Source of the DNA: an uncultured Nostoc sp.
GTDB lineage: Bacteria > Cyanobacteriota > Cyanobacteriia > Cyanobacteriales > Nostocaceae
Length of the DNA stretch: 64,000 bases
NCBI RefSeq assembly: GCF_964247315.1
Contig: NZ_CAXTTT010000005.1
Coordinates: forward strand, 20,373 to 84,372
Direction: 5' to 3'
This document shows, piece after piece, positions 1-64,000 of the stretch (positions within the stretch are counted from its first letter, which is position 1; each line of letters starts with the position of its first letter). The notes below the pieces were generated by a model that was given only the letters and a program-made list of their open reading frames with translations, was not told the DNA's origin and made no database searches. The position numbers and the translations under genes were made by a program.

Positions 1-2
1 TA

Positions 3-161
3 GAAGCGATCGCTGATTATCAACTTTTAGATCCTAGCGGCGAAATCGCAGTTGAACACGCTTTACAAGGTTGGATACCGCCAGAGATTCCCGCTTGGGA
101 AATTTGCCGCCAGAAAGTTTACGGCAACACATCACTTACTTTCTACAGAATTATGGAATGA
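3..161 (+). CDS. 3' end of a gene starting upstream of the window (product not identifiable)
   Basis: Frame 3 is open from the window edge to TGA at 159-161 (...QKVYGNTSLTFYRIME*). No family recognised. Confidence 0.3.
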   Translation, partial: EAIADYQLLDPSGEIAVEHALQGWIPPEIPAWEICRQKVYGNTSLTFYRIME

Positions 162-264
162 AAAGAGTGGGGAGTGGGGAAGAAAAATTGCTTCCTTGTC
201 CTCCTTGTCCCCCTTCCCTCATCCCACTCAGCACTCAGTTCAACACTCAGCACTGGGCATTGCC

Positions 265-378
265 TCATCCCCCCAACTGATTGGGGCGCTTGTATTGCTT
301 ATATGCAGCGTAAAAAAGTCCGGCGAGAGTGACGAAAACTAAACCAAGGACAATACCTGATAGCAGGGGTTCGACCAC
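265..378 (-). CDS. petG: cytochrome b6-f complex subunit 5 (PetG), 37 aa
   Basis: Hand translation of the minus strand gives (GTG)[36 protein letters not shown], which matches the conserved PetG sequence. GGAGA lies 6 nt upstream. Too short for the supplied ORF track. Confidence 0.85.
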
Positions 379-587
379 TGTAAATCTCCTTTTTGTAATT
401 ATTAAATATTCGTTGCCTGTTTTTTATTTTACCAAATTTCGTATGAATCCTGTGCCCTACAACCTTTTAGAGGGCGACTACCCGCAAAAAAATAGTCTTC
501 TGTGCTTGCAGACACAATCAAGAACTTTTAAGCTATGTGTAGGAAATGAAAACTTTTTAGCACACCTAGACTTTCACAGCAAACCTT

Positions 588-962
588 TTGGATAACCAGA
601 TTACCAAACCTGAAATTTTGATTCAGCGGATCGTTTTATTGACGCTGGCTATACTGCTAGGAGTCCCTTTGGGCTTTTTTGGTATTCAGTTGGTTCAAGC
701 CTCCGATCCATACGTCAAGAGTGTTCTATCCCTAACAGGAAATCCAGTTCAAGGACACGCGATCTTTCAAATTAACTGTGCTGGTTGTCATGGCTTGGAA
801 GCAGACGGGCGAGTGGGGCCAAGTTTACAAGCTGTTTCAAAGCACAAGTCTCGGTATGGGCTGATTCACCAAGTAACCAGTGGCGAAACACCGCCAATGC
901 CAAAATTCCAACCTAGTGCTCAAGAAATGGCGGATCTTTTGAACTATTTAGAGTCATTGTAG
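588..962 (+). CDS. membrane-anchored c-type cytochrome (CytM-like)
   Basis: N-terminal hydrophobic helix, CAGCHG heme-binding motif (CxxCH) and a distal PPMP Met ligand region. The start is TTG and uncertain. Confidence 0.7.
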   Translation: MDNQITKPEILIQRIVLLTLAILLGVPLGFFGIQLVQASDPYVKSVLSLTGNPVQGHAIFQINCAGCHGLEADGRVGPSLQAVSKHKSRYGLIHQVTSGETPPMPKFQPSAQEMADLLNYLESL

Positions 963-1721
963 ACCTAAGAATTTTTGGTTATAGGATACATAAATACCCT
1001 TATGTGAAAAGGCAGTATAAAATGTGTGTCTTTTCACACTAATTACCCTTATAAACAGACCCCCTAGATGCTCGATAGCGTTCGCGCAGCGTCTTGTAGA
1101 GAAGCTTTAGCAACGTAGGAGCGTTGCCCTCAGCACATCATGCCTGCTCTACTTAAGAAAATTATAAACGCTTAGATGCGAGATGCTGCGCGTCGCTTGC
1201 TTTCCCGTAGGGATATGCAGACTCATTAAAGTCCTCAGCGTCTACCCTTATCTACCAAACACTCTTTTGAGGTTGAGACAAAAACTGCGACACCAATACC
1301 ACTGTGCCTCTACACATAATAATAGAAACCTCAAAACACCCTAGTACATCGCGGTGAAAATAAACATACCATTCCAAATGAAGGAAAAGCCCGGAATACA
1401 ATTATGCGTGACTTTTGACTTTTGACTTCCGCGCAGCGGTACTAGCTCAGTCTGATAAACTTCGTCTTCTAAAGTCCTAGTCCTAGTGGCGAGAACTGTC
1501 TTTTGTCTTTATCTTCACATCTGCTGGTATTTGCGTAGAATCTTTGATAAAAACTCATATAAACTGTATATTTTTAAGTATGTTAGTAAGTAACTATCTA
1601 ATTATTGCGAAAGTGAGGTTATTATACCTAACTCTGTAGAATTAAGGTAAAAGTTCCTAGACAATCGGCTAAGGTAAAGCTTCTTTAACAGACTAGATAT
1701 TCTTGAGATGACCGAAAGCTA

Positions 1722-2486
1722 ATGACTGAAGCGATCCAAATCGGTAATCGTACAATTACAGCTAGTGAACTGATTTCTTTACTGGCAAGTTACCAAATGC
1801 TGCCACAGTTGCAGCGGGAATTAATTATTGATGAGGCGATAGAGCGAAACTCACGCTCTGCCGAGGTAGTAATAGAGTGTACCCCTGAGGAAGTAGCCCA
1901 AGCTAAACAGCAGTTTTATGCTGAAAAACAGTTTAAAAATGAAGAAGATATCCAGGCTTGGATGGCACATCAAGGGCTGACTCCCGATCAACTAGAAGTT
2001 ATTACCACTCGTAAGCTAAAAATTGAAAAATTTAAGCAAGCCACTTGGGGTAATAAACTAGAATCTTACTTTTTTCAGTCCAAAGCAAAACTGGACAAAG
2101 TAATTTATTCCCTACTGCGAACCCAGGATGTAGGAATTGCCCAAGAACTCTACTTCAGGATTCAGGCAAAAGAAAATTCTTTTGCTGATTTGGCGCGGGA
2201 ATACTCACTCGGGCCGGAAGCCCAAACTGGTGGCTTAGTAGGCCCAATTGAACTGAATGCACTACATCCGATAATGGTACAAATGCTCTCTAGCAGTCAA
2301 CCAGGTCAGATATTGCCCCCTACCCGGATCGCTGAATGGTTTGTGATTTTGCGGTTAGAAAAATTTATTCCAGCACAACTGGATGAATTTATGAAAATGC
2401 GTCTTTTGAACGAACTCTTTGAAAACTGGCTACAAGAACAGCAAAAGCAAATCATGTCTGCACCACAAGGGGAGGTGGATACGTGA
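1722..2486 (+). CDS. peptidylprolyl isomerase, parvulin (PpiC/SurA-like) family
   Basis: 254-aa ORF. C-terminal FADLAREYSLGPEAQTGGLVGP is a parvulin rotamase signature. Confidence 0.7.
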   Translation: MTEAIQIGNRTITASELISLLASYQMLPQLQRELIIDEAIERNSRSAEVVIECTPEEVAQAKQQFYAEKQFKNEEDIQAWMAHQGLTPDQLEVITTRKLKIEKFKQATWGNKLESYFFQSKAKLDKVIYSLLRTQDVGIAQELYFRIQAKENSFADLAREYSLGPEAQTGGLVGPIELNALHPIMVQMLSSSQPGQILPPTRIAEWFVILRLEKFIPAQLDEFMKMRLLNELFENWLQEQQKQIMSAPQGEVDT

Positions 2487-2698
2487 CAGGCAGGCGATAA
2501 ACCTTTAACCTAAGTATGGGACTCACCTACCATGCTTGGCTTCAAAACTGAAGTTAGCGATCGCCATCACTACGTTTGTGGAGCGTTTGGAAGACAAGAT
2601 AGGCTCTACAGTGAGTCTAGCACTGTAGAGGAACTTCAAAATTTATAATAAGTTGTTGAGAAAAAGCTAAAAACTAGACTAGGCAAGAAGAAATACAG

Positions 2699-3541
2699 AT
2701 GATCCGACCGCGTAAGGTCTTTGCTCAACATTGGCTCAAAAGTGAAAAGGCACTCGACGCAATTATTAAAGCAGCAGAGTGTACAGAAAGCGATCGCTCC
2801 CTCAAAGGCGATCACGTCCTAGAAATTGGGCCTGGAACTGGCATTCTGACTCGTCGTTTATTACCCTTAGTGCAATCTCTGGTTGCAGTTGAAATAGACC
2901 GCGACTTATGCCAACTGTTGTCAAAGCAGCTTGGTAAGACTGAAAATTTTTTACTGCTGCAAGGCGATTTTCTCACTCTAGATTTACCATCTTATCTAGC
3001 AGCCTTTCCCAATTTCCAACCGCCAAATAAGGTAGTAGCCAATATTCCCTACAATATTACAGGGCCAATCATTGAGAAACTACTGGGTACGATCGCTAAC
3101 CCTAACCCCGAACCATTTGACTCAATAGTGTTGCTGGTACAAAAAGAAGTGGCAGAAAGGTTATATGCTAAACCAGGATCGAAAGCCTTTGGGGCGTTGA
3201 GTGTGCGGGTACAGTATTTGGCTGAGTGTGAGTTAATCTGCACAGTCCCAGCAGGCGCATTCCATCCACCGCCAAAAGTCGATTCAGCAGTAGTGCGATT
3301 GCGCCACCGAAAAATAGAGATACCAGCACTTAATCCCCGACAGTTAGAAAATTTCTTAAAGTTGGGGTTTGGTGCAAAACGCAAAATGTTACGAAATAAT
3401 TTGCAATCAGTTATAGAACGCGATCGCTTGAGCCACTTACTGGAACAATTAAAAATAAATCCCCAAGCCAGAGCTGAAGACCTCAGCGTTCAGCAATGGG
3501 TAATTCTAGCAAATAAATTGGGAGTGGAGAGTAGGGAGTAA
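2699..3541 (+). CDS. rsmA: 16S rRNA (adenine1518/1519-N6)-dimethyltransferase
   Basis: AQHWL...VLEIGPGTGILT SAM motif and NIPYNITGPI motif, typical KsgA/RsmA. Confidence 0.95.
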   Translation: MIRPRKVFAQHWLKSEKALDAIIKAAECTESDRSLKGDHVLEIGPGTGILTRRLLPLVQSLVAVEIDRDLCQLLSKQLGKTENFLLLQGDFLTLDLPSYLAAFPNFQPPNKVVANIPYNITGPIIEKLLGTIANPNPEPFDSIVLLVQKEVAERLYAKPGSKAFGALSVRVQYLAECELICTVPAGAFHPPPKVDSAVVRLRHRKIEIPALNPRQLENFLKLGFGAKRKMLRNNLQSVIERDRLSHLLEQLKINPQARAEDLSVQQWVILANKLGVESRE

Positions 3542-3639
3542 GGAACAAGGCAGATTTTTTTCCATTCCCCATACTTCATTCCCCATTCTCCATTCCCCCT
3601 TATCCCCAGAGGGGACCCCACCTTCCCCACTCCCAGAAA

Positions 3640-4593
3640 ATGCGTTCTTACAGCCTAATTGCCCCTGCTAAAATCAACTTGTATCTGGAAATCATTGGCG
3701 ATCGCCCTGATGGCTATCACGAATTAGCCATGATACTTCAAAGTATTGGTCTTGCAGACCAAATTGGTGTGCGTTCGAGCAGCACTGACAGTATCCGTGT
3801 TCGCTGCAACCACCCACAAGTACCGACAGATAAAAGTAATCTGGTATACCGCGCAGCAGAATTAATGATGAGGCAATTTCCCCAAGCCTTTGCTAAATAT
3901 GGAGGCGTGGAGATTACGATTAATAAGCAGATTCCTGTCGCTGCTGGGTTGGCTGGGGGTTCGACAAATGCAGCAGCTGTGCTGGTAGGGATAGATTTAC
4001 TGTGGAAGTTGGGGCTAACTCAGTCAGAATTAGAGGAGTTGGCAGGCACACTTGGTTCAGATGTACCATTTTGTGTAGCGGGTGGAACTGCAATCGCAAC
4101 AGGTAGAGGTGAGCAACTTTCTTTGCTGCCAAGTTTAGACAATATCTATATAGTGTTAGCAAAATACCGCAGTTTGGAAGTTTCCACCGCTTGGGCATAT
4201 AAAACCTATCGACAGCAGTTTGGTCATTCTTATATTAGAGATAGCAACAACTTGATAGCGCGTGCTAATGCAGTTCATTCAGGAGCAATAGTAAAAGCTG
4301 TCCTAGATAAAAATGCGGCAGAAATTGCCCGAAAACTGCACAATGATTTAGAACGAGTTGTATTGCCAGACTATCCCCAAGTCTTGCAACTGCGAGAAGT
4401 GTTTGCAAATCAAGAAGGTGTTTTAGGAACAATGATGTCTGGTTCTGGGCCAACAGTATTTGCTCTTTTGGAGTCTCAACAGCAGGCAGAACAAGTGAAG
4501 TTACAAGTTAAAGAAGCAATTCATGATGAAGACTTAGAATTGTTTGTGACTCGAACAATTACACATGGTATTCAGGTGGCATCTTCAATTTAA
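3640..4593 (+). CDS. ispE: 4-(cytidine 5'-diphospho)-2-C-methyl-D-erythritol kinase
   Basis: APAKINLYLEI N-terminus and GHMP kinase motif PVAAGLAGGSTNAAA. Confidence 0.95.
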   Translation: MRSYSLIAPAKINLYLEIIGDRPDGYHELAMILQSIGLADQIGVRSSSTDSIRVRCNHPQVPTDKSNLVYRAAELMMRQFPQAFAKYGGVEITINKQIPVAAGLAGGSTNAAAVLVGIDLLWKLGLTQSELEELAGTLGSDVPFCVAGGTAIATGRGEQLSLLPSLDNIYIVLAKYRSLEVSTAWAYKTYRQQFGHSYIRDSNNLIARANAVHSGAIVKAVLDKNAAEIARKLHNDLERVVLPDYPQVLQLREVFANQEGVLGTMMSGSGPTVFALLESQQQAEQVKLQVKEAIHDEDLELFVTRTITHGIQVASSI

Positions 4594-4743
4594 ATAAATC
4601 TTTATCGTTAAATCAAGTTTTTTAGTTGCATAGTTCAAATCGCTAGTAAAGAGGCATAAATGCAATTTGAATGACGATTAGCTGAGGGCAAAAATTATTC
4701 CTAATGCTCCAATCCAATATCTAACATCTCAAATCTAAATATT

Positions 4744-5073
4744 ATGAATGACCAAAATCTCACGCCGCAAACAGATGCTAAAGAACAGGTAACAGCTAGT
4801 CCGTTACGCTGTTTTACTGGGGCGGTGATTTCTGGAGGGATGGGATTTGCAGCGTATTCGCTGATGATTGCGATCGCGACAAATTTTGCTAGTAAACCGA
4901 TCCATTCAATCAATCCATTGGTGGTGAAGATTTCTTCTGCTGTTCGCACTCTGGTTGTTGGTGTAGTTGCTTTAGGTAGCGGGATTTTTGCTATAGTGGC
5001 AATTGGTTTGTTGGCTTTGGGAGTGCAATTATTAGTGCAGCAATTAACGAAGCAAAAAAGTAGTGAAAACTAG
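4744..5073 (+). CDS. small membrane protein (DUF3082-like)
   Basis: 109 aa with two predicted TM helices. Family assignment is from memory only. Confidence 0.55.
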   Translation: MNDQNLTPQTDAKEQVTASPLRCFTGAVISGGMGFAAYSLMIAIATNFASKPIHSINPLVVKISSAVRTLVVGVVALGSGIFAIVAIGLLALGVQLLVQQLTKQKSSEN

Positions 5074-5552
5074 CAACTTGCTTTTAATCAGTAACCTAAA
5101 GCACAAGTTTTTCTAAAACAGCACGATTTACCTTTACTGTGCAAGGAGTTGATTTTACTCTTGCCAAATTTATTTAACATGAACAGCAAGTGCAGATGCA
5201 GTGCTACTGGTTGCAGCAATTCTCTGGTTTACTGCAACCCTACTTATTTTAGTCAAGCTTTTTAGGATTGATATAGACGCAAAGCGGTGAGGCAGTGCGT
5301 TGGGCAGGTTCTCCGACTTGAAGCAACTGCCGTTAGCGCAGCGTTAGTGAGGTACGAGCGTCACCCGGAGGGCTTGTCGTCAGACATCGCTCCTTGAATA
5401 GCAGATGTTGTAATTTTGGTGTATAGTATAAAATTTGACTTTAAAAAAGTTCGTTTTGACACTTTATAGACTGGCTCAATATTCACGAATTTATGCGGAA
5501 TTGATACCAGCAATACTGAAATTGATAATAGCAACATTATTTATAAGCAAAA

Positions 5553-6161
5553 TTGATGAACACAATCAAGAGATATTTTTTACCCCTTATTTTTGTGACA
5601 ATGGTTGTGAGCCTCGGTAGTTGTAGTTCTAACCCCACCGCAAGTAATATTGACAGCGCAACGTCATACCCTACCACAGCATCAACGAATAGCGTATCTT
5701 CTCAAACTCCCAGCCAAATTCCTAGCGTAGCTCAGTTAAGAGAAAAATCTCCTAATCAAGAATCTCCTAAAGAAAATACGCCTTTCCCATCAACTTCTAA
5801 AATCGCTATTAGCAAAACTACTAGCGTAACAGTATACACAAGTGATACCCAATGTCAAAAACTAATTCCAGAAAAGGTTTCAGTACCAGCCGGTGAACCA
5901 GTGACAAATGTCGTGAGTAAAATCTTAGAAAAACGAGATACAAGCGACTTTAGCTTGTCTGGGTATCGTGTCAACATCAAAAATGGCATTGCTACAGTTG
6001 ATTTACGCATATCTCCTGAGTCAAAGCGGCAAATAACTTCTCTTTCTAGTTGTGAACAGTTTGCTCTGTTTGGTAGTCTCCGCAAAACCTTAACGAGTAA
6101 TGCTCAATGGAATATTAAAGAGGTTCGCTTCACCGAGCGAGGCGAAGATATTGTTCTTTAG
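5553..6161 (+). CDS. lipoprotein with GerMN-like C-terminal domain
   Basis: Signal peptide with lipobox (VVSLGSC), S/T/P-rich linker and a C-terminal domain resembling GerMN. Confidence 0.55.
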   Translation: MMNTIKRYFLPLIFVTMVVSLGSCSSNPTASNIDSATSYPTTASTNSVSSQTPSQIPSVAQLREKSPNQESPKENTPFPSTSKIAISKTTSVTVYTSDTQCQKLIPEKVSVPAGEPVTNVVSKILEKRDTSDFSLSGYRVNIKNGIATVDLRISPESKRQITSLSSCEQFALFGSLRKTLTSNAQWNIKEVRFTERGEDIVL

Positions 6162-6332
6162 TTAAATATTGTAGTAAGTGCTGTCATCAGCTAGCTAAAA
6201 AAATTTCCTAATCTGAACAGCCACAGGACTCATGCATCAGCAGTTGTCAAAATGGTGTATGTTCTAGCCAATTGAAAACAGCTGTAAATAGTGGTATGAT
6301 TAATTTTAGCCATGAGTCTATGGTAGCAATTC

Positions 6333-6404
6333 GCGGGTGTAATTCAGTGGTAGAATGTCACCTTCCCATGGTGAACGTCGTGGGTTCGAGTCCCATCGCC
6401 CGCT
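6333..6404 (+). tRNA. tRNA-Gly (anticodon CCC)
   Basis: Folded by hand: 7-bp acceptor stem GCGGGTG/CGCCCGC, D arm ATTC/GAAT, anticodon stem TCACC/GGTGA with loop TTCCCAT, T arm GTGGG-TTCGAGT-CCCAT. 72 nt, CCA not encoded. Confidence 0.9.
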
Positions 6405-6406
6405 TT

Positions 6407-6531
6407 TGTACATTCGCTAATTATATGTCGTGATTCGCAAATTAGTGTCGTTTTTCGGAAATTAGTGTTGATTAGGCTATTTTTTAGGGTCGATTTAATT
6501 ATGCTAATTTTTTGCAAATTAATGTCGTCTT
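6407..6531. repeat. transposon end (cas12k-proximal) with four or more TnsB-binding-site-like ~20-bp repeats
   Basis: TGTACA terminus, then TTCGCTAATTATATGTCGTG (6413), TTCGCAAATTAGTGTCGTTT (6434), TTCGGAAATTAGTGTTGATT (6454) and TTTGCAAATTAATGTCGTCTT (6511). The first three are phased at 20-21 bp. Confidence 0.7.
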
Positions 6532-6730
6532 AGATTATGGTCTAATTTACACACTAGCTTCTATATTAAACTCATTCACCAGTATTTTGCTAAACCAAGT
6601 TTCAATGGGCAAATTTTCTTACTCTGCACTCAGTACTAACCCTTACCCATTGAACATAATTATAATGAAGCAACTAATCAATGAAAGTACTTGGTAGTAT
6701 ATTGTTTTTACAAGGAAATACTCATTTATT

Positions 6731-6862
6731 TCAACCTTCCATTAGCCAGTATAGCTTTTGACACTTTAGGTGATTTCCAGAATAAAAATTACCACCCAAC
6801 ATCATTCCATCGTAAGTGTCTTCTTCAGCAACCAAGCGACATTGAATTGTAATAACGCTCAT
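6731..6862 (-). pseudogene. cas12k: cas12k 5' remnant; only about 16 codons of Cas12k-like sequence remain
   Basis: The minus-strand ORF starts MSVITIQCRLVAEEDT, matching the Cas12k N-terminus as I recall it (ShCas12k MSQITIQARLIS...). It then degenerates to a stop after 43 codons. Confidence 0.65.
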
Positions 6863-6930
6863 GGTGTTCTCAGCCTTGTGGATTCGGTAACACTGACAGG
6901 GTTGTTAATTGTTTTTTTACTTCCAAGATT

Positions 6931-6960
6931 ATAGCGCAATGCCGCAATAGCGCAATGCCG
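6931..6960. promoter_or_regulatory. two direct 14-bp repeats (ATAGCGCAATGCCG x2, 16-bp phasing); candidate operator between the divergent cas12k stub and the RHH gene
   Basis: Exact repeats at 6931-6944 and 6947-6960 in the 162-bp divergent intergenic region. Confidence 0.45.
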
Positions 6961-7024
6961 TAAATGTTTTTTTACTGAGAGGCTGTGCAAAAATGAAAGC
7001 CGCAAGCTTTGGCTTCAAATTAGG

Positions 7025-7198
7025 ATGGCAGAAGAAACTAGAGAAGTTCGGGGTAGACTCCCTAAAGACTTAAAAATCGCCTTTGAAATTGCCTGTGCGC
7101 GTCTGGAATTGACCCAGACTGCGGCTTTGGAGGAGGCGATTAGAGATTGGTTGAAAAAAAAAGATTCCCCTCCTGGTGGAGAGTCACAGGGGAGTTAA
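7025..7198 (+). CDS. ribbon-helix-helix (CopG/Arc-like) DNA-binding protein, 57 aa; candidate CAST regulator
   Basis: Hand translation: MAEETREVRGRLPKDLKIAFEIACARLELTQTAALEEAIRDWLKKKDSPPGGESQGS*. Shows a beta-strand/helix/helix pattern. Divergent from the cas12k stub. Too short for the ORF track. Confidence 0.55.
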   Translation: MAEETREVRGRLPKDLKIAFEIACARLELTQTAALEEAIRDWLKKKDSPPGGESQGS

Positions 7199-7931
7199 AG
7201 GGTTATGGTCAAAAATACTAGAGTGTTTGTATGATATATATCGTAAATTTGTGTTGGTTACTGCTTTGTCAGCCTTTGTGAGAAGGCGAGGTTTACACCT
7301 ACATCAATCGACGCAAAATCGCTTTATCGAGGAAGTTGTGCGCCAAGAAGTAAAGATGTTCCCAGAACAGGCTTTAAGAGAACTTATTGCTAATGCTTTG
7401 GTACATCAGGATTTTCTAGCCACAGGTACTTCAGTGATGATCGATATGTATAGCGATCGCATTGAGATATCTAATCCCGGCATCCCACCGATTAAGGTAG
7501 AGCGATTTATTGATGAAAATCGCTCCCGCAACGAACAACTTGCCAAGCTAATGCGAATTTTCGGTATATGTGAGGAAAAAGGCAGTGGCATTGACAAAGT
7601 TGTAAGCGCGGCAGAAATGTTTCAACTACCCGCACCAGATTTTCGAGTAGGTGACACACGCACTACAGCAGTGCTGTTTGCCCATCAGGATTTCGCCGAT
7701 ATGAGCAAGAGCGATCGAATTCGAGCCTGCTACCAGCATTGCTGTCTGCTGTATGTCAGCAATCAACGAATGTCTAACCAAGCCCTACGAGAGCGGTTTC
7801 GTCTAAGTGAGTCACAAGCAGCTAATGTTTCTTACATTATAGGATTCACCAAAGAAGCTGGCTTAATCAAGGCAGATGAATCCGAATCAACCTCTACCCG
7901 CTATGCTCGCTATCTCCCTTTTTGGGCATAA
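7176..7931 (+). CDS. ATP-binding protein fragment (HATPase_c_4 / RecG-like putative transcriptional regulator), apparently lacking its N-terminal AlbA_2 domain
   Basis: RELIANALVHQDF...IEISNPG motif typical of the C-terminal half of this family. No N-terminal domain and no convincing start, so it is probably 5'-truncated. Confidence 0.5.
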   Translation: MESHRGVKGLWSKILECLYDIYRKFVLVTALSAFVRRRGLHLHQSTQNRFIEEVVRQEVKMFPEQALRELIANALVHQDFLATGTSVMIDMYSDRIEISNPGIPPIKVERFIDENRSRNEQLAKLMRIFGICEEKGSGIDKVVSAAEMFQLPAPDFRVGDTRTTAVLFAHQDFADMSKSDRIRACYQHCCLLYVSNQRMSNQALRERFRLSESQAANVSYIIGFTKEAGLIKADESESTSTRYARYLPFWA

Positions 7932-8222
7932 AAGTGCTTAAAAGCAAACCGAGATTAGTCACTCTCAAAGCCTGAAACCCTTGTAAAAACAATAAAAAAG
8001 TCCTTAAAAGCAAATCGAGATCAGTCACTCTCAAAGCCTGAAACCCTTGCAAAAACAATAAAAAAGTCCTTAAAAGCAAATCGAGATTAGTCACTCTCAA
8101 AGCCTGAAACCCTTGCAAAAACAATAAAAAAGTCCTTAAAAGCAAATCGAGATTAGTCACTCTCAAAGCCTGAAACCCTTGCAAAAACAATAAAAAAGTC
8201 CTTAAAAGCAAATCGAGATGAG
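7930..8222. repeat. 66-bp tandem repeat, about 4.4 copies, ending 6 bp before the hsdR start codon
   Basis: Period measured from the AAAAG anchors: G at 7934, 8000, 8066, 8132 and 8198. Copies 2-5 are nearly identical. Confidence 0.9.
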
Positions 8223-8228
8223 CGAAAT

Positions 8229-10583
8229 ATGAACGAAGCCGAAACCCGTGCCGAACTAATTGACCCCGCACTAAAAGCCGCAGGCTGGGGAGTTATTGAA
8301 GGTAGTCGCATCCGCCGCGAAGTTATTGCCCCTGGTCGCTTAGTTGGCAATGGTAAACGCGCTCAATCAGACATCGCCGATTATGTACTGGTTTATCGCG
8401 GTGAAAAACTCGCCGTTATCGAAGCGAAAAAACGCGACTTACGAGATACCGAAGGTTTAGGACAAGCCAAAAAATACGCCGAAAAATTGCAGACTCGATT
8501 TGCCTACTCCACAAATGGCATCGGAATCTACCAAGTAGATATGCACACAGGGGCAGAAGGCTACATCAACCAATATCCCACCCCGGAGCAACTATGGTCA
8601 GCCACCTTTAACGAAGATAATGAGTGGCGCGATCGCTTTGCTGCCATCCCTTTTGAAGACAAAAGCGGCACATGGGAAGCCCGTTATTATCAACATAATG
8701 CCATTAAGCACGTCTTAGAAGCAATCTGCCAAGGACAAAACCGGATTTTGTTAACGATGGCAACTGGCACAGGTAAAACCTTCATCGCCTTCCAACTCGC
8801 CTGGAAACTCTTTCAAAGCCGTTGGAACCTCAGCCGACAACCCACCCGTCGTCCGCGAATTTTGTTTTTAAGCGATCGCAATATCTTAGCCAACCAAGCC
8901 TATAACTCATTCTCTGCCTTCCCCGACGATGCCCTCGTCCGCATCGACCCCGAAGCTATCAAAAAACGGGGTCGAGTCCCCAAAAATGGTAGTATCTTTT
9001 TTACCATATTCCAGACCTTTATGACCGGACGGGACGACGCTGGCAATCCTACGCCCAAATTCAGCGACTATCCCCCCGACTTCTTTGACTTCATCATCAT
9101 TGATGAATGTCACCGAGGCGGAGCCAGTGACGAAAGCACCTGGCGGGGCATTTTAGAATACTTCTCCCCAGCAGTACAACTGGGACTCACCGCCACTCCT
9201 AAACGAAAATATAACGCAGACACCTACGCCTACTTCGGCGAGCCAGTCTATACCTACGCCCTCAAAGACGGCATTAACGACGGGTTTCTTACTCCCTTTA
9301 AAGTCAGACAAATCGAAACTAACCTAGATGAATATATTTACAGCACAGAAGATGAACTGATCGAAGGTGCAGTAGACGAAGCCAGAACCTACACTGAAGC
9401 TGACTTCAACCGCATAATTGAAATTGCCGATCGTGAACGCTACCGGGTGCAGTTGTTCATGGAAGAAATCGACCAGAATCAAAAAACTCTGGTGTTTTGC
9501 GCCAACCAACCCCACGCTCTAGCTGTGCGGGATTTAATCAACCAAATGAAGATTAGCAGTGACCCTAATTACTGTGTTCGCGTCACCGCAGATGATGGGA
9601 AACTCGGCGAACAGCACCTCAGCAACTTTCAAGACAACGAGAAAACTATCCCCACCATTCTCACCACCTCCCAAAAGCTATCCACTGGGGTTGATGCTCG
9701 GAATGTTCGTAACATTGTGCTGATGCGCCCCATCAACTCGATGATTGAATTTAAGCAAATAATCGGTCGCGGTACTCGCCTATTTGATGGGAAAGACTAC
9801 TTCACCATTTATGATTTCGTCAAAGCCTACGAACACTTTAACGATCCTGAATGGGATGGTGAACCCCAGGAACCTGTTCTTGTCAAGATTGCCAGAGGGG
9901 GAGAGGAATCAGGTACATACAACGACTCTATAACAGATGGTAATATAAATAGAGGCAAAAATAGAAACGAAACTACAGAAGTTCCCAACCCCAAAACCAT
10001 CAAAATCAAACTCGCTGATGGTAAAGAACGCACTCTCCAGTATCGAATGTCTACCAGCTTCTGGAGTCCGGATGGTAAACCTATGAGCGCCGCAGAATTT
10101 GTGGAACGTCTCTTTGGTGAAATTCCTGAACTATTCAGAGATGAAGACGAATTAAGAGCAATCTGGAGCCGCCCTGATACCCGTAGAGCTTTATTAGAAG
10201 GACTGGCAGAGAAGGGCTACGGGGAAGAACAACTCACAGAAATTAGTCGCCTGATTGATGCTGAGAAAAGCGATTTATATGATGTGCTAGCTTATATCGC
10301 CTATGTCTCACCACCTATAAGCCGCCGAGAGCGTGTCCTCGCTCACAAATCATTAATTTTCTCGCGCTATATCGGCAAACAGCAAGAATTTCTCGACTTT
10401 ATACTCGAACAATACATCAAAGCTGGGGTGGGGGAACTTGATCGCACTAAATTACCTCAACTGTTAGAGTTAAAATATCATACTGTTCGTGATGCTGTTG
10501 AAGAATTAGGGAGCGTTGCGAATATTAGTGAAGTATTTATCGGGTTTCAGCAGTATTTGTATTCTCAGGACATAGTAGCTTAA
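8229..10583 (+). CDS. hsdR: type I restriction enzyme R subunit (HsdR, EcoEI-like), with no hsdM/hsdS nearby
   Basis: N-terminal MNEAETRAELIDPALKAAGW nuclease domain with VIEAKK, helicase motifs MATGTGKT and IIDECHRG, QKLSTGVDA, and an EcoEI_R_C-like tail. Confidence 0.9.
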   Translation: MNEAETRAELIDPALKAAGWGVIEGSRIRREVIAPGRLVGNGKRAQSDIADYVLVYRGEKLAVIEAKKRDLRDTEGLGQAKKYAEKLQTRFAYSTNGIGIYQVDMHTGAEGYINQYPTPEQLWSATFNEDNEWRDRFAAIPFEDKSGTWEARYYQHNAIKHVLEAICQGQNRILLTMATGTGKTFIAFQLAWKLFQSRWNLSRQPTRRPRILFLSDRNILANQAYNSFSAFPDDALVRIDPEAIKKRGRVPKNGSIFFTIFQTFMTGRDDAGNPTPKFSDYPPDFFDFIIIDECHRGGASDESTWRGILEYFSPAVQLGLTATPKRKYNADTYAYFGEPVYTYALKDGINDGFLTPFKVRQIETNLDEYIYSTEDELIEGAVDEARTYTEADFNRIIEIADRERYRVQLFMEEIDQNQKTLVFCANQPHALAVRDLINQMKISSDPNYCVRVTADDGKLGEQHLSNFQDNEKTIPTILTTSQKLSTGVDARNVRNIVLMRPINSMIEFKQIIGRGTRLFDGKDYFTIYDFVKAYEHFNDPEWDGEPQEPVLVKIARGGEESGTYNDSITDGNINRGKNRNETTEVPNPKTIKIKLADGKERTLQYRMSTSFWSPDGKPMSAAEFVERLFGEIPELFRDEDELRAIWSRPDTRRALLEGLAEKGYGEEQLTEISRLIDAEKSDLYDVLAYIAYVSPPISRRERVLAHKSLIFSRYIGKQQEFLDFILEQYIKAGVGELDRTKLPQLLELKYHTVRDAVEELGSVANISEVFIGFQQYLYSQDIVA

Positions 10584-10611
10584 TTAGGCAGATCGCTACA
10601 ATTAAACACCA

Positions 10612-10830
10612 TTAATGTACTGAAATTTTGGTTGTTGACTGTTGGAAATCAATTTTTTGTACAATTATATCTTGCATCTGTCGATTGAATTGCTTGAGTT
10701 TATCAATGTTTACTCCAGACAACTGCCAATATTTTTGATGATCGTAGGTTGTAATCCACAAATGGTCATCAAACTCGACAAGAAGCAGTTCGTCTAGCTC
10801 AATTGAGTCATCCATATTTAGAGAGTGCAT
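10612..10830 (-). CDS. hypothetical protein (72 aa)
   Basis: ORF only. No recognisable motifs. Confidence 0.3.
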   Translation of the reverse strand: MHSLNMDDSIELDELLLVEFDDHLWITTYDHQKYWQLSGVNIDKLKQFNRQMQDIIVQKIDFQQSTTKISVH

Positions 10831-10863
10831 ATTAATACATCCCCAGTTTAGTAGCTGTTAGAT

Positions 10864-10964
10864 GTAGATTTCTCTACTTGTCAGTATCTAAGTTTACAAG
10901 TAGATTTATAACACTCTGAATTTTATAAATCTACACTTAATGCATATCTACACGTCACGTAGAT
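10864..10964. repeat. cluster of five GTAGAT(T/A)T motifs in both orientations, forming three hairpins
   Basis: GTAGAT at 10864, 10900 and 10959. ATCTAC at 10929 and 10946. Inverted repeat CTACTTGT/ACAAGTAG. Confidence 0.5.
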
Positions 10965-11089
10965 TAATTGATAGACAAAACAAAAGCGATCGCCACTCCG
11001 GGAAGAGGCTGCGATCGCCTTTTGTGAAACCCCATCGATGAGGTTACATAGATGATTGTACAAGAAGAGTCTGATAACCAAACCTTAGC

Positions 11090-11417
11090 TCAATCGGAGT
11101 TTGAGGAATACATTGACCAGCTTGGTGAAACTAATAGCTTCAGAAATTGAAATCGATTCAGTACCAGATGAGCTTGGAGACCTATAGATGCTGGTGAAAT
11201 TAGATGTTTGTTTTTAATACTTTCTTCATAAATTGTTTTGATAAATTCTTGCCAGTCTTTCTTCGCTAACTCGATATTTTCCCTTATCTGAGCGTTGTAT
11301 TCCTGCTGATTCTGATAATTTGTTATCATGGTATTGCTTGAGGAGGCGTTCCACCTGATGAGTAGAAACACCAAGGGTATTTGCAACAGCCTGCTTTCTC
11401 TGAGACTTAATCGTGCG
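11090..11417 (-). pseudogene. tnsB: tnsB (Tn7-like/Mu-type transposase) N-terminal remnant: 5'-truncated, frameshifted and 3'-truncated
   Basis: Frame A reads ...QAVANTLGVSTHQVERLLKQYHDNKLSESAGIQRSDKGKYRVSEE. Frame B reads KDWQEFIKTIYEESIKNKHLISPASI. Together these align to ShCAST TnsB residues ~70-140 as I recall them (AAEKLNVSLRTVQRLVKNWEQDGL...SRADKGKHRIGEFWENFITKTYKEGNKG). There is no start codon. Confidence 0.6.
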
Positions 11418-11477
11418 ATATTGACAAATAATTAGTTAATGTACAATTCATCCTTTATACTTCAATGGGTATTCTAC

Positions 11478-13313
11478 TTACCCGCCTAAAGTCCGCGTAT
11501 AAATTACCTGACCTTGGGAATCATAAAGAAAAAGGGACAGATTGGCATTCTCACCAATTACGGCTAGGGCTTCCCGCAAGATTTGCAAGTGATTGGTAAC
11601 ATCAATAGCAGTATCCGAATTCTTAGAATAAGGATTAGCCAAGTTATTTTGCCTTATTTGATCGTACTCTGGGGTTAGTCGGACAATAATTCCTGCATTG
11701 TCCATGTTAAAGGTGCAAATCCGAATTCCATTAGTACAGGTCTTATCCAAGTCAGTGCGGGTTTGTTGCAAACTACTAACAGCTTGTAGTTTTTCTTGTG
11801 ATTGTTTGAGCGCAGCTGAATAGGGTTCGATGACAGACTGAGCTTGAGTGTAGTACAAGCTATCTTGGGGAACTTTTTTAGCAGTTTGCAAAGCCTGATC
11901 CCAATATATCGCCGCTGCTTGCCATTGGTTTTGTTGTTGATAAACTTTGGCTTGCTTGGCGGTGCTAAGGGCCTGTTGGTAGGTTTTAACAGCTAATTGT
12001 TCTTTAGTAGCGCGATCGCGTACTAATACTAACTTAGGTTTATAATCTATCAACAGCTTTTGAGCTTCTTGGTATCCAACGCTATTCCGGAAAATGGTAT
12101 TCAAGGCATTAATTACTATCAGCCAAGTAGACTGCGCCTTTTGCCAGTCATTCAAGGATTTAGCAGTAGCTTCCTGCTTCTCGGCTGTAACGGCTACAGC
12201 TTTTGCCGCAGTTAGTTTTTTCAGCCATTTTTCCTCAATAAATATCTGTTGATTTACAGTGTGCAAACGGACACGATAATTCAGTAATTTACCCTGCACC
12301 AGCCCATAGAGTTCACTACTGGAACTTATACTTTCGAGTGGCGCTATAGCCTGTCGCCATAAATGTTGCCTAGTTTGTAATTCCTCTAAGCTAGATGCAG
12401 GAGTTTGAACTTTTTGTGTCGCCAAAGATCCAGTTTGCAAAGCTTTGACCACCTGATTGATTCTTTGCGATCGCCCAGACAAACTTGCTTGTAGTTCTTT
12501 TGACACCTGGTAACGAGGCGACCAACTAGGAATTACATTTAGGTCTGTACTGGCTGCTGTAAGTTGCTGTTGTACAGCTACTAATTCTTTTTCAGACTTG
12601 GCGCGGCGCATCATCTGTGGAGATTTTGTTTTTAATTGCTCGGCGTTTTGTATTTCTTTACACTCAGACATCACACAAGGGCGAGTTAATAAGTAAGCAC
12701 CACCGCCTAAAACTAAAATTCCCACCAACACCGTACCCAGTAGGATAGGTTTGACCTGGAATCCTCTCTTTGAAGCCGATAAATTCGGCACATCTGCAAA
12801 TGGGTCAAACAGTTCTTCTTCTTTACTCTCATTGATTGATGGAGAATATGTCAGAGATGATGAGGAGGATATTACTTCCTTATCTTCTTGTGCTTCCTCA
12901 TCTCCCTCTGCTACCCATCCCTCAGTCGGCTTCAATGCCAAGAAACATTTAGTATAAGGGAGTTGTTCGCCAAAAACTCTGAGGAAACATTGCACCCGCT
13001 GCTCTTTGTGGGGTGCTAGAGATTGAAGTACTTCCTCAATGACTGCAAAAATTAGTTGAGCGTCAACTATTACATCTGAGGCGTGTTGCGTTAAAATCAT
13101 TAGCTCGCCTTTATTGACGACGCACTTAACCTCGAAGACTTCAGCGGTTGAGACTTCTACAAGTAATTGTTCTTGCAAAGTTTTGGCTAAAAGCTGTAAA
13201 TCTTCCTGCTGGACTGCTACTTTCATAGAGCTTTGCCGCTGAACTTCTATATTGTTTTGATTATCTTTAAGGGGATGAAATGAACTTTTTAGGTTTGTTG
13301 AATGCAAATGCAC
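11478..13313 (-). CDS. hypothetical membrane-anchored protein (one central TM helix, large C-terminal domain)
   Basis: 611-aa ORF with TM segment ILLGTVLVGILVLGGGAYLL. An alternative start is MKVAV at 13226. Confidence 0.6.
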   Translation of the reverse strand: MHLHSTNLKSSFHPLKDNQNNIEVQRQSSMKVAVQQEDLQLLAKTLQEQLLVEVSTAEVFEVKCVVNKGELMILTQHASDVIVDAQLIFAVIEEVLQSLAPHKEQRVQCFLRVFGEQLPYTKCFLALKPTEGWVAEGDEEAQEDKEVISSSSSLTYSPSINESKEEELFDPFADVPNLSASKRGFQVKPILLGTVLVGILVLGGGAYLLTRPCVMSECKEIQNAEQLKTKSPQMMRRAKSEKELVAVQQQLTAASTDLNVIPSWSPRYQVSKELQASLSGRSQRINQVVKALQTGSLATQKVQTPASSLEELQTRQHLWRQAIAPLESISSSSELYGLVQGKLLNYRVRLHTVNQQIFIEEKWLKKLTAAKAVAVTAEKQEATAKSLNDWQKAQSTWLIVINALNTIFRNSVGYQEAQKLLIDYKPKLVLVRDRATKEQLAVKTYQQALSTAKQAKVYQQQNQWQAAAIYWDQALQTAKKVPQDSLYYTQAQSVIEPYSAALKQSQEKLQAVSSLQQTRTDLDKTCTNGIRICTFNMDNAGIIVRLTPEYDQIRQNNLANPYSKNSDTAIDVTNHLQILREALAVIGENANLSLFLYDSQGQVIYTRTLGG

Positions 13314-13874
13314 AGTTTAATCAACCACAGCCTGAGAATCTGAACGACCAACTTTCTAACACAAATTCTGGCTTTTCACCAAAAGTTAAAAAAGTAATTA
13401 TTGTTCGTGGCGATACATTTTTACAGCGCTAGATGCAAAATAAAATAATCTGTCTTCAGACATAAATTACAAATACAAAATGGGAATAATAAGAAATTTG
13501 AGTATTTTAACTGCGTTATTTCGCGACAATTAAATTCACAATAGCCACTGCTCTGCAAAATCTAGTTGCAGAGCAGTTGTTACTAAATTATCTAGAGGTT
13601 AAGAAAACCATGCTATGTCAGAGGGTTTTGACAGAAATACTAGTTATCTTCTATGCTGGGAAACTTGCTGAGAAAATTAATTACCTGTTGTGGCTCTGCT
13701 ACAAACAAGTTGGCTATCGAAATTAATATGCTGAATTTGCTGAATTCGATAAAATTGATCCGTAAAAAATAAGTTTTCATAGCTGCAAAAAGGTTAATTC
13801 TGCAATAAAGGTGCTGCAAAATATTAAGACAGGACTAACCAAAAGCTTGGAAAGTGTCAATACAAGGTGTATCA

Positions 13875-15101
13875 ATGGATTTATTAGAGTACCAAGTTAA
13901 AGAATGGTTTGCAAAGATAGGCATTCCAGTATTGCCTTCCCAACGAATTGACCATCCTACAGATTTAAAACGGTTAAAAATTCGCTTTCCAATTGTACTG
14001 AAATCTCAAGTCCACGGAGCAGAACGGGCAAAAGCGGGTGGAGTCAGGTTTGCCCAAACAACTATCGATGCGATCGCAGCTGCTCAAAATATCTTTAGTT
14101 TACCAATATGGGGTGAATTGCCGGAAGTTGTGCTGGCAGAATCTAAATACGACGCCAATCAAGAATTTTATCTAGCAGTAGTTTTAGACACTGCTGCCTG
14201 CCGACCGGTACTTTTAGGTTGCAAAGAAGCAGACATCGATTGGGAATCGGCTGGGGAAAGAATGCACTACGTTGTCGTAGAACAGGAATTCTCGCCATTT
14301 TATGCTAGACGATTGGCTTTGAAAATGGGTTTGCAAGGGACGCTGATGCAGTCGGTAAGCAGTGTTGTGGAGAAGATGTACCACTTATTTGTCCAAAAAG
14401 ACCTGGATTTAGTCGAAATTAATCCCTTGGCAGTCAGTACTACTAGTCAAGTTATGGCTCTTAATGGTAAAGTCAGGGTCAACGAACGGTCGATCAAGCG
14501 TCATCCCGATCTGGCCGAGATGGCAGCAAAAATTATCAGTCGTCATACTACTACTGAAATTAACGGTATTTTAGGCGACTGGGATGGTGTACAAATGCAT
14601 GGGAAAATCGGTATTTTAGGTAATGGTACTGGTTCAGTGATGGCAACTTTAGATTTAGTTGCGAACGCTGGTGGCAATCCAGGTGTTTGTTTGAATCTAC
14701 GTCATGCTTTCCTTACAGATACTACACCAACTACCTTCCGCGATCGCCTAGAAACAGGTTTGAAAATGCTGGAGGCCGATCAAAGCATTCAAGTAATACT
14801 AATTAACTTTCTGGGTAGCATTCCGCAAACTGAGGAAGTGGCTGAAGTTATAGCTAGAGTTGTGCAGTCAGACAACAGCGAACTTCAATCACAGGTTGTA
14901 CGTTCTAATGGTAGTAAAGTTCGGCGACAGCTTAATTTTCCATCCTTAGTTGTCCGTCTTGCTGGTTCTGAATTTAACACTGCGAGAAAATATTTGACGA
15001 CACTAAAAACCTACACCGATGCGCTTGTCGTGGTAGAAAATTTAGATGAGGCAGTGGCAGCAGCAGTTCTCCTTGCTAAACCAACGGCTAATAAAAGATA
15101 G
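13875..15101 (+). CDS. succinate--CoA ligase beta-subunit-like ATP-grasp protein
   Basis: MDLLEYQVKEWFAKIGIPV N-terminus typical of SucC. The ORF track starts at a GTG at 13854. Confidence 0.75.
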   Translation: MDLLEYQVKEWFAKIGIPVLPSQRIDHPTDLKRLKIRFPIVLKSQVHGAERAKAGGVRFAQTTIDAIAAAQNIFSLPIWGELPEVVLAESKYDANQEFYLAVVLDTAACRPVLLGCKEADIDWESAGERMHYVVVEQEFSPFYARRLALKMGLQGTLMQSVSSVVEKMYHLFVQKDLDLVEINPLAVSTTSQVMALNGKVRVNERSIKRHPDLAEMAAKIISRHTTTEINGILGDWDGVQMHGKIGILGNGTGSVMATLDLVANAGGNPGVCLNLRHAFLTDTTPTTFRDRLETGLKMLEADQSIQVILINFLGSIPQTEEVAEVIARVVQSDNSELQSQVVRSNGSKVRRQLNFPSLVVRLAGSEFNTARKYLTTLKTYTDALVVVENLDEAVAAAVLLAKPTANKR

Positions 15102-15399
15102 TGAATGTCCTCCTTGTTTCAATTCAAAAATCAAAAATTATTAATTTTTACCGTCAGGTATAAATTTTTGAATTTGATGTTCAAATCAAGTACAGCTTTG
15201 CTTTATGGGACTAAATTATATAGTGCATTCAAACTGAATATTCCTAGCTAGAGGCTGGTTTTCTGAGTTTTGGAACACTCAGCTTCCACGCTAATTTTTG
15301 GAATTTCAGTAAAAATTAAATCAATACGACACTATAAATGTGTTGTTTTTATGCCCAGTGCTTGAAGGCGCTGGGTTGCCAAACTTACGGTAATTTTTT

Positions 15400-16281
15400 A
15401 TGAACCTAACGCCAGAAAGTAAAGTTTTAATTCAAGGCTTTTGTGAATTTATATCAAGCACTCATGTCGATCAAATGAAAGCTTATGGCACAAATTTAGT
15501 AGCTGGTGTCAATCCTGGATGCGGCGGACAGGAACTGCATGGACTGCCGGTATTTGATTTAGTAGAGGAGGTAATAGAACAACTTGGGGCAATTGACACA
15601 ACAATTATTTGTGTAGATCCTTACGATGTGTTAGATGCAGCATTAGAAGCGATCGCATCTAATATTCGCCAGATTATTATTATTACTGCTGGTGTGCCGC
15701 CTTTGGATATGGTGCAATTACTCCGCAAAGCCGAAGCTTGTGAAACTTTGGTAATCGGGCCAAATAGTCCGGGGATCATTGTACCGGGAAAAATTCTCTT
15801 AGGGACTCAACCTAGCGAATTTTATACCCCTGGAACAGTGGGGATCGTTAGTCGTAGCAGTACCCTTACCTACGAAATTGCATACGAATTAACAAAAGCA
15901 GGTTTAGGGCAGTCGATTAGTGTCAGTATTGGTAGTGATGCGATCGTCGGTTCCTCATTTTTGCAATGGCTGCAAATTCTCGATGAGGATGAAACCACAC
16001 AAGCGATCGTTTTAGTCGGTCAACCTGGTGGTGGTAGTGAAGAAGCAGCAGCGCGGTATATTGCTGAGGCAATTGATAAACCAGTAATTGCCTACATTGC
16101 AGGTAGACAAGCACCACCAGGAAAAAGTTGGCGTCAAACTGGGACTTTAGCAACGGTTATCGGACGCGATCCTAACTTTGGCACAGCCCAAAGTAAATTA
16201 GCTGCTTTAAAAGAAGCGGAAGTTCCAGTAGCCGAACGCCCTTCTCAAATTCCAGAATTATTGCGAAAGGAAATTAACTAA
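15400..16281 (+). CDS. succinate--CoA ligase alpha-subunit-like CoA-binding protein
   Basis: CoA-binding and ligase motifs (GPNSPGII, GIVSRSSTLTYE). Confidence 0.8.
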   Translation: MNLTPESKVLIQGFCEFISSTHVDQMKAYGTNLVAGVNPGCGGQELHGLPVFDLVEEVIEQLGAIDTTIICVDPYDVLDAALEAIASNIRQIIIITAGVPPLDMVQLLRKAEACETLVIGPNSPGIIVPGKILLGTQPSEFYTPGTVGIVSRSSTLTYEIAYELTKAGLGQSISVSIGSDAIVGSSFLQWLQILDEDETTQAIVLVGQPGGGSEEAAARYIAEAIDKPVIAYIAGRQAPPGKSWRQTGTLATVIGRDPNFGTAQSKLAALKEAEVPVAERPSQIPELLRKEIN

Positions 16282-16341
16282 TTACTAATTCGTAATTCAA
16301 TTCTTAACTACGAATTACGAATTACGAATTATTTTAATTGG

Positions 16342-16443
16342 TCAGTCTTGGGAACGATTTTGAGGGAACAGGTAAGCGATCGCAGCGTAACCCGAAGCAC
16401 TGAGTAAACTAACCAAAAAAGCAGCCAAAATAAAAGTAGACAT
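16342..16443 (-). CDS. possible 33-aa single-TM peptide
   Basis: Hand translation: MSTFILAAFLVSLLSASGYAAIAYLFPQNRSQD*. No family recognised. Confidence 0.25.
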   Translation of the reverse strand: MSTFILAAFLVSLLSASGYAAIAYLFPQNRSQD

Positions 16444-16586
16444 AATGTTACACTCTATGCATTTCTAAAATCCTGGCATTCATCAACAAACCAAGATTTT
16501 GGATACTTTCAAATTAGCAATTGGGTATGACACAGCCGTGACTACCTTGTGTCAATCCCTCGGATTTCAAGGTTTTATGGCTCAAC

Positions 16587-17675
16587 TCAAGCCAAAGGCA
16601 GAAAAAAGCGAAACGTACTACCAACTCCCAATTCGCTTTCTACCTGAATTTGACCGCCTTGTAATTCAATCAAACGGCGGGAAATAGTTAAACCAATACC
16701 AGTACCTCCCGAATGGCGATCGCGCGATTGGTCAGCTCGCCAGAAACGCTCAAACACATGAGGTAAATTTTCTGGAGCGATACCAATGCCTGTATCACTA
16801 ACCGCAATCCAGAGTTGAGATGCTTCAGTCCCAGCACCAATGGTAATTGAACCTTCGTTAGTGTAACGCACTGCATTACCTAGCAGATTAACCAATACCT
16901 GTTCCGTCCGGTCAATATCTGCCAATACAGGGGGTAGCACAGATGGACATTGCAATAGCAGAACTGGCCCATCTTCTAATAGTTGGTCGGTAAATTTCTC
17001 CACTAATGACTCTAATAACGGACGCAAATTTACCCGTTGGATATTAATTGGTAGATAACCTGCTTCTGCCTTAGATAGTTCTTGTAAATCGTTCACCAGC
17101 CGCTCTAAGCGTCGAGTTTCTTTAGCTAAACGCCGATATATTTCAGGAGATGCTTCAATTTCTCCATCAGCCAGTTCTTCCAAATAACCACGCACCACAG
17201 TTAATGGTGTTCGTAATTCATGGGTCATATCTCCAATCACTTCTCGCCGCCGCGCTTCTACACCTTCTAAACTGGCTGCCATTCGGTTGAAACTGGTACT
17301 CAATCCACTAAGTTCTGGAATGTCAGACACAGGTAGCCGTGCATCCATCTGACCAGCAGCAAATTTTTGGGTGATTTGTTCCATCTCGGTCAATCGCTGC
17401 ATAATCCGTCTGGACACCCAGTAACTCAATCCTCCGGCGGCGGTAGTACCGACTAAGACAGACCAAATAGTGCTTCGCTGCCAAGCAAGTTCAAATCCTG
17501 TAACCAATTCAGCACGGACATCGATTAAGTCGAACCCCTGATTTTCTAATCCTTCCAAATGCAAGACAAACAAGCGGGGGGAAGAGATTTTGCTGATGCT
17601 CACCAGACTAGCTACCCCCACGATCATTACCACTAAGTGGGAGAAAAATAGGCGCCCTCTCAGCCCCATCTTCAT
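16587..17675 (-). CDS. sensor histidine kinase (TM-HAMP-HisKA-HATPase)
   Basis: H-box THELRTPLT, N-box LLGNAVRYT, G-boxes DTGIGI and GTGIGL. Confidence 0.9.
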   Translation of the reverse strand: MKMGLRGRLFFSHLVVMIVGVASLVSISKISSPRLFVLHLEGLENQGFDLIDVRAELVTGFELAWQRSTIWSVLVGTTAAGGLSYWVSRRIMQRLTEMEQITQKFAAGQMDARLPVSDIPELSGLSTSFNRMAASLEGVEARRREVIGDMTHELRTPLTVVRGYLEELADGEIEASPEIYRRLAKETRRLERLVNDLQELSKAEAGYLPINIQRVNLRPLLESLVEKFTDQLLEDGPVLLLQCPSVLPPVLADIDRTEQVLVNLLGNAVRYTNEGSITIGAGTEASQLWIAVSDTGIGIAPENLPHVFERFWRADQSRDRHSGGTGIGLTISRRLIELQGGQIQVESELGVGSTFRFFLPLA

Positions 17676-17680
17676 AATAT

Positions 17681-18391
17681 TTACGCTACCAGAGGATCTT
17701 CAAATTTATAGCCCACCCCAACAACAGTTTTAATAAAAGTAGGATTTGCTGGATCGGGTTCAATCTTTTTTCGTAACCGAGCTACATGAGTATCTACAAC
17801 TCGTTCATCGCCAAAAAAATTATCTCCCCAAAGTTTATCAATTAGTTGAGTGCGGTTCCAAACTCGACCAGGATTACTGACAAAGGTGGTTAGCAAGTTA
17901 AATTCTAGGGTAGTTAAGTCCAAAATTTCAACTTCTTGAGAATTCATTTGGCGACTGGCAGTGCGCTGGTCTACATCGACAATAAAGTGTTGGGTACGAT
18001 TGACTTGATGTTGTCCCCCTTGGCGGAGGCTACGCCGTAATAGTGCCCGCACCCTAGCTACCAACTCTCTGGGGCTAAAGGGTTTGACCATATAATCATC
18101 AGCACCAGTAGATAGACCGATGACACGATCGATTTCTTCACCCTTAGCCGTGAGCATTAAAATGTAAGGATCTTTTGCACCTGGTTTCTGGCGAATTCGG
18201 GCACAAACTTCCAACCCATCCAAACCAGGAATCATTAAATCTAGAATGATTAAATCCGGTGGTTGCTCTTGAAACATCCGCAAAGCATTCATGCCATCGC
18301 GGCTAGTGCGACAAAAAAATCCTTCTTTTTCTAAAGAGAGTTCGATTAAATGAGCTATTTCTGGTTCATCTTCAACTATTAAAATATCCAT
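17681..18391 (-). CDS. OmpR-family response regulator
   Basis: MDILIVEDE receiver domain plus winged-helix tail (TVVGVGYKF). The start is moved to the ATG at 18391; the longest ORF reaches 18475. Confidence 0.9.
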   Translation of the reverse strand: MDILIVEDEPEIAHLIELSLEKEGFFCRTSRDGMNALRMFQEQPPDLIILDLMIPGLDGLEVCARIRQKPGAKDPYILMLTAKGEEIDRVIGLSTGADDYMVKPFSPRELVARVRALLRRSLRQGGQHQVNRTQHFIVDVDQRTASRQMNSQEVEILDLTTLEFNLLTTFVSNPGRVWNRTQLIDKLWGDNFFGDERVVDTHVARLRKKIEPDPANPTFIKTVVGVGYKFEDPLVA

Positions 18392-18492
18392 CTGAAATAT
18401 AGGGTCGAGCAAAATGGTCAGAGCAAAGACACGGAGACACGGAGATGTCTTTAACCGCGTCCCTGTGTCTCCCACTCTTCGCCTCTTTTTAA

Positions 18493-19188
18493 TTAGAGGT
18501 TTGAATTTGACACTGTGCGATAACTATAGCCAAGATTAGAATCTTTTTGAATGTATGCTTTAATACTATCGAGGTCAATGAAGCAGTCAGCAACATCAAT
18601 CAAACTTTCACTAGTCGTTGTTTGCAGACTGACTACTTCCACTCGAACCCCCATTCTGCTGACAGCGTTTACAGCATAAGCTAAATCTCCATCGCCACTG
18701 ACTAAAACTGCTGTATCGTAGTAAGGAGCTAAAGTTATCATATCTACAGCAATTTCTACGTTCAGATTTGATTTTTTGAAATTCTCTGTTGGTACAACGA
18801 GTTCCTTTGCCACTACGCGATAGCCATTACGACGCATCCACAAGAGAAAACCCTGTTGCTTTTCATTACTGATATCAACCCCAGTATAGAAGAAAGCACG
18901 CAACAGTCTGGAACCGCTGGTTAAATGACAAAGCAATTTAACGTAGTCAATTTCTATGCCGAGTTGTAAAGCTGTATGGAACAGGCTTAAGCCATCAATA
19001 AAAATAGCAACTCGACCGCGATTTAAGTTATTCAAAATCGAACTATCAGGTGCAGGATCTCGCATCTTGGTATCTTTACCTTTGACAGCAGTATCGCTCA
19101 AATTTTGCCCTTGCCAATGTGGTTTAGCTTTGAGTACTTTAGATTCCTTAAATTCATTTCTTTGTTTGCTAAAATTAGTTATAATCAT
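18493..19188 (-). CDS. NYN-domain (LabA/DUF88-like) protein
   Basis: VAIFIDGLSLF and VLVSGDGDLAYAV motifs. An alternative start lies at 19065. Confidence 0.7.
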   Translation of the reverse strand: MIITNFSKQRNEFKESKVLKAKPHWQGQNLSDTAVKGKDTKMRDPAPDSSILNNLNRGRVAIFIDGLSLFHTALQLGIEIDYVKLLCHLTSGSRLLRAFFYTGVDISNEKQQGFLLWMRRNGYRVVAKELVVPTENFKKSNLNVEIAVDMITLAPYYDTAVLVSGDGDLAYAVNAVSRMGVRVEVVSLQTTTSESLIDVADCFIDLDSIKAYIQKDSNLGYSYRTVSNSNL

Positions 19189-19516
19189 TGATACCTCTGA
19201 ATTTTAAAGCTGAAAAGAGTTTTGAGTAAATTGTCTATAGTATAGTCTGTACTGATTTATAACCTAGCAGGTAATGGTCTTAAGTCACTATATGCAGATA
19301 AGCTTAACTGGTGCTAAACAAGATTCAAAATAGATAGACCAAGGTTTTCAGTGTTGTTAGGGTTAATTTAAGAAGATATTGCTTCTGCCCACAGATATGT
19401 TAATCTTTACCCACCGAGACAGCAAGAGTTTCGAGAAAATAAATCTTTTTGTAAGGGTAGGGACTGTTTTTTAGGTCTGTATTGCACTCAACCCAGAAGT
19501 GCTATATTTATAGTTC

Positions 19517-19872
19517 GGGCAAGCATGAATTATAAGAACTGTAATCGGGGCAACCCAACATAGGCAAGTTCCGCACAAGAATACCACGGCTTTTAGGGAG
19601 AATGAGCGTAGCAATATTTACGCAGCCGTGGGAATGTCAAGGAGTTAGAAGCAGTAGTACCGCAAGCCGAAATTCCAAATTTAAAATTCAAAACGAATGC
19701 AGTATAACCGTTTCGTTGATTTGGAATAGGTGGTTTATTTACGCCGTGCTGTACTACTAATGTAATAGTGCGATTCGATGTCGCACCTCAAAAGGTAAGT
19801 TGCCTTAATTTATGTAAGAGCCAAATGAGAAGGACAGGGAGGTTTGTTGATCTCTAGCCTCCCTGTTTTTTT
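19517..19872 (+). ncRNA. candidate ~350-nt structured non-coding RNA (family not recognised)
   Basis: No ORF. Promoter-like TTGCAC-N17-TATTTA at 19482-19510. Nested hairpins: CCACGGC...GCCGTGG, ATTCCAAAT...ATTTGGAAT, and long-range AGTAGTAC/GTACTACT. Ends in a strong intrinsic terminator. Confidence 0.35.
19834..19872 (+). terminator. Rho-independent terminator (ACAGGGAGG-N15-CCTCCCTGT plus T7)
   Basis: 9-bp GC-rich stem followed by TTTTTTT on the plus strand. The T-run overlaps the cysK stop codon. Confidence 0.7.
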
Positions 19873-20830
19873 AACGCACGCCAGCGGTTTCTAAAGACAA
19901 ATCTTGAAACATGGGTGTGCTGAGATAACGTTCGCCAAAGGAAGGCTGAATCATCACAATTAAACGTCCGGCATTTTCTGGACGTTTACCTATTTGAATT
20001 GCAGCACACAAAGCTGCACCAGAGGATATGCCAGACAATAAGCCTTCTTCTTTTGCCAAACGTCGCCCATAGGCGATCGCTTGTTCATCGCTGACTCTAA
20101 TTACTTCATCAACCAATTCTAGGCGGAGGACATCTGGGATAAATCCAGCCCCAATACCTTGAATTTTATGTGGCCCAGCTTCACCGCCAGAAAGAACTGG
20201 GCTGTTGCTGGGTTCAATTGCGATCGCCTTAAAAGTTGGCTTGCGCTGTTTGAGTACTTCGGCAATCCCAGTAATCGTTCCACCAGTACCTACCCCAGCA
20301 ATGACGATATCTACTTCCCCGTCTGTATCTGCCCAAATTTCTTCAGCAGTGGTTTCTTGGTGAACTTTGGGATTGGCAGGGTTGCGGAACTGTTGCAGCA
20401 TGAAAGCATTGGGAGTATTAGCCACAATTTCTTCGGCTTTGCGAATTGCTCCTCGCATACCCTCAGTTCCTGGTGTCAATTCTAAAGCTGCACCATAAGC
20501 TCTAAGCATAGCCCGTCGTTCTTGGCTCATAGTCTCTGGCATCGTCAAAATCAAACGGTAGCCACGTGCTGCTGCTACCATCGCTAGAGCAATTCCTGTA
20601 TTACCTGAAGTAGGTTCAACTAAAATGGTCTTTCCTGGGAAAATTGAGCCAGCCGCTTCTGCCGAGAGTACCATACTTAACCCAATGCGGTCTTTCACCG
20701 AAGCCGCTGGGTTCATCCCTTCTAATTTAACAACTATCCTTGCTACTACTCCCTCAGCTTGAGGAATCTTGTTCAGTTGAACTAAAGGAGTTCGTCCAAT
20801 CAGTTCTGTTACGTCTTGAGCAATCCGCAT
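19871..20830 (-). CDS. cysK: cysteine synthase A (O-acetylserine sulfhydrylase)
   Basis: PLP-lysine motif [17 protein letters not shown] and GTGGTITG. Confidence 0.95.
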
Positions 20831-21850
20831 TAGATATCTCCGAAAATCCTAAATTTTAGTACAGAGTATTTACTTCTAACAATAAGCTTTGATGTATTTA
20901 TTTTGCCGTTTCATGCCAATGAGCGCATATAGTATGTATTCTAACTAAACCACACAATATGAAAGCTTAGGAAGAACTTTTATTAGATATTCCCATTGAT
21001 TCTCGCTTGAGAAGAGGCTAGCTTATCATTCTTATATTTTACCATTTGGAATTGTTAACTATTGTCTCTTGGGCTAAGATTCAATTTTTGTAATTCTGTA
21101 TATATAAATATTTTTTCTTTATTTTCTACTTGTTAGGAAAATATAATAATTGATTTTTAAAATATTTAATTGTTTTTCCTGATTTATTAGTCTATCTTTA
21201 TCAAGAGACATTAATATTTTCTTTTGAGTACAGATTTTGTCAGTCCAAAATTACATCAAAAATAGTCTTTAACCATTGCCTACATTGCTTTAAAGTTGAG
21301 TGCAAAAACACCAGAACCCTACCTCGTAAATACTAGAACCCCGTCCGAAAAACACTAGCACCCATACCCCAATGAATTTTTAAAATACTTATTAGGTGAG
21401 GCTTATAGACTTTGAGTACTATTCTAATGAATTTAATAATCTTAACAGGGCCGGGGTAAACTGTTTTGTGGAGAGCGGCTGATATAAATCGTATAGGATT
21501 TACGCAGAGATTCCCCTCTACCCCCCAACATTCCTGAGCGCAAGCTTAGTGAACTAGGGGGGACTTCTTAATCTCTCTTTTGAGAGTAAGATGAAACCAG
21601 ATGACCGAATCTAAGTGCGTTACTTCTGAGTGAATAATCCTATGTTTTGTGAAAAGGTTGGTAACTTTTTATTAGTCAGAGATCAGTGGTGATGAGAAAA
21701 ATAACTGAAAACTAACGATTGTGAAAATTACCAATTACACATATTTTAATATCAAAACTGTTTGATAGGTAGAAATATACAACTACTTTAGAGAAACAGC
21801 AAAAGATATTTTCTTACTGGGTGCATACTACCTAGCGAGGGAGAGCCAAG

Positions 21851-22273
21851 ATGAAAGCCAAACTTTTAAGTTTTCTCACAGTTTGCGTCATTACTTTAGC
21901 AGTGCTTTCACCAGAACTAGTAGTATTTGGCATCGTTTGGGAGCGACATCTGGAGTTAGTAAAATCTCAGAATTTAGCTTGCGAAGTTAACAACACAACT
22001 ACAGATGCTCCCACCTTGGCTCCCTACACAGAGGGTACACATTCCCCTCAAACTAACATTCAATCCTCCGATCGTAATGTGGTTCATCAAATGTTGACTG
22101 TTGCTGAACAATATAAATTTGCCACTATCCTACAATGGTTCTTCCTGTTAACCCCCATTTGTGTTGGGTTAGGAATTCTTTTTTACGACAGATATCTTGT
22201 TCATCGTGCTGCTGTCTTAAAAGAACAAGTTGAAATGTTGGAAAGACTGTGGCACCAAAGTATCGAACAGTAA
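21851..22273 (+). CDS. hypothetical membrane protein
   Basis: 140-aa ORF with N-terminal and central hydrophobic segments. Confidence 0.45.
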   Translation: MKAKLLSFLTVCVITLAVLSPELVVFGIVWERHLELVKSQNLACEVNNTTTDAPTLAPYTEGTHSPQTNIQSSDRNVVHQMLTVAEQYKFATILQWFFLLTPICVGLGILFYDRYLVHRAAVLKEQVEMLERLWHQSIEQ

Positions 22274-22312
22274 CTTATTCACAATTTACTCACTCAAATC
22301 AACAAAATTACC

Positions 22313-22594
22313 ATGACAGAACAACGCGAACAGCTGTATTTTAATCTGATTGATGAATTACTTAAATGCCCTAATGGTCAGGAACCAGAAATTTTAGAAT
22401 CTAAGCCCGAATTGATTGATTCTGGTTTAGTACAAACAATGTTACAAGTAGCAACTATGTTTGCCCATGAAGGCAATCAAGATGGTGCCCAATTTTTATT
22501 TTTTGTGGCGCGTGAGCTAGCTAAAGAATTAGGTTTATACCCGGAAGTTCCCAATACTGAAGTTGTAAATCCTGAAGTTGCAAATAAGGAGTAA
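22313..22594 (+). CDS. hypothetical protein resembling the N-terminal module of cyanobacterial TPR/CHAT proteins
   Basis: LIDELLKCPNGQEPEIL...GLVQTMLQVATMFAHEGNQDGAQFL pattern, recalled from many Nostoc proteins. Confidence 0.45.
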   Translation: MTEQREQLYFNLIDELLKCPNGQEPEILESKPELIDSGLVQTMLQVATMFAHEGNQDGAQFLFFVARELAKELGLYPEVPNTEVVNPEVANKE

Positions 22595-22596
22595 AA

Positions 22597-22908
22597 ATGT
22601 TGTTGACTTCAACGGATGCGGGACAAATAGCTTTAGAACTGCTCATGGCAGACTGGAATATTTCAGAAGAGAACAGAGACTGGTTTACAATCTTTAACTC
22701 TCGTCTGATTGGGGAGAGTTGGTACACTGTGGAACTAGGTATAGAAGGATTTCCTGATAGGTGGTTTATTCAAGTATATGACAATGGAGTGTGCGATCCA
22801 AACTATACATTTATTTCACCAATCCTTGGTTCTGAAGGATTTACAGACTTTGTAAATGTGCCGGATATCATCGCAGAGGTCTTAGTTTGCGAACGCAATG
22901 CTCGGTAA
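22597..22908 (+). CDS. hypothetical protein
   Basis: 103-aa ORF. It starts 3 bp after the previous stop, so it is likely co-translated. Confidence 0.45.
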   Translation: MLLTSTDAGQIALELLMADWNISEENRDWFTIFNSRLIGESWYTVELGIEGFPDRWFIQVYDNGVCDPNYTFISPILGSEGFTDFVNVPDIIAEVLVCERNAR

Positions 22909-23248
22909 TAATAATTGAAAATTCAAAAGTTAGAATTCAACAATAGTTCGTAATTCGTAATTAAATTAAGACTTAGAGTCAGCGACCTTCTAAAAGTCGT
23001 AATATTTATTATGGATAGGGTTTCAATCCGAATCTATATATAATATAATTAAGTTGGCTATTTTGCGAATGTCATTACGAATCACGAATTAGAGATTACG
23101 AATTTTTAATATAAAGGTGCTTTACACAAATCTGAGGTGATATCGAATGAGGTACACCTCTTTTTTTATGTAATATTTAATATTTTATTCCAGCTTGCCA
23201 TACTATTTTGTCATGTTTAACTGATAAAATTATGCTATATTAAATAGC

Positions 23249-23614
23249 GTGATGGACGCTACAGAAATATCAGTTCTAATGATTGCTGAAGATATCTTAG
23301 CCAAAGAATTCACAAGAGTCGTCAACCATTACTACCCGCAAGTTGGAGAATTGCTGGATGGGTGTTATGTGAAAGTCATCACCTGTTTTTGGGGACGACC
23401 TGCCAGACGTTTGCAATATATAGGAATTTATTGCTCTGACGAAATGATTTCCTGCGTGCAAGCTCAAAAAGAAATACTCAGAGAAGTAGCAGACAATATG
23501 GGTCTAATCCAGGTTGTTTGCATGAATGCCAAGCGATTGTTGCGCGATCCGATGTCGAAGGTCAAAGAGAACAACCCACGCCTATGGTTGGAGTTGCAGT
23601 GGGTTGCAACTTAG
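23249..23614 (+). CDS. hypothetical protein
   Basis: 121-aa ORF. No motifs recognised. Confidence 0.4.
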   Translation: MMDATEISVLMIAEDILAKEFTRVVNHYYPQVGELLDGCYVKVITCFWGRPARRLQYIGIYCSDEMISCVQAQKEILREVADNMGLIQVVCMNAKRLLRDPMSKVKENNPRLWLELQWVAT

Positions 23615-23762
23615 TGATTCATCGCATTAATTGAGAGGGGTAAATGCTTTTGTAGAGAGGACTTTATTCCTCAAATATTTAAGCACTAAAGTGCTTACTA
23701 CAAACCTATCGACCACTAGAAGAATCAGCACCTACGGTGAATATAAAGTATCAACGCAAGTA

Positions 23763-24770
23763 ATGAAAACTGGAATTTTCTGCAATTACGATAATTTTCA
23801 CCAAGATGCTCGTCGTGCCATCTTTGAGCAAGTTGCACTGGTAAAACAGGCAGAAAGCTTAGGTTTTGAGGAAGCGTGGGTAAGCGAACACCATTTTAGT
23901 GAATCTAATCTCAGCCCGTCTATGTTGATGTTAATGGCACATTTGGCGGGATTGACCTCAACTATCCAATTAGGCACTGCGGCGGTGTTGCTGCCATTCC
24001 ATAACCCTATTAGGGTAGCGGAAGATATTGCCACTTTGGATAACCTGTGCAATGGACGATTATTATTTGGAGTTGCCAAAGGCGGCCCCTTTCCTCAACA
24101 AAACAAGCATTTTGCGACACTCCCAAGTGAATCCCGTCCCAAGATGCTAGAGGCGATCGCATTGATTCAAAAGCTGTTATATGAAACTGATGTATCATTT
24201 AATGGGCAATATTATCAATGCGATCGCTTGACAATTTACCCGAAACCATTGCAAAGTCAAATCCCAGTCTATGTTGCCACTGGTGGTGATGACGGTATCG
24301 AGTTGGCTGCTAAACATTCCTTCAGCTTGATGGGTGGGCCGCCATTTTCCCTAGAAAGATTGAAGAATACTGTTACCAAATATCGAGCCTTAAATTCTAG
24401 TGGTGCGGAAAAATTTGTGCTGGCACGCTTCTTTTTTGTTGGCAAAACATTTGACGAGGCGGTGAGTGAAGCGTTACCTTTTGTTCGCCAATTTAGCCAG
24501 AAAATGAAAGCTAATTCGGCTCAACTATTGCAGAATAATCCGAATCCCAACCAAAAACCATTTGATCGCACAAATATTTGTTTCGATGAAGACTATTTGA
24601 TTGAGAACTCAATTATTGGTGATGTGGAGACTTGTCGAGACAAAATCAAGAAATTTCAGGACGAATTAGATTTAGGTACGCTAGCACTCAAACCCTCGTC
24701 TGCGGATATGCAAAAAAACTTAGAGAGTTTGACGCGCTACAACCAAGAGGTGCGAAATTATGTCTTCTAA
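23763..24770 (+). CDS. LLM-class (luciferase-like) flavin-dependent oxidoreductase
   Basis: MKTGIF...GFEEAWVSEHHF...LGTAVLLPFHNPIRVAEDIATLD, typical luciferase-like monooxygenase. The start is moved from 23631 to the ATG at 23763. Confidence 0.8.
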   Translation: MKTGIFCNYDNFHQDARRAIFEQVALVKQAESLGFEEAWVSEHHFSESNLSPSMLMLMAHLAGLTSTIQLGTAAVLLPFHNPIRVAEDIATLDNLCNGRLLFGVAKGGPFPQQNKHFATLPSESRPKMLEAIALIQKLLYETDVSFNGQYYQCDRLTIYPKPLQSQIPVYVATGGDDGIELAAKHSFSLMGGPPFSLERLKNTVTKYRALNSSGAEKFVLARFFFVGKTFDEAVSEALPFVRQFSQKMKANSAQLLQNNPNPNQKPFDRTNICFDEDYLIENSIIGDVETCRDKIKKFQDELDLGTLALKPSSADMQKNLESLTRYNQEVRNYVF

Positions 24771-25134
24771 ACTATACTTGCTTCCTCCCGATGATTTACC
24801 TCCCGCTGAGGTAACAAAACAGGATGGAATGCTGCAAATGGAGTTAGAACAGTCTGCTGGCAGATGCTTTTATCTAGCCTGCGATCGCATTACGCGAGTA
24901 CTGTTATCTAATTGTCAATGGTATCTTACAACAAATGCTAACATCCTCACACTAATTATTGACTGCCCTGACTTAGTATCTTACTGGCATATCGTCAGCA
25001 ATATTCCCCAATTGGGTAACAGGTTAGAGCGGTTTGCTACCAATGGCAAAATTCGCGTTTATCCGCCATTTGGCAAAGGGATGCCGTTTGAAATCAGCGT
25101 AAATGAAATATCTGCTTATCGAGATTGGCTTTGA
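24760..25134 (+). CDS. conserved hypothetical 124-aa protein, paralog of 44602-44976
   Basis: About 45% identity by eye to the other copy (shared motifs FY.ACDR, LLSNC.WY.TT.AN.LTL.I.CPD, KIRV.PP, PFE, YRDW). Overlaps the LLM gene by 11 nt. Confidence 0.6.
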   Translation: MSSKLYLLPPDDLPPAEVTKQDGMLQMELEQSAGRCFYLACDRITRVLLSNCQWYLTTNANILTLIIDCPDLVSYWHIVSNIPQLGNRLERFATNGKIRVYPPFGKGMPFEISVNEISAYRDWL

Positions 25135-25183
25135 GGTAAATATAAACTGGGAATCATCCTTATAGCTGTCTTTCACCCTGTAC

Positions 25184-25221
25184 TTTTAGAGTGCAGGGTG
25201 TTGCAATTTTTATCAAAATCA
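25184..25221 (+). terminator. putative intrinsic terminator
   Basis: CACCCTG-N13-CAGGGTG followed by a T-rich tract. Confidence 0.4.
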
Positions 25222-25410
25222 TCTTCTAGTTTTCATTAACCTGTAGAGGGATTGATGATAGCTTTTATTTGAAACGCAAAGGTACGCAAAGGAAAACGCA
25301 AAGGAGCGCAGAGTTTTTACTATAAGGTGGGAGTGTTTTTTTGTTAAAAGGAGGTAAAGTTATATAAGAGTGGACTGGTTGATATTCTGTTTAATTAGGT
25401 TTTTAAAAAA

Positions 25411-26235
25411 TTATTTTATCACCTTTTCAGTTGCCCATTTATACCAATTATCTAACCCTACACCAGTAGTTGCAGAAACCTGAAAAATCTGAATTTGGGG
25501 ATTTACTTCAATAGCATAAGCTATACACTTTTGCACATCAAAATTTACATAAGCTAGCAAATCAATTTTCGTGAGAATCATTACATCACTAGCACGGAAT
25601 ATATGCGGATATTTTATCGGCTTATCTTCTCCTTCCGTAACAGAGAGAATTACAACTTTTGCATTTTCTCCTAAATCAAATAAGGCTGGACAAACCAAAT
25701 TCCCCACATTTTCAATCATCACAACTGAGTTGAGTGGCGGATTCAGTTGTTGTAAACCCCTGTCTATCATGGATGCATCTAAATGACAGCCTGTTCCAGT
25801 GTTAATTTGGATGACTTTAGAGCCTGTTTCTTGAATTTTTTTGGCATCGTTAGCAGTTTCTTGGTCGCCTTCAATGACACTAATAGATAATTGATGCTTT
25901 AAATCATTAATGGTTCGCGTTAAAAGAGTTGTTTTCCCTGCACCAGGAGAACTCATTAAATTTAAGGCGAGAATATTTCGACCTTTAAACCATCCCCGAT
26001 TTTGGGCAGCTAGCAGGTTATTTTTTGCCAATATATCTTGTTCTAAAGATATTGTTGTGTTATGTATTTTGGCATGAATTTGAGATGCTTCTATATGAGT
26101 GTTATGACTGTGGGAGTGAGTGATGACAGTACCATCTGGTAAAGTGTGAGTATGATGGTGATGTTCCGCTTCACCTGTTTGCAGATTGGTAATTTTAGTT
26201 TCGCCATCATCAGTACAACCGCAGGTTACACACAT
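25411..26235 (-). CDS. hypB: hydrogenase nickel incorporation GTPase HypB
   Basis: N-terminal CVTCGC, a His-rich stretch and P-loop SSPGAGKTTLL. Confidence 0.95.
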   Translation of the reverse strand: MCVTCGCTDDGETKITNLQTGEAEHHHHTHTLPDGTVITHSHSHNTHIEASQIHAKIHNTTISLEQDILAKNNLLAAQNRGWFKGRNILALNLMSSPGAGKTTLLTRTINDLKHQLSISVIEGDQETANDAKKIQETGSKVIQINTGTGCHLDASMIDRGLQQLNPPLNSVVMIENVGNLVCPALFDLGENAKVVILSVTEGEDKPIKYPHIFRASDVMILTKIDLLAYVNFDVQKCIAYAIEVNPQIQIFQVSATTGVGLDNWYKWATEKVIK

Positions 26236-26567
26236 AATTCCTCTACTTCTATTTCTTTAATTTTAAGTTCTTCACCACTAATTAAATCTAATTGCGCGCT
26301 TCCGCAGTTACAGATACCAAATGGTTTATCTAAATAAATTTCTGCACCGCATTGGCGACATCGCCCTAACCCAGGAATTTCCAAAATTTCTAATGTCGCC
26401 CCTGCTAAAACTGTGCCTTGAGTGCAAATATCAAAACAAAATCGGATAGCGTCGGGCATAATGGCTGAAAGTTTACCAATTTCTAATAAAACTCGTTGCA
26501 CTTTTGCGCCTTTGGCGTGTTCAGTCACGATTGCCACAATATTTTGAGTAATTCCAAGTTCGTGCAT
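26226..26567 (-). CDS. hypA: hydrogenase nickel insertion protein HypA
   Basis: MHELGITQNIV N-terminus and CxxC...CxC zinc motif. The start is set at the ATG at 26567. Confidence 0.9.
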   Translation of the reverse strand: MHELGITQNIVAIVTEHAKGAKVQRVLLEIGKLSAIMPDAIRFCFDICTQGTVLAGATLEILEIPGLGRCRQCGAEIYLDKPFGICNCGSAQLDLISGEELKIKEIEVEELCV

Positions 26568-26587
26568 CCTATAAAATCTATTAAAGA

Positions 26588-27691
26588 TTAACAAATTCGT
26601 GGCAATTGGTCGCCTACTAACATATCAACAATCCTTTCAGCACCAAAAGCTGTTTTTAATAAAACGATACCTGGGGGTGAGGTAATAACTTCGCCAATAA
26701 TACAAGCATCTTTACCTGCTGGGTGGGATTTCATAGCTGATAAAACATTATCAGCATTCTTTTTTGGAACCACCACAACTAACTTACCTTCATTAGCTAA
26801 ATACAATGGGTCTAAACCAAGAATTTCGCAAACTCCATTGACTTCTTCACGCACTGGGATAGATTCTTCAAAAAGATAAATTCCCACATCGGAACTGAGG
26901 GCAAATTCATTTAAGACTGTAGCTAAACCACCGCGTGTAGCATCTCGCATAGCATGAATTTGGGGACATGTATGGAGAATAGTTTCTACTAAACTATGCA
27001 ATGGCTGACAATCACTTTCAATATTAGTCTCTAAGGCTAATTCGCCACGGGAAATTAAAATTGCTGTCCCATGATTGCCTATTTCACCATTAATTATTAT
27101 TGTATCTCCAGGTTTAATGTTATGAGCAGAAATGTTAACTCCTCGCGGGATGATACCAATCCCAGCAGTATTAATAAAGAGTTTATCGGCAGCACCACGA
27201 TGTACAACTTTTGTGTCACCAGTGACAATTTGAACACCAGCATTTTTTGCAGCTGCGTTCATACTGGCTGCGACACGGCGTAAGGTTTCTACAGGTAATC
27301 CTTCTTCTAAAATTACGCTACAAGTTAAATATAAAGGTTTAGCGCCGCTGACAGCTAAATCATTAACTGTGCCGTTTATAGCTAATTCTCCTATATCACT
27401 ACCGGGAAAAAATAATGGGTCTACTACATAAGAATCTGTAGTAAATGCAAGTCTGTCTCCTTGTTGCATGAGACTGGCTAAGTTAAAGCTGGCTTGGTCT
27501 TCTAGTTGCGAGAGAATTGGGTTATCAAAATTGCTGACAAAGATATCATCTATTAAATCACGCATGGCTTTACCACCGCTACCATGTGCGAGAGTTATAT
27601 GAGTGTCTTGCACTTTATTTTGGCGACGGCGGGCTTGTTCTATTTTTTGGAATAGGGGATTTTGTATTGAGTTTGTGGGGAAAATATTCAT
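26588..27691 (-). CDS. hypE: hydrogenase maturation protein HypE
   Basis: AIR-synthase-like fold motifs and C-terminal PRIC. Confidence 0.95.
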   Translation of the reverse strand: MNIFPTNSIQNPLFQKIEQARRRQNKVQDTHITLAHGSGGKAMRDLIDDIFVSNFDNPILSQLEDQASFNLASLMQQGDRLAFTTDSYVVDPLFFPGSDIGELAINGTVNDLAVSGAKPLYLTCSVILEEGLPVETLRRVAASMNAAAKNAGVQIVTGDTKVVHRGAADKLFINTAGIGIIPRGVNISAHNIKPGDTIIINGEIGNHGTAILISRGELALETNIESDCQPLHSLVETILHTCPQIHAMRDATRGGLATVLNEFALSSDVGIYLFEESIPVREEVNGVCEILGLDPLYLANEGKLVVVVPKKNADNVLSAMKSHPAGKDACIIGEVITSPPGIVLLKTAFGAERIVDMLVGDQLPRIC

Positions 27692-27752
27692 ATTAAAATT
27701 TTTTTAAACGCAAAGGGACGCAAAGGGAAGCGCAGAGGTACGCAAAGTATTA

Positions 27753-28931
27753 TTAGTCTGAGGAGAAGCCGCAAGCGGGGAGGGGTTCTTGAGTTATTTT
27801 TGGTTTTTGGGCGATTGTTTTTTTGGCAATTGTGGAGAGTCGTCCGTATTTGTAATAGGCTGCACAAGCACCTTCGGAAGATACCATACAAGTACCGATT
27901 GGCGTTTCTGGGGTGCAAGCTGTACCGAATACTTTGCACTCCCAAGGTTTTAAGACTCCTTTAAGAATTTCTCCACATTTACAGGCTTTATGGTCGGCTA
28001 CTTTGAGATTAGGAATAGTAAATTTAAGTTCGGCATCAAATTGGGCATATTCAGGTTGAATTTGTAATCCTGAATAAGGAATATCACCTAAGCCACGCCA
28101 ATCAAAACTATCTCGCACGGCGAAAACTTTATTTATGGCTTGCAATGCTACTGTATTCCCACTTTTTTCTACAATTCGGTTATATTGGTTTTCAACTTCA
28201 CAGCGATTTTCTACTATCTGGTGCAATAGCATCCAAATTGATTGGAGAATATCTAAGGGTTCAAATCCTGAAACGACTATCGGCTTATTATATTGTTGGG
28301 AAATAAATTGATATGGGTCAGTGCCAATTACCATGCTGACATGGCCAGGCCCAACAAATCCATTCAGTTGCAAGTCGGGATTATCTAATAGTGCTTTGAG
28401 GGCGGGAATCACGAGGACGTGATTGCTAAACATACTAAAGTTATGAATTTTTTCGGCTGCGGCTTGCAAAATGGTGAAGGCGGTGCTGGGGGCTGTGGTT
28501 TCAAAGCCTAATGCGAAGAAAACTACTTCTTTGTCGGGGTTATCTTTGGCAATTTGTAGGCTATCTAGGGGAGAGTACACCATACGGATGTCTGCACCTT
28601 GTGCCCTGGCTTGTAGTAAATTCGTTTTGGAACCAGGAACTCGCATTGCGTCGCCAAAGGTGGCAAAAATGACGTTATGATTTTGAGAGATTGCGATCGC
28701 ATCATCTAATCTCCCTTTTGGCATAACGCATACTGGACAACCAGGCCCATGAATTAGTTCAATGGCTTGGGGTAAAATTTCTTCGATACCATATTTAAAT
28801 ATTGAATGGGTATGTCCGCCGCATACTTCCATGATTTTGATAGGTTTTTCTAGTCGATGGCATAATTTGGCGATTTCACGGCATAAGGCTTCAGCTTTTT
28901 CCGGTTCGCGGAATTCGTTAACATATTTCAT
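27753..28931 (-). CDS. hypD: hydrogenase maturation protein HypD
   Basis: MKYVNEFR..., EVCGGHTH, GPGCPVCV and a C-terminal Cys cluster. Confidence 0.95.
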   Translation of the reverse strand: MKYVNEFREPEKAEALCREIAKLCHRLEKPIKIMEVCGGHTHSIFKYGIEEILPQAIELIHGPGCPVCVMPKGRLDDAIAISQNHNVIFATFGDAMRVPGSKTNLLQARAQGADIRMVYSPLDSLQIAKDNPDKEVVFFALGFETTAPSTAFTILQAAAEKIHNFSMFSNHVLVIPALKALLDNPDLQLNGFVGPGHVSMVIGTDPYQFISQQYNKPIVVSGFEPLDILQSIWMLLHQIVENRCEVENQYNRIVEKSGNTVALQAINKVFAVRDSFDWRGLGDIPYSGLQIQPEYAQFDAELKFTIPNLKVADHKACKCGEILKGVLKPWECKVFGTACTPETPIGTCMVSSEGACAAYYKYGRLSTIAKKTIAQKPKITQEPLPACGFSSD

Positions 28932-29068
28932 AGAAAGTAAAGAGTAGTGAGTTTTATGTATCTGTTAATTTCGCTTTTGTAGTAGAGAGTTTTTTTAACA
29001 AATCGCGTTGACGCAGCGTCTCCAAGAGTTGCCTCATCTAGATTTAAACCTCCTGCCTCCTGCCTGAT

Positions 29069-29329
29069 TCACGTACTAATCCCTGCTTCTGCTGCTGTTA
29101 ATTCTTGCAATAGTTGTAATGTTTCTGCCGCTTCTTGTTCGTTAATTCGATTCATCGCAAAGCCAACATGCACTAGCACCCAATCCCCAATACAAGCTTC
29201 GGGGGGATGTTGTTCATCTACGATACAAGCAATATTTACTTCGCGCTTAACACCACCAATGTTAACTATGGCTAATTTATGGTTAATGTTGGTAATTTCT
29301 ATAATTTGTCCGGGGATTCCTAAGCACAT
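29069..29329 (-). CDS. hypC: hydrogenase assembly chaperone HypC
   Basis: MCLGIPGQIIEI N-terminus. Confidence 0.95.
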   Translation of the reverse strand: MCLGIPGQIIEITNINHKLAIVNIGGVKREVNIACIVDEQHPPEACIGDWVLVHVGFAMNRINEQEAAETLQLLQELTAAEAGIST

Positions 29330-29394
29330 TTTTTGATTTGTAAAGATGAACTAACTGTAGAGGAAACTATTTGTGAAACAACGTTTGTCAATTA

Positions 29395-31743
29395 TCAAGA
29401 CTCATGTATTAATTGTGCGGCTGAAATCACTGCTTGTCCTAAAGATAATCCGCCGTCGTTAGCTGGTACTAAGCTGTGAGTAAGTACTTTTATTCCCAAT
29501 GTTTGTAATCTTTTGGTAACTTGCTCTAACAATATACAATTTTGAAATACTCCTCCTGTTAGGGCTACCTGATAAATCAGATTTTCTTGGCTAAGATGCT
29601 TAACCATTTCCACAATCGCATTAGCTAAACCTTGGTGAAATTTGGCAGCCATAACTGCTTGTGGAATCTGCTGCTGTAAGTCATCGAGCAAGGCTAGCCA
29701 CATTGGGCGCGGGTCTATACAATAAATACTACCTGAAAAGCTAAAACTAAAAGGATATATTAGCGTTTCTTTATTATTATTTAAGCTGCTAACATCTACT
29801 ATAGCTTCCATTGCGATCGCAGCCTGTCCTTCATAACTACATTCGTCTCTATAAATACCGATAGCCGCCGCCACTGCATCGAACAAGCGCCCCACTGATG
29901 AAGCTGGAGGACAGTTAATCTTTTTCTCTATAAGTTGATTGAGTAGCTTAAGTGGCTTGTTTTTCAAAAAATTAAATATTTCTAAATCAGCATACTTTTG
30001 CTCGCAATCATCCCAAAGATTAGCAGCTACTAATTGAGCATAAGTATTACGCCAAGGCTGATAAATTGCTTGTTTGCCACCAATCATTGCTACTGGTTTA
30101 AATGTTGCTAGTCGCTGAAATTTCCGGTAATCTGCTAAAAGAAATTCTCCACCCCAAAGTGTGCCATCGTCACCGTAACCTAAACCATCTAAAGCAATAC
30201 CTAATATTGGAGGTGAATCTAAAGTAATCCCATTTTCCGCCATACAAGCGGCGATATGAGCGTGATGATGTTGAATAGGATAAATTTTGATTTGATTTGT
30301 GTCCGCAAGTTCTTTACCAAGTTTGCTTGAGAGATATTCAGGATGTTTATCAATGGCGATTACTTCTGGTTGATGCTCAAATAAATTTAAGTATAAATTT
30401 AAAGTTTCTTGGTAAGCGTTGAAAGCGGCAGTATTTTCTAAATCTCCTAGATGTTGAGAGAGAATCGCTTCTCCTTCACGCAATAGGCAAAAGGTATTTT
30501 TTAACTCACTGCCCATTGCTAAAATTTGCGGTACTTTATGAAATCCCAGTGGTAAACTAATTGATGCTGGTGCATATCCTCTGGCACGGCGAATTGTTTG
30601 AGCTTTATCACCCATAACACGCACAACTGAATCATCTACCCGATTAATAATCTCTCGATTGTGCAAGAGAAAATAATCAGCGATTGTCCCTAATTTTTCC
30701 CTTACTTCGTCATTATCAATACATTGTGGTTCATCAGCAAAATTGCCACTTGTTAAAACAATTGGACGATTCATCCGCCGCAGAATTAAATGATGCAAGG
30801 GCGTATAAGGTAGCATGAAACCAAGAGTATTTTGTCCTGATGCTACTGACGATGCTAATTGTTTTTTCTCTGAAGCTTGTAATAAAACAATTGGTGCAGC
30901 AGAACTTGTTAATAATTCTTTTTCTTTGGTGTTGACAATACAATATTGTTCAATTACTTCAATATCCCGCGCCATTAAAGCAAAGGGTTTATGATAGCGC
31001 TTTTTTCGCTGACGTAGTTTTTGTACAACGGTTTCCTGTGTTGCATCGCAAGCTAGATGAATACCACCTAACCCCTTAATTGCTACAATCTCACCTTTTT
31101 GCAACAAGGTACAAACAGCATCGACATCATCCAACATCGAAAACATGGAAGCAGTAACCGATTTGCCATCGGCGCGTTCTAACCAAGCTGCGGGGCCACA
31201 AACATGACAAGCTACAGGTTGCGCGTGAAAACGGCGGTTTTCGACATCGTGGTATTCCTTTCCACATTCTGAACACATCGCAAACGCAGACATACTGGTA
31301 TTGCATCTGTCATAAGGAATGGCACGAATAATACTCAGGCGGGGGCCGCAATGAGTACAGTTAGTAAAGGGGTAGCGATAAAAGCGGCTAAAGGGGTCGA
31401 ATATTTCTTGTTGACACTGTGGACAAGTGGCTGCATCAGGAGTAATTTCTGTTGTAATGGCATTACTGACACTACTAGAAATCACGAAATTATCAAATTT
31501 CAATTCACCTTCATAAGGAGTTCTAGTTAGTTGATTAATTCTTGCCAACGGTGGACATTCCGTTTGCAATCTGGCAACAAATTCTGTGATTGCTTCCTCA
31601 CTACCAGATACCCTAATTAATACACCTTGACCATCATTACAAACATCTCCAGTCAAACCACAGGCTTTAGCAAAACGATAGACAGTAGGGCGAAATCCTA
31701 CTCCTTGAACAGTACCGCCAACTCTAATTTCTTCAGTCGCCAT
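29395..31743 (-). CDS. hypF: carbamoyltransferase HypF
   Basis: Acylphosphatase VQGVGFRP, two CxxC zinc-finger pairs, and YrdC and Kae1-like domains. The start is set at the ATG at 31743. Confidence 0.95.
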   Translation of the reverse strand: MATEEIRVGGTVQGVGFRPTVYRFAKACGLTGDVCNDGQGVLIRVSGSEEAITEFVARLQTECPPLARINQLTRTPYEGELKFDNFVISSSVSNAITTEITPDAATCPQCQQEIFDPFSRFYRYPFTNCTHCGPRLSIIRAIPYDRCNTSMSAFAMCSECGKEYHDVENRRFHAQPVACHVCGPAAWLERADGKSVTASMFSMLDDVDAVCTLLQKGEIVAIKGLGGIHLACDATQETVVQKLRQRKKRYHKPFALMARDIEVIEQYCIVNTKEKELLTSSAAPIVLLQASEKKQLASSVASGQNTLGFMLPYTPLHHLILRRMNRPIVLTSGNFADEPQCIDNDEVREKLGTIADYFLLHNREIINRVDDSVVRVMGDKAQTIRRARGYAPASISLPLGFHKVPQILAMGSELKNTFCLLREGEAILSQHLGDLENTAAFNAYQETLNLYLNLFEHQPEVIAIDKHPEYLSSKLGKELADTNQIKIYPIQHHHAHIAACMAENGITLDSPPILGIALDGLGYGDDGTLWGGEFLLADYRKFQRLATFKPVAMIGGKQAIYQPWRNTYAQLVAANLWDDCEQKYADLEIFNFLKNKPLKLLNQLIEKKINCPPASSVGRLFDAVAAAIGIYRDECSYEGQAAIAMEAIVDVSSLNNNKETLIYPFSFSFSGSIYCIDPRPMWLALLDDLQQQIPQAVMAAKFHQGLANAIVEMVKHLSQENLIYQVALTGGVFQNCILLEQVTKRLQTLGIKVLTHSLVPANDGGLSLGQAVISAAQLIHES

Positions 31744-31805
31744 ATAAATTTGACTTTCCAAAATTACGAATTACGTTAGCGTAGCGGGGCGAAGCCCATT
31801 ACGAA

Positions 31806-33029
31806 TTACAAATTATTAAACTGCCACAGCAATATTCGGTTATTTCCAGAATCAGCGATTACCGCCGTATTACCACAAATTTTTATTCCGTAACACCAAT
31901 TTAAGCTATCTCGTTTAGATAGTCTGAAATTACGATTTTCACCTTTACTTTGAAAATTTATTTGTCCTGCCAACCCATCTGCCATTACACCTTGCAGTGA
32001 GAAAATTGATTCTGGTTTTCTCCATCCTAACAACCGAGAATTAGCAGTATCTGCAACTACTAACCAATCTCCAGCTACTCCGACACCATAGGGCATACTC
32101 AAACTACTAGCACTAGGATAATAAACTCCTTGATTCATTTCCACAAAATCAAAACTTTTTTGTCCTAAAACTACTGCACAAGGGGCATTATTTTCTGTTG
32201 GTATTCCCTGCCAAATCATCACCCGGTGATTACCTGCATCGCTGATAACCAAATCTTCTCCCCAAAAGGTAATATCGTGACACCAACGCATACTCGCTGC
32301 GGTTGGAGAAGTACCGCCGTTTTCATTGCGAGATATCATATCTGGTTGTCCCAAAACTAAATCAGCAGGTTGACCATTTTCTGTTGGTAATTGATGCCAA
32401 ATTAATACCCTGCGATTACCTGTATCAGCAATAAATAGCCGTCCTTGATGATAAAAAACACCATAAGGCCAATGCATTGTATTAGCAGATGCTTGTTGAC
32501 TTCCTCGATTTGGTTCATTATTAATAAAATTAGCTTGTCCTAACACCAAATCTGCTGGAACATTGTTATCTTGTGGTAAGTTTTTCCAAATTAAAACTCG
32601 ATGATTCCAAGCATCTGTAACAGCTAACCCTTCACCACAAGCACAAATTCCAGTTGGTACACTTAAGGTTGCGCTTCCCGGTGTACTTTTAGCATTTTGT
32701 CCTTCATGATAAAAATCAGGTTGTCCAATTACCCAATCAGCAGGTTGACTATCTCTTGTGGGTAATTTTTTCCATCCTAATAATCGATGATGTCCTGTAT
32801 CTGATACCCATAAAGGGCCAGTTTTTGATAGCAAACAAGCACCACGAGGCCCAAACATTGTTATGGGACTAGGTGCTACAGGTATGACTAATTGTTCTGG
32901 TTCAATAATGTTGCCTAAAATTACCTCTGCACCTTGAGGTGATAGAGGCAAATCTTGAGAAATTTCTGTTGCTTCTAGCGGTAATTGTGATATTGGATTA
33001 ATTTTGATTGGGATATCCATGAACCGCAA
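31806..33029 (-). CDS. NHL-repeat protein (extended hyp operon ORF)
   Basis: Six repeats of the ...DTGN(H)RVLIW...P.DLVLGQ type. Confidence 0.8.
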   Translation of the reverse strand: MRFMDIPIKINPISQLPLEATEISQDLPLSPQGAEVILGNIIEPEQLVIPVAPSPITMFGPRGACLLSKTGPLWVSDTGHHRLLGWKKLPTRDSQPADWVIGQPDFYHEGQNAKSTPGSATLSVPTGICACGEGLAVTDAWNHRVLIWKNLPQDNNVPADLVLGQANFINNEPNRGSQQASANTMHWPYGVFYHQGRLFIADTGNRRVLIWHQLPTENGQPADLVLGQPDMISRNENGGTSPTAASMRWCHDITFWGEDLVISDAGNHRVMIWQGIPTENNAPCAVVLGQKSFDFVEMNQGVYYPSASSLSMPYGVGVAGDWLVVADTANSRLLGWRKPESIFSLQGVMADGLAGQINFQSKGENRNFRLSKRDSLNWCYGIKICGNTAVIADSGNNRILLWQFNNL

Positions 33030-33208
33030 ATAGACGCTGATAATTATTTAAAAACATTAATGTTGATTAGCGTGTAACAACAGTAACAGTTTGGCATTAT
33101 GCTTTTTTCAAATTAAGTTAAAACCTTTAATCAACTTCCGTATTAATCAATTTTGAAAAAATCTAGCTAATTTTAGTAATTTTTGCTACATAGTGAATTT
33201 TTGGCATG

Positions 33209-33600
33209 AGTGCGCGATATACTGAAATGAGAAAGCAAACTGAGGTTTAAGAAAGTAAAAGCTCATTTTGCTTGCGGAAAACACTAAAATGAGTAAGTCA
33301 AATGACCTTTTGCTTGCGGAAAACACCAAAATGAGTAAGCAAACTGGGGTTTGAATAAGTCAAATGACCTTTTGCTTGCGGAAAACACCAAAATGAGTAA
33401 GCAAACTGGGATTTGAATAAGTCAAATGCCATTTTGAGAAAGTAATATGTCATTTTGCTTTCTCAAAACCCTAAAATCATTACCTAAACTACACAAATGA
33501 AAATAATTTTAGAGATATTGAAAAAGCATTCAAGCATTTTGCTTGCATAAAACACTAAAATGAATGCGCGAACTACTGAAATGAAAAAGCAAAGTAGCCG
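33209..33600. repeat. tandem/dispersed array of ~62-bp units, each with a CATTTTGCTTGCGGAAAACAC(T/C)AAAATGA hairpin core (5 cores)
   Basis: GTCAAATG anchors at 33297, 33359 and 33421 (period 62). Related cores near 33262 and 33535. Flanked by TGCGCGA.A.ACTGAAATGA.AAAGCAAA at both ends. Confidence 0.85.
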
Positions 33601-33649
33601 TGATTGACTAATCGCCAAGTATATTTGCTGAAATGTTACCTTTGCATCA

Positions 33650-34495
33650 TCATTTTTGCAGTTTCACAAAAACCTTATCGTCTTTAATTTTGACTGGATA
33701 CGACTGAAGCGAAATATCAGGTGCAGTTAAGCATTCACCTGTCTCTAAGTTGTACTGGAATCCGTGGGAAGGACAGGTAAGAATACCATTTTCAATTTTA
33801 CCCTTTTCTAAAGGAGATCCTAGATGAGTGCAAGCATTACGATAACATTTTACCGTAATACCTTGACGATTTAAAATTAGTGAATTACCAGCAATTTGTA
33901 CTGCCAATACACTAAATTCAGGAACTTCATCAATAGTTGCTACTTTGATCCAAGTACTAGTTATTTGGGCAGAAAAGGGACTGATTAAACCAGAATTAGC
34001 ATTGTTAACAGTAGGGTTGTTATTGACTGCAAATACTTTGGTAATTTCAGGACAATGATTTTTGATTGCTTGTTCTACTCCTTGAGATAAAGTCAAAGTA
34101 GAAGTTGGACAACTGCTGCAAGTTCCGATTAATCTTACTTCTACTGTATCTGGTGACTTTATTGCCACTAATTCTACATCACCATTATGGCTTTTTAAAC
34201 CTGGGCGAACTTCTTCAAGGGCTGTCTGAATGCGCTGTGCTAATGGTGGTTTTGGTGGTTTAACTAGTTCGTGATACAGTAGCACTGCATACACTACTTC
34301 ATCTGCAACAGCATGACGCAAAGCTGGCATTGATTCTTGTTTTAGGCTTTTAATCAAACTAGTCAATGCAGCTTTATGCAAAGCTTCAATTGCCCTTTTT
34401 AAACCCACTGCTACACACCGTTGGCTTTCATCCCACTCGGATATAATTGCCTCAAAGCGGTTAATTTCTTGAACTAATTCTTCAAGGTTTGTCAT
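33650..34495 (-). CDS. NifU C-terminal-domain / Rieske [2Fe-2S] fusion protein (extended hyp operon ORF)
   Basis: NifU-like GDVELV...GTCSSCPTS, plus Rieske CTHLGSP...CPSHGFQY. Confidence 0.85.
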   Translation of the reverse strand: MTNLEELVQEINRFEAIISEWDESQRCVAVGLKRAIEALHKAALTSLIKSLKQESMPALRHAVADEVVYAVLLYHELVKPPKPPLAQRIQTALEEVRPGLKSHNGDVELVAIKSPDTVEVRLIGTCSSCPTSTLTLSQGVEQAIKNHCPEITKVFAVNNNPTVNNANSGLISPFSAQITSTWIKVATIDEVPEFSVLAVQIAGNSLILNRQGITVKCYRNACTHLGSPLEKGKIENGILTCPSHGFQYNLETGECLTAPDISLQSYPVKIKDDKVFVKLQK

Positions 34496-34517
34496 TTGTC
34501 ATTTGTCATTTGTCATT
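34491..34517. repeat. STRR heptamer repeat (GTCATTT x ~4)
   Basis: Direct reading. Overlaps the start codon of the NifU-Rieske gene. Confidence 0.9.
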
Positions 34518-34649
34518 GGGCAAAATAGTTCAGAGTTCCGTTAGCGGTAGCAGGGCGTTTAGCCCATTCTCAGTCCTGAGTAAACAAGTGAGATTTCCCA
34601 CTCAGCACTCTTTAGGGGCATTGGTTATTTATAAATTACCAATGACAAA

Positions 34650-34874
34650 TTATTTCATTTTGAAATCTTTGAGTAGAAATGGCATAATCATTCCTGTGAC
34701 TAAGCTAGATAATGTTATTGGTAAGTAGAAGGGAATGTCGATTTGTGCAAATAACACTAGTAGTAACGAACCTACAGCGGTAGCAATAGCAGTTCGCTGA
34801 ACAAAATACATTGGATCGCGCAGTAATTTTCCTTTGAAAAATAACTTGGCAGAAAACCAGCCAATTTCTAACAT
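34650..34874 (-). CDS. small membrane protein (74 aa)
   Basis: MLEIGWFSAKL... with two hydrophobic helices. The upstream part of the long ORF overlaps the next gene and is Cys/Trp-rich nonsense. Confidence 0.55.
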   Translation of the reverse strand: MLEIGWFSAKLFFKGKLLRDPMYFVQRTAIATAVGSLLLVLFAQIDIPFYLPITLSSLVTGMIMPFLLKDFKMK

Positions 34875-34882
34875 ATTTACTC

Positions 34883-35149
34883 CTAATAGTTTGTCAATAA
34901 ATTTAGGATTACAAGCCCTAAAACAATAGCAGGAATTACACCAGCAGGGGCAAATAATGCACCAAGCATTGCTGAAAACTGATAGCCGATATCTTTTCCA
35001 GCTAACAGCATTCCACCAATAGCACCGCCAACCATAGACAAGACTGTTGCTATGACTATCCACACTAATCCTGTTACTATGTTTAAGTCACCATCTGCTA
35101 AACTTGTGATAAAATCTCTCAGAGAAGGGTTTGTTAAAATATCTCTCAT
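34883..35149 (-). CDS. small membrane protein (88 aa)
   Basis: MRDILTNPSLRDF... followed by Gly-rich TM helices. The start is chosen at the ATG at 35149. Confidence 0.55.
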   Translation of the reverse strand: MRDILTNPSLRDFITSLADGDLNIVTGLVWIVIATVLSMVGGAIGGMLLAGKDIGYQFSAMLGALFAPAGVIPAIVLGLVILNLLTNY

Positions 35150-35245
35150 GCTGTTTTTTTCCTGATAAGTAGGGAAGTGGGGGTATAAAGGAGATGAAGG
35201 AGATAAGAAAACAAGGAGAATAGCCAATTCCCAAGGCCCAATGCC

Positions 35246-36265
35246 CTATTTCCTACTCCCTATTTCTGCTTCAATATCTTGTAGGGCTTGAGCTACTATC
35301 TCTGCTTGTCCTATTTGTTGGTTTTGGGTAAATATTTCAAAAGCTTGTTGATAGTAAATACGTGCTTTTGAGATATTTTTAGGATTTCCAAATTCTGGTT
35401 TTTCTGAGTCGTCGGGTAAGTTGAATAAGGCGTTAGCTTTGTTTGAAATTGTGTTAGCGTACTCTAGAGGTGTATCTTTGAGATTACGAACTTTTAGCGC
35501 TTCGTCATAAGCTGCGATCGCTCTTAAATTATTCTCCACAGGATGGGAACTCACTAAATATTGCAAAGCGTTACCTAAGTTGTTTTGCAACATCGCATAT
35601 TCTCTAGGATGGTCAATCAAATTAATATGCTTTAGTGCTACCTCAAATGATTGCACAGCTAAACCTTGACGCAAGTATTCCCGTTCTGATGCTAGGGGCA
35701 TAGAAAGGTAAGCGATCGCAATATTGTTATATAAAATCGCGTATTCCTGGGGATAATCTTCCCAAGTAAACACCCGCAAAGCCTCATGATAAGCCTGAAT
35801 ACTGTCAGTTATCCGCGCCAAATTAAATGGCACAAGTGACTGCAACACCAGCCCAAAATTCATCTGCGTCTCTGCTACTTCCTCTGGCGCAGCCAATTGC
35901 TGTAAAATCGGTAACGCTTCTTCATAACCGACTTTCGCTTGCATCAACAGTTGGTAATCAGCATCCGGTATTGCCTGTAACGTCCCTGCCATCCCCACTT
36001 GCGCCCTGGCTTTTAGCAGGGGATATTCCTCACCACACATTTCATAGGCCCGGTAATATAAGCCAACTGCATTCCGCAAGTCTTGGGCAGCTTTGGGCTT
36101 TTTTTGAAAACCCTGTGCGATCTCAATCAGCATTTGGATTTTTTCCTCTGCTGAGGCTGACTCCGATGCAACAGCTGCTAACGCAGCTTTCACCGCCGAA
36201 TCTGTAATGCTGGGGGTCATAACTCTGCCGTACTCTAGCCAATTGGGAATTGAGTCTGTCAACAC
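35246..36265 (-). CDS. TPR-repeat protein (extended hyp operon ORF)
   Basis: Repeated A..Y..AL / YNN.G.A.. TPR-like units. Confidence 0.7.
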   Translation of the reverse strand: MLTDSIPNWLEYGRVMTPSITDSAVKAALAAVASESASAEEKIQMLIEIAQGFQKKPKAAQDLRNAVGLYYRAYEMCGEEYPLLKARAQVGMAGTLQAIPDADYQLLMQAKVGYEEALPILQQLAAPEEVAETQMNFGLVLQSLVPFNLARITDSIQAYHEALRVFTWEDYPQEYAILYNNIAIAYLSMPLASEREYLRQGLAVQSFEVALKHINLIDHPREYAMLQNNLGNALQYLVSSHPVENNLRAIAAYDEALKVRNLKDTPLEYANTISNKANALFNLPDDSEKPEFGNPKNISKARIYYQQAFEIFTQNQQIGQAEIVAQALQDIEAEIGSRK

Positions 36266-36663
36266 CCATGAACGATCGAAACACGCGATCGCATTTCATC
36301 ACGGGCCATACTGATTTACGCAGGCTTCGAGTCCTTTAGGCGGAATTCCCCTTTTTTGTCTGAGACTAGGATTAAAGACTAGGAACTAGGGAAGAAACTT
36401 AATCCCATATAGCCAATGTCCTATGTCATGCTCAATAAAATACTATAAAACACCCTATTTCTAAAATTCTAGGGGGGAATTGCTAATATTAATGTCAGCT
36501 TTAAACACCTAATATTTTTTAAATACTTTTTGTATCATCATCTTATACAATTTAAATATTTTTTATTGAATTATTGACATACATAATATTTAGTGTATTT
36601 TAAATACTTGCCACGGGATCGTCGAAGTGTAAAATATGTTCATCAACTGTAAAACAAGCTCCC

Positions 36664-37455
36664 TTGAAAACAGACAGTATCTTCTATCGGATTTTTCAGA
36701 GTATCCCCACTACTTTCTTTGAGTTGATTAACCAACCGCCCCAACTAGCTAGTGTTTACCAATTTTCTTCAGTCGAAGTCAAACAACTGGCGTTTAGAAT
36801 CGATGGCGTTTTTCTCCCAAATGCAGCAGAACTGCCCATTTATTTTGTCGAAGTGCAATTTCAACCAGACAAAAAGTTCTACTCACGTTTATTTACTGAA
36901 ATCTTTAACTATCTTGACAAAACCGAATTAACCAACAATTGGCGTGGTGTTGTCATTTTCCCCAACCGCAGCGTTGATACTGGAGATACCGAAAGATATA
37001 CAGAATTACTCAACTCACAACGTGTGACTTGCGTCTATCTTGACGAATTAAGCTCAATTGAGGCATCATCAATCGGCATAGAGACAGTTAAACTCATCAT
37101 TGAACCCGAATCAACTGCGACAACAAGAGCTATCGAAATAGTCAACAGTGCCCGACAGCAAATTTTAGATGTCGCTACTATTAGGGAAATTATACAATTG
37201 ATAGAGACGATATTAATCTACAAGTTGCCGCGATTGAGCCAGGAGGAGATTGGAAAAATGTTTGGAGCAAATGAGTTAAAGCAAACTAGATTTTACCAAG
37301 ATGTTTTTGCAGAAGGTAGACAAGAAGGTAGACAAGAAGCTAAGTTAGAAGCCATACCCCAGTTATTAGGGTTGGGTTTAAGTATTCAGCAGATAGCTCA
37401 AGCGTTAGGTTTGGACGAACAAGTTGTTAGGCAAGCTGCACAACCGAAATCCTAA
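36664..37455 (+). CDS. Rpn-family recombination-promoting nuclease/putative transposase (PD-(D/E)xK N-domain plus DUF4351 tail)
   Basis: KTDSIFYRIF...FRIDGVF...YFVEVQFQ motif and a C-terminal TRFYQDVFAEGRQEG...IAQALGL module. TTG start. Confidence 0.7.
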   Translation: MKTDSIFYRIFQSIPTTFFELINQPPQLASVYQFSSVEVKQLAFRIDGVFLPNAAELPIYFVEVQFQPDKKFYSRLFTEIFNYLDKTELTNNWRGVVIFPNRSVDTGDTERYTELLNSQRVTCVYLDELSSIEASSIGIETVKLIIEPESTATTRAIEIVNSARQQILDVATIREIIQLIETILIYKLPRLSQEEIGKMFGANELKQTRFYQDVFAEGRQEGRQEAKLEAIPQLLGLGLSIQQIAQALGLDEQVVRQAAQPKS

Positions 37456-37978
37456 AACAGGAGGAGATCGGGAAAATGTTTGGATCAAATGAGTTAAAGC
37501 AAACTAGATTTTACCAAGATGTTTTTGCAGAAGGTAGACAAGAAGGTAAGTTAGAAACGATACCCCAGTTATTAGCGCTGGGGTTGAGTATTGAGCAGAT
37601 AGCTCAAGCGTTAGGTTTGGACGAACAAGTTGTTAGGCAAGCTGTACAACCAAAATCCTAAAACAATAGGGTGCGCGAAGGCTTAACAGTGCGTTTAATA
37701 GAGACGATATTAATCTACAAGTTGCTGCAATTGAGCCAGAAGGAGATCGGAAAAATGTTTGAATTAAATGACTTGAGGCAAACTAGATTTTTCTAAGATG
37801 TTTTTGAAGAAGGTAAAAAAGAAGGTAAGCAAGAAGTTTTTGAAGAAGCTAAACAAGAAGCTAAGTTAGAAACGATACCCCACTTATTAGCGTTTGGTTT
37901 CAGTATTGAGCAGATAGCTCAAGCGTTAGGTTTGGACGAACAGCTTGTTAGGCAAGCTGCACAACCAAAATCTTAAAA
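37241..37978 (+). repeat. three tandem copies (~207-312 bp each) of the 3' (DUF4351) module of the Rpn-like gene; copy 2 is an intact 61-aa ORF (37476-37661) and copy 3 carries a stop
   Basis: CAGGAGGAGAT.GG.AAAATGTTTGGA... ...CAACC.AAATCCTAAAA recurs at 37241, 37459 and ~37735. Copy 3 contains TTCTAAGATG. Confidence 0.85.
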
Positions 37979-38213
37979 CAACTGATATATAGCTGACGGA
38001 GTGCAAAGTCTTGCACCCCAATATTTTGCTGAATTTTACTTGGTTATCACATTAAAATATGACTGCTTAAAATACTCATACTTTCGTAGAAATTAACAAC
38101 TAGCAGTAATTATTACAGAGTTTTAACAGTAATGAATTCAGTAGACGAGATTATTTAACGTCAGTAACTAAAAAATAATAATTCTGTTTTTACTGTTTTT
38201 TATTTGTTAAATC

Positions 38214-38229
38214 TGTTACAAATATAACA
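38214..38229. promoter_or_regulatory. TGT-N10-ACA (NtcA-like) site ~190 bp upstream of hupS
   Basis: TGTTACAAATATAACA read directly. Function not tested. Confidence 0.3.
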
Positions 38230-47071: not shown

Positions 47072-48241
47072 TTACTGGCAATGATAAGAATATAAAATAT
47101 TGTCTACATCTTCGATAGTAAGTCTTTGTTTATCAGCTAAAGTTTTCAATCTATGGGTAATATCTTTAAGCTGAGATAAATTAAATGAAAGTCCTAATTC
47201 ATTAGCTCGGTGATTAACCGCCTGTTTTCCAGCCAATTTATGATTGATTAAAATTGAGCGCGTTACACCAAAACTTCGGGGATTAATAGCTTCATAAGTC
47301 TCAGAGTTATTGAGCATAGCTTTAGTATGAATCCCAGCTTTATGATTAAAAGCACTTTCCCCAAAAACACAGTGATTAAAAGGAATAGAAATTCCTACTT
47401 TTCTGGCAACTAATTCATGCAAATAACCAAGTCGATCTAAATTATATTTAGATTTAACCTGCTCTGGATTTGTAGCATATAATCTAGCGATGAATCCAGC
47501 TAGTGAGGTAATACCATTGCGTTCACCAATTCCCAGAACACAAGTGTCAATATGAGTTGCTCCCGCTTCCAGTGCTGTATAACTGTTAGCATTTGCACAT
47601 TCTGTATCATTATGACCGTGAAACTCAATATCTAAATTGGTGAACTGGCGCAAAGTCTTCACTAATTCAAATACTTGCATCGGCGTAATAATTCCTACTG
47701 TATCAGCAATTCCTATGCGTTTGACAAATCCTAATTTATCAATTGCCAAGTAAATTGTAATTAAATCTTCTATGGAAGTGCGTGACGAATCCTCAGCCGA
47801 AAATCGTAACTCAATATCGGGAGCTTGCTGATGAATAAAAGTTAAAACTTCAGATGCTAAATCAATAATTTGATTAATATTTTTACCATGACTGAACTGA
47901 CGCATTAAAGAAGAACTGCCGATAGTTAAATTAATCCCAGCGACGCCTGTCGCTAAGGCAACTTTAGCATCTTCTAAGTGACAGCGAATGTGAGTTAATA
48001 TTTTGGATGGCAAGCCTAACCGAGCCAATCTTTCGCAGTCTCCTCTAGACTGAGGTGAAGCAATTGGTGATGTTAACTCTATATATTCCACTCCAAATGC
48101 AGCAAGAGCTTCAGCAATTTCGACTTTATCATCTGAAGAAAAATTGGCTTTGACAAATTGTTCGCCTTCACGGAGAGTGCTTTCTACAATTGCAAATTTA
48201 GATAGCGACATTAACAGTTCCTTTGTGCTAATTGTTACCAA
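47072..48241 (-). CDS. nifV: homocitrate synthase
   Basis: VESTLREGEQF, HGHNDTECANANS and HKAGIHTKA motifs, in nif context. An alternative start lies at 48211. Confidence 0.9.
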   Translation of the reverse strand: MVTISTKELLMSLSKFAIVESTLREGEQFVKANFSSDDKVEIAEALAAFGVEYIELTSPIASPQSRGDCERLARLGLPSKILTHIRCHLEDAKVALATGVAGINLTIGSSSLMRQFSHGKNINQIIDLASEVLTFIHQQAPDIELRFSAEDSSRTSIEDLITIYLAIDKLGFVKRIGIADTVGIITPMQVFELVKTLRQFTNLDIEFHGHNDTECANANSYTALEAGATHIDTCVLGIGERNGITSLAGFIARLYATNPEQVKSKYNLDRLGYLHELVARKVGISIPFNHCVFGESAFNHKAGIHTKAMLNNSETYEAINPRSFGVTRSILINHKLAGKQAVNHRANELGLSFNLSQLKDITHRLKTLADKQRLTIEDVDNILYSYHCQ

Positions 48242-48247
48242 TTATGC

Positions 48248-49129
48248 TTACTTATTAGTTTTAATATCATTATATTTGCATAATTGACAAATAATTGCTT
48301 TAGCTGATTCTTGAGGACTGGCTATAGTATCAATTATAAGAGAGCGATCGCTCGTATCCATCGCCTCTAAAATCTGTTTCGTCGGAACCGAATCATAGTT
48401 CTGACTTTCTTCGACAAATATTTTTAGTTTGTCCCGCAATTCTACACATGTAACAACTCGTTTTTTTACAAGTTCTAAGATTTCTTGTTGTTCTTCAGGA
48501 GTAAAATAAGCAGAAGCCTCTGGTACGCCCAAACTAGCAAAATTAGTCAATACTTCTGGGATAATTTGCATCAGATCGTCTAACTCTTGATTAGCAATCC
48601 GATCAAAAGAATCATGACGTTTCAAAAGTCTTTCTAAACGCACTGTATTTGGTGCAGTTAACATTACAAATTTAGCATTTTTTAAAACCTTAGCTGCATA
48701 GCGAACTTCATTTTCACCACGCAAACTATCGAAAACTAACATAGAGGTGACTTGTTGCGGATTGATGTGTAGCGAAGCTAAAATATGACCCATTCCACCA
48801 GGGAAGTATTCTCGATAAAGGCGAGTATAAGTCAGGCGTTTAATCCGGCAATGGGGTTGCATAAGTTTCTCTTGCATTTTTAACATTGGCGCAATTATTA
48901 CGCGTTCGGTTAAAATACGACGATTAGGTAAAAGTGTGAAATCCAAGCCTTCTTTAACCAATGCTTTTGTGATTGTGCTTTTTCCCACGCCAGCCATACC
49001 TACTATGATTAGTAAAGGAAAACTTGTTATTGGCAACCAGTCTTTAGGAACAGGAAATCCTACGCCTATACCTGGACTTAAGTGTTCAAAAAATAGATTT
49101 TGTCTTGTTGTATTAAGTCGATCCTGCAC
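48248..49129 (-). CDS. P-loop NTPase/kinase-like protein of unknown function
   Basis: Walker A GMAGVGKST. Its stop lies 6 bp before the nifV start. Confidence 0.55.
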   Translation of the reverse strand: MQDRLNTTRQNLFFEHLSPGIGVGFPVPKDWLPITSFPLLIIVGMAGVGKSTITKALVKEGLDFTLLPNRRILTERVIIAPMLKMQEKLMQPHCRIKRLTYTRLYREYFPGGMGHILASLHINPQQVTSMLVFDSLRGENEVRYAAKVLKNAKFVMLTAPNTVRLERLLKRHDSFDRIANQELDDLMQIIPEVLTNFASLGVPEASAYFTPEEQQEILELVKKRVVTCVELRDKLKIFVEESQNYDSVPTKQILEAMDTSDRSLIIDTIASPQESAKAIICQLCKYNDIKTNK

Positions 49130-49445
49130 AATATGAACCTCTTTTTAGTCTAGATATTATAAATACATAATTTTTTTGATACCTCAGTGTTTATACATAA
49201 ATAAATAGCTATATTAAATTGATGATAATATCCATCAATAGTTAGTTTTTTTTAATTTTTATCTTACTTTTTGTAGCAAATGACCACCCCACCCATTTGT
49301 GTAATGCTTGTCAAGTAGAGATACTACTGTTAAGTAAATGAGAATTATTTCAAAATTATTAAGATATCTTAAAAAAAGCAAGTTTTGATTTTAAAACTTG
49401 CTAACTTACTAAAGTATAAATAGTTCAATTTAGCGAATTAAAAAC

Positions 49446-49655
49446 ATGGAAATTAGCGCTCGTAATTCTCTTAAGGGTACTATCAAAAAAGTTATACATG
49501 GTTCAGTTAATACTGAGATAACTTTAGAACTAGGGCCAGGAGTAGAGCTAGTGTCAATCATCACAAAATCATCAGCAGAAAAGCTATCACTTGCAGAAGG
49601 TAAGCAGGCTTATGCTGTGATTAAATCATCAGATGTAATAGTTGCTGTTGATTAA
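49446..49655 (+). CDS. mop: molybdenum-pterin-binding (Mop/TOBE) protein
   Basis: MEISARNSLKGTIKKV...VIKSSDVIVA, 69 aa. Confidence 0.85.
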   Translation: MEISARNSLKGTIKKVIHGSVNTEITLELGPGVELVSIITKSSAEKLSLAEGKQAYAVIKSSDVIVAVD

Positions 49656-49659
49656 AAAA

Positions 49660-49696
49660 TAGAGTTGGCTTCTTTTACAAGCCACTCTATTTTTCT
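49660..49696 (+). terminator. intrinsic terminator after mop
   Basis: ATAGAGTTGGCTT-loop-AAGCCACTCTAT plus TTTTT. Confidence 0.6.
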
Positions 49697-49802
49697 TATC
49701 AAATTGCATTTATATAATTTAGTGACTAAAAGATTGCAAAAGCGTAGTCAAGCGTAATTACAGTAATCATATTAAATTGTGGATTTTTAATAATTGAAAA
49801 TT

Positions 49803-49848
49803 ACAGATACCCGACTTATTTAAAAAGTCGGGTATCTGATTTTTGAGA
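49803..49848. terminator. palindromic hairpin (AGATACCCGACTT...AAGTCGGGTATCT) with T-runs on both strands
   Basis: 13-bp perfect stem. Possible bidirectional terminator. Confidence 0.5.
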
Positions 49849-50239
49849 AATAATTAAGTAAGGCTATACATAAAGGTTAATTAATGGAATTATTAATAAT
49901 GCAAACACAAAAGGCTCGAACAATTTCTAAATTTAGTACAAAATCTATGTTCTCAATATTGATAATTAAAAAAGAAAGTGTTGTTTTAAAGTGATGTGAG
50001 TTCCTATTACTATTCCTATTGATAAACATTTTTTCAATATTGTTTTATCCTGAGTTTTACAGGAAGTTACGATTCCTCCTCTGCCGTTCTCAATAATTAT
50101 AATGAACAGCCATTAACACTAAAGCGGGTAAACATTTTAATTATAAATTAGGAATTGTGAAAGGAAGAAGGAAGTATATTTTCATCCTTCATCCTTCATC
50201 TTTTATTTGGTTGCAAAAGGCAACAACCAAAGTAATAAT

Positions 50240-50539
50240 TTAGACTAGATATGCTTCTTGATGTGTTTTAATTGTGCAATTAGAACGAGGATAAGTTACA
50301 CAAAGTAGAGCGTATCCTTTAGAAACTTGATCGTCATCTAAAAAGTTTTGATCGTCTTGATTAACTTCACCTTCGACAACTTTACCAACACAGCTAGAGC
50401 AAGAGCCTGCATGACATGAAAAGGGCAACTCAATACCATTTTCTTCTGCTGCTTCTAAAATGGTGGTCTCTTCGTCAATTTCAATTGTGGTGTCGATGTC
50501 TTCTTTTTTGTTGATTAATCTAACTTGGTAGGAAGCCAT
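50240..50539 (-). CDS. fdxH: heterocyst-type [2Fe-2S] ferredoxin
   Basis: [16 protein letters not shown]... and CHAGSCSSC...C plant-type motif, 99 aa. The start is set at the ATG at 50539. Confidence 0.9.
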
Positions 50540-50770
50540 TTTCTGATTCTCCTCAAACGTTATACAGTTGGTGTAATATCCGAAGTTTTTGAGCAACCTA
50601 TCCTACTTTTTGCTTCCCTTCTACTTACGGAGATGCTACGCTTAGTCGGCTTCTCTATAGGAGTAAGGGATGCAACGCGAACTAGAAGCCACCTCAAGCA
50701 TCTATGAAAAACTGTGCGGAGTGCATCTATGGGAAGCCTCTACAATTGACTTGGCGCTAACAGAATGATG

Positions 50771-51145
50771 TTACTTGCAAGGTACACCAGTAGCCTTACT
50801 GTCGCCTGCTTTGAGGGACTTTCCACAACCACCGCATTTATCAGTTGCATTGGGGTTGGTGAACTTAAAACCGCTTTCCATCACTCCCTCAACGAAGTCA
50901 ACCACAATTCCTTCTAATAACGACGCACTTTTGGCATCAACGTAAACCAGCACTTTGCCTTGCTGGCTTACCAAATCATCTGGTTGGGGCTTGCTGGTAA
51001 TATCCATTGCATATTCATGGCCACTGCAACCACCATCTTTTACTGAGATGCGAATACCTTTAGTTGCGCCATTAGCGTTGGGTGCGGAACCTCCAAGCAA
51101 TGCCTGCAGATGAAATTCTGCTTTTTCTGATAAAGTAACGGTCAT
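50771..51145 (-). CDS. hesB: HesB/IscA-type iron-sulfur cluster assembly protein
   Basis: GGCSGHEY motif and C-terminal CGCG. Position between hesA and fdxH. Confidence 0.9.
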   Translation of the reverse strand: MTVTLSEKAEFHLQALLGGSAPNANGATKGIRISVKDGGCSGHEYAMDITSKPQPDDLVSQQGKVLVYVDAKSASLLEGIVVDFVEGVMESGFKFTNPNATDKCGGCGKSLKAGDSKATGVPCK

Positions 51146-51195
51146 CAGGTCTCCTGATTTGTAGCGATTAGTTGTTCTGATTTCAGATGTGGATT

Positions 51196-51261
51196 GTCAT
51201 TTGTCCTTTGTCTTTTGCTAGTGACCAATGACCAATGACTAATGACTAATGACTAATGACT
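51196..51261. repeat. STRR heptamer tract (GTCATTT / CCAATGA / CTAATGA)
   Basis: Direct reading. Lies in the hesA-hesB spacer and overlaps the hesA stop. Confidence 0.9.
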
Positions 51262-52059
51262 ATTTTGTGCAATCTCTGTGGCTTCTATCGAATTGGATTG
51301 AGCGTGTCTCCAAGGCGCACTATTACCGCATACTGGACAAGAGCGATCGCGATAAGAACGGCGTTTAGCAAATTCCATCCGATTTAAGTCGATTGTCAGC
51401 AATTGCGACAATAGAGGTTGACTAAACCCGGTGATCAGCTTGATAGCTTCCAAAGCTGTTAGACAAGCTAGTGTCCCAGAAACAGCGCCTAAAACTGAAA
51501 AGCCGCGCTGATCCCAATCAGGCTTTTCTGGAAACAGACAAGACAAGCAAGGAGTCACACCAGGAATAATCGTTGTTAGGTAAGCCTCCATCCCATTCAT
51601 TGCGGCTTCTACCATTGGCTTACGCGATCGCACACAGGCTTCATTTAACAAATTGCGCTCTGTAAAATTGTGGGCGCAATCAAGAGCCATATCGGCAGAT
51701 TGCACTAACGAATCTACATTTTCCGGGGTGATGTAATCATGAACAGCTTCCACTTGGACATCAGGATTAATCGCATCCAGAGTTTCTTTAGCTTTGAATA
51801 CCCTTGGCTTACCTACCCAATCATCAGTCATCAGAACCTGACGATTCATATCATCTAGCCGCAAGTCACCACCCCGGACAAGGATTAGCCGCCCAACGCC
51901 TGCTACTGCTAAGTAAAGCGCCGCCGTACCGCCTAATCCTCCCACACCTGTAACCAGAACTGTCGCTGACTTTAGGCGCTTTTGTGCTGTTTCGCCAAAA
52001 TTCGGAAGCATCATTTGGCGACGATAGCGTTCTAATTCGGTAGGCGTCAGGTTAACCAA
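51253..52059 (-). CDS. hesA: HesA/MoeB/ThiF-family adenylyltransferase
   Basis: RYRRQMMLP, GVGGLGG nucleotide motif, and CxxC...CxxC. Confidence 0.9.
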   Translation of the reverse strand: MVNLTPTELERYRRQMMLPNFGETAQKRLKSATVLVTGVGGLGGTAALYLAVAGVGRLILVRGGDLRLDDMNRQVLMTDDWVGKPRVFKAKETLDAINPDVQVEAVHDYITPENVDSLVQSADMALDCAHNFTERNLLNEACVRSRKPMVEAAMNGMEAYLTTIIPGVTPCLSCLFPEKPDWDQRGFSVLGAVSGTLACLTALEAIKLITGFSQPLLSQLLTIDLNRMEFAKRRSYRDRSCPVCGNSAPWRHAQSNSIEATEIAQNSH

Positions 52060-52069
52060 TTTATACCTC

Positions 52070-52387
52070 CTAATCAGAAGTGATTTCTGTCAGTGTGACT
52101 ACATTTTTCGGCTTGTCGTTAAACACTTTGAACAGCTTTTGTTCGTGGGGTGTTGATTCGATAAATACCTGATAAGCTTTTTGCAAAGCCAAAGAATATT
52201 GATTTAATTTCTCTTCTTGACTCAAGTCAGGAGAATTATCATCAATTTCCTGGATGTATTGAGAAAATTTTTTCAGAATATGTAGACGATTTACATTCAC
52301 AACTTCTAAATCGTAGGACATGTTAAAGAATTGAAAAAATTCTTCTGCATCTACGAGCTTCTTGAATTCATCAATAGTTCCAGTCAT
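52070..52387 (-). CDS. nifW: nitrogenase-stabilizing/protective protein NifW
   Basis: AEEFFQFF...VNRLHILKKF motif. Position after nifX and its associated ORFs. Confidence 0.9.
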   Translation of the reverse strand: MTGTIDEFKKLVDAEEFFQFFNMSYDLEVVNVNRLHILKKFSQYIQEIDDNSPDLSQEEKLNQYSLALQKAYQVFIESTPHEQKLFKVFNDKPKNVVTLTEITSD

Positions 52388-52605
52388 TTAGCATTCTCCA
52401 ATTGTTTCAGATGTTGCTTAAGTTCATCTAACTGGCGATAGATTTCATAAGTTGCAGCCGCAACATCCATAAGTTGTTTGTAATCTGTTGGTAGACCTTC
52501 AGCTAAATCATGCAGATCCATTTTCATTTGACCTGCTTTGCTGTTAAGCCGTCTGATTTGTCCTTGTATTTCCTCAATACTCGTTTCTTCTGCTTGCACA
52601 ATCAA
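52384..52605 (-). CDS. small nif-cluster protein (DUF683 / CCE_0567-like)
   Basis: 73 aa, 4-bp overlap with nifW, conserved position. Confidence 0.65.
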   Translation of the reverse strand: MIVQAEETSIEEIQGQIRRLNSKAGQMKMDLHDLAEGLPTDYKQLMDVAAATYEIYRQLDELKQHLKQLENAK

Positions 52606-52713
52606 CCACTCCTTATCTCAAAGTTAGGAGTTAGAAGTTATAAGTTATAAATTAATAACTGTAAATTCTGAATTATCAGTTAAGAGTTAACTTAACTCCT
52701 CACTCCTAACTCC

Positions 52714-53190
52714 TTAAATTTTGCCAACTTCAGGAAAGCGCTTTGCCAAATCAATGCCTTTTTTGACGTAGTTTTCTCCCTCTTCGGCTAATTTATCCAG
52801 TGAGTCAAAGCCAAAGCGATGAGCATCTCGTAGGGTTTTCACAGTTAACAAAAGACGACCAGAAAAAACTAGCGCCCAGCCAAATCCTTCATGGCTCAAA
52901 TCAACCACAACCTGAGATATCAAACCTGTTTCTTGTTCAATCCCAGCAGCTACAGCTCGAAAAAATGCCATAATCCGTGCTTGAGTTATCGGATCAACTT
53001 CACCCTCAATGGAGATTTCCCGTTTCTTTTGTTTGGTGACAAGAAAAGGTTTGAGAATCAATTCATCCGACCAACTACGATAAACTCCATAACTATCTTG
53101 ACCACGGATTTGTTTAATTAATACCTTAAGGAAAGGTGAGTTCAAGACTTCAGTTGTAGCAGTTCCGTTAACACTATTATTTGTGGTCAT
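52714..53190 (-). CDS. NifX-associated nitrogen fixation protein (DUF269)
   Basis: 4-bp overlap with nifX, conserved position, about 158 aa. Confidence 0.75.
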   Translation of the reverse strand: MTTNNSVNGTATTEVLNSPFLKVLIKQIRGQDSYGVYRSWSDELILKPFLVTKQKKREISIEGEVDPITQARIMAFFRAVAAGIEQETGLISQVVVDLSHEGFGWALVFSGRLLLTVKTLRDAHRFGFDSLDKLAEEGENYVKKGIDLAKRFPEVGKI

Positions 53191-53600
53191 ACCGTTGCTT
53201 CATTTTCAACTTCATCGGCAAAGTTTGAGGGTTTTTGCTGTAAAGCTTTACGCAACCAAGGTGGAGGATTACCTTTGAGGGTTTTTACTAGCTTGTTTAG
53301 TACTTTGCTAATTTCGTCCTCTTCCGATCGCGCCTTCACTGGGGTGACACCTTTCTTAATTAACCGAGCAGCCGCGCTCCCACCAATTGCCAAAACATAA
53401 ATAATTGTGCAGTCACCTAATGCTTCAATTTTTGGTGCGAGTTTACTCTCATTATTCTCTTCTTTGATTTCATAATTAAATTTGATAGCTTCTACAAATT
53501 GATATCCTTCATCGGAAATTTCATAAACATCAATTTGTTCTGAGCCTCCAAAGTGAGTATTAATATGAACTCCGTCACTTGTCGTAAAGGCAATCTTCAT
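53187..53600 (-). CDS. nifX: nitrogen fixation protein NifX
   Basis: MKIAFTTSDGVHINTHFG dinitrogenase-cofactor-binding fold. Position after nifN. Confidence 0.9.
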   Translation of the reverse strand: MKIAFTTSDGVHINTHFGGSEQIDVYEISDEGYQFVEAIKFNYEIKEENNESKLAPKIEALGDCTIIYVLAIGGSAAARLIKKGVTPVKARSEEDEISKVLNKLVKTLKGNPPPWLRKALQQKPSNFADEVENEATV

Positions 53601-53642
53601 CGTAATTCTCCTCTCTAAAATTTTGAATTTTGAAGCGTTAAT

Positions 53643-54980
53643 TCAAAACTCAGCGCCTACAATTCCTAACTCTTGGAACTGCTTAACTCTCGCTTCTTCT
53701 GCCTCTAAAAACAGGTTGCCGATGCCAAACACAAGTTCCATTGTGCCGCGATAGCCAACTTTGGTAAATTGACCATTACCTAAGCGGTCATAAATGGGCA
53801 ATCCGAGACGATAAAGAGGAATTGACAGTCGTTTAGCGATCGCACCAACATTCGAGTTACCAATTAGCAAATCAGAGCCATCTGCTAAACTCTCAAAGTC
53901 TTCCAAATCGCCGATGGTGACGCTTTTAACCGAGAGTTTTTCTAGTAGTGGCGATCGCGTAGTTGTCACCGCCGCATGAATTTGCGCTCCCATCGATTGC
54001 AGGAAATGCACTGTTGACCACAGCAAATCTGGTTCCAGCGCCAGGGAAACTCGTTTTGCACCGAAGTAAAAGTGGGTGTCCAGCATCGCATCTTGCAACT
54101 GACGACGTTGGCGGCGGTATTTTTCGGGTACGCTATTACCGCTCAGAATCGCCAATGCTTGGATAAATTCATCTACTGGTTCTAATCCTGTCAGTTCGCT
54201 AAACACCTCATAAGGTGTGTCAAAGCGTTCTTCGAGAATCTTGGCAGCCTCCCGCATACTTTCACCTAATGCGATGGTGAAAGCAGAACTACCTACTTCT
54301 CGTAGCTGTTTTAAGGTAGTGCCACTGACTGTAACCGCACTATAACCATCCTCTAAATGACCATCTAGGGAAGCGCCAAGGTCAGGTACAAAGATCGGCA
54401 CTAATCCAAAGGATGTAATTATCTCTTTGATTTCCTGTACATCCCCAGGTGTGAAAGCAGAACCCGCCAAAATCGTCACTTGTTCAGTTCTGATTTCACC
54501 TGCGCGAGGAATTTCCTGAACGATGCTTTCGACAGCAGCAGTAAAGCCGTCTTGCAACGCACCTTTAAAATCTGGGGTAGGTGCAAAAACGATCGTCAAA
54601 TCATTCAATTCGGGGTGGCGAGCACGGATTTCTTTTAGAAAACCCTCGATGTCATCACCTCTAGTTTCAGTCAACCCAGTACTACATAAACCAATAATTT
54701 CTGGGTTAGCTTTTTCCACCAGAGTCAGAATTGCTTGCTCCACATTCTCTTCACCACCCAAGATTGTAGTAACTTCCGTCATCGCTGTGGTAGCTAGGGG
54801 AATCGCTTCCCGGAAATGCCGCACCAGCACAACTTTGGCGAAAGCAGTACAACCTTGAGAACCGTGAAATAAGGGCATTATCCCTTTCAATCCCAAAAAG
54901 GCTAAGGTTGCACCCAAAGCTTGACTTTGCTTGAGGGGATTAACTGTCAGTGCTTTGTTAGAAGTGGTAACGATCGCCAT
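53643..54980 (-). CDS. nifN: nitrogenase FeMo-cofactor biosynthesis protein NifN
   Basis: NPLK.SQ.LGA..AFLG...PLFHGSQGCT. The start is set at the ATG at 54980, which is preceded by GGAGA. Confidence 0.95.
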   Translation of the reverse strand: MAIVTTSNKALTVNPLKQSQALGATLAFLGLKGIMPLFHGSQGCTAFAKVVLVRHFREAIPLATTAMTEVTTILGGEENVEQAILTLVEKANPEIIGLCSTGLTETRGDDIEGFLKEIRARHPELNDLTIVFAPTPDFKGALQDGFTAAVESIVQEIPRAGEIRTEQVTILAGSAFTPGDVQEIKEIITSFGLVPIFVPDLGASLDGHLEDGYSAVTVSGTTLKQLREVGSSAFTIALGESMREAAKILEERFDTPYEVFSELTGLEPVDEFIQALAILSGNSVPEKYRRQRRQLQDAMLDTHFYFGAKRVSLALEPDLLWSTVHFLQSMGAQIHAAVTTTRSPLLEKLSVKSVTIGDLEDFESLADGSDLLIGNSNVGAIAKRLSIPLYRLGLPIYDRLGNGQFTKVGYRGTMELVFGIGNLFLEAEEARVKQFQELGIVGAEF

Positions 54981-55001
54981 TAAACTATCTCCTGATCCCA
55001 C

Positions 55002-55137
55002 AGCGCGGATTTTCTCGTTCCCTGGCTCCGCCGGGGAGTTCTGACAGTGAGGCTCTGCCTCATTTGCTCTAAAAAGAAGGTAGAGCCTTCAGGAATGCGT
55101 TCCCAGCCTGAGTCTGGGAACGAGGATACAGCCGCCA
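55002..55137. repeat. Nostoc-type dispersed hairpin repeats in the nifE-nifN spacer
   Basis: GTTCCCAG-CCTGAGT-CTGGGAAC hairpin and GGCAGAGCCTCAC / GTAGAGCCTTCAGG motifs. Confidence 0.6.
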
Positions 55138-56517
55138 TTAAACTTCCTCCTCGTCCCAAGGAGCGGGTTTGCGTATTTGTTCCCAAATCGGGCTATACAG
55201 AGCTTCGTACAATTCCCGCGCCATTTCAATCATCCCCACATAACCTGCATAAGGATGATGGCGTTCTTGGTTGATATCAAGGAAAGGAATCCGAGCTTTC
55301 AAAGCGGTGTATTGGTTACGTCCACCAGCAATCAGCATATCTGCTTTGGTGTCTTTAACCACTTGTAGCAATTCCTTAGCGTTGCCCTTCTCCAACATAA
55401 TGCCATCGTTGCCGAGCAAGTTCTTGATTTTGGCTTTATCTTCTTCAGTACTTTTACGAGTACTGGTAGCAACAACTTCAATGCCCAAGTCCCTAGCCGC
55501 TGAAATAATCGACCAACTCTTGACACCGCCTGTATATAAAACAACCCGCTTACCTTTGAGTCGAGCGCGATAGGGAGCTAGTGCCAAATCTAAAGCAGCC
55601 GTTTCTTCTGCAATTAGCTTTTCTGTCCGCTCCTGTAAATCGGGATTGCCTAATTTAGCAGCAATGTTTCGCAGACAGCGATTCATATCATCGATGCCGT
55701 AGAAAGACTCTTCAATGTATGGGATGTTGTAACGCTCCTCCATCTTTCTCGCCATATTGAGCAACGCTCGTGAGCAGATCATGACGTTAAGCTTGGCGCG
55801 GTGGGCGTAGCGAATTTCATCGTAGCGAGCATCACCCGTAATTTTAGACAAAATACGGATGCCTAATTTTTCTAACAGTGGTGTTACTCCCCACATTTCC
55901 CCGGCGATATTGTATTCACCGATTAAGTTAATATCATAGGGCGTTGTATGTTCCGGTTCTGCTGTACCGACAACATATTCTAATAAAGATTCACCACCAA
56001 AACGATTGCCGAGATTTTTACTGCCAATGAATCCTGGGGCAATGACGGGAACAACAGGAATACCGATTTTCTCAGCCGCAGCTTTGCAGACAGCATCCAT
56101 GTCATCGCCAATTAAGGCTGTAACGCAAGTAGCATAGACAAATACTGCTGCTGGTTGGTAACGCTCTTTGAGTTCCAGAATTGCTTTGTAGAGTTTCTTT
56201 TCGCCACCGAAGATGACATCATTTTCACCCAAGTCAGTGGTAAAGCCCATTTTGTAGAGTTGCGGGCCAGACGACAGACTACCACGACTGCCCCAGGAAT
56301 TACCAGCACAGGCGATCGGCCCGTGGACTAAATGAGCAGCATCTGCGATCGGCACTAGGGAAATCATTGCACCATCAAAAGCGCAGCCCCCTTGAGCCGC
56401 GCCAGGTTGTGCCTGTTGAGCGCAAGATTTATTTTTCTTTTCTGTTTGTTTGTGCTGATTATGTTCGCATCCTGTCTCAGTCAGCAGTTCGTTGATTTTG
56501 CCTTGGGTGCTTTTCAT
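55138..56517 (-). CDS. nifE: nitrogenase FeMo-cofactor biosynthesis protein NifE
   Basis: GGCAFDGA...[10 protein letters not shown] motifs. Confidence 0.95.
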
Positions 56518-56608
56518 CTCTCTTATTGTACTTAATTGTTAATTGTCATTAGTCATTTGTCCTTTGTCATTCGTGAGTTACCAATGACTAATAACCAATG
56601 CCCAATAA

Positions 56609-56956
56609 TTAGCAAATGTATTTTGTGACATCCTCTCCACATACATCAGTGAGGTAAGATAGAGCGCGAAAACGCAATCCGACAAATTCGTCATATAAAG
56701 GATTGAGTTTACATAGTGGTGGGATATCAATAGACTTCCCAAATAATTTAATTTGTCGCTCAAAGGGACAACAACAAGGAATTGTTTGGCAAATTAGATG
56801 AGCGATGCGATTATTTTTAACCTGAATTCCATCCACTAAACGGCGCAACGGATTGAGAAGATTGTTGAACTTCCCTGGTTTTTTATGGTTAGGTGGATGG
56901 TAATTAGGATGAGGATGAGTGTGAGTATGTTCGTGAGTGTGATTGATGGTTTCCAT
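56609..56956 (-). CDS. Mo-dependent nitrogenase C-terminal-domain family protein
   Basis: His-rich N-terminus and CQTIPCCCPFER motif. Conserved position between nifK and nifE. The start is set at METINH. Confidence 0.7.
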   Translation of the reverse strand: METINHTHEHTHTHPHPNYHPPNHKKPGKFNNLLNPLRRLVDGIQVKNNRIAHLICQTIPCCCPFERQIKLFGKSIDIPPLCKLNPLYDEFVGLRFRALSYLTDVCGEDVTKYIC

Positions 56957-57007
56957 TGATAAATCCCTTGGGTAAATGCTAGAAAGAAAAAGGGGAAAAT
57001 AATTCAT

Positions 57008-57046
57008 AATTACGAATTACGAATTACGAATTACGAATTACGAATT
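57008..57046. repeat. STRR heptamer tract (AATTACG x5)
   Basis: Direct reading. Related tracts at 16309-16331 and ~31765. Confidence 0.9.
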
Positions 57047-57088
57047 ATTTTCCGCCCTTAATTAACGCGTTGTGTTTCTACGCAATTT

Positions 57089-58624
57089 CTAACGAATCAA
57101 GTCGTAGGAAATATCTGTCTTAGAAGGAATGTTGGTGTTGCGATCGATTTCTTCAAACAGAGTATTTACAACCCAGTTAAGCAAGTTGATCACACCTTGA
57201 TAACCAATGGTGGAGTAGCGGTGTAGGTGGTGGCGATCCATGATGGGGTAGCCGATTCTCACCAGGGGAGTCTTGGTATCGCGCCATAGGTACTTACCGT
57301 AGGTGTTGCCAACCAGGAAGTCTACTGGTTCGGTGAACATTAGAGAACGCATGTGCCACAAGTCTTTACCAGGCCAAACAGTTGCATTCCTACCGAAGGG
57401 GCTAGAAGCAAGCAGTTCTTTCATTTCTGCTTCAAATACGTCGTTGCTGTTGTGAACCAAGATATGCACAGGTTCAGCACCCATTTCTAGCATAAAGCCA
57501 ACTACGCTGTATACTAAATCTGGTTCGCCGTAGATAGCGAAGCGCTTGCCGTGAATCCATGAGTGGGAGTCAGTCATGGCATCAACTGCCTGACCGCGTT
57601 CAATTTCCAATTGTTCGGGAATGGGGATACCACTCAGTTCGCTGAGTTTCATCAAGAACTCGTCAGTACCCTTAATACCCCAAGGACGGCAAACTGCGGT
57701 TGGTTGCTTCCACTCTTTTTCGATGTACTCGCGGGTTTTGAGCGTAGAGTGTGCTTGCAGAGCGATCGTAGCTTTAGCATTAATTGAATCTTCTGCATCT
57801 TCTAGCTTTGTACCACCTGGGTACATATTGAACTCACCTGTGTTGGGTGAATCCAGGTAGTCGCTGTTGTCAGCTAGAATGGTGTAGTCAAAGCCGAACA
57901 AGGAAGCAATCCGTTTGATTTCCCGGTTGTTGCCTACGTAGGTGTCAAAACCTGGGATGAAGTTGATCTTACCATTGCTGGTTTCTTTCTTATGACCTGC
58001 TGTCAGGTTAGAAAGAATTCCCTTCATCATGTTGTCGTAACCAGTGATGTGGGAACCAACAAAGCTAGGCGTGTGAGCGTAAGGTACTGGGAAATCTTGA
58101 GGAACTGAACCAACTTCCTTGGCGTTGTTGATGAAAGACTGTAAGTCATCACCGATTACTTCTGCCATACAGGTGGTGCAGACAGCGATCATCTTGGGCT
58201 TGTAAAGTTGGTAAGAGTTAGCCAACCCGTCAATCATGTTTTGCAGACCACCAAACACGGCTGCATCTTCAGTCATTGAAGAAGATACACCAGAAAATGG
58301 TTCTTTGTAGTGACGGGTTAAGTGGGTGCGGAAATAAGCAACGCAACCTTGAGAACCTTGAACAAAAGGTAGAGTACCTTCAAAACCAACAGCAGCAAAG
58401 ATTGCTCCCAATGGTTGGCAGCCTTTAGCAGGGTTAACAGTTAAAGCTTCACGAGCGAAGTTCTTTTCACGATAATCCCAACCCTTCGTCCACTCTGCAA
58501 CCCGTTGTACTTCTTCGGTTTCGTGAGCATTTTCAAACTGCTTTTTGTTTTCAAATAGCTGTTTGTACTCTGGTTGGTGGAATAACTCTACGTGGTCTTG
58601 AATTTTTTCGGGATTCTGAGGCAT
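57089..58624 (-). CDS. nifK: nitrogenase molybdenum-iron protein beta chain
   Basis: [22 protein letters not shown] and [11 protein letters not shown] motifs, 511 aa. Confidence 0.97.
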
Positions 58625-58686
58625 TTTTGGATCTCCAAGCTTACTGAATTCTTTACTGATGGAGGAATAAGGATTTGAGGCGGTAG

Positions 58687-58788
58687 AGACGCGATTAATC
58701 GCGTCTGTACTAGGGAGTGGGAATATGATTCAAAATTCAAAATGCAAAAATCAAAAGAAATTTTAATTTTTCAGTTTTGAATTTTGGA
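58687..58788. other. intercistronic stem-loops between nifD and nifK
   Basis: 20-bp perfect palindrome AGACGCGATTAATCGCGTCT (58687-58706), plus TTCAAAATTCAAAATG / CAGTTTTGAATTTTGGA. Confidence 0.5.
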
Positions 58789-58850
58789 TTCCCAACTCCC
58801 CTCTGGGGTTTTAGCCCCAGGTTATCCTTACTTATCTAGCTCCCATTTCC

Positions 58851-59035
58851 CTAGACGGCAGCTTTAGCTTCAACTTTAGCTTCAGCTTCAGCTTTAGCTA
58901 CAGCTTTCTTAGCGTTAGCTTTTTCATTCCAAGGAGCGCCAATTAATCCCCAGGTTGGGCTGTTAAGTGCCAAGTCCATGTCACGTGCGAAGATGGCGAA
59001 GCCATCGTAACCGTGATAAGGGCCGGAGTAATCCT
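58851..59035 (-). CDS. nifD: nitrogenase MoFe protein alpha chain, 3' segment only (last 61 codons); the rest lies beyond the excision element
   Basis: Hand translation: [60 protein letters not shown]. The reading frame breaks exactly at the 11-bp core. Confidence 0.9.
59025..59035. other. XisA recombination core (CGGAGTAATCC, the reverse complement of GGATTACTCCG) at the nifK-proximal border of the nifD element
   Basis: Identical to the 11-bp direct repeat known for the Anabaena PCC 7120 nifD element. Confidence 0.85.
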
Positions 59036-59066
59036 TTTTGTGGTTTAATTCTTTTCAACAGTCTAA

Positions 59067-59113
59067 TGTTTGCAGTAAACAGTGTCAGCGATAAACATTG
59101 TTCGCTGATAACA
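59067..59113. promoter_or_regulatory. three tandem TGT-N9-ACA (NtcA/BifA-type) sites, 16-bp phasing, upstream of xisA
   Basis: TGTTTGCAGTAAACA (59067), TGTCAGCGATAAACA (59083) and TGTTCGCTGATAACA (59099). Confidence 0.65.
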
Positions 59114-59262
59114 CATTTATTTTTAGGCTAAATATAGGCTAAAAACACAGCATAATTAGGTTCAGGACTAACGCATCATCTAAATGTTGTCCTGAGCCAA
59201 GGTGATTAAAAAATCGCCCGTTTTTTTGCTCATCTCTGCAAGCACAGCAGCAAAAAGAACAC

Positions 59263-60573
59263 ATGAGAACGAAAGTACTACTAGAATTAGAGCAAGTTAA
59301 TCTGCGTTTGAAGTCTGCAAAGGCAAAGGTGACAATTAGAGAATCGAATGGAAGTCTGCAATTACGGGCAACGTTACCAATTAAGCCGGGAGACAAAGAT
59401 AGTAATGGTACTGGGAGAAAACAATACAATCTCAGTTTGAATATTCCCTCTAACTTGGATGGACTCAAGACGGCTGAGGAAGAAGCCTATGAATTAGGGA
59501 AGTTAATCGCTCGTAAAACGTTTGAATGGAATGATAAATATTTAGGTAATGAAGCAATTAGAAAAGATTTTCAAACCATAGGAGAATTACTCGAAAATTT
59601 TGAAGAAGAGTATTTTAAAACTCACAAACGTACAACTAAAAGCAAACATACTTTTTTTTATTACTTTTCCAGAACCAAGAGATTTACGAATCCCAAAGAC
59701 TTGGCAACTGCTGAAAATCTGATAAGTTCAATTGAACAAGTCGATAAGGAATGGGCTAAGTATAATGCAGCTAGAGCGATCGCTGCATTTTGTGTGACAT
59801 TCAACATCAAAATTGATTTATCTAAATATTCCAAAATGCCAGAGAATAATTCCCGCAATATCCCTACAGATGTGGAAATAGCTGAGGGAATTATTAAATT
59901 TGAAGATTATCTGAATAACAGAGGTAATCAAGTTAATCAAAATGTTCAAAATAGTTGGCAACTTTGGCGCTGGACGTATGGAATGTTAGCAGTTTTTGGT
60001 TTACGTCCACGAGAACTTTTTATAAATCCTGATATTGATTGGTGGTTGAGTCAAGAAAATGTAGATTTAACATGGAAAGTTCATAAAGATTGTAAGACTG
60101 GTGAAAGACAAGCATTACCATTATATAGGCAATGGATTGATGACTTTGATTTGAAAAATCCGAAATATTTAGAGATGTTGAAAAGTGCGATCGCTAAAAA
60201 AGATAACACTAATCATGCGGATATAACGGCGTTAACACAGCGAGTTAGCTGGTGGTTTCGTAAAATAGGATTGGATTTTAAACCCTATGATTTACGTCAC
60301 GCTTGGGCAATTCGGGCGCATATTTTGGGGATACCAATTAAAGCGGCGGCGGATAATTTGGGGCATAGTGTGCAAGTTCATACGCAAACTTATCAGCGTT
60401 GGTTCTCATTAGATATGCGGAAGTTGGCGATTAATCAGGCGTTGAGTAAGAGGAATGAAGTTGACTTGATTAGGGAGGAGAATGCTAAGTTGAGGATAGA
60501 GAATGATAAATTGAGATTGGAGATTGAGAAGTTGAAGATGGAGCTAGTTTATAAGCGGAGTGAAATTTGTTAA
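59263..60573 (+). CDS. xisA: site-specific tyrosine recombinase XisA
   Basis: Position and orientation next to the nifD core. C-terminal catalytic motifs (YDLRHAWAIRA, GHSVQVHTQTYQRW). Confidence 0.9.
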   Translation: MRTKVLLELEQVNLRLKSAKAKVTIRESNGSLQLRATLPIKPGDKDSNGTGRKQYNLSLNIPSNLDGLKTAEEEAYELGKLIARKTFEWNDKYLGNEAIRKDFQTIGELLENFEEEYFKTHKRTTKSKHTFFYYFSRTKRFTNPKDLATAENLISSIEQVDKEWAKYNAARAIAAFCVTFNIKIDLSKYSKMPENNSRNIPTDVEIAEGIIKFEDYLNNRGNQVNQNVQNSWQLWRWTYGMLAVFGLRPRELFINPDIDWWLSQENVDLTWKVHKDCKTGERQALPLYRQWIDDFDLKNPKYLEMLKSAIAKKDNTNHADITALTQRVSWWFRKIGLDFKPYDLRHAWAIRAHILGIPIKAAADNLGHSVQVHTQTYQRWFSLDMRKLAINQALSKRNEVDLIREENAKLRIENDKLRLEIEKLKMELVYKRSEIC

Positions 60574-60767
60574 TAAAAATGATGTGGTGCGTTACGCTGC
60601 ACGATAACGCACGCTACTAACTTACTCTTTAAATTTCCGTATAATAAATAGTTATATTTCTGACTGTTATCTGTAAAGACAGTAGTCTAATGTTACCTGT
60701 AAAGTCATCAAAGCTATGTAGCTGTTAGACTATTCAGAGTATTCGCTCTGCAAGCAAAATATTGTTA

Positions 60768-62549
60768 ATGTATATTTACAAACTGACCCGGATCGTATTC
60801 AACAATGGAGAAGAGGTTGAACCAGGAAACCTTACCGTTATTATTGGCCCGAATAATGCTGGAAAAAGCCGTACTTTAAAAGACATTGCTCAAAAAACCA
60901 CAAAAAGTACACCTCTACCTGCTGTTGTTGTTAGCGATGTTGAGTGGACAACCCCACAGAATCTACAAGAGCTATGCGAAGCCTACAGTTTGAAACGCTA
61001 CCAAGACGAATATACCAGCTGGATGTTTCGTATACTAGCTCCTGAACTGTCCCAGGAACACCAAGTCAGTGCAAACTTTTGGTCTGAAGAAGATGAGGTA
61101 ATTTCCCATATTTTATCTAATAAATCCATGTTTGCCGAGTATTTTGGTATTGCTATGGTTGCATTTATCACCACAGAACACCGTCTTCAACTGGTAAAAG
61201 AAGCTGCTAGTGCAGCCCATGAAAGACAAGAAGCAAATCTGCTGCAAACTTTCTATAATGCAGAAAGTTCTCTAGAGAATGATATACAAAAATTAGTCAA
61301 GCGTGCTTTTGGCAAAGAAATTAAGTTAGATTTCACTGTACCGCAGCGATTACTTCTTCGAGTTGGAAATGATTTTAGTTTAATTCCTTCAGATCCAAGA
61401 GATGCTAGACAGCCAATGCAGGGATATGACAAGTTGGATGATCAAGGGGATGGAATCAGAAGTTTTGTAGGAATTACCACTGCATTGTTGGCGATTAAAC
61501 GAAACGTATTTCTAATCGATGAACCAGAGGCTTTTCTTGCTCCGCCCCAAGCTTTCCGGATAGGTGAGTTTATTGCAGAACAAGCAAACAGTAAACGCCA
61601 AATAATTTTAGCTACACACAGCGCCGACTTACTGCGTGGTCTTTTAAGCAAGACAACCGATCTCACTATTATTCGGATTGACCGTAGAGATGAAACCAAC
61701 TATTTCAATACACTTGACCCAAATCGCTTACGGGAATTAGTGAACGATCCTCTATTGAGTTCATCTCGTGTTCTGGACGGACTTTTTTACTCCGGTGTAG
61801 TTGTGGTAGAAGCAGATAGTGATGGGCGGTTTTACCAAACTGCCTCTAACAAGCGGAAAAATAATATTGATTTATATTTCGTTAATGCAGATAACAAGCA
61901 AACTGTTCCACGGATTACCACACTGTATCGGGATATGGGAGTGCGCTGCGTAGGAATTGTTGATTTTGATGTGTTAAATAACCCGGCAGAATTTAAAAAG
62001 CAGCTAGAGGCTCTAAAATTCAGTGAAGAAGGCATTACTCGAATGCTGACTATTCGTGAAGAAATTGCAAAAGCAGCTAAAGAACTTCCTTGTGATGAGA
62101 GGTTAAAGAAGGTCAAAGAGCAAATGACAACACTATTAGCCTCTCTCAACGAGGTACAAGGTAAAGCTTTTGCTTCTGATGGCGAAGCTAAATCTGAAAA
62201 AGAAAAATTATTGAGCCAAATTGAACGTCGAGCTAGAGAAATTGCAGACTCGACCAAGAACTGGAAGGATTTCAAGGAGAAAGGGCGAGCAGCCTTGCCA
62301 CCAGAATTACAATCTAGCTTTGACGATTTATGGAAAACCTGTTCAGAAAGAGGGCTATTCATCAATCCATGTGGTGAGTTAGAGTCAATGCTCACACATC
62401 GAGGTATTCCTTATACAACAGATGATAAACGGGGATGGATTACAAAAGCCTTGTTAATGCTTCCCGGACTCGAAGTTAATGACAATGAATATCCCTGGAA
62501 ATTTATCAAGGAGATTCAGGAGTATCTTATAGGTTTGGAAGATCAATAG
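60768..62549 (+). CDS. OLD-family/PARIS-like ABC ATPase fused to a Toprim-like (DUF4435-type) nuclease domain
   Basis: Walker A GPNNAGKS, signature-like DDQGDGIRSF, Walker B VFLIDEPEAFL, ATHS. Then VVVVEADSDGRFY ... GIVDFDV (E...DxD Toprim pattern), followed by a coiled-coil tail. Confidence 0.65.
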   Translation: MYIYKLTRIVFNNGEEVEPGNLTVIIGPNNAGKSRTLKDIAQKTTKSTPLPAVVVSDVEWTTPQNLQELCEAYSLKRYQDEYTSWMFRILAPELSQEHQVSANFWSEEDEVISHILSNKSMFAEYFGIAMVAFITTEHRLQLVKEAASAAHERQEANLLQTFYNAESSLENDIQKLVKRAFGKEIKLDFTVPQRLLLRVGNDFSLIPSDPRDARQPMQGYDKLDDQGDGIRSFVGITTALLAIKRNVFLIDEPEAFLAPPQAFRIGEFIAEQANSKRQIILATHSADLLRGLLSKTTDLTIIRIDRRDETNYFNTLDPNRLRELVNDPLLSSSRVLDGLFYSGVVVVEADSDGRFYQTASNKRKNNIDLYFVNADNKQTVPRITTLYRDMGVRCVGIVDFDVLNNPAEFKKQLEALKFSEEGITRMLTIREEIAKAAKELPCDERLKKVKEQMTTLLASLNEVQGKAFASDGEAKSEKEKLLSQIERRAREIADSTKNWKDFKEKGRAALPPELQSSFDDLWKTCSERGLFINPCGELESMLTHRGIPYTTDDKRGWITKALLMLPGLEVNDNEYPWKFIKEIQEYLIGLEDQ

Positions 62550-62582
62550 TGCGATCACATCTCTCCTGTAGCGTCTATTGAT

Positions 62583-63152
62583 TTACTCAAAAACAATGCC
62601 GCGATAAATTTCCGCCATCGGCAAATCAATACTAACTGAATCCAAAGCAAGAGATAGCTCTAAGCCGCTAAAATCACTGAGCAACCAACCTTTGTCTTGT
62701 TTACTGTAGCGTTCCACAAAAGGTTCATCCTGCTCGACTAATAAATATTTGCTAAAACTCGCAATTGAGCGATACATCCGAAATTTACTGAGTCGGTCGT
62801 AATCTGCGGTGGAAGGAGATAGAACTTCAACAATCAAAATGGGATTTAAGACTTCATCTAAACGTTCACCATTTAGTTGCGGTTCGCCGTCAAAAATCAT
62901 TACATCTGGATATACCCCACGTCGATATTCAGGAATCCACAGCCGTAAATCGCTGTTAATTGGCTCGAATTGAGTATCGCGCATCATAGTACTAAAATAG
63001 GTCAGAATGTTCCGACCGATACGGCTGTGTTTGAGGGTTCCTCCGGGCATGGGTACAATTTCTCCATCTCGATATTCGCTGCGTCCTTCAGCTTTTTCTT
63101 CGATCGCACGATATTCATCCAAGCTGTAGCGGCGCGAGATGGTAGAAATCAT
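62583..63152 (-). CDS. Uma2-family (DUF820) endonuclease
   Basis: YSLDEYRAIEE...EYRDGEIV.MPGG...H....PDVMIF...VEVLSPST motif set. The start is set at the ATG at 63152. Confidence 0.8.
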   Translation of the reverse strand: MISTISRRYSLDEYRAIEEKAEGRSEYRDGEIVPMPGGTLKHSRIGRNILTYFSTMMRDTQFEPINSDLRLWIPEYRRGVYPDVMIFDGEPQLNGERLDEVLNPILIVEVLSPSTADYDRLSKFRMYRSIASFSKYLLVEQDEPFVERYSKQDKGWLLSDFSGLELSLALDSVSIDLPMAEIYRGIVFE

Positions 63153-63274
63153 AGGTTGTAAGCGATCGCATTGGCTATAAGACAACAATATTATTTTGTC
63201 ACAGATTTGCTTGTGAGGTAATATCATACTCCAATGCGATGCCTGCGGCAGGCTACGTCAATGGCAACCATCTA

Positions 63275-63913
63275 TCAACTGTTTTGCACCATCCAAACAA
63301 AAAATCCAAGAATTTGTTCCACTGGTGGGAGAGGATAATCGATCAAGTCGATAGTGACAAGATTATCCTCCAGCTTCAGGAATCGCCATTGCGTACCACT
63401 GCTAATAGAACCATAGATTACGGCAACTGGACGATTTTTGGCGGCGTTGAATTTTTGTGCTGCAACCATTTCTGCAATACATTGTCCAAACCTAGTTCTT
63501 AAATCTGCTTTTTTTGCTTCTACAATGACAATTGCAGGCGCTTCAATTTCTAGTACTTCCGGCGAACGACTCAAAAGAAAATCACACATTCCATTCAGTC
63601 CAACTGCCTCATCGACTGTAAAATCTTCTCCAGAAAATAAGCTAATTTGGCGATTTAATATCCGTCTAACTTCTAATAATACAGGGTAAATTATTCCTTC
63701 GGAACGAGCTTTTTCACTTGCTGAAGAAGCAAGTGGTAGACTTTCTTCAAGATATGCCGTCAGTGTAGCAGATGATTCAATAGGTTCGGTGGCAGGAATG
63801 AATCGCCCACCCTCCTGTGTTTTTAACCCAAAAGCCTCTTTAACTTTACTGATAGTTGTAAACTGACTATAAGGCATAAGTGATGAGTACGGGATGACTG
63901 GTGGAACATGCAA
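63275..63913 (-). CDS. hypothetical protein with PD-(D/E)xK nuclease-like motif
   Basis: CDFLL...VIVEAKK pattern, 212 aa. Confidence 0.5.
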   Translation of the reverse strand: MHVPPVIPYSSLMPYSQFTTISKVKEAFGLKTQEGGRFIPATEPIESSATLTAYLEESLPLASSASEKARSEGIIYPVLLEVRRILNRQISLFSGEDFTVDEAVGLNGMCDFLLSRSPEVLEIEAPAIVIVEAKKADLRTRFGQCIAEMVAAQKFNAAKNRPVAVIYGSISSGTQWRFLKLEDNLVTIDLIDYPLPPVEQILGFFVWMVQNS

Positions 63914-64000
63914 GTCAGATTATCGCCGCAAACCACGCCCAGTAGTGAACCAAATAGTGAAGCTTGTGAAGTGATTGGCAGTGAATCAGTAAACCTATTA

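Follow-up and report, generated by a model that had tools for sequence, protein, structure and literature searches.

Remnant of a probable type V-K CRISPR-associated transposon beside tRNA-Gly(CCC) in an uncultured Nostoc

Results

The window analysed here is a 64-kb stretch of DNA from an uncultured Nostoc. It contains an intact tRNA-Gly(CCC) gene (6333..6404, plus strand; ARAGORN; Rfam RF00005, 63.6 bits), and two nucleotides past this gene begins the segment studied, 6407-11446. On the minus strand the segment reads end B, tnsB stub, cargo, ribbon-helix-helix (RHH) gene, cas12k stub and end A, the order given in the initial annotation. The Arc-like RHH gene and its promoter region, hsdR and one transposon end with four repeats have remained intact. 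Searches of the window by tblastn (tnsC, tniQ across all 64 kb), by repeat detection (CRISPR-type repeats) and against Rfam (no match besides the tRNA) found none of the missing components, and of the tnsB-tnsC-tniQ operon TnsB residues 62-138 alone remain.

The cas12k/CRISPR-proximal end (end A, 6407..6531, plus strand) opens with TGTACA at 6407, two bases (TT) past the tRNA discriminator, exactly where it had been placed. Repeat searches located four TnsB-site-like repeats of ~17-20 bp starting at 6413 (terminal), 6434, 6454 and 6511, spaced by 21, 20 and 57 bp; the initial annotation had likewise described at least four ~20-bp repeats, the first three phased at 20-21 bp. Three repeat matches were found where shuffled sequences predict 0.14. 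With its TGTACA terminus and several putative TnsB-binding repeats of ~20 bp, end A has the make-up of a Tn7-like end. It is collinear with 4489-4613 of the orthologous locus L088, at the same 2-nt offset from tRNA-Gly, and also with the ends of L098 and L083. Next to it lies a non-coding stretch (6532..6814, minus strand; L088 alignment) reaching the position formerly held by the anchor repeat-spacer; window 5431-6814 aligns to L088 3512-4895 at 88%.

L088 has orthologous flanks (aligned over window 4000-6406) and the same tRNA-Gly(CCC) and TGTACA offset as the window, and carries a 633-aa Cas12k, three CRISPR repeats and an anchor spacer. Cas12k is the nuclease-dead Cas12 effector of type V-K elements, and the L088 protein matches ShCas12k (7n3o) end to end (E=4.7e-241). 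The window is collinear with L088 apart from a single gap, the 2684 bp of L088 4896-7579, and alignment resumes beyond the junction at 6814/6815 (window 6815-7190 to L088 7580-7955, 95%). Directly past this junction lie the first 16 codons of cas12k (MSVITIQCRLVAEEDT; 6815..6862, minus strand; L088 alignment), identical at 16/16 positions to the start of L088 Cas12k, which also reads MSVITIQCRLVAEEDT. A cas12k stub had been proposed and is present, but it is confined to these 16 codons; the rest of its 43-aa ORF is read-through across the deletion junction. Profile searches, which had been suggested as a check, and PDB searches gave no match for this ORF; for the tnsB stub a PDB search did give one (below). 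The tracrRNA is also gone from the window element, its L088 counterpart lying within the deleted 2684 bp.

Upstream of cas12k is a divergent promoter region (6863..7024; alignment of nine sibling loci) in which window and L088 agree at 155/162 positions. The nine-locus alignment revealed conserved CGCAAT iterons phased at 8 bp (~6931-6965), a candidate operator. The region ends at an intact gene for a 57-aa Arc-like RHH regulator (7025..7198, plus strand; Pfam PF21432 56B_RHH, 8e-16), 98% identical to its L088 counterpart over residues 1-48. It is encoded on the strand opposite to cas12k, whose start is 162 bp away, and an RHH regulator adjoins cas12k in at least ten sibling loci. The small divergent regulators of V-K CRISPR-associated transposons (CASTs) fall into the classes CvkR, Arc_1 and Arc_2, and Arc-type regulators upstream of and divergent to cas12k have been described (PMC9938897).

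The cargo begins with the C-terminal 206 codons of an AlbA_2/HATPase_c_4 gene (7312..7931, plus strand; Pfam PF13749, 2.9e-22), cut at a junction at 7311/7312. A near-identical relic, L107, has a cas12k junction ORF identical to that of the window and retains the full 472-aa AlbA_2/HATPase gene together with hsdM, PIN and hsdS genes; the 3740 bp of L107rc 5290-9029 are missing from the window. The locus is deletion-prone, and many different relics occur among relatives. A 66-bp tandem repeat of 4.4 copies (7930..8219; TRF, 97% matches; repeat family D1) directly precedes an intact gene for an EcoAI-family type I restriction R subunit (hsdR, 784 aa; 8229..10583, plus strand; NCBIfam NF046051, 6.1e-254; Pfam ResIII, EcoEI_R_C). 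Comparison with L107 indicates that hsdR is now an orphan, because the 3.74-kb cargo deletion took hsdM, PIN and hsdS. Farther along, the segment 10827..11180 corresponds to DNA found just downstream of tniQ in intact elements (L017 16121-15769, 84.5%). Within it is part of a 110-aa gene, whose L017 protein matches window 11022-11184 by tblastn.

The tnsB remnant (11173..11419, minus strand) encodes residues 62-138 of 624 with one frameshift. By BLASTP it is 77% identical to L014 TnsB over residues 62-127 (E=9e-31) and 85% over 113-138 (E=2e-13), and its best PDB match is ShCAST TnsB, residues 58-109. In L017 and L014 the orthologous operon encodes TnsB (624 aa), TnsC (284 aa) and TniQ (184 aa), each with the expected Pfam domains, and lacks tnsA. 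The ~3.07 kb of L017 12703-15768, comprising the rest of tnsB, tnsC and tniQ, are missing from the window.

Fused to tnsB codon 62 is end B (11420..11446, minus strand). The initial annotation had paired it with end A as inverted termini, and the similarity itself stands: the 23-mers of the two termini match at 20/23 positions across 5039 bp, the arms 6406-6429 and 11423-11446 are complementary at 21/24, and TGTACANNNNCNAATTANNTGTC occurs in the 64 kb at just these two termini, where shuffles predict 0.00. What does not stand is that they are the two ends of one insertion. Comparison of the flanks in relatives placed end B at a constant distance from the flanking gene in ~20 Nostoc genomes, among them genomes whose site is empty (L004, L006, L008, L012, L013, L015, L016, L018, L021). 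L017, L007 and L011 each contain an intact CAST with a separate end of its own, located 125-235 bp inward of end B. On this comparison, end B evidently represents the outermost 27 bp of a solo tnsB-side end older than the element, not the cognate partner of 6407.

The flanks of the two termini, GCTTT at end A and ATTCA at end B, show no 5-bp duplication. This had been noted as an oddity; the observation is correct, but it is no anomaly, because end B is not the element's own end. The duplication expected from the window's GCTTT|TGTACA is seen in L007, whose tnsB-side junction reads AAAGC|TGTACA. The absent duplication is weak evidence alone, because the near-complete sibling L098 likewise lacks a clean one. 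It would even be compatible with transposition of the whole segment, since V-K CASTs, which lack TnsA, can form cointegrates. The segment could then be a 5-kb, internally deleted, non-autonomous (MITE-like) element with a cognate pair of ends, both TGTACA, that transposed as a unit and that an intact CAST elsewhere might mobilise. We regard this as very unlikely: besides the recurrence of end B with the same flank in genomes with empty sites and the separate inner ends of intact CASTs, end B consists of 27 bp with one repeat joined without frame to tnsB, the ends of young elements resemble end A more than end B does, and the window holds no second copy. The flank comparison instead indicates that the element's own tnsB-side end and target-site duplication are deleted, and that the boundary on the right now comes from an older relic.

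Alignment of the tRNA-Gly(CCC) locus in relatives, recommended at the outset as a way to find an empty site and the true boundaries, provided both. In at least nine relatives with empty sites, the left flank stops exactly at window 6406 and the right flank begins at 11420. The L088 flanks are 88% identical to the window; closer relatives (93-96%) have empty sites. That the segment is instead ancestral chromosome, with the empty relatives produced by precise deletion, might be entertained at so deletion-prone a locus, with its many relics; in these relatives the tRNA and the old end are 100-260 bp apart, and the intervening DNA may itself be debris of an older element. However, similarity to relatives ends precisely at the base before TGTACA, and on the tnsB side of the young element in L007, GCTTT leads into the very sequence found after the tRNA in empty sites, a hallmark of an insertion into it. 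Ancestral origin is thus highly improbable.

Sibling elements carry a truncated repeat and a 17-nt anchor spacer matching the tRNA stretch at window 6353-6369. This protospacer (GAATGTCACCTTCCCAT), identified from sibling anchor spacers, lies in the anticodon-arm region of tRNA-Gly(CCC), next to a GTA PAM at 6350-6352 (together 6350..6369, plus strand). The anchor spacer of L097 (GAATGTCACCTTCCCAA) matches its own tRNA at 17/17 positions and the window at 16/17, and that of L088 matches the tRNA at 16/17. The window has 57 nt between PAM and transposon end, as does L088, within the 46-82 nt from a GTN PAM reported for V-K CASTs (PMC9938897). No anchor spacer was found in 6407-7030, where the best 17-mer has 6-7 mismatches to the tRNA, the chance level; the L088 anchor (4956-4972) lies inside the segment deleted from the window. 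The cas12k/CRISPR-proximal end faces the tRNA in all ten sibling loci examined. The initial annotation had judged this polarity opposite to that preferred by ShCAST; that judgement was mistaken, since native V-K CASTs place this end by the tRNA (PMC9938897; bioRxiv 2021.02.06.429022).

These data also bear on whether the remnant derives from a Tn7-like element without CRISPR, which found the tRNA through TnsD/TniQ and whose likeness to cas12k is coincidental. Tn7-like elements that target tRNA genes are numerous in Cyanobacteria (PMC9881144), and profile searches gave no match for the cas12k stub. However, a bona fide cas12k at the orthologous locus shares 95% identity, in its start and promoter, with the stub and the 330 bp upstream of it, the RHH gene is a neighbour of cas12k in the siblings, the short TnsC and TniQ without tnsA are typical of V-K operons, and ten siblings have anchor spacers matching the adjacent tRNA. 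We give this origin almost no credence.

Discussion

Taken together, these results show that 6407-11446 is very probably the immobile, heavily deleted fossil of a type V-K CAST, as first proposed; the 16/16 codons shared with L088, the TnsB match to L014 and the RHH gene all point this way. The cas12k stub is assigned through collinearity with L088, the cas12k sequence left in the window amounting to 48 bp and the upstream region. It is a known kind of element at its usual landing site just past a tRNA gene, real but ordinary. The tblastn and repeat searches and the L088 comparison bear out the earlier statement that tnsC, tniQ, most of cas12k and the CRISPR array are gone. The relic cannot move on its own, as had also been concluded, because transposase and guide RNA are lacking and just one of its ends is complete; its mobilisation in trans appears unlikely.

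Siblings and the literature suggest how the element could have arrived. Like L088, L098 and L017, it would have produced a crRNA from a truncated repeat and a 17-nt anchor; this guide would match tRNA-Gly(CCC) at 6353-6369 beside the GTA PAM, where Cas12k would bind. Through TniQ and TnsC, insertion by TnsB would then be directed to a point 57 bp from the PAM and 2 nt beyond the tRNA gene, with the cas12k/CRISPR-proximal end toward the tRNA, the canonical native orientation. The relatives show that the solo tnsB-side end of an earlier occupant was already present at the site.

Alignment to relatives shows decay by four deletions. Deletion 1 (2.68 kb) removed the anchor repeat-spacer, CRISPR array, tracrRNA and cas12k codons 17-633. 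Deletion 2 (3.74 kb of cargo) accounts for hsdM, an 80-aa gene, the PIN gene, hsdS and the 5' half of the AlbA_2/HATPase gene, and deletion 3 (~3.07 kb) for tnsB codons 139-624, tnsC and tniQ. Deletion 4 (at least 0.56 kb) took the first 61 tnsB codons (1-61) along with the element's own tnsB-side end, the 5-bp duplication and spacer DNA, and ran into the old solo end, sparing just its terminal 27 bp. The numbers carry no chronology, as we infer both the deletion order and a single-insertion history; alternatively, separate insertions may have hit one and the same nucleotide, or alleles may have been exchanged.

The RHH gene is intact beside a destroyed cas12k in several independent relics (the window, L107, L093/L094, L086). 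This would fit retention of the RHH repressor, the CGCAAT iterons and the four-repeat end as protection against further CAST invasion, and fits equally well with chance and the gene's small size. We consider such protection unlikely. Were it real, the repressor would act in trans to shut down the cas12k and tnsB of incoming elements, end A would confer target immunity on the tRNA-Gly site, and the beneficiary would be the host or a resident CAST.

The closest known systems are the cyanobacterial V-K CASTs with Arc-type (RHH) regulators of Ziemann et al. 2023 (PMC9938897), together with the intact siblings L088, L098, L017 and L014. The shared layout runs from the tRNA and one end through the anchor spacer, CRISPR array, tracrRNA and cas12k to a divergent small regulator, then through cargo and tniQ-tnsC-tnsB to the other end. 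Common to the window and these elements are the GTA PAM 57 nt from the end, TGTACA termini and iterated ~20-bp repeats, and the window and L088 share 95% DNA identity over the cas12k start and RHH gene. Unlike intact V-K CASTs, the window lacks guide RNAs, tnsC, tniQ, most of tnsB and its own tnsB-side end, and retains 16 codons of cas12k.

The experimentally characterised V-K systems are ShCAST (Scytonema hofmanni; PDB 7n3o, 7svw, 8ea3) and AcCAST. ShCAST provides both the best PDB match of the window tnsB stub and the Cas12k with which the sibling protein aligns end to end. In contrast to ShCAST, the window element is non-functional; ShCAST is associated with regulators of the MerR-type class, not RHH. 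For both ShCAST and sibling-type V-K elements the PAM is GTN, and insertion takes place ~60 bp downstream of it, always in one orientation (bioRxiv 2021.02.06.429022).

Degenerate loci are also on record: of 210 regulator homologues, 169 have as a neighbour 'a cas12k gene or a degenerated version of it' (PMC9938897), and further degenerate cas12k loci occur among the relatives (L093/L094, L086, L009, L107). Like those described in PMC9938897, the window keeps a regulator beside a degraded cas12k and a tRNA gene; in contrast to them, the window copy has been reconstructed deletion by deletion, and its distal end traced to an earlier occupant of the site.

Results

A tRNA-Gly(CCC) attachment site and transposon end are retained

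The plus-strand tRNA-Gly(CCC) gene occupies positions 6333-6404 of the window, and a TGTACA terminus starts at 6407, two bases past the tRNA discriminator. Arms at 6406-6429 and 11423-11446 are complementary at 21/24 positions, and a degenerate end motif (TGTACANNNNCNAATTANNTGTC) is found within the 64-kb window at just these two sites (shuffle expectation 0.00). End A, the cas12k-proximal end of the relic, carries a terminal repeat and three more at 6434, 6454 and 6511. Thus the sequence features described in the initial annotation (tRNA, TGTACA, inverted termini, repeats) are all present and non-random. The ShCAST end sequence given there for comparison was not found in the literature. The target is also kept in the window: GTA stands at 6350-6352 and the protospacer at 6353-6369, and the spacing of 57 nt to the end is the one seen at locus L088.

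One deletion removed most of cas12k and the guide RNAs

The intact 57-aa RHH protein, an Arc-like regulator encoded by the relic, was used to scan metagenome contigs, yielding 24 loci. Ten of these have, in order, a tRNA, an end of the TGTACA type, an opposite-strand ORF of 630-680 aa and the RHH gene. Orthologous to the window locus is L088, which shares its flanking genes and tRNA-Gly(CCC) and has an end that begins 2 nt past the tRNA. Its 633-aa ORF (N-terminus MSVITIQCRLVAEEDT) is Cas12k, aligned end to end with ShCas12k (7n3o; E=4.7e-241). Window and L088 align in two collinear blocks (5431-6814 with 3512-4895, 88%; 6815-7190 with 7580-7955, 95%) and therefore differ by one 2,684-bp deletion. 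The L088 segment missing from the window contains three CRISPR repeats (GTTTCAACAACCATCCTGGCTAGGGGTGGGTTGAAAG), the tracrRNA region and cas12k codons 17-633, together with a truncated repeat followed by a 17-nt spacer (GAATGTCATCTTCCCAA) that matches the tRNA at 16/17 positions beside a GTA PAM. A like anchor arrangement, with 15-17 of 17 positions matching the adjacent tRNA, was observed in L097, L083, L087, L098, L099, L103, L084 and L095.

No anchor spacer matching the tRNA is left in the window. Two candidate truncated repeats, at 6598-6654 and 6728-6744, were rejected: the 17-mers downstream of them do not match the tRNA, and the L088 alignment places the true anchor in the deleted part. 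The cas12k stub itself survives as the start of a 43-aa ORF. Its 'QKLYWLMEG' segment was considered as Cas12k interrupted by an insertion, a reading rejected by the L088 alignment, which sets the junction after codon 16. With this ORF, phmmer against the PDB gave no match and a large protein-database search returned the identical ORF alone, entered as a hypothetical protein of 'uncultured Nostoc sp.'. Pfam and NCBIfam profile searches recognised the RHH gene and the cargo, and missed the cas12k and tnsB stubs because these are too short.

It had been considered odd that the cas12k-proximal end abuts the tRNA. In native V-K elements the tRNA contains the anchor protospacer, at 46-82 nt from the cas12k-proximal end, and tnsB-tnsC-tniQ lie at the far end (Ziemann et al. 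2023, PMC9938897); Hsieh and Peters describe the natural orientation and spacing as consistent with the E. coli experiments (bioRxiv 2021.02.06.429022). All siblings examined agree with this orientation, and the supposed anomaly reflects a confusion of naming.

The tnsB side is truncated

Among PDB entries, ShCAST TnsB (residues 58-109, E=0.0035) best matches the minus-strand translation adjoining end B, the terminus on the tnsB side. Compared with the 624-aa TnsB of L014, the stub corresponds to residues 62-127 (E=9e-31) and, past a frameshift, 113-138 (E=2e-13). At the orthologous locus, L017 and L014 encode TnsB (624 aa), TnsC (284 aa; AAA_22/TniB) and TniQ (184 aa). Window positions 11173-11419 align with 12702-12460 of L017 and positions 10827-11180 with 16121-15769; the gap between these L017 blocks indicates that ~3.07 kb, comprising the remaining tnsB, tnsC and tniQ, is gone.

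End B belongs to an older insertion

A search with the right-flank gene identified 80 Nostoc loci (protein identity 70-93%). The initial annotation had proposed to look for an empty site at tRNA-Gly(CCC) in close relatives. In at least nine close relatives (L004, L006, L008, L012, L013, L015, L016, L018 and L021), similarity to the window extends to 6406 and resumes from 11420, with just 100-260 bp of unrelated sequence in between. These relatives are empty sites for the element, though end B (11420-11446) and a second degenerate repeat are already there. The two termini therefore do not form the pair of a single element, as had been proposed.

It could be supposed that a simple deletion within a single element brought end B and tnsB together. 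This was rejected, as L017, L007 and L011 hold an intact or partial CAST whose own tnsB-side end (TGTACATTCGCA...) lies 125-235 bp inside the old end; in L014 an additional insertion sets the old and young ends further apart. The young end of L007 adjoins AAAGC, the reverse complement of GCTTT, beyond which lies the post-tRNA sequence of the empty sites. The window junction GCTTT/TGTACA predicts just this 5-bp duplication. Of the old end, the window retains 27 bp, which run into tnsB codon 62 (junction GTCAAT/AT/CGCACG); a fourth deletion must therefore have taken tnsB codons 1-61, the cognate end, the duplication and the spacer DNA. It is because of this deletion that the window lacks a target-site duplication.

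Near locus position 11870-11900, L003-L021, L025 and L075 carry a 27-60-bp solo end (TGTACATTAACTAATTATTTGTCAATTTAAC...); a hairpin that comes after it (CCCTGACATA...TATGTCAGGG) is also conserved. The distance of this solo end from the 611-aa flank gene is constant in ~20 Nostoc genomes. At least three of the genomes (L017, L007 and L011) have received new CASTs 125-235 bp from it.

Cargo and regulator

L107, a relic found in a different assembly, is 96% identical and has the identical junction ORF; its cargo is ordered RHH, hsdM, an 80-aa gene, PIN, hsdS, AlbA_2/HATPase_c_4 (472 aa) and hsdR. The complete type I restriction-modification cargo is still there (2703-9893; ENA ERZ22827554 NODE_54). 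The window is without 3,740 bp of it (junction 7311/7312), a loss that orphaned its intact EcoAI-type hsdR. Of the chimeric 251-aa ORF at 7176-7931, the last 206 codons alone are genuine. A tandem array of a 66-bp unit (7930-8219; 4.4 copies, 97% identical) stops 10 bp short of the start codon of hsdR; its copy number varies, being lower in L107.

Of the relic, the RHH gene with its promoter region, a single complete end and hsdR are still intact. The cas12k-RHH intergenic region (6931-6965) contains CGCAAT motifs at 8-bp phase (ATAGCGCAATGCCGCAATAGCGCAATGCCG), conserved in an alignment of nine loci; these iterons are plausibly the operator of the Arc-like repressor. Within this intergenic region, 55 bp are deleted in L107. 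Beside tRNA-Thr(CGT), L093 (688-1608) and L094 (9218-10138) have cas12k residues 1-138 joined to 511-582 and an intact RHH gene, which is another instance of the regulator outlasting the effector.

Further relics and siblings

The tRNA-Gly site of related Nostoc holds many further relics, independent and each broken differently: L009 (12356-12563), L022 (11879-11947), L075 (12021-12097), L035 (6734-6770) and L003/L010 (beside the tRNA). Among their contents are a piece of Cas12k (residues 271-325), tnsB fragments joined to the flank gene, 37-47 nt of the end and a bare TGTACA. At tRNA-Ala(CGC), L098 (5846-17063) is a compact, nearly complete 11.2-kb V-K CAST with both ends, anchor spacer, Cas12k, RHH, TnsB and TnsC; its TniQ match is truncated (residues 1-110) and a clean 5-bp duplication is absent (GTTAT versus CCATT).

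In the plasmid database, blastn gave short, uninformative matches alone, on plasmids of Anabaena sp. 90 and Nostoc HK-01. On pANA01 of Anabaena sp. 90, a gap in the annotation contains a 133-bp stretch (L001, 8001-8133) with 82% identity to window positions 6817-6948, the cas12k start and promoter region; this stretch may be another cas12k relic.

Discussion

Siblings and the literature suggest that the element would have arrived by crRNA-guided homing to tRNA-Gly(CCC), after which all mobility functions were lost through the four deletions that the alignments show. The one less ordinary reading is that repressor and end were kept as a putative anti-CAST immunity module, which is unlikely.

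The value of this locus is modest and lies in the reconstruction of its history. The tRNA-Gly(CCC) site has been repeatedly occupied in this Nostoc clade: among 80 relatives, ends of two or more generations are seen, as are many relics of independent origin. A solo end with one to two repeats, 125-235 bp away, gave weak immunity, as new guided insertions were not blocked. Moreover, inverted termini that seem to be a pair can be chimeric and stem from two separate insertions, a caution for methods that call transposon boundaries and cargo automatically.

Cyanobacteria are already known to carry degraded V-K CASTs beside tRNA genes, and another is of little importance on its own; degenerate cas12k loci adjoining such regulators have also been reported (PMC9938897). 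Compared with the V-K CAST family that carries an Arc-type regulator, the window holds a degenerate member: guide RNAs, tnsC, tniQ and the duplication of a functional element are all absent, whereas the ends, attachment site, PAM spacing and regulator are those of the family.

Follow-up and report, generated by a model that had tools for sequence, protein, structure and literature searches.

A decayed type V-K CRISPR-associated transposon beside a Nostoc tRNA-Gly gene, very probably an immobile fossil

What is left of a CRISPR-associated transposon when only the opening codons of its effector gene can still be read, and could such a remnant still move, guide or regulate anything? The question is raised by a 64-kb stretch of DNA from an uncultured Nostoc sp., analysed here at its full length and hereafter called the window, in which a chimeric minus-strand open reading frame (ORF) of 43 codons runs from an ATG at 6862 to 6731 and begins with the N-terminus of Cas12k (MSVITIQCRLVAEEDT). 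An earlier note on this DNA, made from the letters alone, proposed that cas12k had suffered an internal deletion of about 1.9 kb and that a tracrRNA, pieces of a CRISPR array and a delocalized homing crRNA had been left downstream of the stub. The answer that I will defend is a different one: positions 6407-11419 are, with high confidence, the immobile fossil of a type V-K (Cas12k) CRISPR-associated Tn7-like transposon (CAST) that has decayed by at least four illegitimate deletions (D1 to D4 below), so that the tRNA-Gly-adjacent Nostoc element is a remnant by descent and not a working member of the type V-K CASTs.

The stub is what the earlier note took it to be. A tblastn search of the 64-kb window with the full-length Cas12k (633 aa) of the intact relative L028 returned residues 1-16 only, at 6862-6815 on the minus strand and with 100% identity (E 1.5e-4), and found no further fragment of cas12k anywhere in the window. 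In related Nostoc elements, intact cas12k genes of 633-640 aa open with the very peptide that these codons (6815 to 6862, minus strand) encode, the first 16 residues being the same in L002, L004, L012, L025, L027, L028 and L052, and the DNA from 6815 to 7030, which covers the stub, its promoter region and the start of the neighbouring regulator gene, is 92-96% identical to loci where cas12k is intact. A functional type V-K CAST carries a full-length Cas12k gene of about 630-690 aa, and here 16 codons of it remain. The 43-aa ORF itself had no match among PDB chains at E<=10 (phmmer), a result that is uninformative with so short a query.

Upstream of the stub the locus is well preserved. Between the stub and a divergent gene lies a retained control region (6863-7024; 96% identical to L028), in which inspection of the minus strand points to a TATAAT at 6933-6928 overlapped by two direct repeats of ATAGCGCAATGCCG (6931-6944 and 6947-6960) that are likely to form a putative operator; a promoter and terminator scan of 6400-7250 gave nothing above chance, and the reading of the TATAAT and the repeats comes from inspection of the sequence and, for the repeats, Tandem Repeats Finder (TRF). 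The divergent gene (7025-7198, plus strand) is intact and encodes a 57-aa ribbon-helix-helix (RHH) protein of the Arc type (Pfam 56B_RHH, E 8e-16), and its position, upstream of cas12k and divergent from it, is the one expected of the small RHH regulators of CASTs (Arc type) described there (PMC9938897), with which it would therefore be classed. Relatives were gathered with this regulator protein as the query, at one genome per species, and the scan yielded 74 loci, of which 71 are cyanobacterial, nearly all from Nostocales. In at least 49 of the 71 cyanobacterial loci the regulator adjoins cas12k, the divergent upstream gene in 49 of them measuring 576-768 aa and almost always beginning with MSVITIQCRLVAEE, while in about 22 of the 71 cas12k is truncated or missing; independent cases of decay among the fetched loci are L016, L031, L035, L045, L062 and L067.

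The other side of the element, towards the chromosome, is equally legible. The attachment site is a tRNA-Gly(CCC) gene (6333-6404, plus strand; ARAGORN and Rfam), and three bases past it begins, with TGTACA, an intact cas12k-side (left) transposon end (6407-6528, plus strand). This end was delimited from the sequence, from a period-20 array reported by TRF and by pattern searches; many V-K loci have ends that align with it, and it holds four repeats of about 19 bp that resemble TnsB sites, at about 6412-6430, 6433-6451, 6453-6471 and 6510-6528. A placement of the tRNA gene beside the tnsB-side end is contradicted both by the fetched loci and by the preprint of Hsieh and Peters (bioRxiv 10.1101/2021.02.06.429022). 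Within the tRNA-Gly gene the protospacer GAATGTCACCTTCCCAT (6353-6369) and its GTA PAM (6350-6352), defined from the att-targeting crRNAs (att-crRNAs) of L025, L028, L051, L071 and L005, are intact and lie 54 bp before TGTACA, in the same geometry as in the intact elements L028 and L051. In lying just downstream of a tRNA gene and having a protospacer and GTN PAM at the characteristic distance from its end, the remnant matches a type V-K element.

The losses can be read against complete elements at the same chromosomal site. Intact elements at the same tRNA-Gly gene (L025, L028, L051 and L071) served for comparison, and Scytonema sp. HK-05 (L005) was added for the att-crRNA. Collinearity is present on both flanks: the left flank, the tRNA gene, the left end and the sub-terminal DNA match those four loci, and the right flank together with a fragment of tnsB matches L076, which lies on the contig of L025 and with it accounts for a complete element of about 20 kb. 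Following the cas12k strand, L028 presents cas12k (633 aa), a tracrRNA of about 255 nt, an array of three 37-nt repeats and the att unit. Some 60 nt separate that unit from a degenerate full-length repeat, and after a further 200 nt or so come the left end and tRNA-Gly. The att unit is the "truncated repeat-spacer unit" that Hsieh and Peters described as targeting the attachment site (bioRxiv 10.1101/2021.02.06.429022), and the att-crRNA search used here reproduces their method, with its geometry taken from the same preprint. In L028 the unit consists of a truncated repeat tail, GAGGGCTGAAAG, and a 17-nt spacer, GAATGTCATCTTCCCAA, which matches the anticodon arm of tRNA-Gly. For the lineage as a whole, the homing (delocalized) crRNA reads GAGGGTTGAAAG followed by GAATGTCA(C/T)CTTCCCAA, its protospacer, flanked by a GTA PAM, lies in the anticodon arm of tRNA-Gly, and an att-crRNA with that PAM occurs in all five intact tRNA-Gly elements (L025, L028, L051, L071 and L005). 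The same search rule found a unit in 41 of 44 intact loci and none in the window or in L075, an independent ENA assembly that will return below, and even with up to three mismatches allowed the tRNA flank has no match to any 17-mer from 6407-6870. A functional V-K CAST has an array, a tRNA-matching truncated repeat-spacer unit, or both; neither is present here. Judging by the intact relatives, the ancestral element would have homed to a position just downstream of tRNA-Gly(CCC) through such a unit with its 17-nt spacer, and would have been inserted between tRNA-Gly and a conserved Nostoc gene for a 611-aa protein.

How the guide module was lost is seen at junction D1, between 6814 and 6815, which was placed by blastn and by comparison of the breakpoint sequences and shows no microhomology. 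The window aligns without a break to L025, L028, L051 and L071 at 88-90% identity from 6250 to 6814, and the junction falls exactly after cas12k codon 16. What is missing corresponds to L028 positions 4896-7579 and comprises cas12k codons 17-633, the tracrRNA, the three-repeat CRISPR array and the att-crRNA. This comes to 2684 bp when L028 is the reference and to about 2.8-3.2 kb against L025, L071 and L051, bearing in mind that all deletion sizes and breakpoints given here are inferred from relatives 88-97% identical and not from the true ancestor. The loss is therefore not the internal deletion of about 1.9 kb that had been proposed, as it amounts to 2.7-3.2 kb and runs from codon 17 through the 3' end of the gene to the att unit; since the left breakpoint falls some 60 nt beyond that unit, towards the transposon end, effector, tracrRNA, array and homing guide were removed together. 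D1 fused the first 16 codons of cas12k to non-coding DNA and so created the 43-aa chimera. On the other side of the junction, the residual internal non-coding DNA (6531-6814, minus strand) contains all three of the fragments that had been flagged as possible guide parts. It was taken for deletion debris, a reading that its contiguous 88-90% alignment to the four intact relatives contradicts; by this collinearity it is normal sub-terminal DNA, of the kind that separates the homing crRNA from the left end in those relatives.

Only one of the three fragments, a degenerate terminal repeat, is CRISPR-derived. The fragment CTGGCTAATGGAAGGTTGAAAT had been compared with a CRISPR repeat, which was right in kind, and had been placed at plus 6719-6740, which was not: it lies at plus 6728-6749 and forms the 3' portion of a terminal repeat of 37 nt, full-length though degenerate, GTGTCAAAAGCTATACTGGCTAATGGAAGGTTGAAAT (6728-6764, minus strand), identified from a repeat HMM, from Rfam CRISPR-DR15 and from its position in relatives. 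The stop codon of the 43-aa ORF falls within it. Counted from the sequences, 27 of its 37 positions are identical to the array repeat of L028. An HMM built from 215 V-K repeats matches nothing else in 6400-6900, with an E value of 0.069 in a local 1-kb search and of 8.8 against the whole window, and Rfam, which at gathering thresholds reports only the tRNA, yields at E<=10 a sole relevant match, a weak one to CRISPR-DR15 (18.4 bits, E 0.8), at the exact coordinates of the degenerate repeat. Taken alone, these scores are marginal, and the repeat becomes convincing because its position is conserved in intact relatives, which also makes it an ancestral terminal repeat and not debris of the deletion. 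In Scytonema sp. HK-05 it is conserved, 27 nt after the att repeat tail, though the flanks cannot be aligned, and this conservation between Nostoc and Scytonema hints that the degenerate repeat may have some function in intact elements. As a general feature that follows att-crRNAs it was considered and rejected, since most of the 41 loci have no repeat there: the HMM matches after the att spacer in five of them, namely L005, L028, L051 and L071, which are tRNA-Gly elements, and L049, and the L025 orthologue has no repeat-HMM score. The degenerate repeat is thus specific to this lineage.

The second fragment, TGTTCAATGGGTAAGGGTTAGTACTGAG, had been likened to a segment of a tracrRNA. The sequence exists, at plus 6629-6656 and not at 6622-6649, and the likeness is at the level of noise. 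With nhmmer, a profile of 52 tracrRNA sequences had no match between 6400 and 6900, even at E<=100. A covariance model trained on 32 tracrRNAs (A1 and R1) was likewise negative over the whole window and, run with no filters, gave the stretch -2.3 bits (E 5.1), the best score in 6300-7100 being 2.8 bits, whereas as a positive control the same model scored 207-317 bits in 10 of 12 loci outside the training set. In the intact relatives the orthologue of this stretch lies outside their tracrRNA, and L028 reads GGGGTAGTCC there and not GGGTTAGT, the 8-nt motif that the fragment does share with genuine tracrRNA. Where a functional V-K CAST has its tracrRNA, immediately downstream of cas12k, there is none; no remnant of a tracrRNA is left in the window, and the resemblance of TGTTCAATGGGTAAGGGTTAGTACTGAG is not above chance.

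The third fragment, CCCATTGAAAC, does lie at 6599-6609 as had been said, and its interpretation as a homing crRNA near the transposon end fails, given that in this lineage the site of that crRNA was inside the interval deleted by D1 and that the fragment has no protospacer: the 17-mer after it finds no counterpart in the tRNA flank, nor in any of the loci fetched. The earlier statement that no sequence following the fragments matches tRNA-Gly was confirmed by a 17-mer search. The 17-mers after both repeat-like tails, CCCATTGAAAC and GGTTGAAAT, were also compared, as candidate att or ancestral spacers, with the window and 78 loci, and were rejected because only their own orthologous positions matched. 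What survives of the earlier reading of this region is therefore that cas12k was cut by a deletion to 16 codons and that one repeat-derived fragment lies downstream, and the deletion extent, the tracrRNA, the homing crRNA and the debris do not. An internal deletion of about 1.9 kb that spared the guide parts can claim the real stub, the repeat-derived sequence and the shared 8-nt motif; set against an interval that in the relatives spans tracrRNA, array and att-crRNA, against negative tracrRNA models with a working control and against the lack of any 17-mer matching the tRNA flank, it is left with a very slim probability. A caution for annotators follows from this comparison, in that short GTTGAAA-type or tracr-like motifs will be misread as functional guide parts unless intact relatives are compared.

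One might object that the stub is an artefact of sequencing or assembly, a mis-join or a collapse within an intact cas12k locus, and as a general consideration many of the related loci do come from metagenome-assembled genomes, which are prone to mis-assembly. However, both the 43-aa ORF, in identical form, and the D1 junction recur in L075, with 97.8% identity across the junction, and yet this assembly differs by about 2-3% elsewhere and has other cargo content, which means that D1 is real and inherited, and three further independent deletions are found in the same element. An artefact has next to no likelihood on this evidence.

The second deletion concerns the cargo. Junction D2, between 7311 and 7312, was established by blastn against L001-L005 and L075, by Pfam searches on the genes of L002 and from the gene table of L075, and about 3.7-4.3 kb is missing relative to these loci (L001-L005 and others, L075): hsdM, a small toxin-antitoxin-like gene pair, hsdS and approximately the first 266 codons of an AlbA_2/HATPase_c_4 gene. 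The cargo that remains (7312-10583, plus strand; blastn, Pfam and TRF) consists of the 3' part of the AlbA_2/HATPase_c_4 gene (7312-7931), a 66-bp tandem repeat (7930-8219) and an orphan gene for the type I restriction subunit, hsdR (8229-10583), so that D2 took hsdM and hsdS out of a type I restriction-modification cargo. Positions 6700-6715 share a 16-nt identity with 7979-7994 in the 66-bp repeat; as a self-target this pair was rejected, none of the 12 PAM-proximal positions of the spacer being matched. L075 retains hsdM, hsdS and a full-length AlbA_2/HATPase_c_4 gene although it has D1, which suggests that D1 preceded D2 and that the guide module was probably lost first. The stretch 10612-10830 differs from L075, and since cargo varies between relatives, part of D2 or of D3 could be a cargo replacement rather than a simple deletion.

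Beyond the cargo, a segment at 10827-11184 (plus strand) is homologous to the region just beyond tniQ in L076, comprising orf100 and intergenic DNA (blastn, tblastn with orf100 and the L076 gene table). It is followed by a tnsB pseudogene fragment (11183-11419, minus strand) of residues about 57-133, roughly 78 frameshifted codons at 11417-11183, which is 73% identical to the TnsB of L076 by tblastn (E 3e-22) and 89.5% identical by blastn, where the alignment starts at 11173. A first tblastn with TnsB, TnsC and TniQ queries from L017 and L022, whose TnsB is N-terminally truncated by the locus edge, had returned nothing, and it was the complete TnsB of L076 that revealed the fragment. By tblastn tnsC and tniQ are undetectable anywhere in the 64 kb, and Pfam searches of all ORFs of at least 150 aa between about 7 and 39 kb found no tnsB, tnsC or tniQ. 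In place of the tnsB-tnsC-tniQ operon of a functional V-K CAST there is thus this one fragment, D3, at about 11180, having removed tniQ, tnsC and tnsB codons ~134 to 619. Junction D4, between 11419 and 11420 (blastn against L076 and L078, and the sequences), accounts for the rest: it skips L076 positions 11817-12373, which contain the right end, so that the transposase-side (right) end is missing in its entirety, along with tnsB codons 1-56 and some 125 bp of the flanking chromosome. A search for a second transposon end with three patterns at up to three mismatches found none, and D4 explains why; of the two Tn7-like ends with TnsB-binding repeats that a functional element has, only the left one is here. 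The chromosome resumes at 11420 with the conserved Nostoc gene for the 611-aa protein (11478-13313; 380 Nostoc homologues), whose orthologue in L076 is directly followed by the CAST right end, tnsB (619 aa), tnsC and tniQ, and it is this gene order in L025 and L076 that gives the intact element its length of about 20 kb, from the 611-aa gene to tRNA-Gly.

An element that has no Cas12k, tracrRNA, guide, transposase or second end can neither transpose nor be mobilised in trans, and I therefore infer that both are impossible for 6407-11419. In principle, a second intact CAST elsewhere in the genome could supply Cas12k and tracrRNA in trans, and the stub locus itself could still make some RNA.

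Could the remnant nevertheless be a trimmed module of some use, whose left end and Arc-type repressor block new CAST insertions by target immunity or repress incoming CASTs in trans, or whose degenerate repeat, with the sequence next to it, serves as an orphan guide for a CAST elsewhere in the genome? The pattern of retention invites the thought, in that the parts required for mobility have all disappeared, whereas the left end, the protospacer with its PAM, the control region and the regulator ORF survive intact, and the same D1 state occurs in two assemblies about 2-3% apart. Target immunity, mediated by TnsB-binding ends, is established for Tn7. That two close relatives should both retain the state, however, is just the outcome expected of neutral inheritance; sub-terminal motifs are seen to drift, CCCATTGAAAC reading CCCATTTAAAC in the sister assembly L075; neither the window nor any locus offers a target for the 17-mers after the repeat-like tails; the degenerate repeat is peculiar to its lineage, most other att-crRNA loci having none after the spacer; and loci with still larger deletions exist, such as L035, where the left end is joined to the regulator gene. 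A useful module is, on balance, highly unlikely. One particular form of the idea is that the fossil acts as a plug, its left end, with four repeats of the TnsB-binding type at a targetable protospacer, and its Arc-type repressor shielding the site from tRNA-Gly-homing CASTs by target immunity or by trans-repression. If true, this would explain why the stub persists in two diverged Nostoc assemblies; I consider it an improbable conjecture. The reading as an immobile fossil stands.

Set beside the working type V-K CASTs (2021 work cited in PMC9798831), the fossil is recognizable by a TGTACA end that carries TnsB-site repeats and begins 3 bp past a tRNA gene, by a GTA-PAM protospacer 54 bp before that end, as in L028 and L051, by the first 16 codons of cas12k, the small divergent regulator and the tnsB fragment, and by a cargo that is a defence system, type I restriction-modification; it departs from them in lacking Cas12k past codon 16, tracrRNA, array and att-crRNA as well as tnsC, tniQ and the right end, with no more of tnsB than about 78 frameshifted codons. 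Loss of the guide machinery, of the transposase genes and of one transposon end is an ordinary fate for such elements. A tnsBCQ operon was found near only 152 of 282 cas12k genes (130 of the 282 being without one), which the authors put down to inactivation and degradation of the elements (bioRxiv 10.1101/2021.02.06.429022), and degenerated cas12k genes beside CvkR or Arc regulators have also been described (Ziemann et al., 2023, PMC9938897). Decayed Cas12k elements are therefore already documented, and this fossil is one of a known kind that leaves our knowledge of type V-K systems unchanged. Like the catalogued examples, it keeps the regulator, the left end and the tRNA gene beside a degenerated cas12k; unlike them, all four of its deletions are mapped to the base or nearly so, and its decay has gone further than in most, since a cas12k cut to 16 codons is missed by searches requiring at least 500 aa. 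Its value is mainly for annotation, as fossil sites of this sort escape searches that require a long Cas12k, and the combination of the 16-codon stub, the left end and the Arc-type regulator can serve as a marker of a former CAST insertion. The four mapped deletions, moreover, show a route by which an element dies, with an orphan hsdR and a repressor gene remaining.

The predicted repressor gene is itself of a familiar type, its product resembling the Arc_1/Arc_2 RHH repressors of V-K CASTs (PMC9938897; PMC12416283) in being a 57-aa RHH protein with a 56B_RHH domain encoded in reverse orientation upstream of cas12k, and it differs from them in that its normal target gene is here a stub of 16 codons. 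Because the repressor gene and the cas12k promoter region are both intact, it is plausible that a short, functionless (repressed) transcript or peptide may still be produced from the stub.

At the same tRNA-Gly site in another Nostoc MAG (L035, 3590-3968), the first ~60 bp of the same left end, the cas12k-side transposon end, are fused directly to the gene for the Arc-type RHH regulator, and this is an independent, larger deletion of the cas12k module. The window element has a second deletion in its cargo at 7311|7312, where hsdM and hsdS have been lost and hsdR (8229-10583) has been left orphaned. A truncated AlbA_2/HATPase_c_4 gene is extended at its 5' side by chance, giving the ORF at 7176-7931, which overlaps the RHH gene at the latter's end.

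Between that truncated gene and hsdR is a 66-bp tandem repeat (window 7930-8219; 4.4 copies, 97% identity), and this repeat recurs at the equivalent position in many related CAST loci, within their type I restriction-modification cargo, its copy number apparently differing among them (L001-L005, L009, L020, L021, L024, L031, L036 and L075). Sixteen nucleotides of copy 1, CCTTGTAAAAACAATA (7979-7994, plus strand), are identical to window 6700-6715 on the minus strand, directly 3' of the degenerate terminal repeat, the relic of a CRISPR repeat. We considered whether this could be a functional self-target, which is unlikely because the 12 positions adjoining the repeat tail do not match the tandem repeat site; the identity may reflect chance or shared ancestry.

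Among relatives inserted at the same tRNA-Gly gene, one intact CAST of ~20 kb (L025/L076, contig JAVRCD010000053.1) has the same 14 bp, GTTACAGATTCTAG, on both sides, in place of a 5-bp target-site duplication. From the 3' end of the tRNA-Gly to the terminal TGTACA the spacing is 2 bp in the window (6404-6407), in L075 (the independent assembly sharing its cas12k stub junction) and in the intact elements L028 and L051, 8 bp in the intact element L071 and 13 bp in L025; this variation suggests several independent homing events at one site, or later indels.

On the other side, within the chromosomal flank and adjoining the conserved 611-aa gene, is a sequence resembling a Tn7-type terminus, TGTACATTAACTAATTATTTGTCAAT (window 11421-11446, minus strand), which is present as well at 11792-11817 in L076 and at 11780-11805 in L078, another of the loci compared. 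In L076 the intact CAST has its true right end elsewhere, and this sequence lies beyond it. The sequence also occurs in the genome of a Nostoc cyanobiont of Lobaria pulmonaria, where no CAST occupies the position, and may be the relic of an older occupant.

Elsewhere in the window, the hydrogenase (hyp/hup) region contains a tandem repeat with a 62-bp unit (33290-33436; 2.4 copies) and 11 copies of the heptamer ACCAATG (39414-39492). Heptamer repeats of this kind are typical of Nostocales, and many more such arrays are scattered throughout the window.

Follow-up and report, generated by a model that had tools for sequence, protein, structure and literature searches.

A predicted OLD-family ATPase-Toprim nuclease in a variable cargo slot beside xisA in a Nostoc nifD element

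It is still called a mystery whether heterocyst interruption elements, known since 1985, are of use to the host or are selfish DNA (PMC4874684); curing of the nifD element in the laboratory left growth and N2 fixation unchanged, and phage challenge lay outside those tests (PMC4874684). The locus from an uncultured Nostoc sp. described here puts the question in terms of gene content. Directly 3' of the recombinase gene xisA lie three genes, which an initial annotation described as nuclease-rich, defence-like cargo of a nifD element. What do these genes encode, are they a fixed part of the element, and would such cargo protect against phage or stabilise the element that carries it? In the literature searched, cargo of this kind is not described for heterocyst elements. 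The analysis covered a stretch of 64,000 nucleotides (NZ_CAXTTT010000005.1:20373-84372, below called the window) and, for comparison, the loci of the 80 closest XisA relatives out of 253, taken from species-level genomes that are nearly all Nostoc.

The nifK-proximal end of a nifD excision element lies in the window. The element is of the position-1355 (PCC 7120) type, in which nifD is interrupted near its 3' end at GGATTACTCCG and xisA adjoins the nifK-proximal border, divergent from nifK. The last 60 codons of nifD with the stop codon (58,850-59,033, minus strand), severed from the 5' part of the gene by the element, translate to the NifD C-terminus and begin at the 11-bp core GGATTACTCCG (59,024-59,034, minus strand), the border and recombination site on this side; the core is given, with positions, for position-1355 elements (PMC4874684). 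nifK (57,089-58,624, minus strand, 511-aa ORF), the chromosomal flank, comes next, together with nifE and nifN on the same strand. Its product is 93-99% identical to that of the gene at the nifK position in almost every related locus and 86-91% identical in L076, L077 and L080; in L001 and L004 this gene has the Pfam domains DUF3364 and Oxidored_nitro. Of the 80 related loci, 79 have the core at the corresponding position, about 240 bp ahead of xisA, and in L070 it was not found. xisA (59,263-60,573, plus strand) is a 436-aa ORF encoding the tyrosine recombinase of the element, with a weak Phage_integrase match; its orthologues have XisAC_N and XisAC_2nd domains, and XisA is 88-94% identical across the 80 genomes.

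The ORF calls, the NifD C-terminus and the core thus confirm the placement of the three genes directly after xisA and inside the element. The element extends beyond the end of the window at 64,000, and its far border lies outside; both borders are visible in the relatives L074, L075, L077 and L084. A conserved element backbone starts at 63,879-64,000 (blastn matches to 63,977 or 64,000 in many loci), followed in the relatives by genes for a DUF2267 protein, a dienelactone hydrolase, a methyltransferase and a histidine kinase. As the initial annotation had it, the element of PCC 7120 has other cargo, cyp110 and further ORFs (PMC1079853); in Table C of PMC4874684 its ATPase column is blank. To call the element 'lost' from heterocysts, as the initial annotation did, is imprecise: a passage in PMC11249958 citing Golden 1985 states that the excised element persists in these cells as a circle. 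Expression of the cargo in vegetative cells alone, proposed in the same annotation, is a conjecture.

Gene 1 (60,768-62,549, plus strand) encodes a predicted stand-alone OLD-family ATPase-Toprim nuclease of 593 amino acids. A TTG codon located two codons upstream would give 595 amino acids, but the ATG start is favoured because the homologue consensus opens with MYxYxLT. Translations of the three genes contain all motifs originally quoted (GPNNAGKS, VFLIDEPE, ATHS, VVVEADSDGRFY, GIVDFDV and VIVEAKK). The N-terminal part (aa 1-335; 60,768-61,772, plus strand) is an ABC-type ATPase region that matches Pfam AAA_21 (2e-14) and AAA_15 (5e-11). Invariant in alignment A1 are Walker A residues G27/N29/G32/K33, the signature-like D224/G227/D228/G229, Walker B residues D251/E252, and H284. 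The Toprim core (aa 339-403; 61,782-61,976, plus strand) aligns to the full length of OLD-like_TOPRIM (PF20469, 1-67 of 67) with 22.6 bits, which is 0.6 below the 23.2-bit cut-off, and this profile is matched by 40 of 42 members of the gene 1 family (best 5.9e-10). The invariant Toprim residues E348, D352, D399 and D401 show the same pattern as the catalytic E377/D381/D431/D433 of Ts OLD (PMC7049728). Among the PADLOC profiles 'Old' is the best match (7e-22, aa 245-489); those of GajA, ATPase-Toprim_I-B and the retron Eco8 effector also cover the Toprim region.

The AF2 model of gene 1 (pLDDT 91), a monomer with helices inside the ATPase region, gives as best full-length Foldseek matches the retron Eco8 effector, Thermus scotoductus OLD and GajA. 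In the C-terminal region (aa 405-593; 61,980-62,546, plus strand) the model has a long helical hairpin (aa ~405-527) and then a short strand, and K503, E537, E539 and K554 are conserved; a Foldseek search with the C-terminal half alone gave nothing significant (best E 0.16-0.32). Gene 1 encodes an ABC-type ATPase joined to an OLD-type Toprim; its 593-aa product is intact, purifying selection acts on it (dN/dS 0.17-0.28 among element-borne copies), and the OLD architecture initially suggested for it holds. In the window it has no partner gene beside it, be it for a helicase, a reverse transcriptase or another protein; helicase and reverse transcriptase genes are likewise absent beside its homologues in L001, L004, L085, L086 and L087, and an Rfam search of the whole window found no retron RNA. 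With xisA and Uma2 as sole neighbours, and no helicase or reverse transcriptase, the organisation is that of class 1 OLD genes. By profiles and model we take gene 1 to be a divergent class 1-style member of the OLD family with an unusual helical insertion. To our knowledge, few class 1 OLD enzymes have been studied.

The other two genes give profile matches in line with the types first assigned to them. Gene 2 (62,583-63,227, minus strand) encodes a Uma2 (DUF820) protein of PD-(D/E)xK type, with a Pfam match of 1e-29 (103.7 bits against a cut-off of 27) and a PADLOC match to the candidate family PDC-S03 (3e-22). Its ORF has 214 codons, but M26 at 63,152 is probably the real start, giving 189 amino acids, since most relatives have this length. 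Full-length Uma2 genes occur in 40 loci, about half of the 80 related elements (median 189 aa). Gene 3 (63,275-63,913, minus strand) matches the PADLOC profile PD_DExK (Cas-associated; 1.7e-48, 141 of 146 positions aligned) and has the motif IVEAKK; Pfam and a PDB sequence search gave no match. Here too the ORF (212 aa) probably starts further in, at 63,877, because relatives have 200 amino acids. Homologues number 4618; the best 120 of these 4618 have 200-216 amino acids (mostly 200-201), are 83-97% identical and come from several Nostocales genera, and close homologues are also found beside other XisAC-type recombinases. As Uma2 is present in about half of the nifD elements and gene 3 in about 15 of the 80, we infer that both belong to a semi-conserved element backbone, outside the swappable cargo.

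That cargo is confined to a hypervariable slot (60,578-62,578) reaching from the xisA stop codon to the Uma2 stop codon. In blastn comparisons with the 80 loci, homology in most cases stops at 60,554-60,622, no more than about 50 bp from the xisA stop, and the break is placed at 60,565-60,577; where Uma2, the right anchor, is kept, homology returns mostly at 62,579-62,582. At either edge the slot coincides with a stop codon, xisA and Uma2 being conserved genes that converge on it. Motif A (60,581-60,617, plus strand), a conserved hairpin-like leader common to loci with differing cargo, directly follows the xisA stop and occurs once in the window; its predicted fold (-12.3 kcal/mol) is no better than that of shuffled sequence. 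In this genome the OLD gene of about 2 kb is the sole occupant. Elsewhere the contents differ widely, with 57 gene configurations in the 69 loci that have both anchors. Defence-type families are present in 38 loci, where several of the labels are the PADLOC candidate families PDC-S03, PDC-S11 and PDC-M52B, toxin-antitoxin (TA) types in 31, and either kind in 55. Occupants include a DRT8 reverse transcriptase (Drt8, 5e-125), a STAND NTPase (NB-ARC/APAF1/TPR), a trio of C5 methylase, HEPN and GmrSD_N/NsnA genes, a PLD nuclease (PDC-S11) and a PD-T4-6-like kinase, as well as TA pairs of the VapBC-type/PIN, DUF433/DUF5615 and UPF0175/DUF3368 types; for clusters c20, c22, c43, c67 and c155 no known family was matched.

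The element thus seems to harbour a defence hotspot of exchangeable content, which has conserved flanks and whose richness in defence and TA genes is given here as raw locus counts. The comparison of cargo across related elements, proposed with the initial annotation, found the OLD gene in 3 of 80 elements in a hypervariable slot. The comparison strongly backs the label of defence-like cargo, since the slot in related loci has defence-type and TA genes; of the three genes, gene 1 alone is variable cargo. A different slot ATPase deserves mention. In seven loci the slot holds a 377-aa AAA_21 ATPase (cluster c19), similar to HEC-01A/AriA, together with a 274-aa protein. Hilton et al. 2016 listed a function-unassigned 'ATPase found exclusively in elements' for six position-1355 nifD elements (PMC4874684). 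The close relatives of c19 (Dolichospermum/Anabaena, Scytonema hofmannii, Nodularia) broadly match the taxa of that study (Anabaena spp., Scytonema hofmanni), whereas the named relatives of the OLD protein do not, so that the ATPase of Hilton et al., set apart by taxon lists alone, is probably a gene other than the 593-aa OLD gene.

With reasonable though far from full confidence we read gene 1 as an anti-phage nuclease in a swappable slot, and the element as something like a small defence or addiction island on a developmental recombinase; a function in defence or addiction is suggested by homology and genomic context. Class 1 OLD proteins such as P2 Old protect against phage, and Vc OLD is carried on an integrase-bearing element alongside a toxin-antitoxin system (PMC12392090). 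The OLD-family protein Cran1, which works in the archaeal cell cycle and not in defence, is a counterexample (PMC12796447). In the proposed mechanism gene 1 would act as a single protein, a dimeric ATPase in which ATP binding and hydrolysis gate a two-metal Toprim active site. This site would be formed by E348/D399/D401, with contributions from D352 and a distal E537/E539/K554 cluster. Once infection is sensed, it would nick or degrade DNA and halt phage replication, probably at a cost to the infected cell. Homologous recombination within the conserved flanking sequence may swap cassettes between elements. Compared over the same locus pairs, dS is 0.10-0.16 for the OLD cassette and 0.26-0.38 for the flanking xisA, which fits a more recent spread of the cassette.

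Other explanations have to be weighed against the anti-phage reading. The nucleases, with the TA pairs of other elements, might instead form an addiction or stabilisation module, harming vegetative cells that lose the dispensable element and so keeping it in the lineage. The frequent occupation of the slot by classic TA pairs, the wide retention of an element that is dispensable in the laboratory (PMC4874684) and the killing of recBC hosts by P2 Old (PMC7049728) are in line with this, but no antidote gene adjoins gene 1, the gap to Uma2 being just 33 bp, and homologues of gene 1 exist as lone genes outside any element (Microcoleus and a metagenome island). Moreover, a gene present in 3 of 80 elements cannot account for general retention, and as heterocysts excise the element with no need to survive or divide, post-segregational killing is uninformative there. 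We regard this as an unlikely account of gene 1. Somewhat harder to defend is gene 1 as a neutral hitch-hiker, newly acquired, selfish or accessory, useless to host and element alike and decaying. The patchy distribution would agree with this: the copy in L020 is truncated, that of Anabaena sp. WFMT is split, and L005 has a deletion scar in which the upstream leader alone is retained. The gene in the window, however, is an intact ORF with all catalytic residues kept, the dN/dS values given above speak against decay, and there are about 940 homologues, with 45-94% identity among the 120 matches listed and 581-680 amino acids in the full-length ones.

Gene 1 lies directly 3' of xisA on the same strand, Toprim and ABC ATPases are frequent in recombination and repair, with SMC/Rad50 heads among its fold matches, and Cran1 sets a non-defence precedent (PMC12796447). 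An accessory role in DNA transactions of the element (XisA excision, circle processing, copy number), or a Cran1-like cellular role outside defence, is nevertheless very improbable: 77 of the 80 closest elements lack the gene, among them well-studied ones with normal excision, unrelated genes fill the slot elsewhere, and homologues are also found far from any xis gene. The least credible proposal is that of a plain ABC-type ATPase, a transporter component or AbiEii-like NTPase lacking a nuclease domain. Public annotations ('AAA family ATPase', 'ATP-binding protein') and ABC-transporter ATPase matches in NCBIfam, all of them weak, are compatible with it. This reading, like the absence of a Toprim named in advance as the finding that would count against the initial annotation, is already contradicted by the full-length OLD-like_TOPRIM alignment shared by nearly the whole family, by the invariance of E348 and D399/D401, and by OLD, GajA and Eco8 profiles and structures that align past the ATPase domain; transporter partner genes are absent.

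If gene 1 is indeed an anti-phage nuclease, what would follow for the elements? It is conceivable, as a long shot, that XisA/XisC-type heterocyst excision elements in general are developmentally controlled defence islands, with immunity tuned by cell type within each filament. The slot beside the recombinase would then keep sampling anti-phage and TA modules, the cargo would explain the retention of a dispensable element in nifD across the Nostocales, and in the heterocyst, a terminal cell that no longer divides, excision would alter suicide-type nucleases in expression or dosage. At a more modest level, turnover between defence-type and TA genes in closely related Nostoc suggests phage protection and addiction as reasons for retention, and in its occupants the slot offers a natural, if small, set of cyanobacterial candidate defence genes. 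For the defence field the locus would be one further, unsurprising case of defence systems on integrated elements.

Among known systems, gene 1 is most like the class 1 OLD proteins (P2 Old, Ts OLD 6p74, Vc OLD). It has about 590 amino acids, no helicase or reverse transcriptase partner and the conserved E...D(+4)...DxD pattern; the ATPase of 6p74 is the best match of its family profile among solved structures (2.3e-8), and like P2 Old and Vc OLD it rides an integrase-bearing element. Unlike the solved OLD proteins, to which it is only 12-14% identical in structural alignments, it has a helical hairpin of about 120 amino acids after the DxD strand and a conserved C-terminal module, neither of which was significantly matched by a solved structure. 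GajA (class 4 OLD) and the retron Eco8 effector (class 3) are the best full-length folds (E 6e-9 to 2e-8); the PADLOC and NCBIfam profiles of both extend over the Toprim region, with scores far under the thresholds of their own families. In contrast to Gabija and retron Eco8, no GajB-type helicase, retron reverse transcriptase or ncRNA adjoins gene 1. Gabija was rejected, the GajA profiles being weak on gene 1 (2.6e-9 to 5.7e-7 among the matches listed) and a helicase lacking next to it. With PARIS gene 1 shares the logic of an ABC ATPase with a Toprim nuclease; AriA profiles match the ATPase, and a PARIS complex is the nominal, non-significant best match of the C-terminal model (E 0.16). The fused AriA-AriB option of the initial annotation was dropped, as the AriAB profile covers only aa 248-293 (the Walker B stretch) and Pfam gives no DUF4435 match.

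The slot itself resembles the hotspots of P2/P4-type prophages and satellites, the SXT ICEs hotspot and the V. cholerae phage defence element, all sharply bounded regions rich in defence or TA genes. Common to these and the nifD slot are conserved flanks by an integrase or recombinase and a content that differs between close relatives; the P2 old gene itself reportedly lies in such a hotspot, in work ascribed to Rousset et al. 2022. Unlike those hotspots, the nifD element is domesticated: it is excised only in terminal heterocyst differentiation and is inherited vertically within nifD.

The stretch carries the nifK-proximal part of a nifD excision element, which runs past base 64000, the end of the window. 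On the minus strand it contains nifN (53643-55001), nifE (55138-56517), a small Mo-nitrogenase-C-like ORF listed between nifE and nifK, and nifK itself (57089-58624), and translation of the region upstream of nifK (58850-59033, minus strand) gave the last 60 residues of NifD. The exact start point of this C-terminal fragment is the 11-bp core GGATTACTCCG (59024-59034), identical to the core repeat which the PMC4874684 supplement gives for those nifD elements that have position ~1355 as their insertion site. Beside it lies xisA (59263-60573, plus strand, stop codon 60571-60573), directly followed by three ORFs, here called gene 1 (60768-62549, plus strand, 593 aa), gene 2 (62583-63227, minus strand, stop codon 62583-62585) and gene 3 (63275-63913, minus strand). 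The location inside a nifD element, proposed in the initial annotation, is thus confirmed by the NifD fragment and the core next to xisA, and the three ORFs and all motifs described there were recovered in the window translations. Two repeats in this region are coding: a 21-nt tandem repeat (60477-60543) specifies a coiled-coil-like tail of XisA (ENAKLRIENDKLRLEIEKLKME), and a 6/18-nt repeat (58859-58906) an Ala/Lys/Glu-rich tail at the NifD end. Elsewhere the window harbors one tRNA gene (6333-6404, plus strand), a gene for a type I restriction R subunit (ResIII and EcoEI_R_C, 8229-10583, plus strand) and, beside hyp genes, a hupL gene for a 531-aa protein (39488-41083, plus strand) which is apparently uninterrupted, so that no hupL element is present here. 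Promoter and terminator scans performed no better than on shuffled sequence.

Gene 1 is, as judged from its sequence, a divergent class 1-style OLD-family nuclease with predicted activity. Pfam searches returned the ATPase families AAA_21 (2e-14) and AAA_15 (5e-11), and OLD-like_TOPRIM (PF20469) aligned over its full length to residues 339-403 with 22.6 bits, 0.6 bits below the curated cut-off; scanned singly, 40 of 42 members of the gene 1 family matched PF20469, the best with 5.9e-10. The best PADLOC model was Old (7e-22), aligning from the Walker B motif through the Toprim region, which is likewise covered by the PADLOC models GajA and ATPase-Toprim_I-B and by the NCBIfam model of the retron Eco8 effector. 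The solved structure matched best by the family profile was the Thermus scotoductus class 1 OLD nuclease (Ts OLD, 6p74, 2.3e-8). A confident AlphaFold model (pLDDT 91, pTM 0.85) gave as top full-length Foldseek matches the Eco8 effector, Ts OLD and GajA (E 6e-9 to 2e-8), followed by the heads of SMC and Rad50 with coverage of the ATPase alone. Invariant residues of the family include K33, D251/E252, H284, E348, D352, D399 and D401. Similar to Ts OLD, in which the metal ligands are E377, D381, D431 and D433 (PMC7049728), gene 1 has a Glu, an Asp at +4 and a DxD some 50 residues further on. Unlike the solved OLD proteins, it carries a helical hairpin of ca. 120 residues after the DxD strand; next come a short strand and then the conserved residues E537, E539 and K554, a cluster which in our view may supply the remaining metal ligands. 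The C-terminal half alone found no significant match in a fold search (E 0.16 for the PARIS complex and 0.32 for Ts OLD), and the Toprim assignment is therefore based on the profiles and the invariant residues. Compared with three element-borne orthologues, dN/dS was 0.17-0.28, indicating purifying selection.

Two related systems with an ATPase of this kind have to be considered. A fused AriA-AriB protein of the PARIS system had been offered as an alternative to the OLD-family ATPase-Toprim architecture, and a PARIS complex does appear in the C-terminal fold search at the E value mentioned; DUF4435 has no match in gene 1, however, and the AriAB profile aligns over 46 residues only, so this option is rejected, while the OLD-family architecture stands on PF20469, the PADLOC Old model, the 6p74 profile match and the invariant residues. 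Membership in Gabija, despite the GajA profile and fold matches, is likewise rejected, as no helicase is adjacent. Gene 1 has no helicase gene, reverse transcriptase gene or any other partner next to it, and none adjoins the homologues examined elsewhere, so that it is arranged like a class 1 enzyme. Among class 1 enzymes, P2 Old needs both its ATPase and its nuclease activity in vivo (PMC7049728). Vc OLD nicks DNA and, through abortive infection, prevents replication of the phage genome; it is located, together with DarTG, on an integrase-bearing defence element (PMC12392090). By analogy to these two enzymes, the gene 1 protein would be a Toprim nuclease under the control of ATP and would attack DNA once infection is sensed.

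Ca. 940 members of the gene 1 family were detected in the collection searched, with cyanobacteria contributing many of them. The assembly index contained no exact match to the 593-aa protein; gene 1 was found in three of the 80 closest XisA elements, one copy being truncated, and protein look-ups added three further assemblies. The nifD element of Anabaena/Nostoc PCC 7120 does not carry it. A Microcoleus vaginatus homologue (75% identical) stands alone among metabolic genes, one from a single metagenome bin (64% identical) has GmrSD and several Uma2 genes nearby, and in Anabaena sp. WFMT the homologue is split and adjoins an NB-ARC gene. Because of these occurrences in other genomes and contexts, gene 1 behaves as a mobile single-gene module and is not tied to the nifD element. 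Relatives in phage and plasmid collections (24-38% identical) and in IMG/VR (three, 28-39% identical) are all distant, and a recent phage origin is therefore not supported. For the same locus pairs, dS was 0.10-0.16 for gene 1 versus 0.26-0.38 for xisA, which, within this small sample, suggests that the cassette spread later than its flanks diverged. In one locus (L005 11483-11590) 170 bp upstream of gene 1 are kept (window 60578-60745) and the homology then jumps to window 63879, a clean deletion of genes 1, 2 and 3.

A scan for XisA with one genome per species gave 253 relatives, of which the closest 80 (88-94% identical, nearly all Nostoc) were compared. The nifK gene is upstream in all of these loci except two truncated contigs (L022, L063), and the same 11-bp core occurs in 79, the exception being L070 where it was not found. 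ORF clustering revealed a backbone downstream of xisA, [Uma2] [gene 3] [XisH-XisI-like pair] - DUF2267 - dienelactone hydrolase - methyltransferase - histidine kinase, and ahead of it a region whose content changes between loci. DNA homology to the window ends in most loci at 60554-60622, within ca. 50 bp of the xisA stop codon, and resumes mostly at 62579-62582 in loci retaining Uma2. We call the region between the stop codons of these two anchor genes the slot; in the window it is 2 kb long with gene 1 as its sole gene. Among the 69 loci with both anchors it measures 61-9012 bp (median 2164 bp) and shows 57 different gene configurations. Families known from defence systems are present in 38 of these slots, toxin-antitoxin-type families in 31 and either kind in 55, and five slots are empty. 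Gene 1 thus sits in a hypervariable slot beside xisA that is rich in defence and toxin-antitoxin genes. Other occupants are a Drt8-type reverse transcriptase (5e-125), an NB-ARC/APAF1/TPR STAND NTPase, an AAA_21 ATPase resembling HEC-01A/AriA with a 274-aa partner (7 loci), a trio of C5 methylase, HEPN and GmrSD_N/NsnA proteins (6 loci), a PLD nuclease, PDC-S11 (6 loci), a PD-T4-6-like kinase, an HNH protein, a Schlafen-like HATPase_c_4 protein, and PIN, DUF433/DUF5615 and UPF0175/DUF3368 pairs. Several slot proteins had no match at all. Recurrent occupants of 274-484 aa without a Pfam or PADLOC match form the ORF clusters c22, c43, c20, c67 and c155 and may represent defence or toxin genes not yet described; unmatched occupants lie at L040 13863-15068 (-), L041 12237-13100 (+), L065 12784-13608 (+), L078 11362-12405 (-) and L053 12085-13107 (+).

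Since the breakpoints coincide with stop codons, Uma2 remnants are common and some slots contain duplicated xisA fragments, we infer that homologous recombination may exchange the cassettes, with xisA and Uma2 as the recombining sequences. Internal xisA sequence (window 60103-60524) is present in additional copies inside the slots of L030 (12199-12348), L031 (12200-12294) and L073 (12029-12605), and these may be scars of past recombination. Following the xisA stop codon are two alternative conserved leaders, each common to loci with different cargo (window 60574-60640; first 75 nt in L005-L084). The window has the hairpin-like form GATGTGGTGCGTTACGCTGCACGATAACGCAC, beside which four loci have a gene for an IS200-like Y1 transposase (cluster c37). 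The alternative leader resembles a promoter and contains an inverted repeat, TGATAAATCATACCA...TATAATTTGCTATGATTTATGGGTGAAAAATCATC. The hairpin folds no better than shuffled sequences and is not a dispersed repeat within the window.

Gene 2 is a Uma2 protein, as initially annotated (Pfam E 1e-29), with a likely real length of 189 aa; it is full-length in ca. 40 of the 80 related elements, with remnants in many others. Gene 3 has no Pfam match, and a PDB sequence search gave chance matches only; it matches the PADLOC cas-associated PD_DExK profile (1.7e-48) and occurs in ca. 15 of the 80 elements. The best 120 of its 4618 homologues are 200-216 aa long (mostly 200-201), 83-97% identical, distributed over several Nostocales genera and annotated almost solely as hypothetical proteins. 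Gene 3 (window 63275-63877) has close homologues (at least 81% identical) which follow, at ca. 150-500 bp, another recombinase of the XisA/XisC family (L094 8386-10603; L095 8070-10603; L103-L116), and in Cylindrospermum NIES-4074 both genes are inside an element that splits nifH. In a metagenome scan a recombinase was within 6 kb of gene 3 in 12 loci, in ca. 9 of them closely adjacent and in the same orientation; homologues of at most 78% identity never show such an arrangement. Gene 3 may be a backbone or partner gene of XisA/XisC-family recombinases, not defence cargo. Pairs of XisH- and XisI-family genes (clusters c6 and c7) are found just before the DUF2267 gene in L006, L008, L009, L011 and ca. 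18 more nifD elements. The XisH-XisI pair is known from the fdxN element of PCC 7120. A Nostoc MAG locus (L001 20696-21758, minus strand) has a second NifE-like gene ca. 11 kb past xisA, the C-terminus of which closely resembles NifE of the window; its NifE-like translation rules out that this PF00148 gene is the 5' part of nifD, and L001 therefore covers the element without its far border.

The proposal that the cargo would be expressed only in vegetative cells presupposed loss of the element from heterocysts. According to PMC11249958, citing Golden et al. 1985, the excised element persists there as a circle, and this premise is therefore not secure. Hilton et al. 2016 described shared nifD-element genes, including an 'ATPase' exclusive to six elements, of unclear function (PMC4874684). 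Judged by taxon distribution, this ATPase is probably not gene 1 but c19, a 377-aa AAA_21 ATPase of the same slot. Our literature search, of incomplete coverage, retrieved no description of heterocyst elements with defence or toxin-antitoxin cargo or with a variable slot. The initially annotated feature is thus confirmed and its interpretation stands for the most part, the function of gene 1 being a predicted one. The slot bears on why nifD elements persist and does not overturn current understanding. Defence hotspots are familiar from prophages, satellites, ICEs and comparable elements, where they adjoin the integrase, and the slot next to xisA is a hotspot of this type in an unusual carrier.
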